The position numbers were made by a program, and so were the translations under genes. A stretch of DNA of 64,000 nucleotides, from contig JBNJGY010000001.1 in assembly GCA_051748045.1 (NCBI GenBank), positions 64,001-128,000 of the forward strand, read 5' to 3'. This DNA is from Thermotogota bacterium (GTDB taxonomy: Bacteria > Thermotogota > Thermotogae > Petrotogales > Petrotogaceae). How positions within the stretch are numbered: position 1 is the first letter of the stretch; every line of letters begins with the position of its first letter. This document shows, piece after piece, positions 1 through 64,000 of this stretch. The notes beneath the pieces were generated by a model that saw nothing but the letters and a program-made list of their open reading frames with translations, was not told the origin of the DNA and ran no database searches.

Positions 1-153
1 TCCTGATACAACAGCGACTTTATTTTTATCGAGTTGTAGTTTGTTAGCTGCTTCTATAAAAGACTTCATTATAATTCCATTTCCACAGCCTGGGCACCAT
101 ACATGCGACATTCTATCTTTTCTTAGATAGTTAAAATATTTTGCTGATGGCAT
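1..153 (-). CDS. 2-oxoacid:ferredoxin oxidoreductase beta subunit, N-terminal part (runs off the window edge)
   Basis: Manual translation from ATG at 153: MPSAKYFNYLRKDRMSHVWCPGCGNGIIMKSF...VAVVSG. WCPGCG is the OFOR beta-subunit motif; GGAGGTG RBS upstream. Confidence 0.9.
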   Translation of the reverse strand, partial: MPSAKYFNYLRKDRMSHVWCPGCGNGIIMKSFIEAANKLQLDKNKVAVVSG

Positions 154-181
154 TAACTGCACCTCCGTAATTTATTGAAAG

Positions 182-688
182 TTATTCCATAATTGAAGTT
201 TCAATCTGAGATTTTTCAAAAAACAATTTAGTAAGTGAATCTGGATAAGGATTTCTGTAGATGACTTTTTTTATCCCAGCATTTATAACTAATCTAGCAC
301 AAACAGAACAGGGTTGATGCGTTACGTAAATAGAAGAATTTTCAGTTCTAATACCAAATCTTGCTGCTTGCATTAGAGCATTCTGTTCAGCATGTAAACC
401 ATAACACACTTCTTGGTGTTCACCACTTAAAATTTCTAAGTCATCTCTGATACATCCTATTTCATCGCAATGAGGAAATCCACTGGGAGGTTGGTTGTAT
501 CCTGTCGCTAAAATTCTTTTATCTTTTACAATAATTGCACCAACTTTTCTATGAGTACAAGAAGATCTTTGACTTACTAAAAAAGCAACTTCCATAAAAT
601 ATTCATCCCAAGTTTGATGTTTATCTTGGTTAATTTTATTTATTTTTAATTCTTTTATATGGTTTTTTACTCTATCAGACATTTTCAT
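182..688 (-). CDS. dCMP deaminase (ComEB family)
   Basis: WDEYFM, RSSC, HAEQNA and PCSVC zinc-deaminase motifs. Confidence 0.9.
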   Translation of the reverse strand: MKMSDRVKNHIKELKINKINQDKHQTWDEYFMEVAFLVSQRSSCTHRKVGAIIVKDKRILATGYNQPPSGFPHCDEIGCIRDDLEILSGEHQEVCYGLHAEQNALMQAARFGIRTENSSIYVTHQPCSVCARLVINAGIKKVIYRNPYPDSLTKLFFEKSQIETSIME

Positions 689-1824
689 GGCAATTCATCC
701 CCCATTTCCAATATTTTTTCAAATGCTCTTGAAGAATAATCTATCCCTTTTTTACTAAGTCTTATATTTTCTTTTATTTCAAAATATTCATTATTTTTTA
801 AAAAATAATATATTTTTTCAAAATATTCTGGATAATCATTTTTAATTTTTTTAATAGGGATTCCTTTCATTAATCTCAAACCCATGAAAAAAGTCTCAAT
901 TAAATTTTCTTTATAACTGTTTATTTTATAGTATTCATAAGGCTTTTCACTATTTTTTATTTTTTTTATGTAGTATGAAAAATTTTTCGTGTTTACATAT
1001 CTAGTACTATTATAATACCCACCAGCTGAAACACCAAACCCGATATACTCCGAATTTTCCCAATAAATCTTATTATGAAGCGACTCTTTGTCAAAAATTG
1101 CCCAGCTCGAAATCTCATAACGTTTGTACTCATTTTTCTCAAAGTAATCATATATTAAATCAGCATATTCTTCAACCCTTTCTTGATTTGGCATAACAAT
1201 TTTCTTATTATTTATCATTCTATTCAAAACAGATTCATGATTATTATCGTATATGTAATACGATACATGGGGTGGTTTATATTTTGTTATAAATTTCAAA
1301 TTTTCTATAACTGTTGATTTTGTTTCTCCAGGTAGACCAAGTATAAAATCAATATTATAATTCTCAAAATACTTTTCTACACACTCAACAGCACTTAGTA
1401 AAGTTTTTTTATCATTATTTCTGTTAACTGTTTTAAGAATATTATCATTTGTATTCTGAACACCTAAAGATATTCTATTTATACCTAATAATTTATATTT
1501 TTTAAGCAGATTTTCTTCAACATTTTCTGGGTTCATTTCTATTGTAAATTCTTCTAAATTGGAAATATCATAATTAAATGATATTTTTTTTATTATTTTT
1601 TCTATATATCTAAAATCTACATAACTAGGTGTTCCGCCTCCAATATATATTGTCTTGATCTTATTATCATGCATATCATATAAATCTATTTCTTTATTTA
1701 AAGCTTCAAAATAGTTCTCAATTATCGTATTGTTCTTTGTAATTATTGAGGAATAATCACAATAAAAACATTTGTTAGAACAAAAAGGAATATGAATATA
1801 AATTCCAATATTTTTAGAACTCAA
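685..1824 (-). CDS. hemW: Radical SAM heme chaperone HemW (HemN-like)
   Basis: YIHIPFCxxxCxYC, GGGTPS, RISLGVQ, YEISS and HNxxYW motifs; probable TTG start at 1824 behind GGAGGT (ORF track extends to 1848). Confidence 0.85.
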   Translation of the reverse strand: MSSKNIGIYIHIPFCSNKCFYCDYSSIITKNNTIIENYFEALNKEIDLYDMHDNKIKTIYIGGGTPSYVDFRYIEKIIKKISFNYDISNLEEFTIEMNPENVEENLLKKYKLLGINRISLGVQNTNDNILKTVNRNNDKKTLLSAVECVEKYFENYNIDFILGLPGETKSTVIENLKFITKYKPPHVSYYIYDNNHESVLNRMINNKKIVMPNQERVEEYADLIYDYFEKNEYKRYEISSWAIFDKESLHNKIYWENSEYIGFGVSAGGYYNSTRYVNTKNFSYYIKKIKNSEKPYEYYKINSYKENLIETFFMGLRLMKGIPIKKIKNDYPEYFEKIYYFLKNNEYFEIKENIRLSKKGIDYSSRAFEKILEMGDELP

Positions 1825-2617
1825 AGAAAATACCTCCAGAGTCTTCATCCATCATAAAGATCATAGGTATGTTTAAATTTTTATTAACTAAATATATTTC
1901 ATATCCAAAATCATTTTTCAGTTCTGCTTTTAAGCCAATAAGTAAATCTTGATCAAATAAAGATAAAGGAAAATCTGTAAAAAATATCGGGAAAAAACCA
2001 TCTTCATATGATATCCCAATACCCATTCCTTCGTTATTGTATTTATCAAAATTAACTATTTTCAATGATAAACTATAATCATCAGAAATATCTATCCTCA
2101 TTGGTATTTTAAACCACCTTTGTAGTTGTACATTTAATTTCATAAAATTATTAGTATCATTATTGACTCCAAAAGCAGCGCCTTTAACATATGTTGGAAT
2201 AAAAAATTCATAGAGATTATAATTTAGTTTGCTATAACCTCCTGTAAATACTTCTGTTCTTGAAAATTTTAATGTATTTAATACCCCAAATAATGAATCT
2301 TTTTTTCTTTCTTCATACCCCATTCCAAATTGAGAATTGTTTAATGGTATATTTATAAAAAAATCAAAATATCTAAAGCCTTTTTTTACTTTTATTGTTC
2401 TACCAAATATTTTATTTTCTGTATATAATAAATCATTATCAAAAATATTTATTTGAAATTTATATAAACTTTCTGTTGTTTTATTATAGTCAAATTGAAT
2501 AGCAGGGCTTAAAGTTAAAGATGCGTCTTCTGTTACATCATCTTTTATATTGAAAATAATCTGAGCATTAAGTACTAAAGACATAATCAATAAAATAAAG
2601 ACTAATGATTTTTTCAT
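1814..2617 (-). CDS. Exported hypothetical protein, possible outer-membrane beta-barrel
   Basis: MKK-hydrophobic-LNA signal peptide from ATG 2617 (GGAGTG RBS); aromatic-rich; C-terminus GGIFFEF. Confidence 0.55.
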   Translation of the reverse strand: MKKSLVFILLIMSLVLNAQIIFNIKDDVTEDASLTLSPAIQFDYNKTTESLYKFQINIFDNDLLYTENKIFGRTIKVKKGFRYFDFFINIPLNNSQFGMGYEERKKDSLFGVLNTLKFSRTEVFTGGYSKLNYNLYEFFIPTYVKGAAFGVNNDTNNFMKLNVQLQRWFKIPMRIDISDDYSLSLKIVNFDKYNNEGMGIGISYEDGFFPIFFTDFPLSLFDQDLLIGLKAELKNDFGYEIYLVNKNLNIPMIFMMDEDSGGIFFEF

Positions 2618-2648
2618 ATTTATCACTCCGTTCATAGTTTTATAAGTT

Positions 2649-2672
2649 AAAACCGGGTTTCATACCCGGCTT
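2649..2672 (-). terminator. Hairpin or possible intrinsic terminator after gatB
   Basis: CCGGG-N7-CCCGG stem followed by a short T-run on the minus strand. Confidence 0.5.
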
Positions 2673-4099
2673 TATTCATTTAAAAGTTTCGCAAATATTT
2701 TATTTACTTTAGCTGGATTTGCTTTACCTTTTGTTTTTTTCATTACTTGACCAACAAAAAAACCTAACAAATTTGTTTTTCCATTTTTATATTTTTCCAC
2801 ATTTTGTTGATTATTATCAAGTATTTCTCTTGCCATTTCTTCAAGCATTTCATCATCATCTATTTGCTCAAGTCCCTTTTCTTTTACAATATCTTCTGGA
2901 TCTTTTCCATCATATACTTCTTCAAAAATATCTTTTGCTATTTTTGTAGATATTTTTCCATCATTTATTAAATTGTATAATTTTTTGAAATATTCAGGAG
3001 TTAGTTTTAAATCTTCTACTTCATCTTCTCTTTCTTTCATTATCCTAGTCATATCACCCATGAACCAATTACTTAAAAATTTACCATCTGATACCAATTC
3101 TGCACATTTTTCATAAAAATCTGCCATATCTTTTGATGAAGCCAATACTCCAGCATCGTATTCTGGTATCCCATATTGTTTTACAAATCTTTCTTGTTTT
3201 TCTTCTGGCAATTCAGGAAGATCTTTTTTTACTTTTTCTATAAACTCATCATCTATTTCTAATATTGGTAAATCAGGTTCTGGGAAATATCTATAATCTG
3301 CTTCTTCTTCTTTTGTTCTCATTGAAAAAGTTTTCTTATTATTTGCATCCCACCTTCTAGTTTCTTGAACCATTGGTTCTTTGTTTTCCATAATTTCAAC
3401 TAATCTTTCTCTTTCATATTCGAGAGCTTTTTCAACAAATTTGAAAGAATTGATGTTTTTTACTTCTACTCTTTTACTAGAATCACCTGTTTCTTCGTTT
3501 ACCACGGATATATTTGCATCACATCTCAAAGCACCCTTTTCCATATCACCACTTGAAATATTAGCATATCTAAGAATATTTCTAAGTCTTTCCATAAATT
3601 CTCTTGCTTCCGCTGCAGACTTTATATCAGGTTCTGTAACTATCTCAATAAGTGGAATACCTGCTCTATTATAGTCTATTAAGCTCTCTTTTGAAGAAGA
3701 AATTTCCTCTCCTTCATGTATCATTTTAGCAGTATCTTCTTCCATATGAATTCTATTTATTCTTATTTTATTATTATTTACTTCAATAAATGCATCTTCT
3801 ATTATTGGTGTGAAATACTGAGTGATTTGATATCCTTTTGGGAGGTCTGGGTAAAAATAATTTTTTCTGTCAAATTTTGATATCTTATTTATTTTTCCAT
3901 TTAATGCAATACCAGCCATCACAGCTAATTTAACAGCATTTTCATTTAAAACCGGTAGCGCTCCAGGTTGCCCTGAACATACTGGACATATGTTTTTATT
4001 TATTTCATTTTCAAAATGATCAGCTGAACAATTACAAAAAGCTTTTGTATCGGTCAATAATTGTGTGTGAATCTCTAGTCCTATTACTGTTCTATACAT
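2672..4099 (-). CDS. gatB: Asp/Glu-tRNA(Asn/Gln) amidotransferase subunit B
   Basis: IGLEIH, FDRKNYFYPDLPKGYQITQ, DYNRAGIPLIEIVTEP, YRYFPEPDLP. Confidence 0.98.
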   Translation of the reverse strand: MYRTVIGLEIHTQLLTDTKAFCNCSADHFENEINKNICPVCSGQPGALPVLNENAVKLAVMAGIALNGKINKISKFDRKNYFYPDLPKGYQITQYFTPIIEDAFIEVNNNKIRINRIHMEEDTAKMIHEGEEISSSKESLIDYNRAGIPLIEIVTEPDIKSAAEAREFMERLRNILRYANISSGDMEKGALRCDANISVVNEETGDSSKRVEVKNINSFKFVEKALEYERERLVEIMENKEPMVQETRRWDANNKKTFSMRTKEEEADYRYFPEPDLPILEIDDEFIEKVKKDLPELPEEKQERFVKQYGIPEYDAGVLASSKDMADFYEKCAELVSDGKFLSNWFMGDMTRIMKEREDEVEDLKLTPEYFKKLYNLINDGKISTKIAKDIFEEVYDGKDPEDIVKEKGLEQIDDDEMLEEMAREILDNNQQNVEKYKNGKTNLLGFFVGQVMKKTKGKANPAKVNKIFAKLLNE

Positions 4100-4101
4100 T
4101 A

Positions 4102-5454
4102 TTATTTCACCTCTCCTTGGATTTCTTTTTCAAAGGCATTAGCAATTGCAAGAATTTTATCATCATCATATCTTTTCCCAATAAATTGAAATCCAAAAGG
4201 TAAATCATCTATATTTCCAGCAGGTACGCTAATTGCAGGCAACCCAGCTAAATTTGCAGGAATAGTGAACATATCCATCATATAATAATCTAAAGGTGTT
4301 AATTTTTCAGTGAATTTTGGTGGTAAAACCGGAGCTGTCGGCAAAATAAAAGAATCATATTTTTCTAAGAAATTATCCATTTTAGTTTCGATTATTTTTC
4401 TAACTTTAGAAGCCTTTGAAAAATATTCATCGTAATATGCAGACGATAGATTGAATGTCCCCATCATTATTCTTCTTTTTACTTCTATACCAAAACCATT
4501 ATCTCTTGTTTTTTGATATGTTTCAGTTAACCCTTCTGCTTCTGTTCTTGAACCATATCTAGCTCCATCAAATCTTGATAAATTTGATGAGGCTTCTGAT
4601 GTAGCTACTATATAATATACAGATACAGAATACTCTAATTCTTCAAGATTAACAAGATCCACTTGAGCACCCTTAGATTTAAGAATGTCTACTATATTAT
4701 TAAAATGTTCTGTTATCTTTTTATCAGCATTTTCATTATAGACAATTTTTGGTATTGCAAATTTTTTCCCTTTGATACTTTCTGAATTTATATTTTTTGT
4801 AAGACTCTTTTTATAATCTATTGTTGTTGAATCATTTTCATCTTTACCCTTCATCAATTCTGTTATCAATGCTGTATCTTCTATATTTTCACTAAAGACC
4901 CCAATTTGATCTAATGAAGATGCAAAAGCTGTTAATCCAAACCTAGATAATATCCCATAAGAAGGTTTATATCCTACTACCCCACAAAAAGAAGCAGGTT
5001 GTCTAACTGATCCCCCAGTATCAGAGCCCAATGAAAAAGGAACCATCCCCGCAGCAACAGAAGCTGCGGATCCACCAGAACTTCCTCCTGGAACCCTTTC
5101 AGTATCTACCGGGTTTTTAACAGGTCCAAATGCAGAATATTCATTTGAGCTACCCATAGCAAATTCATCAAGATTTGTTTTCCCTATAATAGAAAACCCT
5201 TTATCGAGAAGCCTTTTTATCACTGTTGCGGTATATACTGAGTTATAATCTTTCAATATTTTTGATGCACAAGTAGTTTTAGTACCCTCTACATTCATAT
5301 TATCTTTAACAGCAAAGGGAATTCCATAAAATTCACCTTCTTTTTTACCCTCTATAAAATCATTACTTATAAAAGCATTTAGATCCTTATTTTTTTCTTC
5401 TAAAATCTTTTGATATTTTTCTATATTATTAGAACCTTTTAACTCATTAATCAT
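4102..5454 (-). CDS. gatA: Asp/Glu-tRNA amidotransferase subunit A
   Basis: Amidase signature GKTNLDEFAMGSS, PGGSSGGSAA, GSDTGGSVRQPA, SNLSRFDG; adjacent to gatB. Confidence 0.97.
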   Translation of the reverse strand: MINELKGSNNIEKYQKILEEKNKDLNAFISNDFIEGKKEGEFYGIPFAVKDNMNVEGTKTTCASKILKDYNSVYTATVIKRLLDKGFSIIGKTNLDEFAMGSSNEYSAFGPVKNPVDTERVPGGSSGGSAASVAAGMVPFSLGSDTGGSVRQPASFCGVVGYKPSYGILSRFGLTAFASSLDQIGVFSENIEDTALITELMKGKDENDSTTIDYKKSLTKNINSESIKGKKFAIPKIVYNENADKKITEHFNNIVDILKSKGAQVDLVNLEELEYSVSVYYIVATSEASSNLSRFDGARYGSRTEAEGLTETYQKTRDNGFGIEVKRRIMMGTFNLSSAYYDEYFSKASKVRKIIETKMDNFLEKYDSFILPTAPVLPPKFTEKLTPLDYYMMDMFTIPANLAGLPAISVPAGNIDDLPFGFQFIGKRYDDDKILAIANAFEKEIQGEVK

Positions 5455-5456
5455 TT

Positions 5457-6320
5457 CTATTTCCCCTTCCCTTCGATTATTTCATCTATATCTTTTTCAT
5501 CAATTGTATATTTTTTAGAGCACCATTCACATTTAACTTCAACTTTTCCTTCTTTTTTCATATCTTCTAAATCTTCAATATCAAAATTTACCATTGAATT
5601 TTTTACTTTTGTATAATTACAATCGCATTTATACTGTGCTGTTTTTTCTTCTATATAATCTGCTTCTCCGAAAATATTAATTATATCTCTGATATCATTT
5701 TCTTCATCTAAATAATTAGAGATTGAAGGTAAGCTCATAAATCTCTTTTCAAAATTTATCAATTCTTCTTCTGACATAGATTGATCTAAAACTTGAAGCA
5801 TTACCCCTCCAGATGCTCTCACGCCATCTTTATCCAGTAATACCCCCAATGACACAGCGGAGGGTATTTGTTCAGCTTGGTTCATATAATAAGCTATATC
5901 TTCAGCTATTTCTCCAGAAATTATTTCGACATTTGAAGTAACTGGAGACTTTAATTCCATATCCCTAATTACATGTAGTTCTCCTTTTCCTATTGCTTTT
6001 TGAACATCAAAATGACCATTTTCTTTTATCATTGATTCTATTTTTTTGTTTTTTATATAAGCTTTCACATTTAATTTATTATCAGCTCTAGCAACAATTT
6101 CACCTGCAGGCCCTTCTCCTTCAAAAAATATAGAGACTTTTTCTTTTTCGCTCATCCAATTACCAAGTAAAACAGATGCAGTAGCCACTCTCCCTATGAT
6201 CACAGTAGACATAGGATATAAATCATGTATTTTTTGTATATGAGCTGTCATTTCAGTTGAATCAATTGCTACAACTCTAACTCTATTATTTGCAAAACCA
6301 GCTTGAATTACTCTATTCAC
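5457..6320 (-). CDS. hslO: Hsp33 redox-regulated chaperone
   Basis: SGEIAEDIAYY, EQIPSAVSLGV and C-terminal CxC...CxxC (CDC, CEWC). Confidence 0.93.
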   Translation of the reverse strand: MNRVIQAGFANNRVRVVAIDSTEMTAHIQKIHDLYPMSTVIIGRVATASVLLGNWMSEKEKVSIFFEGEGPAGEIVARADNKLNVKAYIKNKKIESMIKENGHFDVQKAIGKGELHVIRDMELKSPVTSNVEIISGEIAEDIAYYMNQAEQIPSAVSLGVLLDKDGVRASGGVMLQVLDQSMSEEELINFEKRFMSLPSISNYLDEENDIRDIINIFGEADYIEEKTAQYKCDCNYTKVKNSMVNFDIEDLEDMKKEGKVEVKCEWCSKKYTIDEKDIDEIIEGKGK

Positions 6321-6321
6321 T

Positions 6322-7818
6322 TTACCACCTCGTTGTGACCTTTGTCCCTTTATTTCCAGGGATTAATTTATACTTTTTCAATATTTCTCTTTTATCTTCT
6401 TTCATATATATTCTAACTATTTGAAGTAAATTACTTTGAATAAATTTATAAGCAGGATATTTTGTATACACTTCCTCAAAATCTAATATTTCATTTGACA
6501 AATCTTTGATAAAAACATCAGACGAGAGAAACTCATCAGGGTGTACCAAAGATAATTTATAAGGTGTATCTATTTTAAAAATCTCATCAAAATTTTCTGT
6601 AATATAATATAGTTGTTCTTTATCAATTTTATCAATTTCTGTATTTAAAATATTCTTTATGTTTTTCTTTAAATTATTCAAAAAGTCTTGAGCAACAGAG
6701 ATACTAACAACTGAAGGATCTACTCCTGTTGTGGAAAACGGAAGCTCTTTTATCATTTTCCAAAGATCTCTTTTTCTCAATTTCTCAATCATTTTATGAG
6801 CATACTCCAGTTTTTCTATATTTTGCATTGATTCAGTCTTTAGACTAAACCTCGCATTCTTACCATATATAGAGTCATAAAGAACTTCTAATTCATCTAC
6901 TATTCTTTGATCAGTCAACTTTGAAAATTCATCTAAATCTTCAACTCTACTTGGGAGATCTAATATGTCATAAGCTGATTTTAATACTTCTTGTAGCATT
7001 TGATCCGCAGCTCTAGATGTTTTATGAAAATAAACATTTTTATACATCATAAATCTTGCGAATAAAGATGTATAAATGTCGTCTATAACTTTTATCGAAT
7101 AACATATCTTGCCATCATCAAATAATTCAGCATTCCTTATAATTCTGTCCACAGCACCTGTACCAAAATGTCTAGTACCAGCAAAATAAGAATCCCTAAG
7201 TACAAAATCCATTCTATCTGCTCCAAGCGGGCCTTGAACTATGTTAAAGTCAATGTCTCCTTTCAATTCACCGCTAAAAACATTTTTTATTTTATTTAAT
7301 AATTCTTTGAAATGTTCATCTAAATTGTTTTCGTCAATTTCTTTGTCTAAAGTCAGAGATAAGTCTTTTAGAATATCTTTTTTGAGCCTTGAATCATTCA
7401 AATTTTTATAAACTTTTATAATTTCATCTATCATTTTTGTTGAAATAATTTTTTCTCTAAACTCATCATGTCCATCTTCGTAACCCATACCCTTATAAAC
7501 AATATCATCAAACTGATGGGAATAAGGCCCATGCCCTATATCATGGACAAAACCTGCTAATCTCAATATTCTAAATTTAGAATGGTTTTCTGGATAGATT
7601 TTTTTTGAATATAATCCAGATATATGCATAACACCTAAAGAATGAGAGAATCTAGTATGTGTAGCACTCGGATAAACATACTCAGCTCCTGCTAATTGAG
7701 ATAAATATCTAAGTCGTTGCATATAGCTTGTATCTGAAAATATTATTTCTAATGGATATAAAAATATTTCAGAATGTACAGGATCTCTTGAAACTTTATA
7801 GTATAACGTTTCTGACAT
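6322..7818 (-). CDS. HD-domain phosphohydrolase (YwfO/dNTP triphosphohydrolase-like)
   Basis: QRLRYLSQL, HTRFSHSLGV, HDIGHGPYSH, DRMDFVLRD, VYFHK. Confidence 0.88.
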   Translation of the reverse strand: MSETLYYKVSRDPVHSEIFLYPLEIIFSDTSYMQRLRYLSQLAGAEYVYPSATHTRFSHSLGVMHISGLYSKKIYPENHSKFRILRLAGFVHDIGHGPYSHQFDDIVYKGMGYEDGHDEFREKIISTKMIDEIIKVYKNLNDSRLKKDILKDLSLTLDKEIDENNLDEHFKELLNKIKNVFSGELKGDIDFNIVQGPLGADRMDFVLRDSYFAGTRHFGTGAVDRIIRNAELFDDGKICYSIKVIDDIYTSLFARFMMYKNVYFHKTSRAADQMLQEVLKSAYDILDLPSRVEDLDEFSKLTDQRIVDELEVLYDSIYGKNARFSLKTESMQNIEKLEYAHKMIEKLRKRDLWKMIKELPFSTTGVDPSVVSISVAQDFLNNLKKNIKNILNTEIDKIDKEQLYYITENFDEIFKIDTPYKLSLVHPDEFLSSDVFIKDLSNEILDFEEVYTKYPAYKFIQSNLLQIVRIYMKEDKREILKKYKLIPGNKGTKVTTRW

Positions 7819-7834
7819 TTTTAATCATCCCCCA

Positions 7835-8506
7835 TTAAAATGAAATTATATCAAATATAACTAAAGCAATAAAACTTGCAGCCCCGACACCTATTAATAA
7901 ATAATAAATGTATTTCCATAGTTTCCAAGAAGATGTTGAAAATCTAATTGGGGTTAACCATCCAAAAGTAAATCCAGCAGCTAAACCTCCTAAATGAGCA
8001 AAGTTATTAATACTTTGAGCGGTAAATCCAAAAATAACATTTATAAGGATTATAGGTAAAAGGGCAGTTCCTGTCATTCCTTGTAAAATTCTTGGAGTAT
8101 CATCTCTAAATCCTGCTCCAAATAAGAGTCCTACTAAACCAAATATAGCACCAGAAGCCCCAACAGAAAAACTTCCTGGTATAATTAAATGTGTCAAAAT
8201 ATTTCCAACTATTCCAGATATCATGAAAACCGAAAAATATTTGTAAGGTCCATATACTTTTTCAACAACATTTCCAAAGTAGAATAAAGCAAACATATTT
8301 AAAAGAATATGGAAAAATCCACCGTGAACGAACATACTTGTTATAAGCCTAATCCATTGACCTTCAGCTACCAAAGGACCATATTGAGCACCAAAAATCA
8401 ATAATATTCTAGGATTATTAAAAGCTGAAAATCCTCCAAAAATAAACATCATTATAAAGATCAAGGCATTTATACCAATAAGATAATTTGTAATTGTTTT
8501 TCGCAT
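7835..8506 (-). CDS. Rhomboid family intramembrane serine protease
   Basis: WRL-like WIRL, HxxxxHxxxN, GASG catalytic motif, AHLGG. Confidence 0.95.
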   Translation of the reverse strand: MRKTITNYLIGINALIFIMMFIFGGFSAFNNPRILLIFGAQYGPLVAEGQWIRLITSMFVHGGFFHILLNMFALFYFGNVVEKVYGPYKYFSVFMISGIVGNILTHLIIPGSFSVGASGAIFGLVGLLFGAGFRDDTPRILQGMTGTALLPIILINVIFGFTAQSINNFAHLGGLAAGFTFGWLTPIRFSTSSWKLWKYIYYLLIGVGAASFIALVIFDIISF

Positions 8507-9456
8507 TATTTCTCCTCCCTTATTTGGAAAATTGCTGCAGAAGCTGCTCCTAATATTCCTGCATTTTCTACTAAGTTTGATTGTTCTATTTTATATGTGT
8601 TTATGAAACTCTTCATGATGTATTTCTTCACCCTTTCTCTCAATGGCTCAAACAAAGTTTTTCCAGCTTTTGACATACCTCCACCAACTACTATCATTTC
8701 TGGATTAAAGATATGTATATAAGCCCCAAAAGCTCTTGCCATTGCATCGATAGTATCTTGCACAACGGTTTTCGCAAGATAATCATTTTCTTCAAAAGCC
8801 ATAAAAACATGTTTAGATTCTATGTCTTCAATTGATTTTGCCATTTGTAAAACTTTTGAATCTGGGTATCTAATTGCTAATTCTTTTGCATGTCTTGCAA
8901 CTGACTTTGCAGATGCTATTGATTCTAAACATCCTCTATTTCCACAACCACAAAGTGGTCCATTAGGGGTTACTACTATATGACCAAGTTCTGCACCAAT
9001 TCCATCATTTCCAGTCATAAATACTCCATGTGTAACCACCCCTGATCCAACCCCTGTTCCCAAAGTTACTGCAACAAAATTTTGCATTCCTTTTGCCTTA
9101 CCAAAATACCATTCACCAAGAGTAAATGAATTGGCATCGTTTTCAACAAACACTTCTTTATTGGTTAGTTTGTTTAATTTTTTTGCTAGCTTAAAATCAT
9201 GCCATTCAGGGAAGTTTGGAGAAAATCTTACAATCCCTTTTTTCCTATCTATAGAGCCAGGTGATCCTATGCCAATAGCATCTATTTTCATTTCAGGATC
9301 AAGTTCTCTTACAGCATCATTTATATTTTCAACTATTTTATCTGGTCCTTTATAAACTTCTGTAGCTCTGTTTGTTTTCTTTAAAAGACCTTCTTTTTCA
9401 TCTACTAAACCAGCTTTTATTTCTGTGCCACCTAAATCAACACCGATTATTTTCAT
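8506..9456 (-). CDS. ROK family sugar kinase (glucokinase)
   Basis: GVDLGGT, ENDAN, GTGVGSG, ELGH, CGCGNRGCLE; no N-terminal HTH. Confidence 0.9.
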   Translation of the reverse strand: MKIIGVDLGGTEIKAGLVDEKEGLLKKTNRATEVYKGPDKIVENINDAVRELDPEMKIDAIGIGSPGSIDRKKGIVRFSPNFPEWHDFKLAKKLNKLTNKEVFVENDANSFTLGEWYFGKAKGMQNFVAVTLGTGVGSGVVTHGVFMTGNDGIGAELGHIVVTPNGPLCGCGNRGCLESIASAKSVARHAKELAIRYPDSKVLQMAKSIEDIESKHVFMAFEENDYLAKTVVQDTIDAMARAFGAYIHIFNPEMIVVGGGMSKAGKTLFEPLRERVKKYIMKSFINTYKIEQSNLVENAGILGAASAAIFQIREEK

Positions 9457-9472
9457 CTATATCACCATCCAA

Positions 9473-9745
9473 TTATTTATTTTTTTTTAAATCTTTTACA
9501 AAAGCTATAATAATAGATATAATTGAGGAAAGAAAGTACAATACAGTTTGGATAAAATATTGAAAAACTAAATCAGATGTTGTATTTTGCATTTTAAAAT
9601 AAAAATATGCCATAAAGGAAAAGCCTATCAATGAAGGAATATATTTAAAAAAAGAAGCGACATCCTCTATTTGTGAAATTTTAAGTGTCGCTATTATAAT
9701 AAAAGATACAACTAATATATTTAATGCCAATATTGCAATTATCAT
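9473..9745 (-). CDS. Small hypothetical membrane protein (3 TM)
   Basis: Three hydrophobic segments; GAGGTG RBS; first gene of the minus-strand run. Confidence 0.65.
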   Translation of the reverse strand: MIIAILALNILVVSFIIIATLKISQIEDVASFFKYIPSLIGFSFMAYFYFKMQNTTSDLVFQYFIQTVLYFLSSIISIIIAFVKDLKKNK

Positions 9746-9834
9746 TTTTTCACCTCAATTGATATAATTATCATATACATTATAATATATTTTTATTAAT
9801 TATAAAAAACTTTTTTTAAAAGGAGGTATTAAGG

Positions 9835-10515
9835 ATGAACATAGGTTTAATAATGTCAGCAGGAAAAGGAAATCGTTCAGGACTAAAATATCCAAAACAA
9901 TTTTATAGAATAAAACATAAATCTATATTAAAAATATCTGTTGAAAAACTTTTTTATCATAAAAATATTGATGAAGTGGTAGTAATTACTAGCGAAGAGT
10001 TTTTCGAAAAAACTGAAGAAGAATTAAAAACCATGGGAGATATAAAAATTGTAAAAGGTGGAGATTCTAGGCAAGAAAGTGTTTTAAACGGTTTGAAATT
10101 TATAAATGAAAATTATTCTAATGTAAATTATGTTTTCATTCATGATTCTGCAAGACCTTTCATCACCGACCACTTGATAGAAGACATCTATAAATGTGCT
10201 AAAAAAAATAATTCAGCAATACCTGTAATAGATTCAAAAGATACTATTTCTTTTGTTGAAAACGGAATTATTGAAAAAATGCTCGATAGAAAAAAAGTAA
10301 AAATACATCAAACGCCTCAAGTTTTTAACTTTGAAAAATTGTATAAAGCATATTCAAATATTGACACTCATTTAAACAGATTTACAGATGATGCATCAAT
10401 ATATTTGAATGAATATGGAAAAGTTTTTACAGTAGAGGGAGATAAGATGAATATAAAATTAACTACTCCAGAGGATTTTGCAATAGGCGAAGTAATAGTA
10501 GACAAAAGAATTTAA
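9835..10515 (+). CDS. ispD: 2-C-methyl-D-erythritol 4-phosphate cytidylyltransferase (IspD/TarI family)
   Basis: AGKGNR, PKQF, GGDSRQES, HDSARP, QTPQ, TDD, NIKLTTPED. Confidence 0.9.
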   Translation: MNIGLIMSAGKGNRSGLKYPKQFYRIKHKSILKISVEKLFYHKNIDEVVVITSEEFFEKTEEELKTMGDIKIVKGGDSRQESVLNGLKFINENYSNVNYVFIHDSARPFITDHLIEDIYKCAKKNNSAIPVIDSKDTISFVENGIIEKMLDRKKVKIHQTPQVFNFEKLYKAYSNIDTHLNRFTDDASIYLNEYGKVFTVEGDKMNIKLTTPEDFAIGEVIVDKRI

Positions 10516-10528
10516 AGGGAGATTTTTT

Positions 10529-11371
10529 ATGTTATTATCAGAAATCTTAAAAATAAGAAATATCAATGATAAAAAAATAAAAATTATTAGGAATACAATT
10601 AATAGATCCTACATCAAAGAACTTTTTAACAAAGGTCTTTTTGAAGAATACCAAAGCTTTCAAAAGAGTGATATTTTCAAAAATTTTGATTATATACTTT
10701 CATTTACAGAATACAAAGGAAGTCAGTCTTTATTATATGGATTTTATAAGATAACTAATATGAAAATATTAAATGATTTTCCAGAAAATATAAAAATCAT
10801 AAAAGAAAATGAAAATTGGAATGAAGGTCCTTACTATAAATACGAATTTGAAAAAGTAGACTCATTATACGATTTAGAGGGTAGATTGATTATTGATTGG
10901 GGAAAATCAACTTTATCTTGGCACCAAAAATTATTAAACAAAGAGGTTGTTCAAATATTTCCAAAAGGGTATTTAAAAGAATTTCCTGGATACCAAAATG
11001 TCATACTCTCTTTTGATGAATTGAAAAAAATAACCAACAATCCAGATGCCAACAAACAATGGAAAAACATGTTATCAAAAATATTTGGAGTATATTTGAT
11101 ATTAGATAAAACTGATGGTAAACAATATATAGGATCAGCATATGGAAAGAATGGTATTTGGGAAAGATGGAGCCAATATGCAAAAACAAAACATGGCAAC
11201 AATAAATTGCTGATCGAATTGCTAAATAATTACCCAGAGAGATACAGAAATTTCCAATATAGTATTTTAAATGTTTTACCAAATAGTTTAATGAAAGAAG
11301 AAGTTATAGAAAAAGAAAATATTGCTAAAGATAAATTGGGATCAAAAGTTTTTGGGTTTAATGGAAATTAA
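10529..11371 (+). CDS. GIY-YIG nuclease family protein
   Basis: C-terminal GVYLILDKTDGKQYIGSA...RW...E...N GIY-YIG signature; N-terminal domain not recognised. Confidence 0.85.
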   Translation: MLLSEILKIRNINDKKIKIIRNTINRSYIKELFNKGLFEEYQSFQKSDIFKNFDYILSFTEYKGSQSLLYGFYKITNMKILNDFPENIKIIKENENWNEGPYYKYEFEKVDSLYDLEGRLIIDWGKSTLSWHQKLLNKEVVQIFPKGYLKEFPGYQNVILSFDELKKITNNPDANKQWKNMLSKIFGVYLILDKTDGKQYIGSAYGKNGIWERWSQYAKTKHGNNKLLIELLNNYPERYRNFQYSILNVLPNSLMKEEVIEKENIAKDKLGSKVFGFNGN

Positions 11372-11383
11372 AAGGAGAATAAA

Positions 11384-12124
11384 ATGGAGAATTTTTTTGA
11401 AATTCACAAAGATATTCCAAGAGAAGGACCTGGTGATAACGTTTCTACAAATAAAGCATTAAAAATGGTTGAAAGTTTATCTGAAAATTCCAAAATTTTA
11501 GATATTGGTTGTGGCCCTGGCATGCAAACTATTGAATTAGCTAAAAATACAAACTCTAAAATAAAAGCTTTGGATATTTTTGAGCATTTTTTATCTAATT
11601 TAAAACAAAAAGCAAAAGAAAATAATTTAGAAAACAATATACAAACTATAAAAGGTTCTATGTTTGAACTTGATAAGCATTTCCAAAAAGAGGAGTTGGA
11701 TTTAATTTGGTCTGAAGGTGCTATTTATATTATGGGATTTGAAAAGGCTTTAAAAGATTGGAAAAAATATATAAAGCCTGGAGGATTTCTTGTTGTAAGT
11801 GAAATTACATGGTTGAAAGATGATTTACCAAAAGAGATAGAAGAATTCTGGGAAAAAGAATATCCAGATATGAAAAATTTAGATGAAAATTTAAATGTAA
11901 TAAAAAAAGAGGGGTACAATTTTGTAGATTCTTTTATCATACCAAAAACAAGTTGGTGGGATAATTACTATAATCCACTTCTAGAGAGAATACAATTTTT
12001 AGAAAAAGAGCATAAAGATAATGAAGAATGGCAAGAAGTTTTATCTGCCAATAAAAAAGAAACAGATATGTACAGAAAATATAACGATTACTATGGTTAT
12101 GTTTTTTATATTATGAAAAAATAA
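11384..12124 (+). CDS. Class I SAM-dependent methyltransferase
   Basis: ILDIGCGPG motif I, DLIWSEGAIY, KPGG. Confidence 0.92.
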   Translation: MENFFEIHKDIPREGPGDNVSTNKALKMVESLSENSKILDIGCGPGMQTIELAKNTNSKIKALDIFEHFLSNLKQKAKENNLENNIQTIKGSMFELDKHFQKEELDLIWSEGAIYIMGFEKALKDWKKYIKPGGFLVVSEITWLKDDLPKEIEEFWEKEYPDMKNLDENLNVIKKEGYNFVDSFIIPKTSWWDNYYNPLLERIQFLEKEHKDNEEWQEVLSANKKETDMYRKYNDYYGYVFYIMKK

Positions 12125-12155
12125 AATAATCTCGCATTAAATGCGAGATTATTTT
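12124..12155. terminator. Bidirectional intrinsic terminator
   Basis: AATAATCTCGCAT-N3-ATGCGAGATTATT inverted repeat between convergent genes. Confidence 0.85.
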
Positions 12156-12156
12156 A

Positions 12157-12966
12157 TTAAAAAGCAACACCTATATTGACGTCTAATTTTAAGCCTGTTA
12201 TTGTTTTTGGTATTACTGCAGTTGGTTCAGCAACCCAGTTCAAATGATATTCTAAACCACCATTTAATAAAAATCTATTGTTTAAAAGATAAGAATATGA
12301 AACTCCGGGTTTTAAAGAAAAAACAATATGTTGAGAGTCTGGATCTATACTTGTTCTTTCTTCATCCAAAGCTACCACGTTAACTCCACCCATGCCAACA
12401 AGAGTTTTTATAATTATTCCTTCAAAAATATTTTCAAAACTATAAAATATTCCAACTCTATAAAATGCATGTTTAACATGATAAGAATTAAGCTCATCAT
12501 CATATGCCTCAAATTCATTTATCCAGCCTCCATTGTTTTGTCTACTAAAAAACGTCAGCAAATCTATCTTGACATGCTTGTTTAGTAAAAAGGCAACTGG
12601 ATCTACTGCAAAGGCATTTGTCCTTCTTTCCCACTCTCTTTTTTTATATCTATCAATAACTTCTTGAGGAATAGGTTGTGGTTCAATTTTTGTTTTTGTT
12701 TCGGGCTTGTCTTTTTCGACTTCTTTTGGTTCAGGTGGATTCAAAAGATTATTAACCTCTTCCTCTGTCAAATCTTCTTCTGATATTTTAAAAATATTGT
12801 CTTTACTAAATTGATATCGAAACCCATCTTTTATTATAACAACATTCTCATCAGTTTCTTCTTCTATTTCTCCGATAAAAAACATTCCATTGTCCAATAT
12901 TATTGTTGCAGAAATACCAAATACTGCTAGTATTAGTATGGATAAAAAAAGTAATATCTTTTTCAT
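12157..12966 (-). CDS. Exported protein, probable small outer-membrane beta-barrel
   Basis: Signal peptide, P/E/K linker, alternating beta-strand pattern, C-terminal LDVNIGVAF. Confidence 0.6.
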   Translation of the reverse strand: MKKILLFLSILILAVFGISATIILDNGMFFIGEIEEETDENVVIIKDGFRYQFSKDNIFKISEEDLTEEEVNNLLNPPEPKEVEKDKPETKTKIEPQPIPQEVIDRYKKREWERRTNAFAVDPVAFLLNKHVKIDLLTFFSRQNNGGWINEFEAYDDELNSYHVKHAFYRVGIFYSFENIFEGIIIKTLVGMGGVNVVALDEERTSIDPDSQHIVFSLKPGVSYSYLLNNRFLLNGGLEYHLNWVAEPTAVIPKTITGLKLDVNIGVAF

Positions 12967-13035
12967 TTATCCCCCTCCTTTTTTTATCACATTATATCAT
13001 AATTTTAACTTGAGTTTAACTTGATTTTATTAATC

Positions 13036-13078
13036 AAAAAAAAAAACGAAGCATCTCTTTAAAAGATCGCTTCGTTTT
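13036..13078 (-). terminator. Intrinsic terminator of the lysine operon
   Basis: AAAACGAAGC...GCTTCGTTTT stem followed by a long T-run on the minus strand. Confidence 0.85.
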
Positions 13079-13083
13079 AATTA

Positions 13084-14199
13084 TTAAATATTGTTTATTA
13101 TTCTTTTATAAATATCAATACCAATATCAATAACTTTCGAAGAAGGCAAAAATTTTGGATTGTGCAATCCATATTGTTTTCCTTCATTAGTTCCTAGCCA
13201 AAACATATAAGAAGGATACTTTTTTGTAAAAAAACCAAAATCTTCTCCTGTGAATTTAAATCCAACATCAGTTATTGTATATTGATCTTTCAAAATATTT
13301 TCTATCCTATCAAATAATTCTGCATCAACTGTAACTTCTTTATAGAATGAACCCATTTTAAATGATGTTTCTACTCCTGTTATAACCTCTATTCCTTTTA
13401 ATATATTTTTCATATCTTCTCTGTACTTTTCACAAGATTTTGAATCGATGCTTCTTAAAGTTCCTTCAATCTTCGCGGTAGGCGCTACTATATTTCTCAC
13501 ATTTCCAGCTTGCATTTTCCCAATACCAATAACCAATGGAATTTCTGGGTTTTTTGGCATTTTTTCAATCTCATCCAAAAAAACTCTCGCAGCATTCAGA
13601 GCATCTTTTCCTTTGTCTGGTCTAGCACAATGTGCAGCTTCTCCTTTAAAATCTATATCAAATTCCATTGCTGAAGCAAAAAGAGTCCCTTTCGTAGAAG
13701 AGACTGTTCCTATATCATACTCATCTGTTACATGTAAAGCAAAAGCATTATTTATTTTATATTTGTCTAAAAATCCTGTTTCTAATATTTTTTCAGCACC
13801 ACCACCATGCTCTTCTGCTGGCTGGAAAACAAAAATGAAATTTTTATCTATATTATTTTTTATAGTTTCTAGAATTGTTCCATATAATATTGCTGAATGA
13901 ACGTCATGACCACAAGCGTGCATATTAGAATTTTTTGACTTATAAGAAACACCGGTTTCTTCTTTTATTGGCAAAGCATCTATATCTGCTCTAAAAAGAG
14001 TATAACCTTTGTTTTTATCTTTTGTATAGACACAAATCAATCCAGTTTCTAAAACTCTAAAAAGTTCAATATTTGAATCATATTTATCTTTAACTTTTCT
14101 TATGTTGTCAACAATGAACTGAGTAGTTTTGTATTCATTGAAAGCTACTTCTGGAATTGAATGCATTTTTTCTCTAAATTCTTCTGGAGTTAATATCAT
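13084..14199 (-). CDS. M20 amidohydrolase, probable N-acetyldiaminopimelate deacetylase
   Basis: RADIDALP, MHACGHD, FQPAEE, GEDF, LH motifs; last gene of dap operon; ATG 14199 after GAGGTG. Confidence 0.85.
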   Translation of the reverse strand: MILTPEEFREKMHSIPEVAFNEYKTTQFIVDNIRKVKDKYDSNIELFRVLETGLICVYTKDKNKGYTLFRADIDALPIKEETGVSYKSKNSNMHACGHDVHSAILYGTILETIKNNIDKNFIFVFQPAEEHGGGAEKILETGFLDKYKINNAFALHVTDEYDIGTVSSTKGTLFASAMEFDIDFKGEAAHCARPDKGKDALNAARVFLDEIEKMPKNPEIPLVIGIGKMQAGNVRNIVAPTAKIEGTLRSIDSKSCEKYREDMKNILKGIEVITGVETSFKMGSFYKEVTVDAELFDRIENILKDQYTITDVGFKFTGEDFGFFTKKYPSYMFWLGTNEGKQYGLHNPKFLPSSKVIDIGIDIYKRIINNI

Positions 14200-15314
14200 A
14201 ATAAACACCTCAATTTTTCTATAATTTTATCTATTTCATCATAGGTTATATTCAAAGCTGGTAATAACCTTATTATTTTATTTCTCAAAACATTTAATAA
14301 AATTCCATTTTCTATACCTTTTTCTATAATTTTTTCGTCAGCTTCTTTTAATTCTATTCCAATCATTAATCCCTGATTTCTGATTTCTTTTATTTTTTCT
14401 GTATTTAGTTCTTTTAATTTTTTTATAAAGTAAAAAGACTTTTCATTTATTTCAAATTTAATGTTTTCAAGGTTTTCTAAAACTACTTTAGATGCTGCTA
14501 AAGCTAAAGGATTCGGAGCAAATGTTGAGCCATGGTCTCCTATTTCTAGGTGCTGAGCAACTGAATTTTTCATTATTACAGCTCCAAGTGGTAAACCTCC
14601 TCCTAATGCTTTTGCAACTGTTATAACATCTGGTTCAATGTCATATTTTTCAAAAGCAAATTTTTCACCTGTTCTATATAAGCCAGATTGTATTTCATCT
14701 GCAACCAATAAAATCTCTTTTCTCATTGAATATTCTTTAATATAATTTATGAATTCTTCATTTATGGGAACAACTCCGCCTGAACCTTGAATTAATTCAA
14801 AGAAAACTGCCTTTATGTCAGAATGCTCTTTAAAAGTCTTTTTGAGATCATCTATATTATTAAACTCACATTCAATGGTATTAGCTAATAAAGGTCTATA
14901 TGGCTTTGTTAAATTTTCAAATCCATTGACAGACAAAGCTCCTAAAGTTCTTCCATGAAATGAATCTGAAAAGTAAAGAATTTTTGAATCACCAATTATC
15001 TTTTTTATTATTTTTAAAGCAAATTCTGTGGATTCAGTGCCTGAATTTGTGAAGAAAACTTTTTGTTTTTTGTTAGCTAATAAATCAGAAACTTTTTCTG
15101 TATTTTCATCAATAAAAAAATTTGATATATGAGTGTGTTTGTCTAATTTTTCTTTTATTGCGTTAATAACTTCTTTGTTAGAATGCCCAAGAGCCATTAC
15201 TCCAATTCCAGAAAATGTGTCTATATACTTATTTTCATCTTTGTCATAAATATATATCCCTTTAGCTTTATCTATTTTTATATTGTATGGTTTATACATT
15301 TCTAAATATTTCAT
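14196..15314 (-). CDS. Class III PLP aminotransferase (ArgD-like), probable acyl-diaminopimelate aminotransferase
   Basis: FHGRTLGA, DEIQSG, AKALGGG, HGSTF; lies within the dap operon. Confidence 0.85.
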   Translation of the reverse strand: MKYLEMYKPYNIKIDKAKGIYIYDKDENKYIDTFSGIGVMALGHSNKEVINAIKEKLDKHTHISNFFIDENTEKVSDLLANKKQKVFFTNSGTESTEFALKIIKKIIGDSKILYFSDSFHGRTLGALSVNGFENLTKPYRPLLANTIECEFNNIDDLKKTFKEHSDIKAVFFELIQGSGGVVPINEEFINYIKEYSMRKEILLVADEIQSGLYRTGEKFAFEKYDIEPDVITVAKALGGGLPLGAVIMKNSVAQHLEIGDHGSTFAPNPLALAASKVVLENLENIKFEINEKSFYFIKKLKELNTEKIKEIRNQGLMIGIELKEADEKIIEKGIENGILLNVLRNKIIRLLPALNITYDEIDKIIEKLRCLL

Positions 15315-16510
15315 AATTCAAATTCCTCAGTAAGCTCTTTAACTGCATTTTCTTTATATTTTTCTTCAATTAAACAGGAAATCTTTATTTCCGATGTTGT
15401 TACTAATTTAATGGGTATAGAATTTAACCTATTGAAAAATCTATATGCAACACCTTTTTCTTTTTTCATACCTAAACCAACTATGGATAATTTGGTTAAT
15501 TTATCTTTATACTCTACTTTTATTCTTTCATGTTCTGATGTATATTTATCTAAATAATTTTTTACTTCTTCTATATTTTCATCTACTACTGAAAATGACA
15601 TATCTATACTTTTTTCATGATAAATAATACCAATCATATCTATATTTATATTATATTTCGATGCAGATTCAAAAATATCATTCACAAAAGAGTGATCATT
15701 AGGTAAATTTAGAACATTAACTTGTATCTGATTATCATCTAAACTTAATCCTGTTACCACTGGTGATTCAAATCCTACGTCCATAATAACACTTCCTTTT
15801 TCATCGCTAAAAGATGCTCCACAATATATTTTTGTGTTATATTTTTTAGCTAATTCAACTGCTCTAGAATGTAAAACATTTGCTCCTAATTTAGACATTT
15901 CCAACATCTCATCATAAGAAATATGAGATATTTTTTTTGCATTAGGATAAACCTTTGGATCTACAGTATAAATCCCAGGGAAATCTGAATATATTTCACA
16001 TTCAGAATTGAAGATTGATGCTACAGCTACAGCTGAAGTATCTGATCCACCTCTACCTAGAGTAGTGTAATCGCCTTCATCAGTTATACCTTGAAAACCT
16101 GTTAAAACTAATATCTCATTATTTTCTAGATGTTTTTCAATTTTATTTTTATCAAATTCCTGTATTATTGCTTTTGTATAAGATTCGTTCGTTGTAATCC
16201 CCGCATGATGTGCGTTTATAGATTTTGATTTTATCCCTATATCATTCAAAGCTATTGACATCAAGGAAGCTGTTATTTGTTCTCCCGTGGTCAAAAGCAT
16301 GTCCATTTCTCTAGGATTTTTTGTTTTTGAAATTTCACTAGCTAATTTAGTCAACTCATCAGTTGTTTTTCCCATCGCAGAAACTACTATAATCATTTTG
16401 TCATAATTTACAAACTTTTGAATTATTTTTTCTGCTATTATTTTTATTTTATCTGAAGAAGATAGAGAACTCCCACCATATTTTTGAACTAATATTTTCA
16501 AAGTGAACAC
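15311..16510 (-). CDS. lysC: Aspartate kinase
   Basis: VQKYGGSS, VVSAMG, TTLGRGGSDTSA, two ACT domains ending TSEIKIS. Confidence 0.96.
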   Translation of the reverse strand: MFTLKILVQKYGGSSLSSSDKIKIIAEKIIQKFVNYDKMIIVVSAMGKTTDELTKLASEISKTKNPREMDMLLTTGEQITASLMSIALNDIGIKSKSINAHHAGITTNESYTKAIIQEFDKNKIEKHLENNEILVLTGFQGITDEGDYTTLGRGGSDTSAVAVASIFNSECEIYSDFPGIYTVDPKVYPNAKKISHISYDEMLEMSKLGANVLHSRAVELAKKYNTKIYCGASFSDEKGSVIMDVGFESPVVTGLSLDDNQIQVNVLNLPNDHSFVNDIFESASKYNINIDMIGIIYHEKSIDMSFSVVDENIEEVKNYLDKYTSEHERIKVEYKDKLTKLSIVGLGMKKEKGVAYRFFNRLNSIPIKLVTTSEIKISCLIEEKYKENAVKELTEEFEL

Positions 16511-16513
16511 TTC

Positions 16514-17212
16514 CTATAATTGTCTTAAACTTGAAATCATCTGTGTTTTAGCTTTTGTTTTTAAATCAATTTTTTTAATTTCTTTTGCTGGAATCCCTGC
16601 AACTAGTGTATTTTCTGGGACATCATTTACAACTACTGAACCAGCAGCTATTACTGAACTTTTACCTACCCTTACTCCTTCAAGGACAACAACATTAGCA
16701 CCAACTAAAACATCGTCTTCAATTATAACGGGATCTGCACTTGGTGGTTCTATAACTCCAGCCAGAACTGTCCCTGCTCCAATATGACAATTTTCTCCCA
16801 CTGTCGCTCTCCCACCTAAAACTACATTCATATCTATCATTGTATTTCTACCGATTTGAGAGCCAATGTTTATAACAGCGCCCATCATTAAAACACACCC
16901 ATCACCTATTTCTACCATATCTCTTATATGAACTCCGGGTTCAATTCTTGCATTATATTTAGAATAATCAGCAAGAGGAATAGCTGAATTTAATCTATCC
17001 ATTTCTATTCTATATTGTTCTAAACTTTCTCCCAATTTATTTTTAATTTCTTCAATTTGCTTATAATCACAAAAAATCACACCTGATTTTTCGTTTCCAT
17101 AATATTCATAATCTTTTAAACCTCTATCTAAATTTACTCCTCTTAAATATAATTTCACAGGAGTTTTTTTCTCTGAATTTGATATAAAATCTATAATTTC
17201 ATTTGAATTCAT
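16514..17212 (-). CDS. dapH: Tetrahydrodipicolinate N-acetyltransferase
   Basis: KKTPVK, ARIEPG, hexapeptide repeats, AGVIEPPSA; probable ATG at 17212. Confidence 0.93.
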
Positions 17213-17237
17213 TTTTTCTCTCCTTTTAAAAATTAAA

Positions 17238-17891
17238 TTATTTTTTATTAAGTATTTGTTTAAATGTATAAAAACCATTTTCTAAATTAAAAATTTTTTT
17301 TGCACTTAATAATACTCCTTTGGTAAAAGCCTCTCTTGAATATGCTCTGTGAGATATTTTAATTATTTCACCTGTATTTGCAAATTCAATTTCATGTTCT
17401 CCAAATTCTGATCCTAATCTTTTTGAATGTACTTCTTCAATCTTACTATTTAATATTTTCTCCAACAAAATAGCAGTTCCAGAAGGTTTATCTTTTTTAA
17501 ACCTATGATGAGTTTCTGTTATTTCAATATCGTATGTTTCATCAATATAATCATTCATTTTTGCTAATAATTCAGTCATTATGTTAATACCAATAGAGAA
17601 ATTAAAACTTTGAATAATTGGTACTTTTTTAGAAATTTCTTTCATTTTTTCGAAATCTGCATCCTCTAAACCTGTTGTTCCTGTTATGAGTGGAACTTCT
17701 TTTTCTTTAATAATCTTTAATGTCTCTGAAAAAGCCTCTTTTAAAGAAAAATCAATTATTACCTCAGGCTTTTCTATTAGTTCTTCTATTTCAGAATCTT
17801 TTTTATATACCAGTTCATGTCCTTCTTTTGAAAAAAGATCTTGGATCGCTTTTCCCATTTTCCCCGAATATCCAATTAATCCATATTTCAT
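17238..17891 (-). CDS. dapB: 4-hydroxy-tetrahydrodipicolinate reductase
   Basis: [30 protein letters not shown]. Confidence 0.95.
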
Positions 17892-18763
17892 ATAAGTTCC
17901 AACTTTTTCATTTCATTTGCAATTTTTTCTTCTTTTTCTTTTGATAATTTGAATAAAGGTTTTCTTAAATTATTGTTTGATAATCCTATTTGAGACATGG
18001 CATATTTTATTGGAATAGGGTTTACATCAATAAACATCAAGTTCATTAGATCTAAATATTTATAAAATAAATTTTTTGCTTCATTTATTTTACCTTCTAA
18101 AATATTTAAAGTTATTTTTTTCATAGTCTTTGGGGCTAAATTAGAAAAAACTGATATAACTCCATTTCCACCAGATAACATTAATGGTAGAACTTGATCA
18201 TCATTTCCCGATAAAACCTTCATATTTGAACTACATTTATTAATAGTATTAAGAATTTGGCTCATATCTCCGCTTGCTTCTTTAATAGCCTTTATATTTT
18301 CTATTTGAGATAGTTTTTCTGCTGTTTCTGTTTGAATATTAACTCCTGTTCTTGATGGAACATTATATAAAATTATCGGTAAATTAGTTTTACCTGCAAT
18401 ATATTCATAGTTCTTTACTAATCCATCTTGATTTGTTTTATTATAATAAGGAGTAACAATCAACAATCCATTTGCACCGTCTTTTTCAGCTAATTCATTT
18501 AGTTTTAAAATTTTTTCGGTATCATTAGATCCTGTACCTACTATTACAGGTATTTTTTTATTCGCTTTTTCTACTGCTATTTTTGTCAAATCAGTTCTTT
18601 CTTCGAGACTAATAGTTGGAGACTCCCCTGTTGTTCCTAGAACTATCAGAGCGTCTATTCCATTATTTATTTGATATTCTAACAAAGCTTCATATTTAAC
18701 ATAATCTATCTCTCCATTTTCTTTAAATGGAGTTATTAAAGCTGTTCCAACACCATTAAACAT
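17888..18763 (-). CDS. dapA: 4-hydroxy-tetrahydrodipicolinate synthase
   Basis: GTTGES, TPYYNK, LYNVPSRTG, IKEASG. Confidence 0.97.
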   Translation of the reverse strand: MFNGVGTALITPFKENGEIDYVKYEALLEYQINNGIDALIVLGTTGESPTISLEERTDLTKIAVEKANKKIPVIVGTGSNDTEKILKLNELAEKDGANGLLIVTPYYNKTNQDGLVKNYEYIAGKTNLPIILYNVPSRTGVNIQTETAEKLSQIENIKAIKEASGDMSQILNTINKCSSNMKVLSGNDDQVLPLMLSGGNGVISVFSNLAPKTMKKITLNILEGKINEAKNLFYKYLDLMNLMFIDVNPIPIKYAMSQIGLSNNNLRKPLFKLSKEKEEKIANEMKKLELI

Positions 18764-18764
18764 A

Positions 18765-19982
18765 TCAAAAACCTCCTAAAATTGTTTTTGTATAATCATT
18801 ATATGTTTCATCTCTTCTGATTTTTCTTATTTTTTTATCTTTGGTATAGAGATATTCAGCATGTCTTAGCTTCCCATTATAATTGAACCCCATTGAATGT
18901 GCATGAGCACCTGTATCATGAATCGCTAATATATCTCCTTCAGTCGTTAATGGTAATTTCCTATTTATTGCAAATTTATCATTATTCTCACAAAGTGAGC
19001 CAACTACATCGTATTCCTCTTTTTCATTAGACTGGAAAGATAAATTAGTAATATGGTGATAGCTTCCATACATTCCAGGTCTCATTAGATCTGACATTGC
19101 TGCATCAACACCTAAATAATTCTTAAATGTCAGTTTTTTCTTTATAACTTTAGTTATTAAATAACCTGATTGTGCAGTTATGTATCTTCCTGATTCTGTA
19201 AATATTTTAGGTTTTTTATCATTAAAAATATTCTTATAATTAGCTTCAATGCTTTTTGCTATATTAGATATATCAACTTTTTGTTCTGGTTTATATGGAA
19301 TACCTATTCCTCCGCCAATATTTATAAAATCAATAATAATTTTAAATTTATTTTGTAAATTTTTTGCAAATTCAAAAATTTCTTTTGTATATGCAGAAAA
19401 TATTTTCGGATCTTTTTCATTTGATACAACCATAGTATGCAAACCAATATTTTTTTTACCTTTTTTAGAAACAAATTCTACAGCCTTTTCGATTTGTTCT
19501 TTAGTTGAGCCAAATTTGGATTCTCTTGAATCTCCTATAATGTCATTTTTTATTCCCCCAGGATTTAAACGAAAACATAATTTATCTGGGATGATATTGT
19601 TTTTACTTAACAAATAAATATCTTCATACCAGTCAATATTTATTACACAATTTTTTTCAATAGCATACTTGTATTCTTTTAATGTTGTTAGATTAGAAGT
19701 GAACATAATATCTTCACCATTAAACCCTGAGTCAAGGGCCAACTGTATTTCGTTAACGCTTGCTGCATCAACACCACAATCATTTTCTTTCATTATTTTT
19801 AGAATATTTGGGTTAGGATTTGCTTTTATGGCAAAATACTGCTTATAATCAACCCATTTAAAGCTTTTTTTTAAACTATTTATTTTTCTTACTATAACTG
19901 ACTCATCATAAATATGAAAAGGAGTACCTTCATTTTCTGAAATCTCAAATATTTTTTGTTCTGGAATAGTTATCCTCTTCAT
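18765..19982 (-). CDS. lysA: Diaminopimelate decarboxylase
   Basis: FAIKANP (PLP lysine), SKFG, NIGGG, ESGRY, GSLCEN. Confidence 0.95.
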   Translation of the reverse strand: MKRITIPEQKIFEISENEGTPFHIYDESVIVRKINSLKKSFKWVDYKQYFAIKANPNPNILKIMKENDCGVDAASVNEIQLALDSGFNGEDIMFTSNLTTLKEYKYAIEKNCVINIDWYEDIYLLSKNNIIPDKLCFRLNPGGIKNDIIGDSRESKFGSTKEQIEKAVEFVSKKGKKNIGLHTMVVSNEKDPKIFSAYTKEIFEFAKNLQNKFKIIIDFINIGGGIGIPYKPEQKVDISNIAKSIEANYKNIFNDKKPKIFTESGRYITAQSGYLITKVIKKKLTFKNYLGVDAAMSDLMRPGMYGSYHHITNLSFQSNEKEEYDVVGSLCENNDKFAINRKLPLTTEGDILAIHDTGAHAHSMGFNYNGKLRHAEYLYTKDKKIRKIRRDETYNDYTKTILGGF

Positions 19983-20950
19983 GAATTATCTCTATTTAGT
20001 TCTATGTGTTTTTTCATAATTCTTACTGCGTTTGTGGCTGCACCAACTCTAACATTATTTGCCATTACCCAAATTAAAAATGTTTTATCGTTTAATTGTC
20101 TTAACCTTGATACATAAGTCATTTTATCATCTTGAATTTCTAAAGGTGTAATTATTTCATCATCGTAAACTACATTTTCTGAATTTGCTATTAAATCACT
20201 TATTAATTGCAAGTTAGTACTTTTTGAAATTTTAAAAGTTATAGATTCAGAATGACCATAAACAACAGGTACCCTTACTGCTGTAGGAATAACTATTATT
20301 TCTTTATCTTCAAAGATTTTTGTTGTTTCATTCACCATTTTCATTTCTTCTGTAGTGAACCCATTTTCTTCGTAATCACCAATTTTTGGAATTATATTTC
20401 TATGAATTATCTTTTCAAAATGCTCTGGTTGATTACTTTCTTTTTCTTGATTAATCAATTCTTGAATACCTTTGTTTCCTGCTCCAGATACAGCTTGATA
20501 TGTAGAGACATTTATCTCTTCTATCTTTATCTGTTTTTGTACATTATTCAAAGCTAAAAGCATTTGAATAGTTGAACAATTAGGATTTGCTATTATTCCT
20601 TTATAACCTTTTATTTTATGACTGTTTATTTCAGGGATAATTAAAGGAATATCATTATCCATTCTAAAAGCAGAAGAATTATCAATAACAACACTTCCCG
20701 CCTTGGCTGCTATTTGTGCAAATTCTTTTGAAACATCTCCCCCAGCAGAAAATAATACATAATCATATTGGTCTTTTAATGATTCTTGTTTTAATTCTTC
20801 AACTTCAATTTCTTTATTCTGAAAGCTTATTAATTCACCTACACTTTTTTTACCTGCATAAAGATCTAAATGATCTATATCTAGTGAAGAAAGTTCATCT
20901 ATAATTTTTCTACCAACTTCTCCTGTTGCTCCTACCACTGCTACTTTCAT
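19979..20950 (-). CDS. asd: Aspartate-semialdehyde dehydrogenase
   Basis: VGATGEVG, IDNSSAFRM, ANPNCSTIQ, TYQAVSGAG, RVPVVYGH. Confidence 0.97.
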   Translation of the reverse strand: MKVAVVGATGEVGRKIIDELSSLDIDHLDLYAGKKSVGELISFQNKEIEVEELKQESLKDQYDYVLFSAGGDVSKEFAQIAAKAGSVVIDNSSAFRMDNDIPLIIPEINSHKIKGYKGIIANPNCSTIQMLLALNNVQKQIKIEEINVSTYQAVSGAGNKGIQELINQEKESNQPEHFEKIIHRNIIPKIGDYEENGFTTEEMKMVNETTKIFEDKEIIVIPTAVRVPVVYGHSESITFKISKSTNLQLISDLIANSENVVYDDEIITPLEIQDDKMTYVSRLRQLNDKTFLIWVMANNVRVGAATNAVRIMKKHIELNRDNS

Positions 20951-20964
20951 ATTTACACCTCCGG

Positions 20965-20997
20965 AAAATAAAAAAACTCTCCCAAAAAGGAGAGTTT
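20965..20997 (-). terminator. Expression-platform terminator of the lysine riboswitch
   Basis: AAACTCTCC-N6-GGAGAGTTT stem with T-run on the minus strand, between the aptamer and the asd RBS. Confidence 0.85.
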
Positions 20998-21021
20998 ATA
21001 ATAAATTCATTTATTATTATT

Positions 21022-21183
21022 TTGACGGCTCTCCACGTTAAACGTGACAGTAGTATAGATATTCACTATACTCCCGGAAAAGAGTTTTGAGTTTCTCTTT
21101 CCCTCGGCAACTTTACCTTTCACATATCTTCATAGCTTTCTCGAGCTCAAATATGTTACTCTTATCAGTCGCGCCTCCGTTCG
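21022..21183 (-). ncRNA. Lysine riboswitch (L-box)
   Basis: Minus strand reads ACGGAGGCGCG..AAGAGUA..GAAAGG..GCCGA..ACUGUCAC..GUGGAGAGCCGU, the conserved L-box core with a closing P1, directly upstream of the lysine operon. Confidence 0.95.
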
Positions 21184-21254
21184 TTACACTAACTATTTAC
21201 TTATATTCAAAATAACATTTCAAAATTAACTGATGATAAACTTTTTGTTAACAT

Positions 21255-23237
21255 TTAATCTTCAGGGATTATGAAAACTTGATTTGGATATATTAAATTT
21301 GGATTTTCTATATTATTTTTTTCAGCTATATCATTATAATTAACTCCATATATTCTTGATATTTTTAATAACCAATCACCAGATTTTACTGTATATTTTA
21401 AAATTATTTTTTCTGCAAGTTCCTTTATTTCTTCATATGTTAAAGGTACTCTGTTATCTATGGATAAATTCCCTTCTTTAAATATTTTTTCAGCTTTTAT
21501 TCTGTGAATTTTATTCCAGTTATTCCCAGTTATTTTCCAATTTTCATCTGTTTCGCTTTTTATTATTCCATTTTTATAATCAACAATATACTCTTCTATA
21601 AAATCTGTAATGTAGTAATCTTTAAATTTTTCTATGTCTTTTGAACTAGCTAAAAGATTTGGTAATTTGTCTGAAAAAATTTCACCTGAATTTGAAAATT
21701 CATTTTCTGCTCTTGCTGAATTAGTTGCCAATAAATATTTTTTATCATCTAAAATATTATTACTAGCTGAATCTGTTAAATTTTCTATTCTGTTACCAAA
21801 GTCTTTACTAATATTAATTTCAAAATTTAAACCCTTAAAAATATCATATAGTTTATGCGATTTATTAGTTCGGGTAATCGTTAAATGTTCTTTTTCGAAT
21901 TTGTTGTAAAATTCTACAGACCATTCAAGATACTCTTTTAATTGCTTACCCGTTAATTCAACTATGGATAAACTATTCTTTTCTGGATAAAATCTGTTTA
22001 TATATCTTTTTGAAATTTGGTTAGATAATTTGAGATTTTCTACATAAATAGGCGTTGAAGATATTTTCACTTCAGAATCAAATATTTTATTTGCATAATG
22101 AAGTTGAACTTCATTTATCAGGTCAGAAATTTTTGTTGGTTTTAAATGATATGAATCTATTTGGTCTATTTTTTTCTCTTCAAAAAAATCCCCATTAACT
22201 ACTTCTGCAATAATTGATTCTAATTCTTCTATAGATTCTTGATGGTATTCTCTAAATATATTCTCTATACTGTGAAGAGGGAGAATAACTCTATCATCAT
22301 TTTTTACTGGAATCTTTGTAAGTGTTGAATCATCAGTAATATTTGAACCTTCTTTTGTTAATTTATAATCAATTTGATATAAACTTTCAGTAGAATTATT
22401 TATTAAAAACTCTTTTTTAGAATCGTTAAATTTATTAGATATTATAAGTTTATTTTTTTGTTCTTCTTTATTTAATGAGATTAAGATGTCATTCTCTAAA
22501 TTATCTTTTGGATCTAATTTATTATAGAAAGTAATATTATTTAATGTTTCACTTGATCCTGGAGTTAAGAATTTTTCGCTATTTAGATTCAAATCATCTA
22601 TTTTTAAAACATCATTTTCTGATAATAACCATAAATCATATTTTAAATAGTCAAAAGCTTCAAGGAAAGAATCAACTGTTTTATTATTTTGTTTATCTAG
22701 AAAAGTATCTCCAATATTTAATAATATATCCACCTCATTAACTTTATCATCTATTATTTTAGCTAATTGAGAAAAACTACCATCATAATCTTTTTTATCA
22801 TAATCATAATCATATGTTGTGAAATCACCATTAATGTTAGAAGTAATATATAATTTAAAAGAAACATCTATTTCTTCTATTTCTTTATGTGTGTTTTTAT
22901 CTATTTTTTCATTACTTGTGCTATTTTTAGTAATTAGAATATCGGCATTTGTTTCTATCAAATCAATATTTTCTTCATCAGTAGAATTATTCTCTTGATT
23001 TTCATTTTGACCATCACTTTCACTTAAAAGCAAATTTGAAGTTGAATCAGGAGTTATTTCAATTGAATCACCTGGAACAAAATCATCTTCATATATTGTT
23101 TGGGAATTATTTGAATCTTCAATATTATAATTCTGATCAACTTTTTCATCATTATTACCTAAAAATATAAATATCAGGGAAATAATGAGCATCAAAATTA
23201 TAATAAATACTCCCCATATAATATTTTTTTTATTCAT
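21255..23237 (-). CDS. Membrane-anchored 5'-nucleotidase/2',3'-cyclic phosphodiesterase-like protein with C-terminal LysM; catalytic domain degenerate
   Basis: N-terminal TM, acidic linker, ELTGKQLKEYLEWS and GNRIENL (5'-nucleotidase C domain), YTVKSGDWLLKIS...NPNLIYPNQ LysM. Confidence 0.75.
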   Translation of the reverse strand: MNKKNIIWGVFIIILMLIISLIFIFLGNNDEKVDQNYNIEDSNNSQTIYEDDFVPGDSIEITPDSTSNLLLSESDGQNENQENNSTDEENIDLIETNADILITKNSTSNEKIDKNTHKEIEEIDVSFKLYITSNINGDFTTYDYDYDKKDYDGSFSQLAKIIDDKVNEVDILLNIGDTFLDKQNNKTVDSFLEAFDYLKYDLWLLSENDVLKIDDLNLNSEKFLTPGSSETLNNITFYNKLDPKDNLENDILISLNKEEQKNKLIISNKFNDSKKEFLINNSTESLYQIDYKLTKEGSNITDDSTLTKIPVKNDDRVILPLHSIENIFREYHQESIEELESIIAEVVNGDFFEEKKIDQIDSYHLKPTKISDLINEVQLHYANKIFDSEVKISSTPIYVENLKLSNQISKRYINRFYPEKNSLSIVELTGKQLKEYLEWSVEFYNKFEKEHLTITRTNKSHKLYDIFKGLNFEINISKDFGNRIENLTDSASNNILDDKKYLLATNSARAENEFSNSGEIFSDKLPNLLASSKDIEKFKDYYITDFIEEYIVDYKNGIIKSETDENWKITGNNWNKIHRIKAEKIFKEGNLSIDNRVPLTYEEIKELAEKIILKYTVKSGDWLLKISRIYGVNYNDIAEKNNIENPNLIYPNQVFIIPED

Positions 23238-23377
23238 AATACACCTCCTGATTTCTTATAATAATTTCATATAATATTTGACTAAAATAAATTATACATT
23301 ATAATAGTAACGTAAATCTTTATTCTATAAAATTATACCATATATGAAAAATGATTTTATACAGGAGGAATAAAAAA

Positions 23378-24025
23378 ATGAATAGTTTTTTGGATGAAAG
23401 GCTAGAATTAACAAACGCTTGTAAAAAAATAGCAAATGATAATTTAGTAAAAGGTACTTGGGGTAATTTTTCAATAAAAGTTAAAGATAAAATAATAATA
23501 ACACCATCTGGTTATTCTTATGAACTGATGACTCCAAACGACCTAGTTATAATTAATATGAAAGGTAATATAATCGAAGGTGACAGAGTTCCTTCTTCTG
23601 AATGGATGATGCATTCAGAAATTTACCAAAAAAGACAAGATGTAAATATTATTCTACATACACATCCAACATATTCTTCAATCGCTTCTGTGTCTTTAAA
23701 TGAAATACCTTCTTTGATAGAGGACAGTGCTATGATTTTAGGACCAAAAATTAATGTAACTGAATATAAGTTACCTGGTTCAAAAGATTTAGCTGAGGAA
23801 ACAGCAAAAAAATTAGGAGAAAATAACGCTGTTATTATGAGAAATCACGGGTTAGTCACTGTAGGTAATTCTTTAAATGAAGTAATATCAGCAGCTCATA
23901 TTGTTGAAAAAAACGTTATGATTTATATCGAAGCAACAAAATTAGGTGGGAAAATTCATTATATCTCTGATAACGACCTAAAAATGCTTAGAGAAAAATA
24001 TTTTAAATCATATAGACAAAAATAA
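23378..24025 (+). CDS. Class II aldolase/adducin family protein (FucA-like)
   Basis: GTWGNFS, ITPSG, PSSEWMMH, HTHP, NHG; ATG 23378 after AGGAGG. Confidence 0.9.
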   Translation: MNSFLDERLELTNACKKIANDNLVKGTWGNFSIKVKDKIIITPSGYSYELMTPNDLVIINMKGNIIEGDRVPSSEWMMHSEIYQKRQDVNIILHTHPTYSSIASVSLNEIPSLIEDSAMILGPKINVTEYKLPGSKDLAEETAKKLGENNAVIMRNHGLVTVGNSLNEVISAAHIVEKNVMIYIEATKLGGKIHYISDNDLKMLREKYFKSYRQK

Positions 24026-24050
24026 CAAGGGGTATTAAGCCCCTTGTTTT
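24024..24050. terminator. Hairpin terminator between convergent genes
   Basis: AACAAGGGG-N7-CCCCTTGTT. Confidence 0.75.
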
Positions 24051-25825
24051 ATAAATTTGAATTGAGATAAGTATAAATCGTAATAATCGTTTCTCATTTC
24101 AATTAGTTCTTCATGAGTTCCCATTTCGCTAATTTTTCCATCTTTAATATAAATAATTCTGTCTACATCTCTAATGGTTGATAGTCTATGTGCAATTACA
24201 AAACTAGTTCTATTTTTTAGTAGTTTTTCGATTCCTAATTGTACCAATCTTTCAGTTTTTGTATCAATATTTGATGTAGCCTCATCTAAAATTAATATTT
24301 TGGGATCAGCTAATAATGCTCTTGCTAAAGATATTAACTGTCTTTGCCCAACAGACAACCTTGAGCCTCTTTCGTTTACTTCAGTCTCATAACCTTTTTC
24401 TAAACTCATCACGAAATCATGTAATCCTACGGTTTTAGAAGCTTTTATTATTTCTTCTTTTGTGGCATCTAATTTGCCGTATTTAATATTTTCATAAATA
24501 GTTGTAGAAAATAAAAATGTATCTTGTAGCATAATTCCCATATGGGTTCTCAAATTTTCCAAATCTATATCTCTTAAATCGTGACCATCTAAGAATATAC
24601 TACCTTGTGTGGGGTCATAAAACCTGGATATCAAATTTACCATAGTAGTCTTTCCAGCTCCTGTAGGACCTACAAATGCTATAGATTCACCTGGTTTAAC
24701 CTTCAAATTTATATTTTTTAGAACTTGAGTATCTTTATCATAACTAAAGCTAACATTTCTAAAATCTAATTCTCCATCTATGTTGTCTAATCTTTGTACA
24801 CCATTTTTGTTGTTTTCAACAACAGGTTTTATATCTAATATTTCAAATATTCTATCTGTAGCTGCAAAACTGGTTATTAAAACATTATAAAAGTTTGCTA
24901 TGTTCCAAATAGGTCTCCAAAATTTTGTTATATACCAAGTAAAAGCGAATATTTCTCCTATTGTAATTAAATTTTGACCTACAAGTCCAAAACTATACCA
25001 ATATATGGCTATTAACCCCAAACCATAGGATAGTTCAATAAGAGGTCCAAATTTATATTGTAGTCTTGCTGCATGAATAAAGGAATCGACAGCATTACCA
25101 ACATAACCTCTAAAATTATTTTTTGTAAAACTCTCTGCTGTAAAAGATTGTACTACTTTTATACCTGAGAACGTTTCATGGGTATAGGCATTTAAATTAG
25201 ATCTCTTTTTTCTATAGTTCTCCCATCGTTTTCTCCCTATTATCTGTATTACAAAAAGTGCCAAAAAAAGTGGGGGCATAACCATCATTGTTATACCAGT
25301 TAGTTGTGCGTTCATTGAAACCATAATAATTACAACAGATATAACTGTAATCACTTCAGGAATTAAACTTGTAACTAAAGAGTTAAAAAATTGCTGTAAA
25401 GAGTTGATATCTCCCATAATCCTTGCTAAAATTTTTCCTACAGGTCTTTCATCAAAAAAATTGAAAGATAATTTTTGAATATGATTGTAAAGATCATGCC
25501 TTATGTTTACAACTATATCGTTACTAATCTCTCCCATTTTGATCATTCTCATTTTTGAGACCCACATAGCAAATAAATTAACCAGTAACATCCCTATACT
25601 CAACCAAACTAATCCTATAACATTTTCTTGGACTATATAATTATCTATTGCCAATTTCAACATAAAAGGATTTAAAAGTTCAACACCAATAACAAAAAGC
25701 ATCATCATGGATACCAAAAATGTTTTTAATTTATATGGTTTTAAATAAGATATCAATATTTTAATTATCTCAATATTTGATTTTCTCTTTGTATTTTCAT
25801 CTTGTTTTGTAGCGTTTAGACTCAT
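24035..25825 (-). CDS. Heterodimeric ABC exporter subunit (TMD-NBD), TM288/BmrD-like
   Basis: TM domain, GPTGAGKT, non-canonical LSVGQ signature, canonical ILDEATS, AHR. Confidence 0.93.
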   Translation of the reverse strand: MSLNATKQDENTKRKSNIEIIKILISYLKPYKLKTFLVSMMMLFVIGVELLNPFMLKLAIDNYIVQENVIGLVWLSIGMLLVNLFAMWVSKMRMIKMGEISNDIVVNIRHDLYNHIQKLSFNFFDERPVGKILARIMGDINSLQQFFNSLVTSLIPEVITVISVVIIMVSMNAQLTGITMMVMPPLFLALFVIQIIGRKRWENYRKKRSNLNAYTHETFSGIKVVQSFTAESFTKNNFRGYVGNAVDSFIHAARLQYKFGPLIELSYGLGLIAIYWYSFGLVGQNLITIGEIFAFTWYITKFWRPIWNIANFYNVLITSFAATDRIFEILDIKPVVENNKNGVQRLDNIDGELDFRNVSFSYDKDTQVLKNINLKVKPGESIAFVGPTGAGKTTMVNLISRFYDPTQGSIFLDGHDLRDIDLENLRTHMGIMLQDTFLFSTTIYENIKYGKLDATKEEIIKASKTVGLHDFVMSLEKGYETEVNERGSRLSVGQRQLISLARALLADPKILILDEATSNIDTKTERLVQLGIEKLLKNRTSFVIAHRLSTIRDVDRIIYIKDGKISEMGTHEELIEMRNDYYDLYLSQFKFIKQGA

Positions 25826-25826
25826 A

Positions 25827-27563
25827 TTAGATCACCTCGTTTGCAAAAAAGCTAATATCTTCAAAATCTTTGAATTGATCTTTGTAAATTTTATAATATT
25901 CTCCTTTTTTGTCTACTAATTCATCATGTGTTCCCATTTCAAAAATTTCCCCATCTTTTAAATATATTATTTTATCTGCATTTTTAACTGCTGAAATTCT
26001 GTGTGCTATTATAAAAGTTGTTATATTTTTGTTGCTATCTTTAATATTTTTTAGTAGTTCATATTCTGTATCCATATCCAATGCACTTGTAGCATCATCC
26101 AAGACAATCATTCTCGATTTTTTGGCTAAGGCCCTTGCTATTGTCATTCTTTGTTTTTGACCACCAGATAACCCAACGCCTCTTTCTCCAATTAAAGTGT
26201 TGTATTTTTTATTCATTTTTTCTACAAACTCTTCCACACAGGAAATTTTTGCAACTTCTACTAATTCTTTTTGGCTTAATTCATTATTTCCCATCTTTAT
26301 ATTTTCCTCTACAGTTTCTGAGAAAAGAAAGCTGTCTTGAAAAATGTATGAAATATTATCTCTAAGGTTTTTTAAATTGATTGATCTTATATCATTTCCG
26401 TCAATTAATATATTCCCTTTTGTAACGTCATAAAATCTACCAATTAAATTAACTAATGATGTTTTACCTGAACCTGTTTCTCCCATTATGGCGACTGTTT
26501 CACCAGGGTTAATTTCTAAATTAATCTTTTTTAAAACATAATCTTCATCATATTTTAGGTAAACATCATGAAAAATAATTTTCCCTTTTTCTATTTTTTC
26601 ACCTAAGTCATTTAATATTTCTGGTTTATTCGACATTATTCTATCAATTTTTTTTGCTGATGTTGTTCCAAGAGATATCATATTTGTTAATAACCCCATC
26701 ATTCTCATTGGCCAAATCAACATCCATACGTATTGAGTAAAAGCTACTAAAACACCTAAAGATATTTGTTCATTAATGACAAAAGCCCCGCCAAAAACAA
26801 CTAACAAAACTATTGTCATATTACCCAGAAATTCCATCACCGAGAATAATGATCCAAATATTTTTGTCCTTTCTATGTTCAGTTCATAATTTTTTTTATT
26901 CATATCTAAAAATTTTAATGTTTCATGTTTTTCTCTTGCAAAAGCTTTCACCAATCTAACTCCAGCTATATTTTCTTGAGCTGTAGTATTTAACTTTGCA
27001 GCATGATCACTTATTTTATCGTAAACTTTAGATACTTTTTGTCTTAATTTCACTGCAACATAAGCTATTAAAGGCATTCCAGCCAGTGTTATCAAAGCTA
27101 ACTTCCAGTTTAATGAAAATAATATAAAAGAAGCCACAGAAAAATATATGATATTTTCAACAAAAACAGCTAATGCAAATCCGAGCATATCCCAAACATT
27201 TTCCGCATCTTGTCCTATTCTAGACATTAATTCTCCAGTATTTTGTTTGTCAAAGAATTTAAAATCCATCTTATGTATATGTTTAAACAAATCATTTCTA
27301 ATATCTCCTAAAATTTGAGTAGCTATATAGTCATAAGTAAATTCTTTAAAATATCCAGAAAAAACTCTAACTACTGTCATTATAGCTATACCTATTAACA
27401 CAGTTTTTAAAGATTCTACACTATTATTACCAAGAGCTTCATCTATAAACATTTTACTCAACATTGGCCAAAACATATCTGAAATGATAAAGGCCATCAT
27501 AGATAAAACAGCGACAAATAACAACAATTTATAATTTTTATAATATTTTAGTATTTTTAACAC
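25827..27563 (-). CDS. Heterodimeric ABC exporter subunit (TMD-NBD), TM287/BmrC-like
   Basis: TM domain, GETGSGKT, LSGGQ, degenerate Walker B VLDDATS; GTG start with GGGGTG RBS. Confidence 0.93.
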   Translation of the reverse strand: MLKILKYYKNYKLLLFVAVLSMMAFIISDMFWPMLSKMFIDEALGNNSVESLKTVLIGIAIMTVVRVFSGYFKEFTYDYIATQILGDIRNDLFKHIHKMDFKFFDKQNTGELMSRIGQDAENVWDMLGFALAVFVENIIYFSVASFILFSLNWKLALITLAGMPLIAYVAVKLRQKVSKVYDKISDHAAKLNTTAQENIAGVRLVKAFAREKHETLKFLDMNKKNYELNIERTKIFGSLFSVMEFLGNMTIVLLVVFGGAFVINEQISLGVLVAFTQYVWMLIWPMRMMGLLTNMISLGTTSAKKIDRIMSNKPEILNDLGEKIEKGKIIFHDVYLKYDEDYVLKKINLEINPGETVAIMGETGSGKTSLVNLIGRFYDVTKGNILIDGNDIRSINLKNLRDNISYIFQDSFLFSETVEENIKMGNNELSQKELVEVAKISCVEEFVEKMNKKYNTLIGERGVGLSGGQKQRMTIARALAKKSRMIVLDDATSALDMDTEYELLKNIKDSNKNITTFIIAHRISAVKNADKIIYLKDGEIFEMGTHDELVDKKGEYYKIYKDQFKDFEDISFFANEVI

Positions 27564-27607
27564 TTTCCATCACCCCGATTTTTCTCTTCTATTTTTTATC
27601 CACCAAT

Positions 27608-27685
27608 CTATATTAAAGATATGATTTCGTAATACTCTTTTTTATTTTTTACCTTCATATTATTATTTTTTTGATTATTTTTCAT
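27608..27685 (-). CDS. Putative 25-aa micropeptide MKNNQKNNNMKVKNKKEYYEIISLI
   Basis: Manual translation; GGGGTGG RBS just upstream of ATG; C-terminus paralogous to the 27726-27806 ORF. Confidence 0.6.
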   Translation of the reverse strand: MKNNQKNNNMKVKNKKEYYEIISLI

Positions 27686-27725
27686 AATTACCACCCCATG
27701 TTTTAGCTTCGTCTGATAGTTTGGA

Positions 27726-27806
27726 TTAAATTAAAGAAACAACTTCAAAATATGATTTTTTCTCTTCTTGTTTAGCTTGATTGTTTTGTATGTTTTTCTT
27801 TTTCAT
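27726..27806 (-). CDS. Putative 26-aa micropeptide MKKKNIQNNQAKQEEKKSYFEVVSLI
   Basis: Manual translation; AAGGGGGTGA RBS; C-terminus paralogous to the 27608-27685 ORF. Confidence 0.6.
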   Translation of the reverse strand: MKKKNIQNNQAKQEEKKSYFEVVSLI

Positions 27807-27832
27807 GATTTCACCCCCTTTGTGACATAATT

Positions 27833-27868
27833 CTAACTAACAAAACTCATCTCTAATTTTTTTGACAT
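27833..27868 (-). CDS. Putative 11-aa micro-ORF MSKKLEMSFVS
   Basis: Strong GGAGGTG RBS 7 nt before ATG, immediately after the second terminator. Confidence 0.35.
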   Translation of the reverse strand: MSKKLEMSFVS

Positions 27869-27888
27869 TTTATTACACCTCCAATTTA

Positions 27889-27922
27889 TAAAAATAAAGC
27901 CATGGCTTTATTAGCCATGGCT
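27889..27922 (-). terminator. Second attenuator-type terminator in the exporter leader
   Basis: AGCCATGGCT-N5-AGCCATGGCT stem followed by TTATTTTT on the minus strand. Confidence 0.75.
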
Positions 27923-27993
27923 GATTTAGTTTGTTTTATCATTCGATACTATTATCCTACCTTTATAAAACATAGAAAATAATAATAATCTAT

Positions 27994-28025
27994 AAAACAA
28001 AAGCCATGGCTGGATAGCCATGGCT
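27994..28025 (-). terminator. First attenuator terminator in the exporter leader
   Basis: AGCCATGGCT-ATCC-AGCCATGGCT stem followed by TTTGTTTT on the minus strand; mutually exclusive with an upstream antiterminator. Confidence 0.8.
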
Positions 28026-28042
28026 CGAATATATAGAAATAA

Positions 28043-28159
28043 CTAGATTATTTCTTTTCTACTTCGAGGCAAAGCTATCCCATGATTTGATTTTAATATA
28101 CCGCACATATTAAAACTAACTCTTAATTTGCCGGTGTTTACAACTGCTAAATTAATCAT
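28043..28159 (-). CDS. Putative 38-aa attenuator leader peptide MINLAVVNTGKLRVSFNMCGILKSNHGIALPRSRKEII
   Basis: AAGGAGG RBS 8 nt before ATG; the ORF 3' end overlaps the antiterminator arm. Confidence 0.65.
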   Translation of the reverse strand: MINLAVVNTGKLRVSFNMCGILKSNHGIALPRSRKEII

Positions 28160-28223
28160 GATATTGCCTCCTTTTTTAAAATATTTTATCACTTACAATT
28201 TACACTGTTTATATTTCTTGTTT

Positions 28224-28250
28224 TATACGTTATAGTTACTATAGAGTAAA
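28224..28250 (-). promoter_or_regulatory. MerR-like dyad operator or promoter upstream of the exporter leader
   Basis: TATAGT-N-ACTATA perfect dyad (28231-28243) with flanking TAC/GTA; minus strand TTTACT-19 bp-TAAAAC. Confidence 0.5.
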
Positions 28251-28274
28251 GTATAACGGATAATTTTTATCTAT

Positions 28275-29009
28275 TTAAACTTCATTGTAATATTCGAAAT
28301 ATTTTATTTCTAAATCAAAGTTATTTTTAATATAATCTCCAAGTTTTTTAATTCCAAAAGTTTCTGTTGCATAATGCCCAGCATGGATAAAGTTCACACC
28401 CATATCTTTTGCTATATCTCTAGTATGTTCTTCTACAGACCCTGTTATATAAGTATCTATTTCTGGGTCTAATTTTTCAATGAAATTAGCCCCTCCTCCT
28501 GAAACAATTGCTATATTTTCGGCGTATTCTCTATTTTGATAGCATAATAAGCTTTGGTTTTTTTGCAATATTTCTTTTAAGTTTTTTGTTAATTTTTGAA
28601 ATGGAACTTTTTTAGGCATTCTACCTTTAAAACCAAATGAAAATTTATCTACTATTTCTATACCTAGTTTCCTCAATAATTCTGAGTTATTTCCATATTC
28701 CAAACTCGCATCTAATGGCAAATGATATCCCATTAAAGATATATCATTTTTTATGAGGTTTTCAATTCTTATTTTTTTATAACCAGTTATATCTATTACA
28801 CCTTTTCCAAAAAGACCATGATGAACCAATATAACGTCTGGATTCCACTCTTTTATTTTTTCAAAAAAAGTGTTATTATAAGATACTCCTAAAGCAATCT
28901 TTTTTATTTCATGTTTTCCTTCTACCTGAATACCATTTTTACAAAAATCCTCAAAATCTTCTACATTTAATATTTCATTTAAATGTGATTCTAATTGAAA
29001 TAAATTCAC
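28275..29009 (-). CDS. Nif3-like dinuclear metal center protein (YbgI family)
   Basis: NGIQVEG, VHHG, YHLPLD, SGGG, AGHYATE. Confidence 0.93.
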   Translation of the reverse strand: MNLFQLESHLNEILNVEDFEDFCKNGIQVEGKHEIKKIALGVSYNNTFFEKIKEWNPDVILVHHGLFGKGVIDITGYKKIRIENLIKNDISLMGYHLPLDASLEYGNNSELLRKLGIEIVDKFSFGFKGRMPKKVPFQKLTKNLKEILQKNQSLLCYQNREYAENIAIVSGGGANFIEKLDPEIDTYITGSVEEHTRDIAKDMGVNFIHAGHYATETFGIKKLGDYIKNNFDLEIKYFEYYNEV

Positions 29010-29013
29010 TTAA

Positions 29014-29505
29014 TCACCTCTTATATCCTGTAATATTTCTCAGGAATTCATATCTTTTCTTTTTATCCTCTTCTTCTTCCACACCTTTTGGAGAATAACC
29101 ATCAACAACTCCCATAATTCCCCGTCCTTGCTCGGTTTCAGCTACTATTATCTGTAAAGGGTTGGCTGTGGCTGCAAAGATATTGACAATTTCTTGTACA
29201 TTCATTAGTTGATTTTTAATACTTATTGGAAAACCATTTTTAATTATCAGTACAAAAATATGCCCTGCTCCAATTTTTTTTGCATTATCAATTGCGGTTT
29301 CAACCAAGTTATCGTTATTCCCCTCATATCTTATTAAACATGGTCCTGATGCTTCATTAAATGCGAATCCAAACTCAAGATTTGGATTAACTGTAGAAAT
29401 AACTTCATATACATCTTCAACTGTTTTTATGAAATGTGATTGTCCAACTATGACATTTGTATCTTCTGGAATTTTTAAATCAACAACATCAAAATTTATG
29501 TTCAT
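29014..29505 (-). CDS. Adenosine-specific kinase family protein (DUF355)
   Basis: [42 protein letters not shown] 29505 after GGGAGGG. Confidence 0.88.
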
Positions 29506-29660
29506 TAATATCCCTCCCATAAAATTCTTCTTATATATATTTTAATTAATAATAATATAAAAATCAAGAAAGATTAATATTTAACATAAGATATTATTTT
29601 TTATTTAATTATTTGATGTTATAATTTAGATGAGTTTGTTAACCCAACAGGGGGTGGAGT

Positions 29661-30890
29661 ATGAAGATAGGTAAGTTTGCAAAAAAAAATAATTTAACTG
29701 TTGACACTATAAGATATTATGTAGAACTAGGACTTCTATTACCTGAAAAGGTTAATAATCAATTTTCTTTTGATGAGAAATGCCAAAATGATTTAGAAGA
29801 AATAATCAATTTAAAAAATATGAGGTTTTCAATTTCTCAAATTCAAAGTATTTTTTCAACAAGAAGATTTACTAAATTAATAAATGATGAGGAACTAAAT
29901 TATTATATATCTTTTTTTGAAAATAAAAAAAATGAACTTATAAAAGAAAAAAAAGAAATCGATAAATCAATTGATAAAATTGACAAAAAGATTGAAGATA
30001 TTAAAAATAGTTATGAAAAAAGAAACGTAGATTTGGGTATTCCTGTTTCTTTTTTAAGTAATTTATCTTGTCCTAAATGTAATAAATCTTTGAATTTAGT
30101 TAAAGGAAATATAGAAAATAATCAAATTTTTAATGGAGAACTCAAATGTAAGTGCGGATATGAAGCAAAAATTGAAGATGGAATTTTAATCACAGAGAAC
30201 GCAGAAACATATATGCCTGAAAACTTAGAAAAAGATAACCCAGGAAATATTTTTGTCAAAAAAACTAATATGTCTTTTGCGAATTTAATATATAAAGGTA
30301 TGTCTTGGATTTATAAAAGATTAAACCAAATAGATTTAAAAAATATAAATATTCTAGAAATTGGAACTGGTTCAGGTTTTTTCTTAAAAAAATTGATTGA
30401 GTCATTAGATGATACTTCTGTTTACATAGCAGTTGATAACAACCTAGAGTTTTTAAAATCTGCAAAAAAGTATTTACAAGCTATCGGTAAAGAAGCCAAC
30501 ATAGTGTTCATAGCTTGTGACTTTAAAGAAATCCCTTTACAAAATGATACTTGTGATATTTTACTAGATGTATATGGGACAGCTGACGACTCTTTGAATA
30601 AAGATTTTTACCCTATAAGAGATACTAAACACCTTTTAAAAAACAAAGGCTTTTGGTATGGAACATATATACATTTCAATGACAATTCAAAAACCTTGAC
30701 TACAATAAGCAGAGAAGCTAGAGAAAAATATAAGTCAGATTTCATAAGAAAATCTTTCGCAAGCAATGGATTTGAAGAAATAGAATCTAGTTTTTTAGGG
30801 AAAGCTACAAAATATGGAGAATCAGAGCCTTTTATTGTTGATGGAGACATAGTTAATCATTGGGGATTTGTTTGTAGAAAATATATATAA
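29661..30890 (+). CDS. MerR-family transcriptional regulator fused to a Zn-ribbon and class I methyltransferase-like domain
   Basis: MKIGKFAK..TIRYY..GLL HTH, coiled coil, CPKC...CKC, ILEIGTGSG. Confidence 0.88.
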   Translation: MKIGKFAKKNNLTVDTIRYYVELGLLLPEKVNNQFSFDEKCQNDLEEIINLKNMRFSISQIQSIFSTRRFTKLINDEELNYYISFFENKKNELIKEKKEIDKSIDKIDKKIEDIKNSYEKRNVDLGIPVSFLSNLSCPKCNKSLNLVKGNIENNQIFNGELKCKCGYEAKIEDGILITENAETYMPENLEKDNPGNIFVKKTNMSFANLIYKGMSWIYKRLNQIDLKNINILEIGTGSGFFLKKLIESLDDTSVYIAVDNNLEFLKSAKKYLQAIGKEANIVFIACDFKEIPLQNDTCDILLDVYGTADDSLNKDFYPIRDTKHLLKNKGFWYGTYIHFNDNSKTLTTISREAREKYKSDFIRKSFASNGFEEIESSFLGKATKYGESEPFIVDGDIVNHWGFVCRKYI

Positions 30891-30918
30891 TATTCTTTTA
30901 ATATGAGGAGTAATAATT

Positions 30919-31617
30919 ATGTATGATAATAATGATGAGTTTAAAAATATGATACGTAAAATCTTGAAAGAAAATCCAGAGCTAAAAAATTTTAACTTAG
31001 ATTTTATAAAGGATGTCAATCCAGAAGATATTGATGAAATTATAGAAAAATTAAAAGTAGCCTCTCAAAAATTTACAGAAGCAGAATATTCTGTAAAAGA
31101 TGATGTCGATAAAACTTTATCTTTTGAGGCGAAGGATCTTTCAATCAATTATGAAACCTATTTGAAAACTATTATGATCTTTCCCTTTGCTTTAGCAGTA
31201 GGAGAAGATATTTTAGAAGACGTTCCAACAGAAGGAGAATTACATGGTGAGTTTTTTGGTAAAAAAGTTGATTTTGAATATGATAATATTTATGAATTAA
31301 TATCTATAAAGAAAAATGTGGCAATGAAAATTGGCAAACTTATACGTAAAAATTATCCTGATTTTTTGGAGTTCAGAGAAGATATAAAATCTTATTTAGA
31401 AAAAATAACTAATTCATATTTAAAAGCATTTGGTTTTGAAGACAGTTTTGAAATATCTGATATTAGAGAGTTTAATATGTTAGTTAGATTAAAGCCTAAA
31501 GATTATGAAAAAATAGAAGATTTTTATGAGAATCATTTGGATTCTGAAGAAATTGAAAAATTTAAAATATTCAAAGCCTATTTAATCACTGAATTTTCTA
31601 TAGCTGTAATTGATTGA
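30919..31617 (+). CDS. Hypothetical protein
   Basis: 232-aa ORF with GAGGAG RBS; no motif recognised. Confidence 0.7.
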   Translation: MYDNNDEFKNMIRKILKENPELKNFNLDFIKDVNPEDIDEIIEKLKVASQKFTEAEYSVKDDVDKTLSFEAKDLSINYETYLKTIMIFPFALAVGEDILEDVPTEGELHGEFFGKKVDFEYDNIYELISIKKNVAMKIGKLIRKNYPDFLEFREDIKSYLEKITNSYLKAFGFEDSFEISDIREFNMLVRLKPKDYEKIEDFYENHLDSEEIEKFKIFKAYLITEFSIAVID

Positions 31618-31660
31618 TACAAATAAAACACAATATTCATAAAATTTAAATATTTACCAC

Positions 31661-31689
31661 TTGATTTCTACTTTTATATTTGCTATAAT
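31661..31689 (+). promoter_or_regulatory. Sigma70-type promoter of the cold-shock gene
   Basis: TTGATT-17 bp-TATAAT with extended TG. Confidence 0.65.
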
Positions 31690-31753
31690 ATAAATAAGTA
31701 ACTAACTGCATGCTACATTTGGTAGCGCGGTTGTAAAAAATGGAGGTATTCAC

Positions 31754-31951
31754 GTGAAAGGTACAGTTAAATGGTTTGACGCAAAAAAAGGTTATGGTTT
31801 CATCACAGGAGAAGACGGTAAAGATGTATTTGTTCATTTCTCAGCAGTAGACATGGACGGATATAAAAAATTAGAAGAAAACCAAGAAGTAGATTTTGAA
31901 ATTGTTGAAGGCGAAAAAGGACCACAAGCTTCAAACGTAACAGTTAGATAA
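31754..31951 (+). CDS. Cold-shock protein
   Basis: KGTVKWF, KGYGFI, VFVHFS, KGPQA. Confidence 0.97.
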
Positions 31952-31983
31952 ATCTAACCATAATCCGCCTATTAAGGCTTAAA

Positions 31984-32015
31984 TAAGAGTTGCTGTTTTT
32001 ACAGCAACTCTTTAT
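31984..32015. terminator. Bidirectional terminator between csp and deoC
   Basis: AAGAGTTGCTGT-N4-ACAGCAACTCTT. Confidence 0.85.
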
Positions 32016-32022
32016 ATTTTAT

Positions 32023-32760
32023 TTATCCATTTATTATTTTTATACCAGAACTTGCCCCAATCCTTGTAGCTCCTGACTTGATCATCTTAGATGCTTTTTC
32101 AAAATCTCTTATTCCTCCAGATGCTTTAACTTCTAAAGTTTCTCCAACAACAAATTTCATTAAAGAAACATCTTCTTCTTTAGCACCATCAGTCCCAAAA
32201 CCAGTGGACGTTTTAACAAAATCTGCTCCTGCTATTTTTGACAAAACACAAGCTGCTATTTTTTCAGTTTTATCTAAGTAACAAGTTTCTATGATGACTT
32301 TTACTAATTTATCATTTGATGCATCGACTACAGACTTTATATCAGAAAATATTTTGTCATATTGTTTTGCTTTTAACCAGCCTATATTAATTACCATATC
32401 TAATTCATCTGCTCCATCATTTATAGCTATTTTAGTTTCTTCAACTTTTGATTCAGAAGATGTTGCACCTAAAGGAAACCCTATGACAGTGGCAATTTTA
32501 ACTTCAGAATCTTTTAATGATTCAGCTGATATTTTTATCATGCTTGGATTTACGCAAACTGAGAAAAAATTATTTTCTTTTGCTTCCTGACATAGTTTCT
32601 CTACATCATTTTCTGTTGCATATGCATGTAATAAAGTGTGATCAATCATTTGAGCAATTTCTTTGGGTTCAATATTTATGTCTTTGTATTCGTGTTTGTA
32701 ATTTTTTTCTACTCTTTCAACTTCTTTTGATATAATTGCATTTAATTCTTTTAATTCCAC
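32023..32760 (-). CDS. deoC: Deoxyribose-phosphate aldolase
   Basis: IDHTLL, VIGFPLG, KVIIET, FVKTSTGF, KASGGIR. Confidence 0.97.
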   Translation of the reverse strand: MELKELNAIISKEVERVEKNYKHEYKDINIEPKEIAQMIDHTLLHAYATENDVEKLCQEAKENNFFSVCVNPSMIKISAESLKDSEVKIATVIGFPLGATSSESKVEETKIAINDGADELDMVINIGWLKAKQYDKIFSDIKSVVDASNDKLVKVIIETCYLDKTEKIAACVLSKIAGADFVKTSTGFGTDGAKEEDVSLMKFVVGETLEVKASGGIRDFEKASKMIKSGATRIGASSGIKIING

Positions 32761-32773
32761 ATTAATTCACTCC

Positions 32774-33991
32774 TTATTTATATATTCTCTTACATGTTTT
32801 CCATCCATAAATCAATCTAAGACTTTCATAAAAAGGTATATCTATTATGAAATCAAAATAACTTCTATATTTTCTTGAAAATCCATCTAATATTTTATTT
32901 AATTCTTCTGAATAATCAGGACCTTTTAACCTTATTCTATAACCACTATCTTCATTAAAGAATCCGTTTGTTTTTAATCCTTTTTTTACTAAATTTACTT
33001 TCGTTTTGAATAAAATAATATCTAAATTCCCAAATTTTTCTATTAATTTCTTATATATAAAGTTTGCTCCCTTGTAATTTTTCATGTTAAAAAATTTCAA
33101 AAAATTATTTTCAAAATTATCTGCAACTCCTACCTTGACTTTATTTTGATCAACATAAGAAAATATTTTATTAGAAAACAAACAATAGTTTTCTATTGAA
33201 TAGCTGCTTTTATTTGAACTATAAGCATGAATACATTTGGCACAAGGAAATTCATCTTTTTTAACTGCTGATAATGCTGAAGCTGATTTGTCAACATCTC
33301 TAGTAAATTGAGAATTATAATAGTTGAAAATAGATATTGTTTTCTTTGCTTTTCCTTCTAAAAAAGATTTTGATACCATAGATTCTACTTCTTTGAAATT
33401 TTTATTATATAAATTAATAGCCATATTTACATATGAATAATTTGATAGCTCTCCAGCCATTTTTATAAATTTATATGCATAATCAAATTTATTATCTTTA
33501 ATAAATAATAACCCCATTAAAAAATGAGAGTATGGATTATTCTTTTTTTTCTCCACTAAACTTCTAGCAAATTTAAGTTTATCATTATCGTCTCTAAAAA
33601 TTTTTAATACACCTAAGTTAAACAATGATTCAATATCATTTCCAGATAAGAAAAAGTTCTCAGCCTTTTCAAAGTCATTTCTTAAAAGGTGCATCAAACC
33701 AAATTGATTATTATATTCACCTGGTGATTTTGATGATAACCTATTTTCAAAATACAAAGACAATTTCTCATCAGAAATATTTACATCGTAAATAACAAAA
33801 TCCATCCAAGTTTTTAATTTATTAATAGGTATATTCAATGAATTACTTTCAAGTTCATAATTGTAAATTGTTGTTTTCTTTTTCTTCTTTTCTTCTTTTG
33901 ATTCGTAGTTTATTCCCTTTTTGCTCAAATCTTTTTTAAATTGATCTTTTAATTTATAAATGTTATTTAATTTATCATTTTTATCAGACAT
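32774..33991 (-). CDS. Hypothetical protein with TPR-like repeats
   Basis: Helical motifs (FNLGVL, HFLMGLL..AYKFI); probable ATG at 33991. Confidence 0.6.
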   Translation of the reverse strand: MSDKNDKLNNIYKLKDQFKKDLSKKGINYESKEEKKKKKTTIYNYELESNSLNIPINKLKTWMDFVIYDVNISDEKLSLYFENRLSSKSPGEYNNQFGLMHLLRNDFEKAENFFLSGNDIESLFNLGVLKIFRDDNDKLKFARSLVEKKKNNPYSHFLMGLLFIKDNKFDYAYKFIKMAGELSNYSYVNMAINLYNKNFKEVESMVSKSFLEGKAKKTISIFNYYNSQFTRDVDKSASALSAVKKDEFPCAKCIHAYSSNKSSYSIENYCLFSNKIFSYVDQNKVKVGVADNFENNFLKFFNMKNYKGANFIYKKLIEKFGNLDIILFKTKVNLVKKGLKTNGFFNEDSGYRIRLKGPDYSEELNKILDGFSRKYRSYFDFIIDIPFYESLRLIYGWKTCKRIYK

Positions 33992-34661
33992 TTTTTTCCA
34001 CCTTTCTTGAAAGATTAAAGCTATAATATTGATTTTTACCAACGATTATATGATCGTTGAGTTTTATCCCCAATATTTTACCCGCTTCTTTAATCTTATC
34101 TGTTAGTTCTATGTCCTGAATACTTGGTGAACTATCTCCTGAAGGATGATTATGTACTAGTATAAAAGAAACTGCATTTAATTTTATAGCGCTTTTAAAA
34201 ATATCTCTTGGATGTGCTATAGAGCTATTTGCAGTACCCTCACTAATATTTTCTTTATGAATTACGTTTAACTTTGAATCAAGTAAATAAACCCTAACAA
34301 ATTCTTTTTCAAAATAGATCATATCTTGAGAGATATTGTAGACATCTTCTGGTGATTTGATTTTTTGATATGTAGTTTTTAATTTCTGAAGATGAAATCT
34401 TTTCCCCATTTCCAATGCTGCCTTTAAATTAATTGCTGCGACTTTTCCTACACCCTTTATTTTGATTAATTCATTTAAATCTAATTTTTGAAGCCCTACA
34501 AAATCTTTATGCTTATCTATAATTTCCTCTGAAAGCTCAAAAACATTTTTATCTTTAATACCTCTCCTTAAAATAATAGCGAGTAATTCTTTATCTTCAA
34601 GAGTTTCTTCTCCATAAATCAAGAGTTTTTCTCTTGGAAGCAGCTCTTTTTCCAAATCCAT
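33984..34661 (-). CDS. radC: RadC family JAB-domain protein
   Basis: PREKL, ELLAIIL, HhH, HPRDIF, HNHPSGDxxPSxxD, DHII. Confidence 0.95.
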   Translation of the reverse strand: MDLEKELLPREKLLIYGEETLEDKELLAIILRRGIKDKNVFELSEEIIDKHKDFVGLQKLDLNELIKIKGVGKVAAINLKAALEMGKRFHLQKLKTTYQKIKSPEDVYNISQDMIYFEKEFVRVYLLDSKLNVIHKENISEGTANSSIAHPRDIFKSAIKLNAVSFILVHNHPSGDSSPSIQDIELTDKIKEAGKILGIKLNDHIIVGKNQYYSFNLSRKVEKNV

Positions 34662-34677
34662 CCCCCCAATGAATTAT

Positions 34678-35235
34678 CTAAATTTTTTTCAATCTAGAAT
34701 ACAACTCTGATATTGGTAATCCCATTATGTTATAGTAATCACCCTTTATTTCATCAATAAAGACTGCTCCAAAATCTTGTATCCCATATCCTCCTGCTTT
34801 ATCATAAACATTATAGTTTTCAATATAGTACAATAAAGTTTCCATATCAAAATCTCTAAAATGCACATCAGTTTTAACACTAAATAGTTCTTCTTTGGAC
34901 TCACTTTTTATACATATTCCTGTATATACTTGATGCCAATTATTTTTTAAAGAATTTAAATATTTTATGGCTTTTTCTTTAGAATTAGGTTTAAAAAGAA
35001 TTTCGTTTTCTAAACAAACTATTGTATCAGCGGTTATAATAATCTCATTTATATATATATCTAAAACATTCATTTTATTTAAAGCTATTTCTTTAACTAT
35101 TTCTTCTGGTTTTTGTTCAGTAAAGCTCTCATCTATTCTTTTAGCTCTTATTTCAAAATCTTTTACTATCATTTTTAATAATTCTTTTCTTCTTGGTGAA
35201 GATGATCCTAAGATTATTTTTTTGTTTATAATCAT
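34678..35235 (-). CDS. maf: Maf family nucleoside triphosphate pyrophosphatase
   Basis: ILGSSSPRR, ADTIV, KP, DKAGGYGIQ, GDYYNIMGLP. Confidence 0.95.
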   Translation of the reverse strand: MIINKKIILGSSSPRRKELLKMIVKDFEIRAKRIDESFTEQKPEEIVKEIALNKMNVLDIYINEIIITADTIVCLENEILFKPNSKEKAIKYLNSLKNNWHQVYTGICIKSESKEELFSVKTDVHFRDFDMETLLYYIENYNVYDKAGGYGIQDFGAVFIDEIKGDYYNIMGLPISELYSRLKKI

Positions 35236-35735
35236 TAATCCAAGCTCCTTTTTATCACTGAAACAATTGAAGAATTAATAAACGCGCTTATTGCACCAAA
35301 TATTATCATATATGGTAAATACCAAAAAATACCTGTTGACTTTACGACGAATAACCATGCCACTATTACCTGAAATATATTACTAAAAAAAGCACCTATT
35401 TCTGATACACCTAAAACACCAATTTTTTTTATATTTTTATACGCAAGAACCATCATAAAAGAACTCACTAAACTTCCAGTAAGTCCTAATAAAAATGTTG
35501 GTGATAATATTTTACCTGATAACAGAGAGCCTAATAATGTCTTTAAAAACGCTATAAAAATAGTATTCGCATACCCATAACCGTTAACAACAGCCATTAA
35601 TACTGGGAAATTTGAAAACCCCCATTTTGCTCCTGGTACAGCAACTGGCAAGGGTAAAAAAGTTTCAAAATAATAAATAGCAGAAGCTAATCCAGTTAGA
35701 ATAGCTAAATAAGATATCTTTTTTGATTTTTGCAA
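35235..35735 (-). CDS. Gx transporter family membrane protein (heptaprenyl diphosphate synthase component I-like)
   Basis: E..LP....PGAKWGFSN motif, SEIGAFFSN..Q, multiple TM segments. Confidence 0.8.
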   Translation of the reverse strand: MQKSKKISYLAILTGLASAIYYFETFLPLPVAVPGAKWGFSNFPVLMAVVNGYGYANTIFIAFLKTLLGSLLSGKILSPTFLLGLTGSLVSSFMMVLAYKNIKKIGVLGVSEIGAFFSNIFQVIVAWLFVVKSTGIFWYLPYMIIFGAISAFINSSIVSVIKRSLD

Positions 35736-35740
35736 TTAGA

Positions 35741-36784
35741 TCATCTTCCTTTATCTTTAAAATAATCAAATCCATCAGTTTGTCTTATCTCATTTTCATT
35801 TGACATAATATAGACTTGAACTCCAAACTCTTCTTCATAGTAGTCTAAAGCAGGATTATCAAAACCTAAAATGAATAAAGCAGTAGAATAAGCATCTGCT
35901 ATCATAGCACTATCTGCAATTACAGTTACACTTGCGACTCCTCTCGCAGGGTATCCAGTATCAGGGTCTATTAAATGATGGTATCTTTTTCCATCTTGCA
36001 TAAAATATCGTTCATAGTTGCCTGAAGTAACTACAGAACCATTTTTTAAATAAATTTTTTCTATATAATTATAAGGATTAGTAGAAAATGGATCTCTAAC
36101 TCCTATAATCCATGGTAAATTATTGTTTTTTGGGCCTATAACCCCTACATCTCCACCAGCTTCTATAAATCCAGATGCGTTAGGATCTACTTGTTTAATT
36201 CTTTTTATAACTCTATCTACTGCATAACCTTTTGCTATTCCACCTAAATCTATTTGAACATCTTCTTTTAAAAAAGAAATTGTGCTGTTTTTTTCATCTA
36301 TTTCAACAAATTTATAACTCACTTCATCCAAACTATCTTCAATTTCTTCTTTTGATGGAACTCTTTTTTTTGCTTCACTATCATCAAAACCCCATAATTT
36401 TATAATAGGCCTGATTGTAGGATCAAATGCTCCACCTGTTATTTGAGCTAAATTTAAGGAAGATTGAAACAAAAACATACTTTCTTCATCTACTTGAATT
36501 GCACCTTTTTCATTTAATTGATTAACAATACTACTTTCAACATTGGTAGAGAATTTATTATGAATTCTATCTAACTCTTTACCAGCAATATCTAATAGCG
36601 TTTCAGCTGAAACTTTATCTCCAGCTACTTTAATGTTGACAACTGTTCCTAATACATCATATACACGGTCAGAATATGTGGGTTTTGGTTTAGACCCTAT
36701 TAAAAATATTATTAGCCCAATCCCCACTATCAAAATACCTACATAGATATATATTGTTAGATTTTTATTTCTTTTGACCCGCAC
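35741..36784 (-). CDS. apbE: FAD:protein FMN transferase (ApbE family)
   Basis: GAFDPT, DLGGIAKGY, GGD, TSGNYER, HHLIDP, ADAYSTA. Confidence 0.95.
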   Translation of the reverse strand: MRVKRNKNLTIYIYVGILIVGIGLIIFLIGSKPKPTYSDRVYDVLGTVVNIKVAGDKVSAETLLDIAGKELDRIHNKFSTNVESSIVNQLNEKGAIQVDEESMFLFQSSLNLAQITGGAFDPTIRPIIKLWGFDDSEAKKRVPSKEEIEDSLDEVSYKFVEIDEKNSTISFLKEDVQIDLGGIAKGYAVDRVIKRIKQVDPNASGFIEAGGDVGVIGPKNNNLPWIIGVRDPFSTNPYNYIEKIYLKNGSVVTSGNYERYFMQDGKRYHHLIDPDTGYPARGVASVTVIADSAMIADAYSTALFILGFDNPALDYYEEEFGVQVYIMSNENEIRQTDGFDYFKDKGR

Positions 36785-37749
36785 TTAATACAACCTCCAG
36801 TTTTATCTATATTTTTTAATTTAACATTATAACCATTTCTTTCAACTAGTATTTCTCCACAATTAGAGCAAAATGTAGATTCATAATTAGTATTCCATGT
36901 ATTACCTAAATAAACATAATCAAGATACTTTTTAGCCAAATGATATACTTCTTTCATGGAGCCAATGTCAGTAGGCATTTTTTCGTATTTATATCTTGGA
37001 TAATAACGGCTTAAATGAATTGGTATTTTACTAGATATATTAGACAAAAATTTGAATTCTTCTTCCAATTTTCCAAGATCATCACTAATCCCAGGTACAA
37101 TTAATGTAGTTATTTCAATATGTTTATTTTTATTATAAATAAGTTCTATATTTTGTTTTATATTTTCAAGCTCACCTTTGAGTTGCTTTTTATATATTTT
37201 ATCATCAAATGTTTTTAAGTCAATATTAAAAGCATCAATATAGTTAATTAAATCTTCTAAAGGTTCTTTTTCAATAAATCCATTTGTGACCATTACATTA
37301 TAATTATTATCATTAAAATTTTTTACTTTTTTTGCAGTTTCAAGCATATATTCAAACCAAACTACAGGTTCTGAATATGTATAAGCTACGCCTTTTACAT
37401 CATATTTTTTCATTAATTCAGGTATTTCGTTAGGTTTTAATATTTTTTTTGATGGTGGGTTATATTGTGAAATTTCAAAATTTTGACAAAATGGACATTT
37501 TAAATTACATCCCCAAGTCCCAAGAGAAAGAATTTCATCGCCAGGTTTAAAATTGAATAAAGGTTTTTTTTCTATGGGATCTAAACCAAATCCAGTTACT
37601 TCTGCATAATTCAAAGAGTATAATTTTCCATCAACATTTTTCCTAACATTGCAAATTCCTACTTGATCTTCAGAGATTCCACAATTATGTGGACATAGAT
37701 TACAAATTATTATATCATCTTTTTTTTCATAATACATAGCTTCTTTCAT
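36757..37749 (-). CDS. amrS: AmmeMemoRadiSam system radical SAM enzyme
   Basis: CxLCPHxC, DPIEKKPL, GCNLKCPFCQN, YTYSEP, C-terminal CxxC pairs; probable ATG at 37749. Confidence 0.92.
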   Translation of the reverse strand: MKEAMYYEKKDDIIICNLCPHNCGISEDQVGICNVRKNVDGKLYSLNYAEVTGFGLDPIEKKPLFNFKPGDEILSLGTWGCNLKCPFCQNFEISQYNPPSKKILKPNEIPELMKKYDVKGVAYTYSEPVVWFEYMLETAKKVKNFNDNNYNVMVTNGFIEKEPLEDLINYIDAFNIDLKTFDDKIYKKQLKGELENIKQNIELIYNKNKHIEITTLIVPGISDDLGKLEEEFKFLSNISSKIPIHLSRYYPRYKYEKMPTDIGSMKEVYHLAKKYLDYVYLGNTWNTNYESTFCSNCGEILVERNGYNVKLKNIDKTGGCIKCGSKEIKI

Positions 37750-37762
37750 TAATATCCCCCCC

Positions 37763-38272
37763 TCATTCATATCTATTTACTTCAAATTTAAAAATTTCAT
37801 AATCATTCGATTCTATTCCTGCTTTCATTTTTGTTATCTCTATTTGTTTTTTAACAGTATCTACACCATCTAAATTTGGAAGTAGAACTCCTTTTCTATA
37901 ATCTTTTTTTATTACTATTCCATATTTAGTAGGATCTAATTCTTCGACAGAGTTAACTTTCTTTAGTTCCCCTAGTACATCAACACTAATTGAAATCTGT
38001 GAAAATTCTTCCTTAGTAACTGCTGGAAATCTAGGATCTTTAAAAGCTGCTGAAATGGCATTATGAGAAATTTCTAGATATAAATTGTCATAATAAGGCT
38101 CTATAGTACCAATACATCCTCTGAGAGAACCATCTTGATTATGCAGAGTTACAAAACAACTTCTTTTTACTTGAAATTTTTCATTTAGTGCATATTTTTC
38201 TTTTTCGAAACTGTAGTTCTCTTCTAATTCTGATTTAATAACGTCATAAGCCAATTTTACATATACATGCAT
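37763..38272 (-). CDS. amrA: AmmeMemoRadiSam system protein A (AMMECR1 domain)
   Basis: CFVTL, LRGCIGT, SAAFKDPRF, GVLLP. Confidence 0.93.
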   Translation of the reverse strand: MHVYVKLAYDVIKSELEENYSFEKEKYALNEKFQVKRSCFVTLHNQDGSLRGCIGTIEPYYDNLYLEISHNAISAAFKDPRFPAVTKEEFSQISISVDVLGELKKVNSVEELDPTKYGIVIKKDYRKGVLLPNLDGVDTVKKQIEITKMKAGIESNDYEIFKFEVNRYE

Positions 38273-38324
38273 AAAATCACCTCTTAAAACAATTATAACA
38301 TGAAAAATGTAAGCTTATTTATGT

Positions 38325-38353
38325 TTGAATTTATATTCAAAAAAAGGTATAAT
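38325..38353 (+). promoter_or_regulatory. Probable promoter of the atp operon
   Basis: TTGAAT-17 bp-TATAAT. Confidence 0.6.
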
Positions 38354-38392
38354 TTTTTTGTGTGTATTTAAGTAGAAGGCGGTTTTAATAAT

Positions 38393-38668
38393 ATGAAATT
38401 TGACTTAAGAACTTTTAACCAATTAAACTTGGTTTTAATGTTTGGAGTAACTGTTATATCAAATATCTTTGTAGGCTTAGGAATTGGTTGGTTATTGAAT
38501 GAATTATTGAACCAAACTTTTTGGATGATTATTTTTATGTTTTTAGGAATAGCTTCAGGCCTATATTTTGGAATTAAAGATCTTTTAAGAGAGGCTGAAA
38601 AATATGACAAAGCTCAAAATTCTTCTAAAAAAACTAATAATAAAAACAATAATAATTTCAACGATTGA
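38393..38668 (+). CDS. AtpZ/AtpI family ATP synthase-associated membrane protein
   Basis: Two TM helices with the GxGIGWLL...LGIASG pattern; first gene of atp operon. Confidence 0.8.
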   Translation: MKFDLRTFNQLNLVLMFGVTVISNIFVGLGIGWLLNELLNQTFWMIIFMFLGIASGLYFGIKDLLREAEKYDKAQNSSKKTNNKNNNNFND

Positions 38669-38948
38669 GTTCTTGATTTTATTGTTTTTTTATGGTATAT
38701 ACTCATTATGGGTATTTTGGGGTTCATTTGGAGCCATTTTAGGCTTTTGGTTAATAAGCACAGATATTAGAAAAATGGTTTATAATATTGATATTAAGAA
38801 AAAGAAAAAGTTAGAAAAAGGTTACATTTTCAGGTATGCTTTGTATGGTATAATATTATTCGTACCTGCTATAATCTCTGAAGAATCAATTGTACCTACA
38901 ATAGTGGGTATATTTAATTTGAAGGTAGTTCCCTTTTTTGAAAAATAA
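38604..38948 (+). CDS. atpI: ATP synthase subunit I-like membrane protein
   Basis: 4 TM segments, YIFRY motif, position upstream of atpB. Confidence 0.7.
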   Translation: MTKLKILLKKLIIKTIIISTIEFLILLFFYGIYSLWVFWGSFGAILGFWLISTDIRKMVYNIDIKKKKKLEKGYIFRYALYGIILFVPAIISEESIVPTIVGIFNLKVVPFFEK

Positions 38949-38973
38949 TAAGAAATACCCGGGGGTGTTTTAA

Positions 38974-39801
38974 TTGGTTAAAGAAAAACGTTTAAAACGT
39001 AGTATTTTAGTTTTTTTTGTTTTATATGTAGCTTTGGGTATTGTTAATTTTTTTGTATATGATCAAGAATTAACAGGTATTGCACAGAGATGGATTTGGG
39101 AATTTGGACAAGGTAACAGTATTTGGACACAAATCAACCCAATGACATTGATAATGTCCTTTGTTGTTATTGCAAGTATACTTATATTTGCAAAAACTGT
39201 TAAATTCGAAAGAATTCCTGGTAGAAAACAAAGTATTATAGAATTAATGTTTGATTATTTTTGGGAGCTTGTTGAAGACTCCGTTCCAGATAAAAAATAT
39301 AGAAAATCAACATTCATTATTTCTATGAGTTTGTTTATTTACATTGCTTTTGCCAATGTTATAAGTGGTATTCCAGGAATAGATGTGGTTCCTACTGATG
39401 CTGGAGGACTGAGTGTTGAATTATTTACTAACACCTGGTATACACCTACATCTGATTTAAACACAAATTTGACTTTCGCATTAATGGTTTTTGTTATTAG
39501 TAATGTCTTTGCTATAAGATCTAAAGGCTTTGGAAAATGGTTTAAATCTTTTTTTGAACCAAATCCTATTATGTTTCCTATGAACTTAATTAGTGAAATA
39601 GCAAAACCTATTTCTCATTCATTAAGACTTTTTGGAAATATTATGGGTGGAAGCATATTAGTTTTAATTATTTCTTATATGCTTAAATATTTTGTACTCC
39701 CTATTTTCTTATGGGGATTTTTCGGTTGGTTTGTTGGACTAATACAGGCTTTTGTTTTCGCCTTATTAGCTATTGCATATATAGGATCATTATTAGAATA
39801 A
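38974..39801 (+). CDS. atpB: F0 subunit a
   Basis: PTSDLN, SHSLRLFGNI, IQAFVFALL..AY. Confidence 0.96.
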   Translation: MVKEKRLKRSILVFFVLYVALGIVNFFVYDQELTGIAQRWIWEFGQGNSIWTQINPMTLIMSFVVIASILIFAKTVKFERIPGRKQSIIELMFDYFWELVEDSVPDKKYRKSTFIISMSLFIYIAFANVISGIPGIDVVPTDAGGLSVELFTNTWYTPTSDLNTNLTFALMVFVISNVFAIRSKGFGKWFKSFFEPNPIMFPMNLISEIAKPISHSLRLFGNIMGGSILVLIISYMLKYFVLPIFLWGFFGWFVGLIQAFVFALLAIAYIGSLLE

Positions 39802-39825
39802 AACCTAAAAAGGAGGAGTATTTAT

Positions 39826-40116
39826 ATGGATTTACAAGAAATGCTTCAAAGTTTAATCGCAGAAGGCGGCTCAATTGGATGGGGATTGTATTATCTAGGT
39901 AAACTATTAGGTGCAGGATTAGCAATGGGTATTGGAGCTATTGGACCTGGTGTAGGACAAGGTAACGTTGGTGCTCATGCAATGGACTCTATAGCTAGAC
40001 AACCTGAAATGTCAGGTACAATAACAACTAGAATGCTTTTAGCTATGGCTGTTGCTGAATCAACTGGTCTTTATTCACTTGTTGTTTCATTAGTATTATT
40101 ATTTGTTCTTCCGTAA
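39826..40116 (+). CDS. atpE: F0 subunit c (Na+-binding signature)
   Basis: GxGxGxGPGVGQG, ARQPE, AESTGLY. Confidence 0.96.
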   Translation: MDLQEMLQSLIAEGGSIGWGLYYLGKLLGAGLAMGIGAIGPGVGQGNVGAHAMDSIARQPEMSGTITTRMLLAMAVAESTGLYSLVVSLVLLFVLP

Positions 40117-40152
40117 TTTTTATATATAAACCCAAAAAAGGGGTGAGTTGTA

Positions 40153-40647
40153 TTGCTATCATTTAATTTGACTTCAGTAATTAATTTATTGGGTTTTATA
40201 GTTTTTATGCTATTTATGTACAAACTATTGTATAAACCTTATTTTGATATGACAGACAAAAGAAAGGAAGAAGTCGAAAAAAATCTCGATGAAGCTGAAA
40301 GACTTAGAATAGAAGCACAAGACCTTAAAGAAAAAAATGAAAAAGAATTATCAGAAGCGAAAAACAAAAAAGATGAAATTATTAAAAATGCTGAAGAGAA
40401 TGCAAAGAATATTTCAAAAAAAGCAAAAGAAGACGCAGATAAAGAAAAAAAGAGAATTATTTCTTCTGCAGAAAGAGAAGCTGAAGAACTTAAAGAAAAA
40501 GCTATGAAAGATGTACAAGCGAAAGTTGTTCAAATGGCTTTAAGTGTTTCTTCAATGATTTTAAAAGAAAAAATTGATAGAAAAACAAATGAAGAGTTAG
40601 TTAGTAGAGCTTTAAAAACCTTGAATAACCAAGGTGATAATCTATGA
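40153..40647 (+). CDS. atpF: F0 subunit b
   Basis: N-terminal TM, YKP...R, long charged coiled coil; operon position. Confidence 0.93.
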   Translation: MLSFNLTSVINLLGFIVFMLFMYKLLYKPYFDMTDKRKEEVEKNLDEAERLRIEAQDLKEKNEKELSEAKNKKDEIIKNAEENAKNISKKAKEDADKEKKRIISSAEREAEELKEKAMKDVQAKVVQMALSVSSMILKEKIDRKTNEELVSRALKTLNNQGDNL

Positions 40648-41201
40648 AGAATTCCTATTCAGTAGCTAAAAGGTATTCAGATGCTCTTATAGATTTGCTT
40701 TCTGAAAATGAAAAATTGGGAAATCTAGATAATTATATTGAAAATCTGCAGAATATTATTAGCGAAATGGAAGAAAATTCAGTGTTTTATGATTTAATAA
40801 ATAGCCCTCTACTACCTAATGATTTTATTACAGAGAAAATGGTGGAGAAGTCTAAAACAAGAGACAAAATATTAAAGAAATTTTTAAATTTAATTATAAT
40901 TAAAAAAAGACAAAATCTTCTACCTCTAATAAACAAATTATTAACTAATTTTTCTTATGAATTGAAAGAAGAAGTTTTAGTAGATTTAATTTCTGCTAAA
41001 GAATTAGAAGAATCAACAATACAACAATTAAAGGATAACCTTAAATCTAAAACCGGCAGAGATGTTAATTTGGATATGACTATTGATGAAGAACTAATAG
41101 GAGGAATCCAAATATACCTTGATGATAAACTATTTGATTATTCAGTTAAAGGATATCTGAATAGTGCTAAAGGAATTTACGCCGCAAATGGGGGTGATTG
41201 A
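40644..41201 (+). CDS. atpH: F1 subunit delta
   Basis: [21 protein letters not shown]. Confidence 0.93.
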
Positions 41202-42721
41202 TTTTGCGAATTAATCCTGATGAATTAACAAAGGTTATTGAAGAAAGAATTAAAAGTTATGAAAGTGGTGAAATAAAAGAAGTTGGTTGGGTTATGCAAG
41301 TAAGTGATGGTATTGTAAGAGCTTACGGTATGAAAGAAACCATGGCCAATGAATTAGTTGAAATACATACACAAACAGATGAAACTGTTTATGGATTAGC
41401 TATGAACTTGGAAGAAGATAATATTGGGATTATTGTACTTGATGATTTCAAAGAGATCAAAGAAGGAGATAAAGTATTAAGAACTAACAGAGTAATAGAA
41501 ATACCAGTTGGGGAGAATTTACTGGGTAGAGTAATAAATCCTCTGGGTATTCCAGTAGATGGAAAAGGTGAAATAAAAGAAAATGATTTTTTCCCTATAG
41601 AGAGAAAGGCTACTGGGGTTATTACAAGACAACCAGTTGATACTCCACTTCAAACCGGTCTTAAAATAATTGATGCCATCATACCTATAGGTAGAGGTCA
41701 AAGAGAGTTAATCATTGGAGATAGACAAACTGGTAAGTCTGCAATTGCTATTGATACTATTATTAATCAAAAAAATTCAAATGTTAAATGTATATATGTT
41801 GCAATAGGTCAAAAATCATCAGCTATAGCTAGAAATATCGCTCAATTGGAAAAACATGGAGCTATGGAATATACAACAGTTATATCTGCTTCAGCTTCAG
41901 ACCCTGCTTCATTGCAATATTTAGCTCCTTATGCAGGTGCTGCATTAGGTGAATATTTCATGTTTAAAGGTGAAGATGCTTTAGTTGTTTATGATGATTT
42001 ATCAAAACAAGCATCTGCTTATAGAGAACTTTCTTTATTGTTAAGAAGACCACCAGGAAGAGAAGCTTATCCTGGAGATGTTTTTTATTTACATTCAAAA
42101 TTATTAGAAAGAGCTGCTAGATTGAATGATGATTTTGGAGGAGGTTCATTAACCGCATTACCAATTATCGAAACTCAAGCCAATGATATTTCAGCTTTTA
42201 TTCCAACTAATGTTATTTCAATTACAGATGGTCAAATTTATCTTGAACCTAACTTGTTTTACTCAGGATTTAGACCAGCAGTTAATATAGGATTATCTGT
42301 TTCTAGAGTTGGTGGAGCTGCTCAAACAAAGGCTATTAAAAAGGTTTCAGGTTCATTGAAACTAGATTTAGCCCAGTACAGAGAATTAGAATCATTCTCT
42401 CAATTTGCTTCAGATTTAGATGAATCAACTAAGAAACAATTGTTAAAAGGTGAAAAATTAATGGAATTACTAAAACAAAAACAATATTCACCTTTATCTG
42501 TACAAGAACAAGTTGTTTTACTTTTTGCAGCAAATGAGGGTTATCTAATGGAAGTTGAAACAGATAAAATTGCAGATTTTGAAAAATCTATTTTATCTTT
42601 TATGAAATCAGAAAAATCAGATTTAATGAATAAAATAGCTGATAAAAAAGAACTAACTGATGAAATTAAAGAAGAGCTTAATTCTTCTATAAAACAATTT
42701 ATGAAATCTTTCAATGCCTAA
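41198..42721 (+). CDS. atpA: F1 subunit alpha
   Basis: [37 protein letters not shown]. Confidence 0.99.
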
Positions 42722-42735
42722 TGGCGGTGATTTAA

Positions 42736-43572
42736 TTGAGTAGAGGAAAATTACGTATTATAAAAAGAAGAATAGCGTCTACCAATTCTACAAAACAAAT
42801 AACTAGAGCTATGCAGATGGTTGCATCTGCTAGATTAAATAAAATAAAAAAAGGAATAGATCCCATCAGAGAATATGCAAATGAAGCAAGAAAAATCATT
42901 CAAAAGATTTCTCCACAGGAAGATTCAATATACAATAGGAAAAATGGTGAAACAGTAATTGTTGTGATAACTCCTGATATGGGACTTGGTGGATCGTTTG
43001 CCTCTGATTTAGCTAATAAAGCTAAAAAAGAAGCGGAGAAAATTGATAATTTTAAAGGATATTATGTAATAGGTGCTAGAGGAAATATAGAATTAAAAAG
43101 GACTAATAAAATTTTATTATCTAGAACAAATTTATATGAAATTCCTGATGAAGGTAATGCTGAATATATCCTTGATGATATTTTAGATTTTTTAGAAGAT
43201 GAAAATATATCTGATATAAAAGTAATTTATGGTGAGTTAAAAAATCCTTTAATACAACTACCAAAAACTATCGATCTTTTACCCATAAATTATGAAACTG
43301 AAATTGATTCAAGATACGAATATGAACCTGATTCAGTAGTTCTATTTGAAGAAGCATCTTATCTTTATTTATTATCACAAGTTTTTATGTATATATATGA
43401 AACTAAATTATCAGAATTACACGCAAGACAAAACGCAATGAAAAATGCTACAGAGAATGCTGAAAATTTAATTGATGAATTAAACTTAGAATATAACAAA
43501 ATGAGACAAGCTTCAATTACACAAGAATTAATCGAAATTGTAAATGGAGCTCAAGCTTTGCAAGATAGCTGA
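42736..43572 (+). CDS. atpG: F1 subunit gamma
   Basis: QITRAMQMVAS, RQNAMKNATEN, RQASITQELIEI. Confidence 0.97.
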   Translation: MSRGKLRIIKRRIASTNSTKQITRAMQMVASARLNKIKKGIDPIREYANEARKIIQKISPQEDSIYNRKNGETVIVVITPDMGLGGSFASDLANKAKKEAEKIDNFKGYYVIGARGNIELKRTNKILLSRTNLYEIPDEGNAEYILDDILDFLEDENISDIKVIYGELKNPLIQLPKTIDLLPINYETEIDSRYEYEPDSVVLFEEASYLYLLSQVFMYIYETKLSELHARQNAMKNATENAENLIDELNLEYNKMRQASITQELIEIVNGAQALQDS

Positions 43573-43585
43573 TGAACGGAGGTGA

Positions 43586-45001
<1,416 letters not shown>

Positions 45002-45015
45002 AAGGAGGGTTTAAA

Positions 45016-45417
45016 ATGTTTAATGTTAAACTAGTAACTCCCTCCGGTATAAAATATCAAGGCAAAGCTAAATATGTAGAATACAAAACAATAGATGGTA
45101 GTATGGGTGTTCTTGAAAATAGGCTACCTATTGTTGCTAAATTGAAATTGGCTCCTTTAAAAATTGTTGAAGAAAACGATAAAGAAGTTTTCTTTGCTGT
45201 TCTAGGGGGATTAGTAGATATGGACGGGGAAAATCTAACCATTATTTCTACTGATGCTGAAAAACCCGAAGATATTGATGTTGATAATGCAATGAAAGCT
45301 GTAAAACAAGCTGAAGAAAGATTAAAAAATGAAGATGATAAAATTCAAAGAACGAAAATAAAAGCTTATATAGAAAAAAACATGACAAAAGTAAATATAG
45401 CTAAAAAATCTAAATAA
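45016..45417 (+). CDS. atpC: F1 subunit epsilon
   Basis: LVTP, GSMGVL..RLP, GG, AE..EDID; last gene of atp operon. Confidence 0.93.
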   Translation: MFNVKLVTPSGIKYQGKAKYVEYKTIDGSMGVLENRLPIVAKLKLAPLKIVEENDKEVFFAVLGGLVDMDGENLTIISTDAEKPEDIDVDNAMKAVKQAEERLKNEDDKIQRTKIKAYIEKNMTKVNIAKKSK

Positions 45418-45418
45418 T

Positions 45419-45458
45419 AAAAAATCGATGATTGTTTGTATACAATCATCGATTTTTT
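45419..45458. terminator. Bidirectional terminator after the atp operon
   Basis: AAAAAATCGATGATTGT-N6-ACAATCATCGATTTTTT. Confidence 0.9.
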
Positions 45459-46170
45459 ATTTATTTATGAGATTTAATATTTTTTTACCAAATCTATCAT
45501 TTTGATGGACTTTTTTCTTTAATATTTCAATCTCAGAAAAATTAATTGTCAGTATATTTTTATTTAGCTTAATTACATCATCGAAAACTATAGGTTTAAA
45601 AATTTTTCCTTGATCATTTATACATACTGATAAGGATACATTAACAAAATTTTGAATTAAAATTTCATCATGAGAGTTTGTGAATAATATAGGATCCTCA
45701 ATTAAATTAATAAAACCAATGATCGATAAATCCATTAAGTCTTCATTTGTTAAAAATATTAGCCTTTTATCTATATTTTTGTTTTTATTACTATTAATAT
45801 GAAATTTATATTTTATATTTTGATAGATATAATAATTTTCTTTACCAATTAAAATCAAGTGTACACCTAAAAAATCTGTAATTTGTTTTATAATATCTAA
45901 TTTAAAATCATTAATCTTTTTATTATTAAAAAAAATTATATAGTAAAATATTCCATTCCCAATATTTTGAAGCATTGATTCTATAATAAAATCTAAATCT
46001 TTCCATTTAATAAGATATAAAGAATTTTTAATTATTTTTTTAGGTAATTTTATGTCATAATTAATTATCTTTTTTTTATATTTGTTAAATTTATTTCTTT
46101 CTAAAAATAATTTAAATTTCTTTATTAGCACTTTTATCAGCTTCTTTTTTAAGTTTTGATAGTTTTTCAA
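45457..46170 (-). CDS. Hypothetical protein (extremely AT-rich; start uncertain)
   Basis: 237-codon ORF overlapping the end of the upstream gene. Confidence 0.6.
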   Translation of the reverse strand: MKNYQNLKKKLIKVLIKKFKLFLERNKFNKYKKKIINYDIKLPKKIIKNSLYLIKWKDLDFIIESMLQNIGNGIFYYIIFFNNKKINDFKLDIIKQITDFLGVHLILIGKENYYIYQNIKYKFHINSNKNKNIDKRLIFLTNEDLMDLSIIGFINLIEDPILFTNSHDEILIQNFVNVSLSVCINDQGKIFKPIVFDDVIKLNKNILTINFSEIEILKKKVHQNDRFGKKILNLINK

Positions 46171-46690
46171 CCAATAGTTTTTTATTTTTACTTAAAATAG
46201 TAAACTTATTATTTTTATTTAAATCTAAAATAAAATAATGTTTATTTTCATAACTCACCTTATTCTCTTGAATAGAATAATAATAAAGATTATGATTTAA
46301 TCCATTTCTCATAATTATTAGAATAGGTATTTTATAAAAATAAGCATGACTGCTTATAGTTTTAAGCATTTTATTGACATTATCATCGTGTAATATTTTT
46401 AGATATAAAACTATAAGATCTGTTCTAGCAAGACTTGAATATAAATAGAAATTACTATTAATTGATTCGTAAAACCCCCCGTATATAATTTTGCTACCAT
46501 TTATATTGAACAAGAAATTTTCTTCGTTTATTTCATATTTTTTATTTTTAAAATATAGGTATAATTTATCTTTTTCTAAAATAGTACAAACAGAATCCCA
46601 GTCTGTAAAAGACCAAGATTCTGTTGATATAGTATATGTAATTTCATTGAATTCTAAACTATTTACAGGATTACCTGCAAATATCTTCAT
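46112..46690 (-). CDS. Hypothetical protein
   Basis: 192-aa ORF whose start overlaps the aminopeptidase stop; GGAG RBS. Confidence 0.65.
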   Translation of the reverse strand: MKIFAGNPVNSLEFNEITYTISTESWSFTDWDSVCTILEKDKLYLYFKNKKYEINEENFLFNINGSKIIYGGFYESINSNFYLYSSLARTDLIVLYLKILHDDNVNKMLKTISSHAYFYKIPILIIMRNGLNHNLYYYSIQENKVSYENKHYFILDLNKNNKFTILSKNKKLLVEKLSKLKKEADKSANKEI

Positions 46691-48093
46691 TAATTATTCT
46701 CCATAAAAGCTTTATATGCTTTATGTGTTTCAAATAAATCTCCTTTTGAAGCTATTTCTAATGGGGCATGCATACCTAATAAAGGAACTCCAGCATCTAT
46801 TACATCCATATTTTTCTCAGCAAAGAATTTTGCTATTGTTCCACCTCCCCCAAGATCTGTTCTTCCTAATTCTCCTGTTTGCCATAAAATATTATTATCA
46901 TTCCATATCTTTCTAATTCTACCAACAACTTCAGCATTAGCATCGTTTGTGCCGCCTTTACCTCTAACTCCTGTGTATTTAGTCAACACGATACCATAAT
47001 TTAGCTTAGGGGCGTTGTAAGAGTCATGTGCGTCCTTATAATTTGGGTCTAGTGCAGCAGAAACATCAGAAGACAACATAGTAGAATTTACAAGAGCTTC
47101 TTCAATTGCAACTGAAACATCTTTTCCTTCTAATTTTAAAATTCTTTTTAATACAGGAATCCAGAAATGATTTTTAGCACCAGTATTACTGTCTGAACCT
47201 ATTTCTTCTTTATCCACTAATAATATTGCAGGAGATTTACCTTTTGGTTTGGCTTCACTAATAGCAGTTATAGAAGTATATGCACAAATTCTATCATCAT
47301 GCCCATAAGCTGCTATAAGGCTTCTATCTAAGCCAACATCTCTTGCATTAGAAGCAGGAACAATTTCCAGTTCAGCTGAAACGAAATCTTCTTCTACTAA
47401 CCCATATTTTTCGTTTAAAATGTTCAATATATTTAATTTAATAGGATCTTTTACTTTACTTTCTTCATCATAAGTAATTGCAATAGTACCAAGAATTAAA
47501 TTCATTTTTTCTGCTTCAAAAGCTTCTGGTAAACTTTTTTTATTTCTATCTAAATGAGGAAGTAAATCAGAGATTATAAAAATTGGGTCATCTTCTTTGT
47601 CTCCTATAGAAACTTCTACTTCTTCTCCCTTTGAATTAATAACAACACCTTGTAACTCTAAAGGGATATTAAACCAATGATATTTTTTTATGCCACCATA
47701 ATAATGTGTTTTTGCCATTGCTATTTCTGAGTCTTCATAAAACGGTTGAGGTTTGAAATCAATTCTTGGGGCATCTAAATGACTCCCAACAACATTAATA
47801 CCTTTTGAAATATCATCATTATATGTTAATGCAAAAATTGATTTGCCTCTGTTTACATAGTATATTTTATCTCCTATGTTTATTTTTCCTTCTTTTTCAA
47901 AATGTTCTAAAGGTTTAAACCCTTCTTTTTCTAATAATTCAATTGATGCTTTAACAGCTCTTCTTTCAGTTTTTGAACTGTCCATATATTTCATATATGA
48001 TTTTGCATAATCAAAAACATCATCCTTTGAATTTTTCTCCCAAACATTTTTTCGATTAATGGTTAACTTTTTTTGTAAATCTTTGTAATCCAT
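46690..48093 (-). CDS. M18 family aminopeptidase
   Basis: SHLDAPR, YYGGIKKYHW, GHDDR, DKEEIGS, GGGGTI, MHAP. Confidence 0.95.
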   Translation of the reverse strand: MDYKDLQKKLTINRKNVWEKNSKDDVFDYAKSYMKYMDSSKTERRAVKASIELLEKEGFKPLEHFEKEGKINIGDKIYYVNRGKSIFALTYNDDISKGINVVGSHLDAPRIDFKPQPFYEDSEIAMAKTHYYGGIKKYHWFNIPLELQGVVINSKGEEVEVSIGDKEDDPIFIISDLLPHLDRNKKSLPEAFEAEKMNLILGTIAITYDEESKVKDPIKLNILNILNEKYGLVEEDFVSAELEIVPASNARDVGLDRSLIAAYGHDDRICAYTSITAISEAKPKGKSPAILLVDKEEIGSDSNTGAKNHFWIPVLKRILKLEGKDVSVAIEEALVNSTMLSSDVSAALDPNYKDAHDSYNAPKLNYGIVLTKYTGVRGKGGTNDANAEVVGRIRKIWNDNNILWQTGELGRTDLGGGGTIAKFFAEKNMDVIDAGVPLLGMHAPLEIASKGDLFETHKAYKAFMENN

Positions 48094-48281
48094 AATCTCA
48101 CCTCCAAATATATTTTATCATATTTAACTTTAATTTATTCTATTATTATTTTCATTTTTTTAATTTTTAAGCTATAATATACTTGTAATAAGAAATATAT
48201 TATTTTCATCATGAAAATAATATAAATTAGTTAACTAAACTAACTATAATTAATTATAACATAAAAAAAGGGGGAAGTTCA

Positions 48282-49343
48282 ATGTCTAAAGAGTTATACC
48301 CAGAAATAACTCTCGATTTAGTAAGAGTTACAGAGGCTGCTTCACTAATGAGTAGCTTATATCTCGGATTTGGAAATAAAGAAGCTGTAGATGCCGCTGC
48401 TGTAGATGCAATGAGAGGTATGCTTGATTATATGGATATCAAAGGGACTGTGATTATAGGTGAAGGTGAAAAAGATGAAGCACCAATGTTGTATTATGGG
48501 GAAAAAGTAGGATTATGGGATGAAGATTCAATAGAGATGGATATAGCTGTAGATCCAATTGATGGAACAAGATTAGTAGCTTATGGTTTACCAAATGCTC
48601 TCAGTGTTATGGTCGGAGCTGAAAAAGGGAAAATTTTAAACCTACCTACATTTTATTCTTCTAAATTAGCTGTAGGACCTGAATTGAAAGGTAAATTAGA
48701 TATGAATTCATCTCTTAAAGATAATATAACCCGTGCTGCAGAAATTTTAGGATTACCTATATCTGAAATGACAATAATGATATTAAATAGGGAACGTCAT
48801 AGAAAAATGATAGATGAAATTAGAGAAATAGGCGCACGTATTAAATTAATTGGGGATGGAGATATAGCTGGGGCTATTGCTACTTGTATGCCTGAAAGTG
48901 GTGTAAACATGTGTGTAGGAATAGGTGGATCTCCTGAAGCTATTTTGGCTGCTGCTGCTTTAAGAACACTTGGAGGAGAGTTACAAATTAAAATTTGGCC
49001 AAGAGATGAAGAAGAAGCTAAAAAAATAGATTCAAATCTTTGGGATCTTAATAGGATTTATAAAACAGAAGAGTTAGTTGGTGGAGAACATGTAATTTTT
49101 GCTGCAAGTGGCGTAACTGATGGAGACTTTCTAAAAGGAGTTAAGTATATTAGAGGTAAAGCTATAACTGAGTCAATAGTTATGAGAACCTCTTCTGAAA
49201 CTGTTAGAAGAATTACAACTTATCATGATCTAAAAAAGAAAAAGATTAGAATGAAATCTTTAGATGGCGATGAAAAATTAATAAACATAAATAAAGTTGA
49301 TGATGAAAGAACATCTATTTTACTAAATAAGATGTATAGATAA
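48282..49343 (+). CDS. glpX: Class II fructose-1,6-bisphosphatase
   Basis: VRVTEAA, IGEGEKDEAPML, AVDPIDGT, DGD, GIGGSPE, SGVTDG. Confidence 0.96.
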   Translation: MSKELYPEITLDLVRVTEAASLMSSLYLGFGNKEAVDAAAVDAMRGMLDYMDIKGTVIIGEGEKDEAPMLYYGEKVGLWDEDSIEMDIAVDPIDGTRLVAYGLPNALSVMVGAEKGKILNLPTFYSSKLAVGPELKGKLDMNSSLKDNITRAAEILGLPISEMTIMILNRERHRKMIDEIREIGARIKLIGDGDIAGAIATCMPESGVNMCVGIGGSPEAILAAAALRTLGGELQIKIWPRDEEEAKKIDSNLWDLNRIYKTEELVGGEHVIFAASGVTDGDFLKGVKYIRGKAITESIVMRTSSETVRRITTYHDLKKKKIRMKSLDGDEKLININKVDDERTSILLNKMYR

Positions 49344-49346
49344 TAT

Positions 49347-49379
49347 AAAAACGAGCTTTTCAATAGAAAAGCTCGTTTT
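49347..49379. terminator. Bidirectional terminator
   Basis: AAAACGAGCTTTTC-N4-GAAAAGCTCGTTTT. Confidence 0.85.
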
Positions 49380-49386
49380 ATATATT

Positions 49387-49887
49387 TTAGAAAATTGGGT
49401 CTGCTTCCATGTGTTCCCAAAAATCTTTTGATAATTTCTGATATAATTCATAAATAGTATCTCTATGAACTTTTTCCCATTGAGCTAAATGTCTTAGAAT
49501 TTCTTTTATTTCTTTTCCTTCAACACTCTCAGCTGCTTTATTATAAAATTCCATAAAATCTTCTTCGATTAAATAAGCCATTCTTAATACAGGAATATCA
49601 GTTTTTAACTTTTTAAAATCTCCTTGATTAGCAATTTCTTTTTTTTGTCTATCTCTAAAAGTATCACCTATTTCTTCACCTTTATATCTTATAGGTTCTT
49701 CTTCATTAACCTTGTTTATCAAATTGTTGATGTAATCAACATGATCAGATTCCATTTTACCCAATTCTAAGAATGTTTGTTTCACCTCTTCATTATGAAC
49801 TGTTCTTGCCTTTGATTCATAAAAGTTCATCCCTTCCATTTCTTTTGATAAAGCATATTCCAAAATACCTAATATTTGACCTGACAT
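49387..49887 (-). CDS. Ferritin-like (rubrerythrin family) diiron protein
   Basis: Two E...FY...ExxH repeats (ESDH, EKVH). Confidence 0.88.
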   Translation of the reverse strand: MSGQILGILEYALSKEMEGMNFYESKARTVHNEEVKQTFLELGKMESDHVDYINNLINKVNEEEPIRYKGEEIGDTFRDRQKKEIANQGDFKKLKTDIPVLRMAYLIEEDFMEFYNKAAESVEGKEIKEILRHLAQWEKVHRDTIYELYQKLSKDFWEHMEADPIF

Positions 49888-49958
49888 ATGAACACCTCCA
49901 TAAATATTAAATTCATTTTTTACTTTTTATTTAACATATCCTACATTATAATTATAAC

Positions 49959-50444
49959 TTATAAGTCTATTTTTTCAAAATTAATATTTATATCAGAATT
50001 GTCTATTACAATTTCAATATAATATCCATCACAAAATGCCCCAGGATTTATAATTTGTGTATTATTAATTTTTTTATTATACCTTTTATGAGAATGTCCA
50101 AAAATCATAAGATCTATCTTTTCTTTAAAATATTTAAGAAGTTTTTCTGGTTTTGCCATACCTGTTTGATGCCCATGTATTATTCCGATTTTTAAATTTT
50201 CAATCTCTAGATTTCTTATTGATGGTAATTTTTCTTTTATGTAATAATCATCCATATTTCCTTGAACACCTATAAAATCTGATTCTTGATTAATTAACTC
50301 AAAATATGTATTTTCATCTACTAAGTCGCCTGCACTAAAAATAATGTCATATTTTCTAATATCCAATTTTTGCAATATACTTGAGTTTGCTCTTGTAGGA
50401 ATATGAGAGTCAGAAATAACCAAAATATTTTTCAAATTAATCAT
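49959..50444 (-). CDS. YfcE family metallophosphoesterase
   Basis: SDSH, GD, GNMD, HGH, GHSH, NPG. Confidence 0.92.
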   Translation of the reverse strand: MINLKNILVISDSHIPTRANSSILQKLDIRKYDIIFSAGDLVDENTYFELINQESDFIGVQGNMDDYYIKEKLPSIRNLEIENLKIGIIHGHQTGMAKPEKLLKYFKEKIDLMIFGHSHKRYNKKINNTQIINPGAFCDGYYIEIVIDNSDININFEKIDL

Positions 50445-50454
50445 CTCACTTTTA

Positions 50455-50479
50455 AAAAGCCTCCCTTAAAAGGGAGGCC
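50455..50479 (-). terminator. Terminator after binding protein 1
   Basis: GCCTCCCTT-N2-AAGGGAGGC followed by TTTT on the minus strand. Confidence 0.75.
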
Positions 50480-50495
50480 AGTAATTATATTAATC

Positions 50496-52247
50496 TTATT
50501 GCTCTTTCCATACACCCCAAATTCTCCATAATGTTCCAACATATGGTTTTGGTTTTTCTGTCATCAAGTGTAAAGTATCTCTTCTTGCAATTAAGATATT
50601 TTGTGCAAAAGTATAGATTAACGGTTGATGTTTAGCTATTAAGTTATTCATTTCTGTAAATAAATCTTGTACTTTTTCTTCATCAATTGTAACTTTTTCT
50701 AATTTAAAGATCTCATCAATTCTTTTTTCAAAATCTGGAACATAATAATCATCTGGATCTAATAAATCAGGATTACCTTTTTCAGCTAGAGCTTCTGGTG
50801 AATAATTCCAGAAATGCCAAGCTTCATCTAGTTGCCACATGTTCCATCCACTATGTGGATCTGGAGAATCCCCTGAGAATCTAATAATCATACTTTGATA
50901 TTCCCCTGAAGATAATTCTGTAACTAAAGTATTGAACTGTAATGGTCTGAAGTTAACATTCATACCTAATTTACTTAATGAATCAGATAATATATTACCA
51001 ATTTCAACCCATACAGTGGTTGAGACATTAGTTGTCAAATCAAATTCTACTGGGTTTCCTTCTGGACCAATTAAATTACCTTCTGAATCCCATGTAAATC
51101 CACCTTGTTGTAATTCTCTTCTTGCTCTACCTAAAGAATATCTATAACCTAATGATTCAATATATTCTTCATCATAATAAATAGATCCAGGAACTTGATC
51201 TGAATAAACAGCGGCACCTAAACCGTTTAATTGATTATCTACTATTGTTTGTCTATCTAAAGCAAACGAAACTGCTCTTCTGAAGTTTTCGTTTCTGAAC
51301 CATACTCTTTGTTCCTTAACTGGTGAATTCCAATTAAACCCTATAATACTAGGTCCTGGAACTAAATCACCAACTACTGTTGTATAGTCACTTTCTGATT
51401 CTTTTTCTTTCATAGAAACATAATTAGAAGCTGAAAGAGATAATAAATCTAATTCACCAGATTGGAATTTAAGAACTTCTGTTTCGTTATTTTGAACTAT
51501 TTGATATACTATTTCATCTAAATATGGTAATTGAGTTCCATCTGTATCTTTACCAAAGAAATTAGGATTTCTTTTTAGTATTACTCTAACACCTTCTCTA
51601 TAGTCTTCAATTACAAATGGTCCAATTCCAACAATTTCATCAATTTGTTCTACTGTCCAAGTTTGTGCAAATGTTTCTGGATCTCCTACAATATCAGAAA
51701 AAACGTGTTCAGGTAAAATATATGTAGAACCAATTGATTCTGTTACTGTTCTTAGAGGTTCTTCATAAATAAATTTAACTGTGTAATCATCTACTTTTTC
51801 AACTTCAGGTAGATTATCTGAAGAATCTAAATAGCTGTTATTTCCATTGTAAGACATATTTGCTTCAAACGCTAATTTATCAAAAGAGAATACAACGTCA
51901 TCAGCATTGAACTCTTCGCCATCTGTCCATTGAACTCCTTCTCTAAGCATAAAAGTTATTTCCATCTTACCTTCATCAGTTATTGTTTCTTTGTAATCTT
52001 TTGCAAGATATGGATTTCTAAAAAAACCATTTTCATCTTGGCTTAATAACATTCCTGCAAATAAACTAATAAAATCGTCTGAGTTTTGATCACTATACCA
52101 GTATGGATTCAAAGTTTTAGGACCTGTTGTTGTTGATACATAAAGGCTTCCGCCTCTTTCTCCTTCGACTTCTTCAACCATCCAGTCAACAGAAAATACT
52201 GTAAATGATAAAACCAATACTGTTAATACTGTAAGTAACTTTCTCAT
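50496..52247 (-). CDS. Family 5 (OppA/DppA) ABC substrate-binding protein, paralogue 1
   Basis: Signal peptide, GPKTLNP, LREGVQWTDG, GPF, LPYLD, FRRAVSFALDR. Confidence 0.93.
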   Translation of the reverse strand: MRKLLTVLTVLVLSFTVFSVDWMVEEVEGERGGSLYVSTTTGPKTLNPYWYSDQNSDDFISLFAGMLLSQDENGFFRNPYLAKDYKETITDEGKMEITFMLREGVQWTDGEEFNADDVVFSFDKLAFEANMSYNGNNSYLDSSDNLPEVEKVDDYTVKFIYEEPLRTVTESIGSTYILPEHVFSDIVGDPETFAQTWTVEQIDEIVGIGPFVIEDYREGVRVILKRNPNFFGKDTDGTQLPYLDEIVYQIVQNNETEVLKFQSGELDLLSLSASNYVSMKEKESESDYTTVVGDLVPGPSIIGFNWNSPVKEQRVWFRNENFRRAVSFALDRQTIVDNQLNGLGAAVYSDQVPGSIYYDEEYIESLGYRYSLGRARRELQQGGFTWDSEGNLIGPEGNPVEFDLTTNVSTTVWVEIGNILSDSLSKLGMNVNFRPLQFNTLVTELSSGEYQSMIIRFSGDSPDPHSGWNMWQLDEAWHFWNYSPEALAEKGNPDLLDPDDYYVPDFEKRIDEIFKLEKVTIDEEKVQDLFTEMNNLIAKHQPLIYTFAQNILIARRDTLHLMTEKPKPYVGTLWRIWGVWKEQ

Positions 52248-52310
52248 CTAATCCCTCCTATAAATTTTCCTCAACCCACTGAGTAATATTATAATAACAA
52301 GAATTAAAAT

Positions 52311-52336
52311 GAAAAGATGGGAGATATCTCCCATCC
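52311..52336 (-). terminator. Terminator after binding protein 2
   Basis: GATGGGAGAT-ATCTCCCATC palindrome followed by TTTT on the minus strand. Confidence 0.75.
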
Positions 52337-52355
52337 TATTTAATTATAACAAATA

Positions 52356-54116
52356 TTATTGTTCTTTCCAAACTCCCCAAGATCTATGTAAAGTTCCTAC
52401 AAATGGTCTTGGTGTATCAATCATTAAATGTAAATCATCTTGAACTGCTACTAATATATTTTGTGCAAATGTATAAATTAGTGGTTGATGTTCAGCTAAA
52501 TTATTATTCCATTCTGTGAATAATTCTGTCAATTTCTCATCATCAAGAGTTGCTTTTTGTGTTCTGAAAATTTCGTCATTTCTTTTTTCAAATTCTGGTA
52601 AATAATAATCTTCTTCATCTAATAAACCAGGATTATTTTGAGCTAAATATTCAGGTGAATAATTCCAGAAATGTAATCCACCATTTAACTGCCATGTGTT
52701 CCATCCGTCATTAGGATCTGGTGTGTCTCCTGTTAATCTTATTATAACTGATTGATAATTAGCTGCCATCAAATCAGAAACTAGAGTATTAAATTGAATA
52801 GGTCTAAAATTAACTTTAATTCCTAATTTACTTAGAGAATCAGATAAAATATTACCTATTTCAACCCAAACAGTTGTTGAAACATTTGTAGTTAGTTCAA
52901 ATTCAACAGGGTTTCCTTCTGGACCTATTAAGTTACCTTCTGAATCCCAAGTAAATCCACCTTGTTGTAATTCTCTTCTTGCTCTAGCTAATGAATATCT
53001 ATAACCTAATGAATCTATAAATTCTTTATCGTAATATTTCATTCCTTCTGTTTGGTCTGTATAAACTGCGGAACCTAAACCATTTAATTGGTTATCTACA
53101 ATTGTTTCTCTATCTAATGCGTAAGATACAGCTCTTCTAAAGTTAACATTTCTAAACCACACTCTTTGTTCTTCAACAGGTGAGTTCCAATTAAATGCAA
53201 CAAAACTTGGACCTGGAACTAAGTCTCCAACCATTGTTGTATAAGAAGAAGTAGATTCTTTTTCTTTCATAGAAACATAATTAGAAGCTGATAATGCTAA
53301 AATATCTAATTCTCCTGATTGGAACTTAAGAACTTCTGTTTCGTTGTTTTGAACTATTTGATAAACAATTTTGTCTAAGTATGGTAATTGTACTCCATCT
53401 TTTGATTTTGCATAAAAATGAGGATTTCTTTCTAAATCTACTCTAATACCTTCTCTATAATCAGCAATAACAAAAGGTCCAGTACCAACTATATCATCTA
53501 ATTGTTCTATTGTCCATGTTTGTGCAAAAGCTTGAGGATCATCAGCAACATCTTCAAATTTGTGTTTAGGAATAATTGTTGTAAATCCTATAGTTGATAC
53601 AGCTGTTCTTAGTTGAGAATCTTCATAAGTGAACTTTATTGTGTTATCTTCAATTACTTCAAGTGTAGGAAGATTATCATTGTCGTCTTTATATGTATCA
53701 TTACCATTTGCTGTCATCTCAGCTACTAAAGCAACTTTTTCAAATGTGAATACAACATCTTCCACAGTCAAAGGAGTTCCATCTGACCATTTAACACCTT
53801 TTCTTAGTTTGAAATATATTTCCATTCCACCATTATCTGTAGTTTCTGTCCAATATTCGCTTGCTAATCTTGGTTCTGTAATGAATCCATAATCATCTTG
53901 ACCTAATAAAGCACCCATGTACCAATCCATTATGTCGGTAGATGATGTTTCTTGAGCCCAATAAGGGTTTAATGTTTTTGGTCCTGATGTTTCTGATAAA
54001 TAAAGAGTTCCCCCTCTTTGACCGCCTTCAACGTCAGCGACCATCCATTCAACTTCTTCAGCGAAAACGAATAAAGTTGAAACTAAAACTAGTAGTAAAA
54101 CAAACAGTTTTCTCAT
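52356..54116 (-). CDS. Family 5 (OppA/DppA) ABC substrate-binding protein, paralogue 2
   Basis: Same motifs as paralogue 1 (LRKGVKWSDG, GTGPF, LPYLD). Confidence 0.93.
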   Translation of the reverse strand: MRKLFVLLLVLVSTLFVFAEEVEWMVADVEGGQRGGTLYLSETSGPKTLNPYWAQETSSTDIMDWYMGALLGQDDYGFITEPRLASEYWTETTDNGGMEIYFKLRKGVKWSDGTPLTVEDVVFTFEKVALVAEMTANGNDTYKDDNDNLPTLEVIEDNTIKFTYEDSQLRTAVSTIGFTTIIPKHKFEDVADDPQAFAQTWTIEQLDDIVGTGPFVIADYREGIRVDLERNPHFYAKSKDGVQLPYLDKIVYQIVQNNETEVLKFQSGELDILALSASNYVSMKEKESTSSYTTMVGDLVPGPSFVAFNWNSPVEEQRVWFRNVNFRRAVSYALDRETIVDNQLNGLGSAVYTDQTEGMKYYDKEFIDSLGYRYSLARARRELQQGGFTWDSEGNLIGPEGNPVEFELTTNVSTTVWVEIGNILSDSLSKLGIKVNFRPIQFNTLVSDLMAANYQSVIIRLTGDTPDPNDGWNTWQLNGGLHFWNYSPEYLAQNNPGLLDEEDYYLPEFEKRNDEIFRTQKATLDDEKLTELFTEWNNNLAEHQPLIYTFAQNILVAVQDDLHLMIDTPRPFVGTLHRSWGVWKEQ

Positions 54117-54193
54117 AAAATCCCTCCTATAAATATTATCCTCAACCCACTGAGTAATATATTATAGATTTGTATTAATTTTAAAGCTTACAA

Positions 54194-55870
54194 TTAATGA
54201 CCTAATGATCTTGGATCTAATGCATCCCTAATTGCATCACCGAACAAGTTATAGGAAATAACTGTAACGAATATAAATAAACCTGGTAACAATAACCATG
54301 GATAATTAGTTAAAGCTTCAATGTTTTGAGCCTGAGAAAGCATAAGTCCCCAAGAAGCGGAAGGCTCTGTAATACCAATTCCCAAGAAACTCAATCCTGC
54401 TTCACCTAGAATATATTGTGGAACTTGTAGAGTAGCAGAAACAATAACATAAGTTGCTGTATTTGGTAATAAATGTTTTCTTATAACTCTACTTGGTGGA
54501 TAACCCATAGCAATTGCTGCTTCAACAAATTCAGATTGTTTGAGTCCTAAAGTCATTCCTCTTATAACCCTTGTCATACCTGGCCATCCAATAAACGAAA
54601 GTATGACGATGATAAACAGATATCGTAGCGCTGGACTAATACCCGAAGGCAGAACAGCTGCTAAAGAAATAATCAAATAGAATCCTGGTATGGACATAAG
54701 AATTTCAGTAATTCTCATTAAGATTTCATCAGTCCAACCACCATAGTATCCTGCTACACCACCAAGGAATAAACCTATAGTGAAAGTAATAGCTATACCA
54801 ATAAGACCTATTGTCAAAGATATTCTTGAACCATATAATATTCTACTAAACATATCTCTTCCATATTTATCAGCCCCCCATGGATAGTAGATACCATCAT
54901 CTGAAGTATGGTCACTGTATTCTGGAAGCATACTTTTTTCAACACCAAATAAATGTATATCAGATGGTATAAAACCTAAAAGATCGTACTCCCAAGATTT
55001 TACAAACCATTCTAAATCATATCTTTTAAAACTAACTGCTTCTAAATCTTCTGGAAAGATTTCTAAAGGAAATACATTAAAATCATCAAATATTACTTCA
55101 ACATAATCTAAACTTCTGTAATGTGCTACTTCTAATATTTCTTTGCCTTCTAAAAGAGGGCCATATTTAAAATGTTCTTTATATTCTTCCAATGCATAAT
55201 CTCTTTCATCAGTTCTTACTCTAACTTCTCCACCAGAGATTAAATTTGAAAAATTAGAAGAGTACATTCCATCAATCATTTCAGGGTTGGAACTTATATT
55301 ATCTCCTTGAAAATAAAATAAAGGAATTAAACTTCTTGGTGCCTGTCTTGAAGAATCTAATTCTATCCATTCTCCATCTGTAGTTCGAGCTCTTATAACT
55401 TCATTAAATACATATTGTACATTTGATACAGTTGCTTCATATGTATCGTTATATTGACCCAATTCAAGAGTTTCAGTAACATCTTCAAAAGCGTCGTAAA
55501 CTCTAAATTTATTGAAATGAGTAGCTTCTACAAATTCACCTTTTCTTGTTATTGGATCTCTAGTCAAATCATATAAATATACATGTCTTTTTACTTTTTC
55601 ACCTGTTATTTGATCAGTGGTGAATGTATCCATAGGCTGTAAATATCTATACTTTATGTGATTGTTATATGGATCCATTGGTGAAAAAAAGTCTGCAAAT
55701 ATTGCTAACAAATATAATACTATTAATATAAACATAGCAGTAAGTCCTAGTTTATGTCTTTTTAATATTCTCCAAACCAATTGAGGCATGGAGAGAAATT
55801 CGTTTTCAAAAATTTCTTCATTTGACTTATTCTCTATGTTCTTAGATTGTTCTTTCTTTTTCTTTGCCAT
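54194..55870 (-). CDS. Opp/Dpp ABC permease (OppC-like) with a large extracytoplasmic insertion
   Basis: GADKYGRDMFSRILYG, EFVEAA loop, EAGLSFLGIG, GDAIRDALDPR; 558 aa. Confidence 0.92.
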   Translation of the reverse strand: MAKKKKEQSKNIENKSNEEIFENEFLSMPQLVWRILKRHKLGLTAMFILIVLYLLAIFADFFSPMDPYNNHIKYRYLQPMDTFTTDQITGEKVKRHVYLYDLTRDPITRKGEFVEATHFNKFRVYDAFEDVTETLELGQYNDTYEATVSNVQYVFNEVIRARTTDGEWIELDSSRQAPRSLIPLFYFQGDNISSNPEMIDGMYSSNFSNLISGGEVRVRTDERDYALEEYKEHFKYGPLLEGKEILEVAHYRSLDYVEVIFDDFNVFPLEIFPEDLEAVSFKRYDLEWFVKSWEYDLLGFIPSDIHLFGVEKSMLPEYSDHTSDDGIYYPWGADKYGRDMFSRILYGSRISLTIGLIGIAITFTIGLFLGGVAGYYGGWTDEILMRITEILMSIPGFYLIISLAAVLPSGISPALRYLFIIVILSFIGWPGMTRVIRGMTLGLKQSEFVEAAIAMGYPPSRVIRKHLLPNTATYVIVSATLQVPQYILGEAGLSFLGIGITEPSASWGLMLSQAQNIEALTNYPWLLLPGLFIFVTVISYNLFGDAIRDALDPRSLGH

Positions 55871-55885
55871 AAATTTATCCCTCCA

Positions 55886-56857
55886 TTAGCCTAATCTTAG
55901 TCTTACTCTTGGATCAACTGCTGCTAATAAAATATCAGCAATTAAATTACCTACAATTAATAATAAAGCACTAAGCATCAAATTCGCCATAACCAAAAAT
56001 ATGTCCTGTTGTTCTAATGCTTCAATAATCAAACTTCCCATACCAGGCCATGAAAATACTCTTTCGGTTAAAACTGCTCCTCCGAGCAAAGTAGCAATAT
56101 TAAAACCTAAGGCTGTAACAACTGGATTTATGGCATTTCTCATAGCATGCTTATAAGTTACTATTTTACTAGGCATACCTTTCGCTCTAGCAAATTCCAC
56201 GTAATCTTTATTAAGTTCATCTAGCAATTGTCCTCTCATAACCCTCATAGTACCAGCTAGTCCAGCAGTACCTAGAGTTACCATCGGACCAATAACATGC
56301 CAAAAATAATCAACCATTTGTTGGAACCAATTCATATCATCAAATCCTAAAGAAATTATTCCCCCTATTGGGAATAGTCCCGTAGCGGCGGCCATAAATA
56401 GCCATAACAAAGCAAAGAAAAAATTTGGAATAGAAATTCCAATAAAACCAAATGTTGATAATGCTTGGTCTGTAAATGTGTACTGTTTAAGTGCACCAAC
56501 AATACCCAGCGGGATACCTATCCCCCAGGTAAAAATGAATGTCGTTATACTCAGAAGTAAAGTTGCTTCTAATCTTCTAAAAAGAATATTCCAAACAGGG
56601 ACTTTATAAGTGAATGAGAATCCCCAATCTCCTTGTACAATATTTCCTAACCAAATGAAATATTGAGTAACAGGATCTTTATCTAAGCCAAACTGAGTCT
56701 CCAAAGTATCTATTTGTTCTTTTGAGATACTAGGATTTAATCTGTACTGATCCAAGAAATCCCCAGGTGCTGCTTGAATAACAAAAAAAGCAACAATTGA
56801 AACCCCAATCAATACAGGGATTGCCATAATCAGCCTTCTGATAATGTACTTAAGCAA
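55886..56857 (-). CDS. Opp/Dpp ABC permease (OppB-like)
   Basis: YIIRRL, APGD, GLDKD, DYVEFARAKG, DPRVR. Confidence 0.95.
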   Translation of the reverse strand: MLKYIIRRLIMAIPVLIGVSIVAFFVIQAAPGDFLDQYRLNPSISKEQIDTLETQFGLDKDPVTQYFIWLGNIVQGDWGFSFTYKVPVWNILFRRLEATLLLSITTFIFTWGIGIPLGIVGALKQYTFTDQALSTFGFIGISIPNFFFALLWLFMAAATGLFPIGGIISLGFDDMNWFQQMVDYFWHVIGPMVTLGTAGLAGTMRVMRGQLLDELNKDYVEFARAKGMPSKIVTYKHAMRNAINPVVTALGFNIATLLGGAVLTERVFSWPGMGSLIIEALEQQDIFLVMANLMLSALLLIVGNLIADILLAAVDPRVRLRLG

Positions 56858-56932
56858 GATGAGCTACCTCCTTTTGTTAATTAAAAGGGCAGGAAAAAGC
56901 TTCCCGCCCTCCCTTTTATCTAATTATTTAAA

Positions 56933-58666
56933 TTATTGTTCTTTCCAAAGTCCCCATGGTCTCCAGAGTACTCCTGCTAGAGGATTTGGAGAAGGGTTAT
57001 AAATATGTAATTCTTCTACATGAGCAAATAATACATTTTGAGAAACTGTGTAAACAACTATTTGATTTTCAGCAACTAACATTTGCCATTCGTCCCATAA
57101 TGATTGTAATTTTTCTTCATCGAAAATTGATTTATTGGTTCTCATTATTTCGTCTATTCTTCTTTCTGCATCTGATGCCCAATATTCATCTGGGTCTACC
57201 CAATCTTGTACTTCTGGGTGCCAGTTCCAGAAATGAAGTCCACCATCAAGTGCCCAAACATTTGAACCCCATGCTGGGTCGTCTCCACCTGATAAACCAA
57301 GAATTATTGCGTCCCAATCAGCTGAATAAAGTTGTCCAACTAAAGTGTTAAATTGAACTGGTCTAAATTCAACATTAATTCCTAATTTTGATAATGAGTC
57401 AACTAAAATATTTCCTATTTCTTCTCTTGTGTTATTTCCTGAGTTTGTGCTTAAAGAAAATTCAACTACATTACCGTCTGAATCTATTAATTGTCCTGCA
57501 TTGTTCCAGTCAAATCCACCTTGTTGTAATTTTCTTCTAGCCATAGCTAAAGAATATCTGTAACCAAGGTCTTCCATTTCTGGATTATAGAATGCAGATG
57601 ATCTTGATCTTGGTCCGTACATTGGTTCTCCAAGTCCATTCATCAATGTATCTATAACTGATTGTTTATCAAAAGCATAAGCAACAGCTTGTCTAAAGTT
57701 AGTATTTCTGAACCATTCTCTATGAATTGGATCTACTGCATTATGGTTGAAAGCAATAAATTGAGAATTGTTTGATGGTCCACCTATAATTGTTTCCCAA
57801 TTTTTTTCAGAAGCTTGCGCTCTAATTGAAGGGAAATTTTCAGCTGTAGGTGCAAAAACATCAATTTCTCCTGCTTCGAATTTAAGTCTTTCAGTGTTTA
57901 AATCTTGAACGATTTGATAAATAATTTTATCTAAGTATGGTAATTGTACTCCATCTGCTGATTTTGCATAGTAATAAGGGTTTCTTTCTAATACTACTCT
58001 TACACCTTCTACATAATCAGTAACAACGAAAGCACCTAAACCAATAACGTCATCAATTTGTTCTACTGTCCATGTTTGTGCAAATGTATCTGGGTCTGAA
58101 ACTTTGTCTTCAAATTTGTGTTTTGGGAAAACTGCAATATTTCCACCCAAAGCATTAAATCCAAATCTGAATTTTGTTGGATAAACAAAAGTAAGATGAT
58201 TACCTTCTACTATTAATTCAGGTAAGTTTCCTTGTTCATCTTGATATACATCATTACCATCAGCTAGCATACCATCAGGAACAATTATTTTTTCCCATGT
58301 GAATACGATATCATCAATAGTGAATGGTGTACCATCTGACCAAGTTAATCCTTCTCTTACTATGAAATGATAAGCTGTTCCACCGTCTTCTGTTTGTTCC
58401 ATCCAGAATTCTTTTGCTAATCCTGGGTCTGCCCATTGAGCTCTGTTGTTAGTGTGTAATAATGTGTCTCTAAAATAATCTGTGATATCTGTTGATGATG
58501 TTTCCTGAGCCCAATATTCGTTCAAAGTTTTAGGACCTGAAGTTGTACTTAAATATAAAGTACCTCCTTTTTGTCCACCTTCTACATCTTCAATTAGCCA
58601 TTCTGGTTCTGCAAATACGAATAAAGATGTTAATAAAACAAGCGTAAATACCAAAAGCTTTTTCAT
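56933..58666 (-). CDS. Family 5 (OppA/DppA) ABC substrate-binding protein, paralogue 3
   Basis: Same motifs; lies between the ATPases and the permeases. Confidence 0.93.
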   Translation of the reverse strand: MKKLLVFTLVLLTSLFVFAEPEWLIEDVEGGQKGGTLYLSTTSGPKTLNEYWAQETSSTDITDYFRDTLLHTNNRAQWADPGLAKEFWMEQTEDGGTAYHFIVREGLTWSDGTPFTIDDIVFTWEKIIVPDGMLADGNDVYQDEQGNLPELIVEGNHLTFVYPTKFRFGFNALGGNIAVFPKHKFEDKVSDPDTFAQTWTVEQIDDVIGLGAFVVTDYVEGVRVVLERNPYYYAKSADGVQLPYLDKIIYQIVQDLNTERLKFEAGEIDVFAPTAENFPSIRAQASEKNWETIIGGPSNNSQFIAFNHNAVDPIHREWFRNTNFRQAVAYAFDKQSVIDTLMNGLGEPMYGPRSRSSAFYNPEMEDLGYRYSLAMARRKLQQGGFDWNNAGQLIDSDGNVVEFSLSTNSGNNTREEIGNILVDSLSKLGINVEFRPVQFNTLVGQLYSADWDAIILGLSGGDDPAWGSNVWALDGGLHFWNWHPEVQDWVDPDEYWASDAERRIDEIMRTNKSIFDEEKLQSLWDEWQMLVAENQIVVYTVSQNVLFAHVEELHIYNPSPNPLAGVLWRPWGLWKEQ

Positions 58667-58774
58667 AAAAAAGCCCTCCCCTCTGAGTAAGTTTCAAAAA
58701 TTTGATATAACTGACATTCCCTAATATTATTTTTAAACATTTTTTGATTATTTATAATTCCCTAATATTATAAA

Positions 58775-59956
58775 TTAATCACCTTTAACAATTTCATTTT
58801 CTTTGTGTAGGTAGCAAGCTACAAAATGTTTGTCATTTATTGAATAATATGGAGGATATTTTTGCTTACATTCATCCATTGCAAACTTACATCTCGGATT
58901 AAAAAAACATCCTTTTGGTCTATTCATTGGACTAGGTACTTGACCTGAAATGATAAACTGTTTTCTGTCTCTTCTTTTATTTGGATCTGGTACAGGAGCA
59001 GCATTAAGTAAAGCTTGAGCATATGGATGTTCTGGTTTATCAAAAACTTCATCTCCAACACCATATTCAACCATTCTACCTAAATACATTACTCCTACAT
59101 AATTTGAAATATATCTTACAACACCCAAATCATGGGAAATAAATAAATATCCTGCATTTAACTTATCTTGTAAGTCTTTTAATAATTTTATAATTTGAGC
59201 TTGAACTGAAACATCTAAAGCACTAGTTGGTTCATCCAGAATAATTAAATTTGGATCTAATACAATAGATCTTGCAACTGCAACCCTTTGTCGTTGTCCA
59301 CCAGAGAATTGGTGTGGATATCTATCTGCATGATAAGCTTTTAAACCAACAGTCCTTAACATGTCAAGTATTCTTTCTTTTGCTTGTAATTTGTTTTTAA
59401 CAACTCCATGGAAAAGTAAAGGTTCCATCAATGCTTGCCCAACTGTCATTCTAGGATTCAATGATGATGTTGGATCTTGGAAAACAATTTGAACATTTCT
59501 TCTGAAGTTCATTCTTTTCTTTTTAATATCTTTCATCATATAATCGTAGAACTTAGATTCTCCGTTGTCAAAGTAGTATTTATAGTATTGATTTTCATGT
59601 TTTTCTGTATTAGCAATTACTCCATCTACTGATTTGTATTTTTTCTTAAGTTCTTCAGCTTTTTGAACATATTCTCTTTTTAAGAAATCTATTGCCTCTC
59701 TTTTTTTCATGAATAGATGTGATGTTTCTTTGTCATCTATCATTATTTTACCTGCTGATGGGTCATGAAGTCTAAGAATTGTTTTACCAATTGTAGTTTT
59801 ACCACAACCTGATTCTCCAACTAATCCGTAAGTTTCTCCTCTTTCAAGATGAAGACTTACATCATCAACAGCTTTTACATGACCTACTGTTTTTTCTATA
59901 ACAAAACCGTGCTTAACGGGAAAGTATTTTTTTAAGTTCTTAACTCTTAATAACAT
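58775..59956 (-). CDS. Opp/Dpp ABC ATPase (OppF-like) with internal insertion
   Basis: GESGCGKT, FSGGQRQR, ILDEPTSALD, C-terminal C..C..C..C oligo_HPY domain. Confidence 0.95.
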   Translation of the reverse strand: MLLRVKNLKKYFPVKHGFVIEKTVGHVKAVDDVSLHLERGETYGLVGESGCGKTTIGKTILRLHDPSAGKIMIDDKETSHLFMKKREAIDFLKREYVQKAEELKKKYKSVDGVIANTEKHENQYYKYYFDNGESKFYDYMMKDIKKKRMNFRRNVQIVFQDPTSSLNPRMTVGQALMEPLLFHGVVKNKLQAKERILDMLRTVGLKAYHADRYPHQFSGGQRQRVAVARSIVLDPNLIILDEPTSALDVSVQAQIIKLLKDLQDKLNAGYLFISHDLGVVRYISNYVGVMYLGRMVEYGVGDEVFDKPEHPYAQALLNAAPVPDPNKRRDRKQFIISGQVPSPMNRPKGCFFNPRCKFAMDECKQKYPPYYSINDKHFVACYLHKENEIVKGD

Positions 59957-61020
59957 TATTTATCCTCCTCCGTTTTTGCAACTTTGTCTCCATCGCTTAC
60001 TTTATCAGTATTATAAGGATTGAAACATCTTAATAAATGTCCTTTTTCTACTTCCACCAATTCAGGCCATTCTTCTCTACATCTATCTGTGGCCCTAGGA
60101 CATCTTGGTAAAAATGGACATAAAGCAGGAGGATTTAACATAATTGGTGGCTGACCTTTAATAGGGTTTAATTCATCTTTTTTGATATCATGCCTTGGAA
60201 TACAAGATAACAGAGCATGTGTATAAGGATGCATAGGTCTATCAAAGATAGTATATACATCAGCCATTTCCATTTGGTTCCCACCATACATAACTAAAAC
60301 TTTGTCAGCAATTTCAGCCACAACTGATAAATCATGTGTGATATAAACCATTGCTGTGTTAAATTCATTCTGTAGATCTTTCATCAACTCAAGAATTTGC
60401 GCTTGAATTGTAACGTCCAAAGCAGTTGTAGGTTCATCAGCAATTAATACTTCCGGATTACAAGATAGACTGATAGCTATAATGATTCTCTGTCTTTGTC
60501 CTCCAGAGAACTGAAATGGATAATCATCCAGTCTTTCTTCAGCATTTGGCAAACCAACTGTAGTGAGCAAATCAATTGCTCTTTTTCTTGCTTCCTCAAT
60601 AGTGACATCTTGATGATAAACTATAGTTTCTATCATCTGGTCTGCTACTGTGTACATTGGATTTAAAGAAGCCATTGGATCTTGGAATACCATTCCAATA
60701 TGCTTACCTCTTATCCTTGTAAAAGCTTTATTATTTAATTTTGCCAAATTCACATATTCTTTCTCTCCGTTTTTTGAAAATTCGTCGGTTTTGAAAAGAA
60801 TTTGTGTGCCTTCTGCTAAGTAACCAGGTTTCTTAATCATACCCATTACGGATTTCATTGTTACTGATTTACCCGAACCCGTTTCTCCAACTACCCCTAG
60901 TGCTTCATTCATGTTGAGCTCAAAAGAAACTCCGTTAACAGCTTTAACTTTTCCTTCAGCTATGTCGAAGTAAGTTTTAAGATCTTTCACAATCAAAACT
61001 GGTTCGTTCAATATTCTCAC
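59956..61020 (-). CDS. Opp/Dpp ABC ATPase (OppD-like)
   Basis: GETGSGKS, FSGGQRQR, IADEPTTALD, HPYT. Confidence 0.95.
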   Translation of the reverse strand: MRILNEPVLIVKDLKTYFDIAEGKVKAVNGVSFELNMNEALGVVGETGSGKSVTMKSVMGMIKKPGYLAEGTQILFKTDEFSKNGEKEYVNLAKLNNKAFTRIRGKHIGMVFQDPMASLNPMYTVADQMIETIVYHQDVTIEEARKRAIDLLTTVGLPNAEERLDDYPFQFSGGQRQRIIIAISLSCNPEVLIADEPTTALDVTIQAQILELMKDLQNEFNTAMVYITHDLSVVAEIADKVLVMYGGNQMEMADVYTIFDRPMHPYTHALLSCIPRHDIKKDELNPIKGQPPIMLNPPALCPFLPRCPRATDRCREEWPELVEVEKGHLLRCFNPYNTDKVSDGDKVAKTEEDK

Positions 61021-61048
61021 CCCAATGTATTAAATTCATCTAAGATAT

Positions 61049-61078
61049 ATTATAATAAATATGAAGATTAAATGTCAA
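61049..61078 (-). promoter_or_regulatory. Consensus sigma70 promoter of the Opp-family operon
   Basis: TTGACA-18 bp-TATAAT on the minus strand. Confidence 0.75.
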
Positions 61079-61206
61079 GTGTTAAATTTTTTGTTAAACT
61101 TGAATATAACTCATAGCCCTTGAATAATTAGATTTATTGAAAAATATTTCAATATTTTAAAATATTTTCTTTTTTAAGAAATTAATTTCATAAAGGAGGC
61201 TTTATA

Positions 61207-61440
61207 ATGCGTTTAGACAAGTTTTTAAAGAAAAATAGAATAATTAAAAGAAGGGTGGTTGCTCATGATTTATGTGTAAATGGTAAAGTATTAAAAGATA
61301 ACAGAGAATTAAAACCTGGTTACGACATTAAAGATGGAGATAGAATATTAATTGACTTTGGAAAAAAATTATTGGAAATAGAAGCTTTAGAAAATGACGA
61401 TTTCAAAATAGTTAAAGAAGAATTCAAAGAAGGGGAATAA
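61207..61440 (+). CDS. S4-domain RNA-binding protein (RqcP/YabO-like)
   Basis: MRLDKFLK..RIIKRR..A...C..GKV. Confidence 0.9.
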   Translation: MRLDKFLKKNRIIKRRVVAHDLCVNGKVLKDNRELKPGYDIKDGDRILIDFGKKLLEIEALENDDFKIVKEEFKEGE

Positions 61441-61453
61441 CCCCTTCTTTTTT
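61426..61453. terminator. Terminator between convergent genes
   Basis: AAAGAAGGGG-N5-CCCCTTCTTT. Confidence 0.75.
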
Positions 61454-62687
61454 AGTATTTTTTTAACCAAGACCATATTTTTTTTATTCTTTCTCCTATC
61501 TTTTTTTCTAAACCATTATTTTTTGGATTATAAAATGTTACATCTTTATAATTTTCTGGCATATATTTTTCTTTTATATATCCACCAAAATCATGAGGGT
61601 ATTTATAATTATTTCCATAACCCTGTTTTTTCATATTTTTATTAATTGCATTCATTAAATGAAAAGGAATTCTAAAATTATTATTTTTTATAAATTCTTT
61701 TGCTTTTAAATATGCTTTATATGAACTATTCGATTTAGGTGCTGCAGCTAAATAGACAGTTGCTTCTGAAAGAGGTATAAAACATTCTGGATAACCTATT
61801 TGCTCAGTGGCTGTCATAGCAGAAACTGCAATGTTCAATGCGTTTGGATCTGCTAAACCTATGTCTTCTCCAGCTAAAATTACTATTCTTCTTGCAAGAT
61901 ACATAGGATCTTCACCATTTTCAAGCATGTAACTAAGATATAATAAAGCTGCATCAGGGTCGCTTCCTCTAACACTCTTGATAAAGGCAGAAATATATGA
62001 ATACTTATCATCAACATCATAATGCATTGTTTTTCCTGTAAAATCATCTACTTCATTTAAATCGATATTTTTAGTTCCACTTTCTACTATTGCTTCAACA
62101 AAATTAATTATTCTTCTCAAATCTCCATTGGAATAATTGATAATTTCTTTTTTCGCTTTTTCTGTTATTTTTATTCCTTTGTAAAAATTTTCTATCCTTT
62201 CAAAAACAATTTTATATTCTTCTTCATCAAATTCTTTTATTTTAAAAAGATTCACTCTAGATAACAAAGCAGGGTTTAATCTTACTGCTGGATTTTCTGT
62301 TGTTGCTCCAAAAAGTATTACGTCACCATTTTCTACATTTAAAAGCAATGTATCTTGCTCTGCTCTGTTTAATCTGTGAATTTCATCCACAAAAAGAATT
62401 TTTTGTTTTGAAAATAGATTATCTTCTTTATTTACTATTGACTTCAGTGTTTTAGCACCTTCTAAAGCTCCAGAAATTTGATATATTTCGTAATCTGATT
62501 CAATTTCATTTATTATAGCTTTAATGAAAGTTGATTTCCCAGATCCTGGAGGCCCATACACTACAAAAGATCTGATAGATTTATTGTCTATCCATTTTCT
62601 AAAAATGTTTTTCAACTTTTCATTACCTATTATTTCTTCAATTTTTTTAGGCCTTAGGATTTCTGATAAAGGATTTGATGATTTCAT
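61452..62687 (-). CDS. rarA: Replication-associated recombination protein A
   Basis: PL..LRP, GPPGSGKS, VDEIHR, GATTENP, SAFIKSVRGSDPDAA, YKYPHD. Confidence 0.95.
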   Translation of the reverse strand: MKSSNPLSEILRPKKIEEIIGNEKLKNIFRKWIDNKSIRSFVVYGPPGSGKSTFIKAIINEIESDYEIYQISGALEGAKTLKSIVNKEDNLFSKQKILFVDEIHRLNRAEQDTLLLNVENGDVILFGATTENPAVRLNPALLSRVNLFKIKEFDEEEYKIVFERIENFYKGIKITEKAKKEIINYSNGDLRRIINFVEAIVESGTKNIDLNEVDDFTGKTMHYDVDDKYSYISAFIKSVRGSDPDAALLYLSYMLENGEDPMYLARRIVILAGEDIGLADPNALNIAVSAMTATEQIGYPECFIPLSEATVYLAAAPKSNSSYKAYLKAKEFIKNNNFRIPFHLMNAINKNMKKQGYGNNYKYPHDFGGYIKEKYMPENYKDVTFYNPKNNGLEKKIGERIKKIWSWLKKY

Positions 62688-62754
62688 TTTTTACTCCCCT
62701 TTTTAAAGTATACATAATAATAATATCATAAAATTTGTATAAAAAAAGGAGAGA

Positions 62755-63018
62755 TTAAATTCTCTCCAAATAAAATTTTGTTTCTTCTTCTAAATCGTTT
62801 ATAGAAAAGTTTCTTACCCATCTATTGAGTTCTTGATTTTCATGTTCTACAATTAAGACAGGAACAGCAAAAATAAGCTTTTGGGCTGCTATATCAGGTT
62901 GTTTTTTTGTATCAACAATTTCTACATCTATATTGTATTTTTCTGCTATATTTTTTACTTTGGGTAATATTGCTTTACAAACTCCACAACCATCATGTTT
63001 AAAATATTGAAATTTCAT
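62755..63018 (-). CDS. Thioredoxin family protein
   Basis: CGVC motif, AVP cis-Pro. Confidence 0.88.
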   Translation of the reverse strand: MKFQYFKHDGCGVCKAILPKVKNIAEKYNIDVEIVDTKKQPDIAAQKLIFAVPVLIVEHENQELNRWVRNFSINDLEEETKFYLERI

Positions 63019-63134
63019 TTATACCCCTCCTATGTATTTTTATAATTATAATATATTAATATGAAGAAAAAATGTATTAATTCTTTCAAGTATGTATGTT
63101 ATAATTGGTTTATATATATTTGGGAGGTGGGAAA

Positions 63135-64000
63135 ATGGCAGAATATGAAGTTTTTAATCCTGAAGAAAATGAAAATCAGGAACCTAAGAGAAATAAAACT
63201 CCTCATATCAAGACCATAATATCCATTATAGTTATTATTTTAATTGGAATTTACTTATCAACAGGTGTTTATCAAGTAGGCTCTTCAGAAGTAGCCTTAG
63301 TAAAAACATTTGGTAAATATCAATCTACACAGGGCCCAGGAATACACATTCATGCTCCAATTCCTTTTCAATCACATGTGATTATAGATACTAGAAGTGT
63401 TAAAAAAGTTGAAATAGGTTTTAGGACAACAAGAGGGGGATCTAACCCATCTTATTCTACTTTAGATCAAGAATCAAATATAATCACAGGTGATGAAAAC
63501 ATACTACATATTGAAGCTGTTGTTCAATATAGAATTAGAAATCCAGAAAAAGCAGCCTTTAGAATTATTGATGATTATAATTTGGTTAAATTTACTACAG
63601 AAAGTATTTTAAGAGAAAGAGTCGCACTTTCAGGAATTGATGATGTTCTTACCTCTGAGAGAGATTCAATAGCTATGAGAGCTTCTGAGCTTGTTCAAGA
63701 AACGCTTGATACTTATGATTCAGGTATAATGATCGAAAGTGTTTTCTTACAAGATGTCACACCACCAGATCCTGTTGTTTCATCATTTGATGATGTAAAC
63801 AATGCAAAACAAGATAGAGAAAAAATAATCAATGAAGCCAATAGATATTCTAATGATATTCTTCCAAGAGCAGAAGGTGAAGCAGAACAAATTTTAAGAC
63901 AATCAGAAAGCTATGCTTTTGAACAGGTAGCAGAAGCTGAAGGAGAAACACAAAGATTCCTTGCTATACTAGAAGAATATAAAAATTCTGAAGAAGTAAC
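63135..64000 (+). CDS. hflK: FtsH protease modulator HflK (SPFH domain), truncated at the window edge
   Basis: Manual translation MAEYEVFNPEE...TM...GVYQVGSSEVALVKTFGK..GPGIH..ITGDEN..VQYRI..LQDVTPP..FDDVNNAKQD..ILPRAEGEA; GGAGGTG RBS. Confidence 0.92.
   Translation, partial: MAEYEVFNPEENENQEPKRNKTPHIKTIISIIVIILIGIYLSTGVYQVGSSEVALVKTFGKYQSTQGPGIHIHAPIPFQSHVIIDTRSVKKVEIGFRTTRGGSNPSYSTLDQESNIITGDENILHIEAVVQYRIRNPEKAAFRIIDDYNLVKFTTESILRERVALSGIDDVLTSERDSIAMRASELVQETLDTYDSGIMIESVFLQDVTPPDPVVSSFDDVNNAKQDREKIINEANRYSNDILPRAEGEAEQILRQSESYAFEQVAEAEGETQRFLAILEEYKNSEEV

Follow-up and report, generated by a model that had tools for sequence, protein, structure and literature searches.

The tandem micropeptide ORFs that precede the heterodimeric ABC exporter genes in this Thermotogota contig occupy the distal portion of a ~640-nt leader, the proximal part of which holds a predicted double-terminator attenuator. 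We regard it as an evenly balanced call that the micropeptides are cis-acting leader or arrest-type uORFs that form a second control tier of the leader governing the exporter operon. The window analysed here is a 64-kb (64,000-nucleotide) stretch of DNA. Its initial annotation had described two paralogous SD-led ORFs behind a third, RBS-led ORF of 11 aa, and the ORF coordinates (all on the minus strand) and SD spacing bear out this arrangement, including the third ORF (27868-27833). The same annotation had taken the ORFs for an undescribed small-peptide/exporter module; their location within an attenuator-bearing leader does not support a free-standing module.

Table 1. Features of the exporter leader and operon in the window, listed in minus-strand order.
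Feature	Coordinates	Strand	Details
Promoter-like site	28183-28211	minus	TAAACA, 17 nt, TAAAAT with TG extension; predicted by consensus scan
L1 leader ORF	28043-28159	minus	38 aa, MINLAVVNTGKLRVSFNMCGILKSNHGIALPRSRKEII; SD AAGGAGG
Antiterminator helix (predicted)	28012-28080	minus	5' arm corresponds to L1 codons 27-33; 3' arm overlaps T1 5' arm
Terminator T1	27992-28026 (T1 28026-28001)	minus	two AGCCATGGCT arms and U tract
T1-T2 spacer	27940-27991	minus	hypervariable; 28/52 nt (54%) identical in L001
Pre-T2 segment and terminator T2	27890-27939 (T2 27922-27898)	minus	two AGCCATGGCT arms and U tract
uORF11	27833-27868	minus	11 aa, MSKKLEMSFVS; SD GGAGGTG
uORF26	27726-27806	minus	26 aa, MKKKNIQNNQAKQEEKKSYFEVVSLI; SD GGGGGTGA
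uORF25	27608-27685	minus	25 aa, MKNNQKNNNMKVKNKKEYYEIISLI; SD GGGGTGG
ABC1, TM287-like half-transporter	25827-27563	minus	degenerate Walker B IVLDD; GTG start
ABC2, TM288-like half-transporter	24035-25825	minus	consensus Walker B ILILDE; no canonical LSGGQ signature
Operon-end terminator	24024-24048	minus	terminator scan

The three small ORFs follow one another in the order uORF11, uORF26, uORF25 and lead into the exporter genes (Table 1). Each has a G[GA]GGTG hexamer positioned 5-7 nt before its start codon. Of the 30 copies of this hexamer in the window, 19 stand ahead of ORFs of at least 60 aa, and the three uORFs account for 3 of the 11 remaining sites that have no ORF of that length. The distances from each stop to the next start along uORF11-uORF26-uORF25-ABC1 are 26, 40 and 44 nt; short-distance re-initiation between the uORFs was rejected because such gaps are too long by comparison with the available part of PMC4833913. 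The products of uORF26 and uORF25 are lysine-rich, leaderless tandem paralogues. In a six-frame translation of the window, the pattern [YF][YF]E[VIL][VIL]S[LIV][IVL]-stop has two matches, and these are uORF26 and uORF25 themselves. With a looser C-terminal motif, defined post hoc, there are 4 matches among the 2979 stop-to-stop segments that are 12 aa or longer, two of the four again being these ORFs. Between the paralogues the motif shares 22 of 33 nt and has diverged at the other 11; the residues Y, E, S, L and I are kept, and the remaining differences are swaps of V for I or F for Y. The hydrophobic run of the two peptides is ~8 residues at most (YFEVVSLI) and the remainder is mainly polar (N, Q, K, E). 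On inspection of the sequences, the micropeptides contain no Cys and no GG, GA or GS leader motif. Neither Pfam nor NCBIfam has an accepted match to the micropeptides, to L1 or to the Clostridium leader ORFs described below; the lone match listed was to MAG0920_fam (E = 0.013; 14.9 bits against a cut-off of 43).

The proximal leader is, judging by its sequence and modelled folds, a classic ribosome-dependent attenuator in the style of bmrB-bmrCD and vmlR. It combines an SD-led short leader ORF (L1) with a terminator before the gene and a mutually exclusive antiterminator that overlaps the ORF. Four copies of the palindrome AGCCATGGCT build both intrinsic terminators. In the predicted terminated fold the L1 SD pairs with the antiterminator, and in the antiterminated fold the 5' half of the pre-T2/T2 segment pairs with the 3' arm and U tract of T1. 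The attenuator folds have z-scores of -4.1, -5.2 (the antiterminator, at -26.7 kcal/mol, with 0 of 200 shuffles equally stable) and -7.5 (the combined antiterminated fold of 216 nt). At gathering thresholds, Rfam has no match in the leader, a lysine riboswitch elsewhere being the sole match in the window, and it finds only tRNAs in loci L001-L013. A permissive Rfam search of 27500-28260 returned sub-threshold hairpins only (mir-77, 24.7 bits against a threshold of 83; ncr952, 16.5 bits against 100). The 38-aa SD-led ORF and the two terminators, situated just upstream of the micropeptide ORFs in the same leader, were left out of the initial annotation, as were the promoter-like site and the antiterminator.

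Comparative data came from a scan of genome contigs, from which 19 loci are listed of 132 pattern matches (1 from Thermotogota and 18 from Clostridia). Among these 19 of 132, L001 is the single close relative found that carries the micropeptides, and its ABC1 is 94% identical to that of the window. The elements of the attenuator are closely conserved between the two. The predicted promoter is the same at 27 of 29 nt, the antiterminator at 40 of 42 and 16 of 16 nt, T1 at 35 of 35 nt, and the pre-T2/T2 segment at 15 of 17 and 32 of 33 nt, so that antiterminator, T1 and T2 are 95-100% identical beside a 54% identical T1-T2 spacer whose divergence is about that of synonymous sites. L1 is kept in L001 and has a third 38-aa homologue, P0212 (E = 8e-10); it also aligns with 40-aa leader ORFs of Clostridium. 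All 12 Clostridium leaders compared keep an equivalent antiterminator pairing, and G-U, G-C and A-U exchanges occur within it.

The best full-length bacterial structure matches of ABC1 and ABC2 are TM287 (E = 2e-95) and TM288 (E = 3e-119), and their PDB matches include YheI (E = 5e-87) and YheH (E = 6e-96). By sequence, ABC1-ABC2 belongs to the TM287/288/BmrCD/TmrAB type of heterodimeric exporters, in which one of the ATP sites is degenerate. The orthologous group of this exporter is very widespread (7995 proteins scored at E <= 0.001), and relatives of ABC1 include P0002 (88% identical) and proteins from Tepiditoga, Oceanotoga and Marinitoga (54-58%), of which those at 57-58% identity fall outside the 19 loci listed from the contig scan. 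The exporter contains the Pfam domains ABC_membrane and ABC_tran only and has no C39 peptidase. This, together with the lack of a double-glycine leader in the peptides, confirms the earlier statement that the locus is not a classical bacteriocin cassette, and a class II bacteriocin/peptidase-containing ABC transporter cassette was rejected on the same grounds. Of nine neighbouring ORFs, seven have ordinary Pfam assignments (NIF3, adenosine kinase, MerR-methyltransferase, aldolases, 5'-nucleotidase), two (30919-31617 and 32774-34042) have no Pfam family, and none is a recognisable RiPP maturase by Pfam. RiPP precursors were rejected because there is no maturase among these nine ORFs and the micropeptides are without Cys. 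AcrZ and KdpF are small membrane-protein subunits of transporters; a subunit of this kind was also rejected, as the ~8-residue hydrophobic run is too short to form a single membrane helix.

The uORFs themselves show signs of selection at the level of the peptide. L001 has all three, each with an open frame and an SD, and its uORF11 reads MRKKLEMSFVN. In uORF26 there are 3 synonymous changes and 1 non-synonymous change (p = 0.015; pN 0.015, pS 0.24). The N-terminal half of uORF25 is variable, with 7 non-synonymous changes and a 3-nt in-frame indel that is the sole indel among the uORFs, and its C-terminal 10 codons are conserved. Over the last 10 codons of uORF26 and uORF25 taken together, the ratio of synonymous to non-synonymous changes is 4:1 (p = 0.0067, with 12 synonymous and 48 non-synonymous sites), these statistics resting on 4-5 changes and one orthologous genome. 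The enrichment of changes at synonymous sites in this codon-level check agrees with the purifying selection on the C-terminal motif that had been proposed from the window, and the frame-disrupting changes in relatives that would accompany a neutral duplication are not seen in L001. The micropeptide sequence thus appears to be under selection, and the uORFs look translated, having gene-like SD spacing, frames open in both genomes and a sole indel that is in frame. Synonymous sites in the uORFs are slow as well, with a pS of 0.19-0.24 against ~0.5 in the neighbouring genes (AdoK 0.56, NIF3 0.54, ABC1 0.49, aldolase 0.50). The micropeptide region is 86-96% identical between window and L001 where synonymous sites differ by ~50%, and the inter-ORF spacers are 78-92% identical. 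The low uORF pS and the conserved spacers indicate that the distal leader is under some RNA-level constraint besides that on the peptides.

A homologous leader ORF with T1 and T2 lies ahead of 13 of the 18 Clostridium orthologues (among the 19 loci listed of 132 matches), where the gene upstream of the leader is a Mur ligase, as against NIF3 in the window. A covariance model built from 12 of the Clostridium leaders has the window leader as its top match in the window, at full model length (27889-28094, minus strand; 26.9 bits, E about 0.004), and it matches the L001 leader with an E of about 3e-4. The 40-aa Clostridium ORF (for example MINKKMYANANVTSNCITFSNIFMSKIIYDSSTLMKIIFS in L014), T1 and T2 are the counterparts of L1, T1 and T2 in the window. 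The slot after T2, by comparison, contains 0, 1 or 2 lineage-specific small ORFs that are unrelated to the micropeptides: a small ORF is absent from this position in 5 of the 13 leaders and belongs to an unrelated family in the other 8. Because the slot has this variable content, we consider it an optional, lineage-specific add-on to a conserved regulatory leader and not a part of the pump. The same counts weigh against the transporter having the micropeptides as a substrate or subunit that it cannot do without. The expectation of conserved small ORFs upstream of orthologues is borne out in one part, since L001 has all three, and not in the other, since Clostridium has none or unrelated ones.

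The 59-aa ORFs of Clostridium (for example MYKSKNLTKSKSNLGGITMGFAFFKNRDLLSRYRRKPLYLCNNCLNNALYYYVILYKRI in L004, which like L014 is from the tagluense/estertheticum group) occupy the same post-T2 slot as the micropeptides and are often tandem-duplicated too. They also resemble the micropeptides in having a K/N/S-rich N-terminus and a Y-F-x-aliphatic C-terminus, but the similarity between the 59-aa family and the 25-26-aa micropeptides is not significant and the shared pattern Y[FY]x[IV][IVL][SNT] was set post hoc. The family numbers 40 proteins, from Clostridium only, every one of them named 'hypothetical protein'. Pooled pN/pS, calculated for ORFs of equal length only, is 1.01 for the 40-aa ORFs (8 of 11) and 0.62 for the 59-aa ORFs (9 of 12), and a codon-level test on the Clostridium leader ORFs gave no clear coding signal; peptide-level selection in these analogues appears weak or absent. 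An [EKQ]-[IV]-[IV] sequence falls within the last 6 residues of L1 in 3 of 3 cases, of the micropeptides in 4 of 4 and of the Clostridium 40-aa ORFs in 12 of 13, against a background of 1.2-2% of stop-to-stop segments for a motif that was defined post hoc.

Structures through which the micropeptides might act on the exporter genes were sought in the distal leader. There is no terminator-like site on the minus strand from 27898 to 25297, and so none between T2 and ABC1. The fold of the 361-nt distal leader has a z-score of +0.42, with 66 of 100 shuffles equally stable. A hairpin at the uORF26 start (-4.2 kcal/mol at 37 C, z = -1.7) and another over the SD and start of ABC1 (-5.0 kcal/mol at 37 C, z = -2.4; -2.7 kcal/mol in L001) are both weak. 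The latter contains one compensatory pair between window and L001, which accompanies a GTG to ATG change of the start codon, and it lies 37 alignment columns beyond the uORF25 stop, out of reach of a ribosome terminating there. On these grounds an RNA switch in the distal leader is not supported by folding. A role for the micropeptides as transcription-attenuator leader peptides was rejected as well, there being no terminator/antiterminator downstream. The uORF11 region and the ABC1 start also share an apparent repeat (~70%), which was judged to be chance similarity of AT-rich sequence. With no terminator and no convincing RNA switch downstream, the output step of the micropeptides in our model is one that we infer.

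In the model that we favour, transcription from the promoter-like site would reach L1, where three mutually exclusive RNA structures are predicted to be possible. If L1 were untranslated, its SD and AUG would be held in a pairing with the antiterminator 5' arm; if it were translated fast to the stop, the antiterminator would be covered by the ribosome. Either way T1 and T2 would form and the transcript would end. A ribosome stalled within L1 would instead permit the antiterminator (28080-28012) to form, and the freed 3' arm of T1 would then pair with the 5' arm of T2, disabling both terminators and allowing read-through. The read-through RNA would carry uORF11, uORF26 and uORF25, each with a strong SD. 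In this second tier the nascent Y-[FY]-E-[VI]-[VI]-S-L-I-stop sequence may act in cis, slowing or arresting the ribosome near termination as known arrest peptides do, and ribosome occupancy of the leader could set ABC1 output through protection of the mRNA or by opening the weak hairpins at the next start. Duplication would provide two sensors in series. Of the roles put forward in the initial annotation, it is the translation-coupled sensor that this model retains, and an exported substrate or a transporter subunit that become less favoured.

Other readings of the distal ORFs have to be weighed against this one, and are taken here in descending order of probability. It is unlikely that translation matters and the peptide does not, the uORFs keeping ribosomes on a long AU-rich leader as a 5' stabiliser, an anti-polarity device or a coupling chain that opens the next start, with the C-terminal similarity a by-product of RNA-level constraint. 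Conservation of synonymous sites and inter-ORF spacers relative to a pS of ~0.5 would fit such a role. So would a hairpin just after the uORF11 stop that takes in the start codon of uORF26 and some of its SD, a consensus fold in which purine-rich stretches of the leader are able to pair with the SLI codons, and the pN/pS of ~1 in the Clostridium 40-aa leader ORFs. These predicted helices are, however, weak and not significant, the motif changes are enriched at synonymous sites, and the paralogues keep their amino acids or close equivalents despite differing at 11 of 33 nt.

Peptide-level constraint, with uORF26 conserved over its full length, would also be expected of small proteins that are co-expressed with the pump and act in trans, as a regulator of the transporter or its leader or as a C-terminally recognised ligand. 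The ORFs are predicted to share a transcript with the exporter, having two copies in tandem could increase the amount of peptide, and there is a precedent in peTrpL, a leader peptide described in the available part of PMC7298713 as working in trans on a multidrug efflux operon. We nevertheless consider this decidedly improbable, since the corresponding slot in Clostridium is either empty or filled by an unrelated family, the peptides have no membrane-spanning segment and no Pfam or NCBIfam match, and the N-terminal half of uORF25 drifts freely. A neutral remnant, in which a recent tandem duplication of leader DNA has left functionless frames open by chance, has a very low probability in our estimation. 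The ORFs are short (a 26-codon open frame at ~28% GC is not rare, at a rough estimate of ~10%), they are found in two genomes only among the 19 loci listed of 132 matches, and leaders without them exist; yet the region has retained its identity beside a T1-T2 spacer that has fallen to 54%, and it has three strong SDs at the correct spacing, a sole indel that is in frame and changes biased to synonymous sites. Finally, although lysine-rich leaderless tandem paralogues do adjoin a peptidase-less ABC exporter here, and ABC-exported leaderless two-peptide bacteriocins exist (available part of PMC8657885), a bacteriocin of this kind or an exported signal with a dedicated C39-less exporter is extremely unlikely for mainly polar peptides with ~8 terminal hydrophobic residues, encoded within a 5' leader downstream of an attenuator, with no immunity or accessory genes among neighbours such as NIF3, adenosine kinase and aldolase, and next to an exporter of a very widespread group whose relatives are without these peptides.

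TM287/288, TmrAB and BmrCD are among the structurally best-studied heterodimeric ABC exporters, and solved structures of this type are among the matches to ABC1 and ABC2. To our knowledge, few of the natural substrates and inducing signals of these pumps have been identified. The cross-phylum leader, which joins a leader ORF and an antiterminator to a pair of terminators, points to translation stress as an input; a mode of control studied by experiment in bmrBCD alone would then extend to Thermotogota and Clostridia. The tandem uORFs, specific as they are to one lineage, suggest that leaders of this sort acquire additional sensing modules when sequences are inserted and duplicated. Should the C-terminal motif arrest ribosomes, as our cis-acting model proposes, a deep-branching phylum would have supplied a new arrest sequence; otherwise the locus still stands as a clean case of small conserved ORFs overlooked by annotation. 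It is distinctly unlikely that the micropeptides constitute a new bacterial class of arrest peptide or sensor, or are released to act in trans on the pump or its leader. Were they a new class, they would present duplicated peptides in series behind a transcription attenuator, and the [EKQ]-[IV]-[IV]-stop endings of L1 and the Clostridium ORFs would be the signature of related termination-arrest modules that moved between Thermotogota and Clostridia along with TM287/288-type pumps. Either the arrest/sensor or the trans-acting reading, if true, would open a way to finding what induces this much-studied exporter family in nature and what it transports.

The bmrBCD operon of Bacillus subtilis (yheJ leader) resembles the window locus in its homologous pump, a heterodimeric exporter with one degenerate ATP site. 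According to the available part of PMC4191407, bmrB-bmrCD has a leader ORF of 53 aa whose RNA can form a terminator, an antiterminator or an anti-antiterminator, and translation of bmrB is required for induction by ribosome-targeting drugs. L1 is likewise a short leader ORF (38 aa) accompanied by alternative folds of these three kinds. The window differs from bmrBCD in having two serial terminators built from one self-complementary 10-mer and three extra SD-led ORFs between the terminators and the pump, no such ORFs being noted in the available part of PMC4191407. Other parallels are with the leaders of vmlR, which has uORF-based layered transcription and translation attenuation (PMC9226507, available part), and of msrD, whose leader peptide MsrDL blocks release-factor accommodation (PMC10314930, available part). 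As described in these sources, stalling on the uORF chooses between anti-antiterminator, antiterminator and terminator, and there is more than one control layer, both as we propose for the window; MsrDL in addition provides a precedent for the last residues of a leader peptide being able to block termination. The vmlR and msrD products differ from the window exporter in being soluble ABC-F ribosome-protection factors and not membrane exporters, and their leaders have a single uORF and unrelated motifs.

Tandem short leader ORFs ahead of one regulated gene are also found at ermB, the induction of which depends on two leader peptides, ermBL and ermBL2 (PMC8274638, available part). In the erm leaders well-defined hairpins hide the SD of the resistance gene, whereas the ABC1 start has only the weak hairpin of about -5 kcal/mol. 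Another erm-type translational attenuator with two leader peptides is ermA. The key residues of erm leader peptides lie near the C-terminal or arrest site, as we propose for the micropeptides, whose E-[VI]-[VI]-S sequence may resemble the arrest motifs of ErmCL and ErmAL1.

The micropeptides encoded by uORF26 and uORF25, two small ORFs ahead of the heterodimeric ABC exporter operon, occupy an optional slot in a conserved regulatory leader and are specific to their lineage. Reading of the minus strand over 27300-28200, together with ORF listing, places both ORFs and the preceding uORF11 to the base where the initial annotation had put them. Its assignment of a separate ribosome-binding site to each also holds, with a G[GA]GGTG Shine-Dalgarno (SD) hexamer lying 5-7 nt ahead of all three. 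This hexamer is present in 30 copies in the 64-kb window; 19 precede ORFs of 60 aa or more, and uORF11, uORF26 and uORF25 account for three of the other 11. The strict C-terminal motif of the two micropeptides has no further match in a six-frame translation of the 64 kb.

Features of the exporter locus, with window positions and nucleotides identical in L001, a close Thermotogota relative
Feature	Position	Strand	Description	Identical in L001
Promoter-like site	28211-28183	minus	predicted; extended -10	
L1	28159-28043	minus	fourth SD-led ORF, 38 aa, MINLAVVNTGKLRVSFNMCGILKSNHGIALPRSRKEII	
Antiterminator 5' arm			3' end of L1	40/42
L1 stop to T1				16/16
T1	28026-28001	minus	predicted intrinsic terminator, then U tract	35/35 (with U tract)
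T1-T2 spacer	27940-27991	minus		28/52 (54%, neutral level)
T2	27922-27898	minus	predicted intrinsic terminator, then U tract	32/33 (with U tract)
uORF11	27868-27833	minus	11 codons, MSKKLEMSFVS	32/36
uORF26	27806-27726	minus	encodes MKKKNIQNNQAKQEEKKSYFEVVSLI	first half 43/45, second half 34/36
uORF25	27685-27608	minus	encodes MKNNQKNNNMKVKNKKEYYEIISLI	first 14 codons 36/42, plus indel; remaining codons and stop 33/36
Three inter-ORF spacers				24/26, 35/40, 32/41
ABC1	27563-25827	minus	half-transporter gene	
ABC2	25825-24035	minus	half-transporter gene	

Four further features of the intergenic region upstream of the small ORFs had been overlooked: the promoter-like site, the leader ORF L1 and the terminators T1 and T2. 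The arms of T1 and T2 hold four exact copies of a self-complementary 10-mer, AGCCATGGCT, which has an NcoI site inside it; the window contains exactly four occurrences, where 0.7 would be expected (an expectation allowing up to one mismatch). The terminator arms are thus interchangeable, any arm being able to pair with any other, and three competing folds result. The terminated fold (-49.3 kcal/mol, z = -4.1) contains T1, with the SD and start codon of L1 paired to the would-be 5' segment of the antiterminator. The antiterminator (-26.7 kcal/mol, z = -5.2; equally stable shuffles 0/200) pairs 28080-28061, within L1 codons 27-33, with 28031-28012, which includes the T1 5' arm. In the extended antiterminated fold of 216 nt (-67.9 kcal/mol, z = -7.5) the pre-T2 segment and the T2 5' arm pair with the 3' arm and U tract released from T1, so that both terminators would be disabled together. 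The predicted geometry of L1, T1 and T2 matches a ribosome-dependent attenuator: at the L1 stop, a ribosome would sit in the antiterminator loop and block the antiterminator, and one stalled earlier within L1 would leave it free to form. An exhaustive search with a two-sequence L1 profile found one further 38-aa homologue, the database protein P0212 (E = 8e-10), which has the GIALPR core and SEII end of L1; the other matches were low-complexity or repeat proteins.

Of 132 pattern matches in a genome scan based on the ABC1 membrane domain, 19 were confirmed as loci, one from an uncultured Thermotogota genome (L001, 94%) and 18 from Clostridia (42-54%). In 13 of these 18 (L003-L012, L014, L015, L017) an SD-led ORF of 40 aa (45 in L003, 39 in L004 and L007; the L014 copy is MINKKMYANANVTSNCITFSNIFMSKIIYDSSTLMKIIFS) and two terminators precede the orthologous pump, and the same CCATGG core is found in the stems of both terminators. 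The gene upstream is a Mur ligase rather than the NIF3 gene of the window, indicating that the leader travels with the pump. Pairing of the 3' part of the ORF with the T1 5' arm is present in 12/12 aligned Clostridium leaders, with G-U, G-C and A-U exchanges, and T1 also has compensatory pairs. A covariance model built from these 12 leaders, leaving out the window, L001 and L005, recovers the held-out L005 (E = 1.5e-40) and matches L001 (E = 3.3e-4) and, at full model length, 27889-28094 on the minus strand as its best match in the window (26.9 bits, E = 0.0044), all E-values being rough because calibration was shortened. The palindromic stems account for weaker reverse-strand matches at these positions. 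L013 (4886-4962) and L016 (4826-4949) have only the spacer hairpin and T2, directly 3' of the Mur ligase gene, and look like leaders that lost the leader ORF and T1; L002, L018 and L019 carry other small ORFs or terminators.

It is after T2 that the Clostridium leaders differ. The pump starts ~45-75 nt past T2 in five of the 13 (L007, L009, L011, L012, L015), one ORF is inserted in three (L004, L010, L014), and two ORFs stand in tandem in the other five (L003, L005, L006, L008, L017). The inserted ORF is ~59 aa long (L004 copy, MYKSKNLTKSKSNLGGITMGFAFFKNRDLLSRYRRKPLYLCNNCLNNALYYYVILYKRI) and belongs to a family with 40 members in the protein collection, always named 'hypothetical protein' at source and from Clostridium in every member with an organism name. 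Two in-frame SD-led starts give 59-aa and 41-aa forms (for example L014 4686-4865), and in L014 the interval from the 59-aa ORF to the ABC start contains a perfect AU-rich hairpin of 14 bp that has no U tract (4926-4960). Significant similarity between the 59-aa ORFs and the 25-26-aa micropeptides was not found; both occupy the same position and are duplicated in tandem, beginning K/N/S-rich and ending Y-F-x-aliphatic. A pattern defined post hoc, Y[FY]x[IV][IVL][SNT] in the last 11 residues, is present in 2/2 window peptides and 6/12 59-aa ORFs, against ~0.1% of background segments. Codon-level tests gave little signal in Clostridium, with pN/pS, pooled over equal-length ORFs only, of 1.01 for the 40-aa (8/11) and 0.62 for the 59-aa ORFs (9/12).

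Among the loci scanned, the micropeptides are carried by the window and L001 only. L001 retains L1 (MNNFAVVITGKLRVVFNEFGISKLNHGIALPRSRSEII) and all three small ORFs: uORF11 (MRKKLEMSFVN), uORF26 (MKKKNIQNNQTKQEEKKSYFEVVSLI) and uORF25 (MKNNQKKSNNINKKDKKEYFEIISLI, with an in-frame 3-nt insertion relative to the window copy). Synonymous divergence of the neighbouring genes is ~0.5 (AdoK 0.56, NIF3 0.54, ABC1 0.49, aldolase 0.50), and the leader identities indicate constraint across the whole distal leader, the stretch after T2, beyond the ORFs alone. The T1-T2 spacer is flanked by blocks 97-100% identical, and may hold a second, fast-evolving promoter or simply be unconstrained. Substitutions within the uORFs have a distribution suggestive of coding: in uORF26, 3 are synonymous (12.7 sites) and 1 is non-synonymous (65.3 sites; p = 0.015), and in the last 10 codons of uORF26 and uORF25 pooled, 4 are synonymous (12 sites) and 1 is non-synonymous (48 sites; p = 0.0067), in tests that draw on very few substitutions from one genome pair. 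Protein-level conservation of the C-termini with conservative substitutions, as originally proposed, is likewise seen between the paralogues, which agree at only 22/33 nt of this stretch but share Y, E, S, L, I and the stop codon; V/I and F/Y are exchanged.

The SDs, preserved frames and synonymous bias argue for probable translation of the small ORFs and for the importance of their last ~10 residues. On the simplest reading, the micropeptides would act in cis as leader peptides and make up a second tier of control behind the L1 attenuator. Arrest peptides such as MsrDL, described as blocking peptide-bond formation and release-factor accommodation (PMC10314930), similarly have conserved C-terminal residues directly before the stop, and at ermB two leader peptides are reported to act on one gene (PMC8274638). 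An [EKQ]-[IV]-[IV] ending no more than six residues from the stop, a pattern recognized post hoc, occurs in 3/3 L1 sequences, 4/4 micropeptides and 12/13 40-aa ORFs (background 1.2-2%). The terminator scan was negative from T2 to ABC1, folding of the distal leader was not significant (z = +0.42), and hairpins over the uORF26 (-4.2 kcal/mol) and ABC1 (-5.0 kcal/mol) starts are marginal, with one compensatory pair that is tied to a GTG/ATG start difference. Short-range re-initiation as proposed in PMC4833913 would not span the gaps in the distal leader, which measure 26, 40 and 44 nt. An effect of uORF occupancy on ABC1 output is thus putative, with mRNA protection, local-structure melting or something else as candidate routes for ribosomes on the uORFs. 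The distal leader may also have a role at the RNA level, given the reduced synonymous change in the uORFs and the conservation of the spacers. Less probably, the micropeptides act in trans or are exported; a leader peptide, peTrpL, is reported to work in trans on an efflux operon (PMC7298713). A role as pump substrate or accessory subunit was among the options of the initial annotation; the optional, lineage-specific nature of the slot argues against an obligatory one.

The exporter itself is of the asymmetric TM287/288/BmrCD type. Pfam assigns ABC_membrane and ABC_tran only, in keeping with the earlier observation that a C39 peptidase domain is lacking. Among full-length bacterial structures, TM287 and TM288 match best, followed by TmrAB, Sav1866 and BmrC/BmrD (as YheI/YheH); Walker B is degenerate in ABC1 (IVLDD), and ABC2 has the consensus ILILDE without a canonical signature motif. 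Protein searches place the exporter in a very large orthologous group, with two relatives at 94% and 88% identity, then Tepiditoga, Oceanotoga and Marinitoga at 54-58%, and many Clostridium relatives at ~53%. ABC2 (24035-25825) has a pS of 0.26 to L001, about half that of ABC1 and all other neighbours (~0.5); recombination between lineages and added constraint on the ABC2 sequence are possible causes. Multidrug pumps are often under the control of MerR regulators; a 409-aa protein with a MerR-type HTH fused to a SAM-methyltransferase domain is encoded at 29661-30890 (plus strand), ~1.5 kb upstream of the leader and divergent from the adenosine kinase-NIF3 pair. Downstream of the operon lies a gene for a 660-aa protein that has a 5'-nucleotidase C-terminal domain and, at its own C-terminus, a LysM domain (21255-23237, minus). 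A lysine riboswitch aptamer (21018-21187, minus; Rfam RF00168, 104.7 bits) is found upstream of a minus-strand gene cluster starting at 20950.

Rfam 15 has no family for the leader, and a word search of full-text literature (main texts; such a search may miss papers) found no such leaders in Thermotogota, and neither double terminators of this design nor tandem uORFs behind them. The same search identified bmrBCD as the studied case of a heterodimeric ABC exporter controlled by a leader peptide. The L1 leader would follow the ribosome-dependent attenuator logic described for bmrB-bmrCD (PMC4191407) and vmlR (PMC9226507). We read the locus as probable ribosome-mediated attenuation of a BmrCD-like pump, a known kind of control, to which lineage-specific tandem uORFs of putative function are added.
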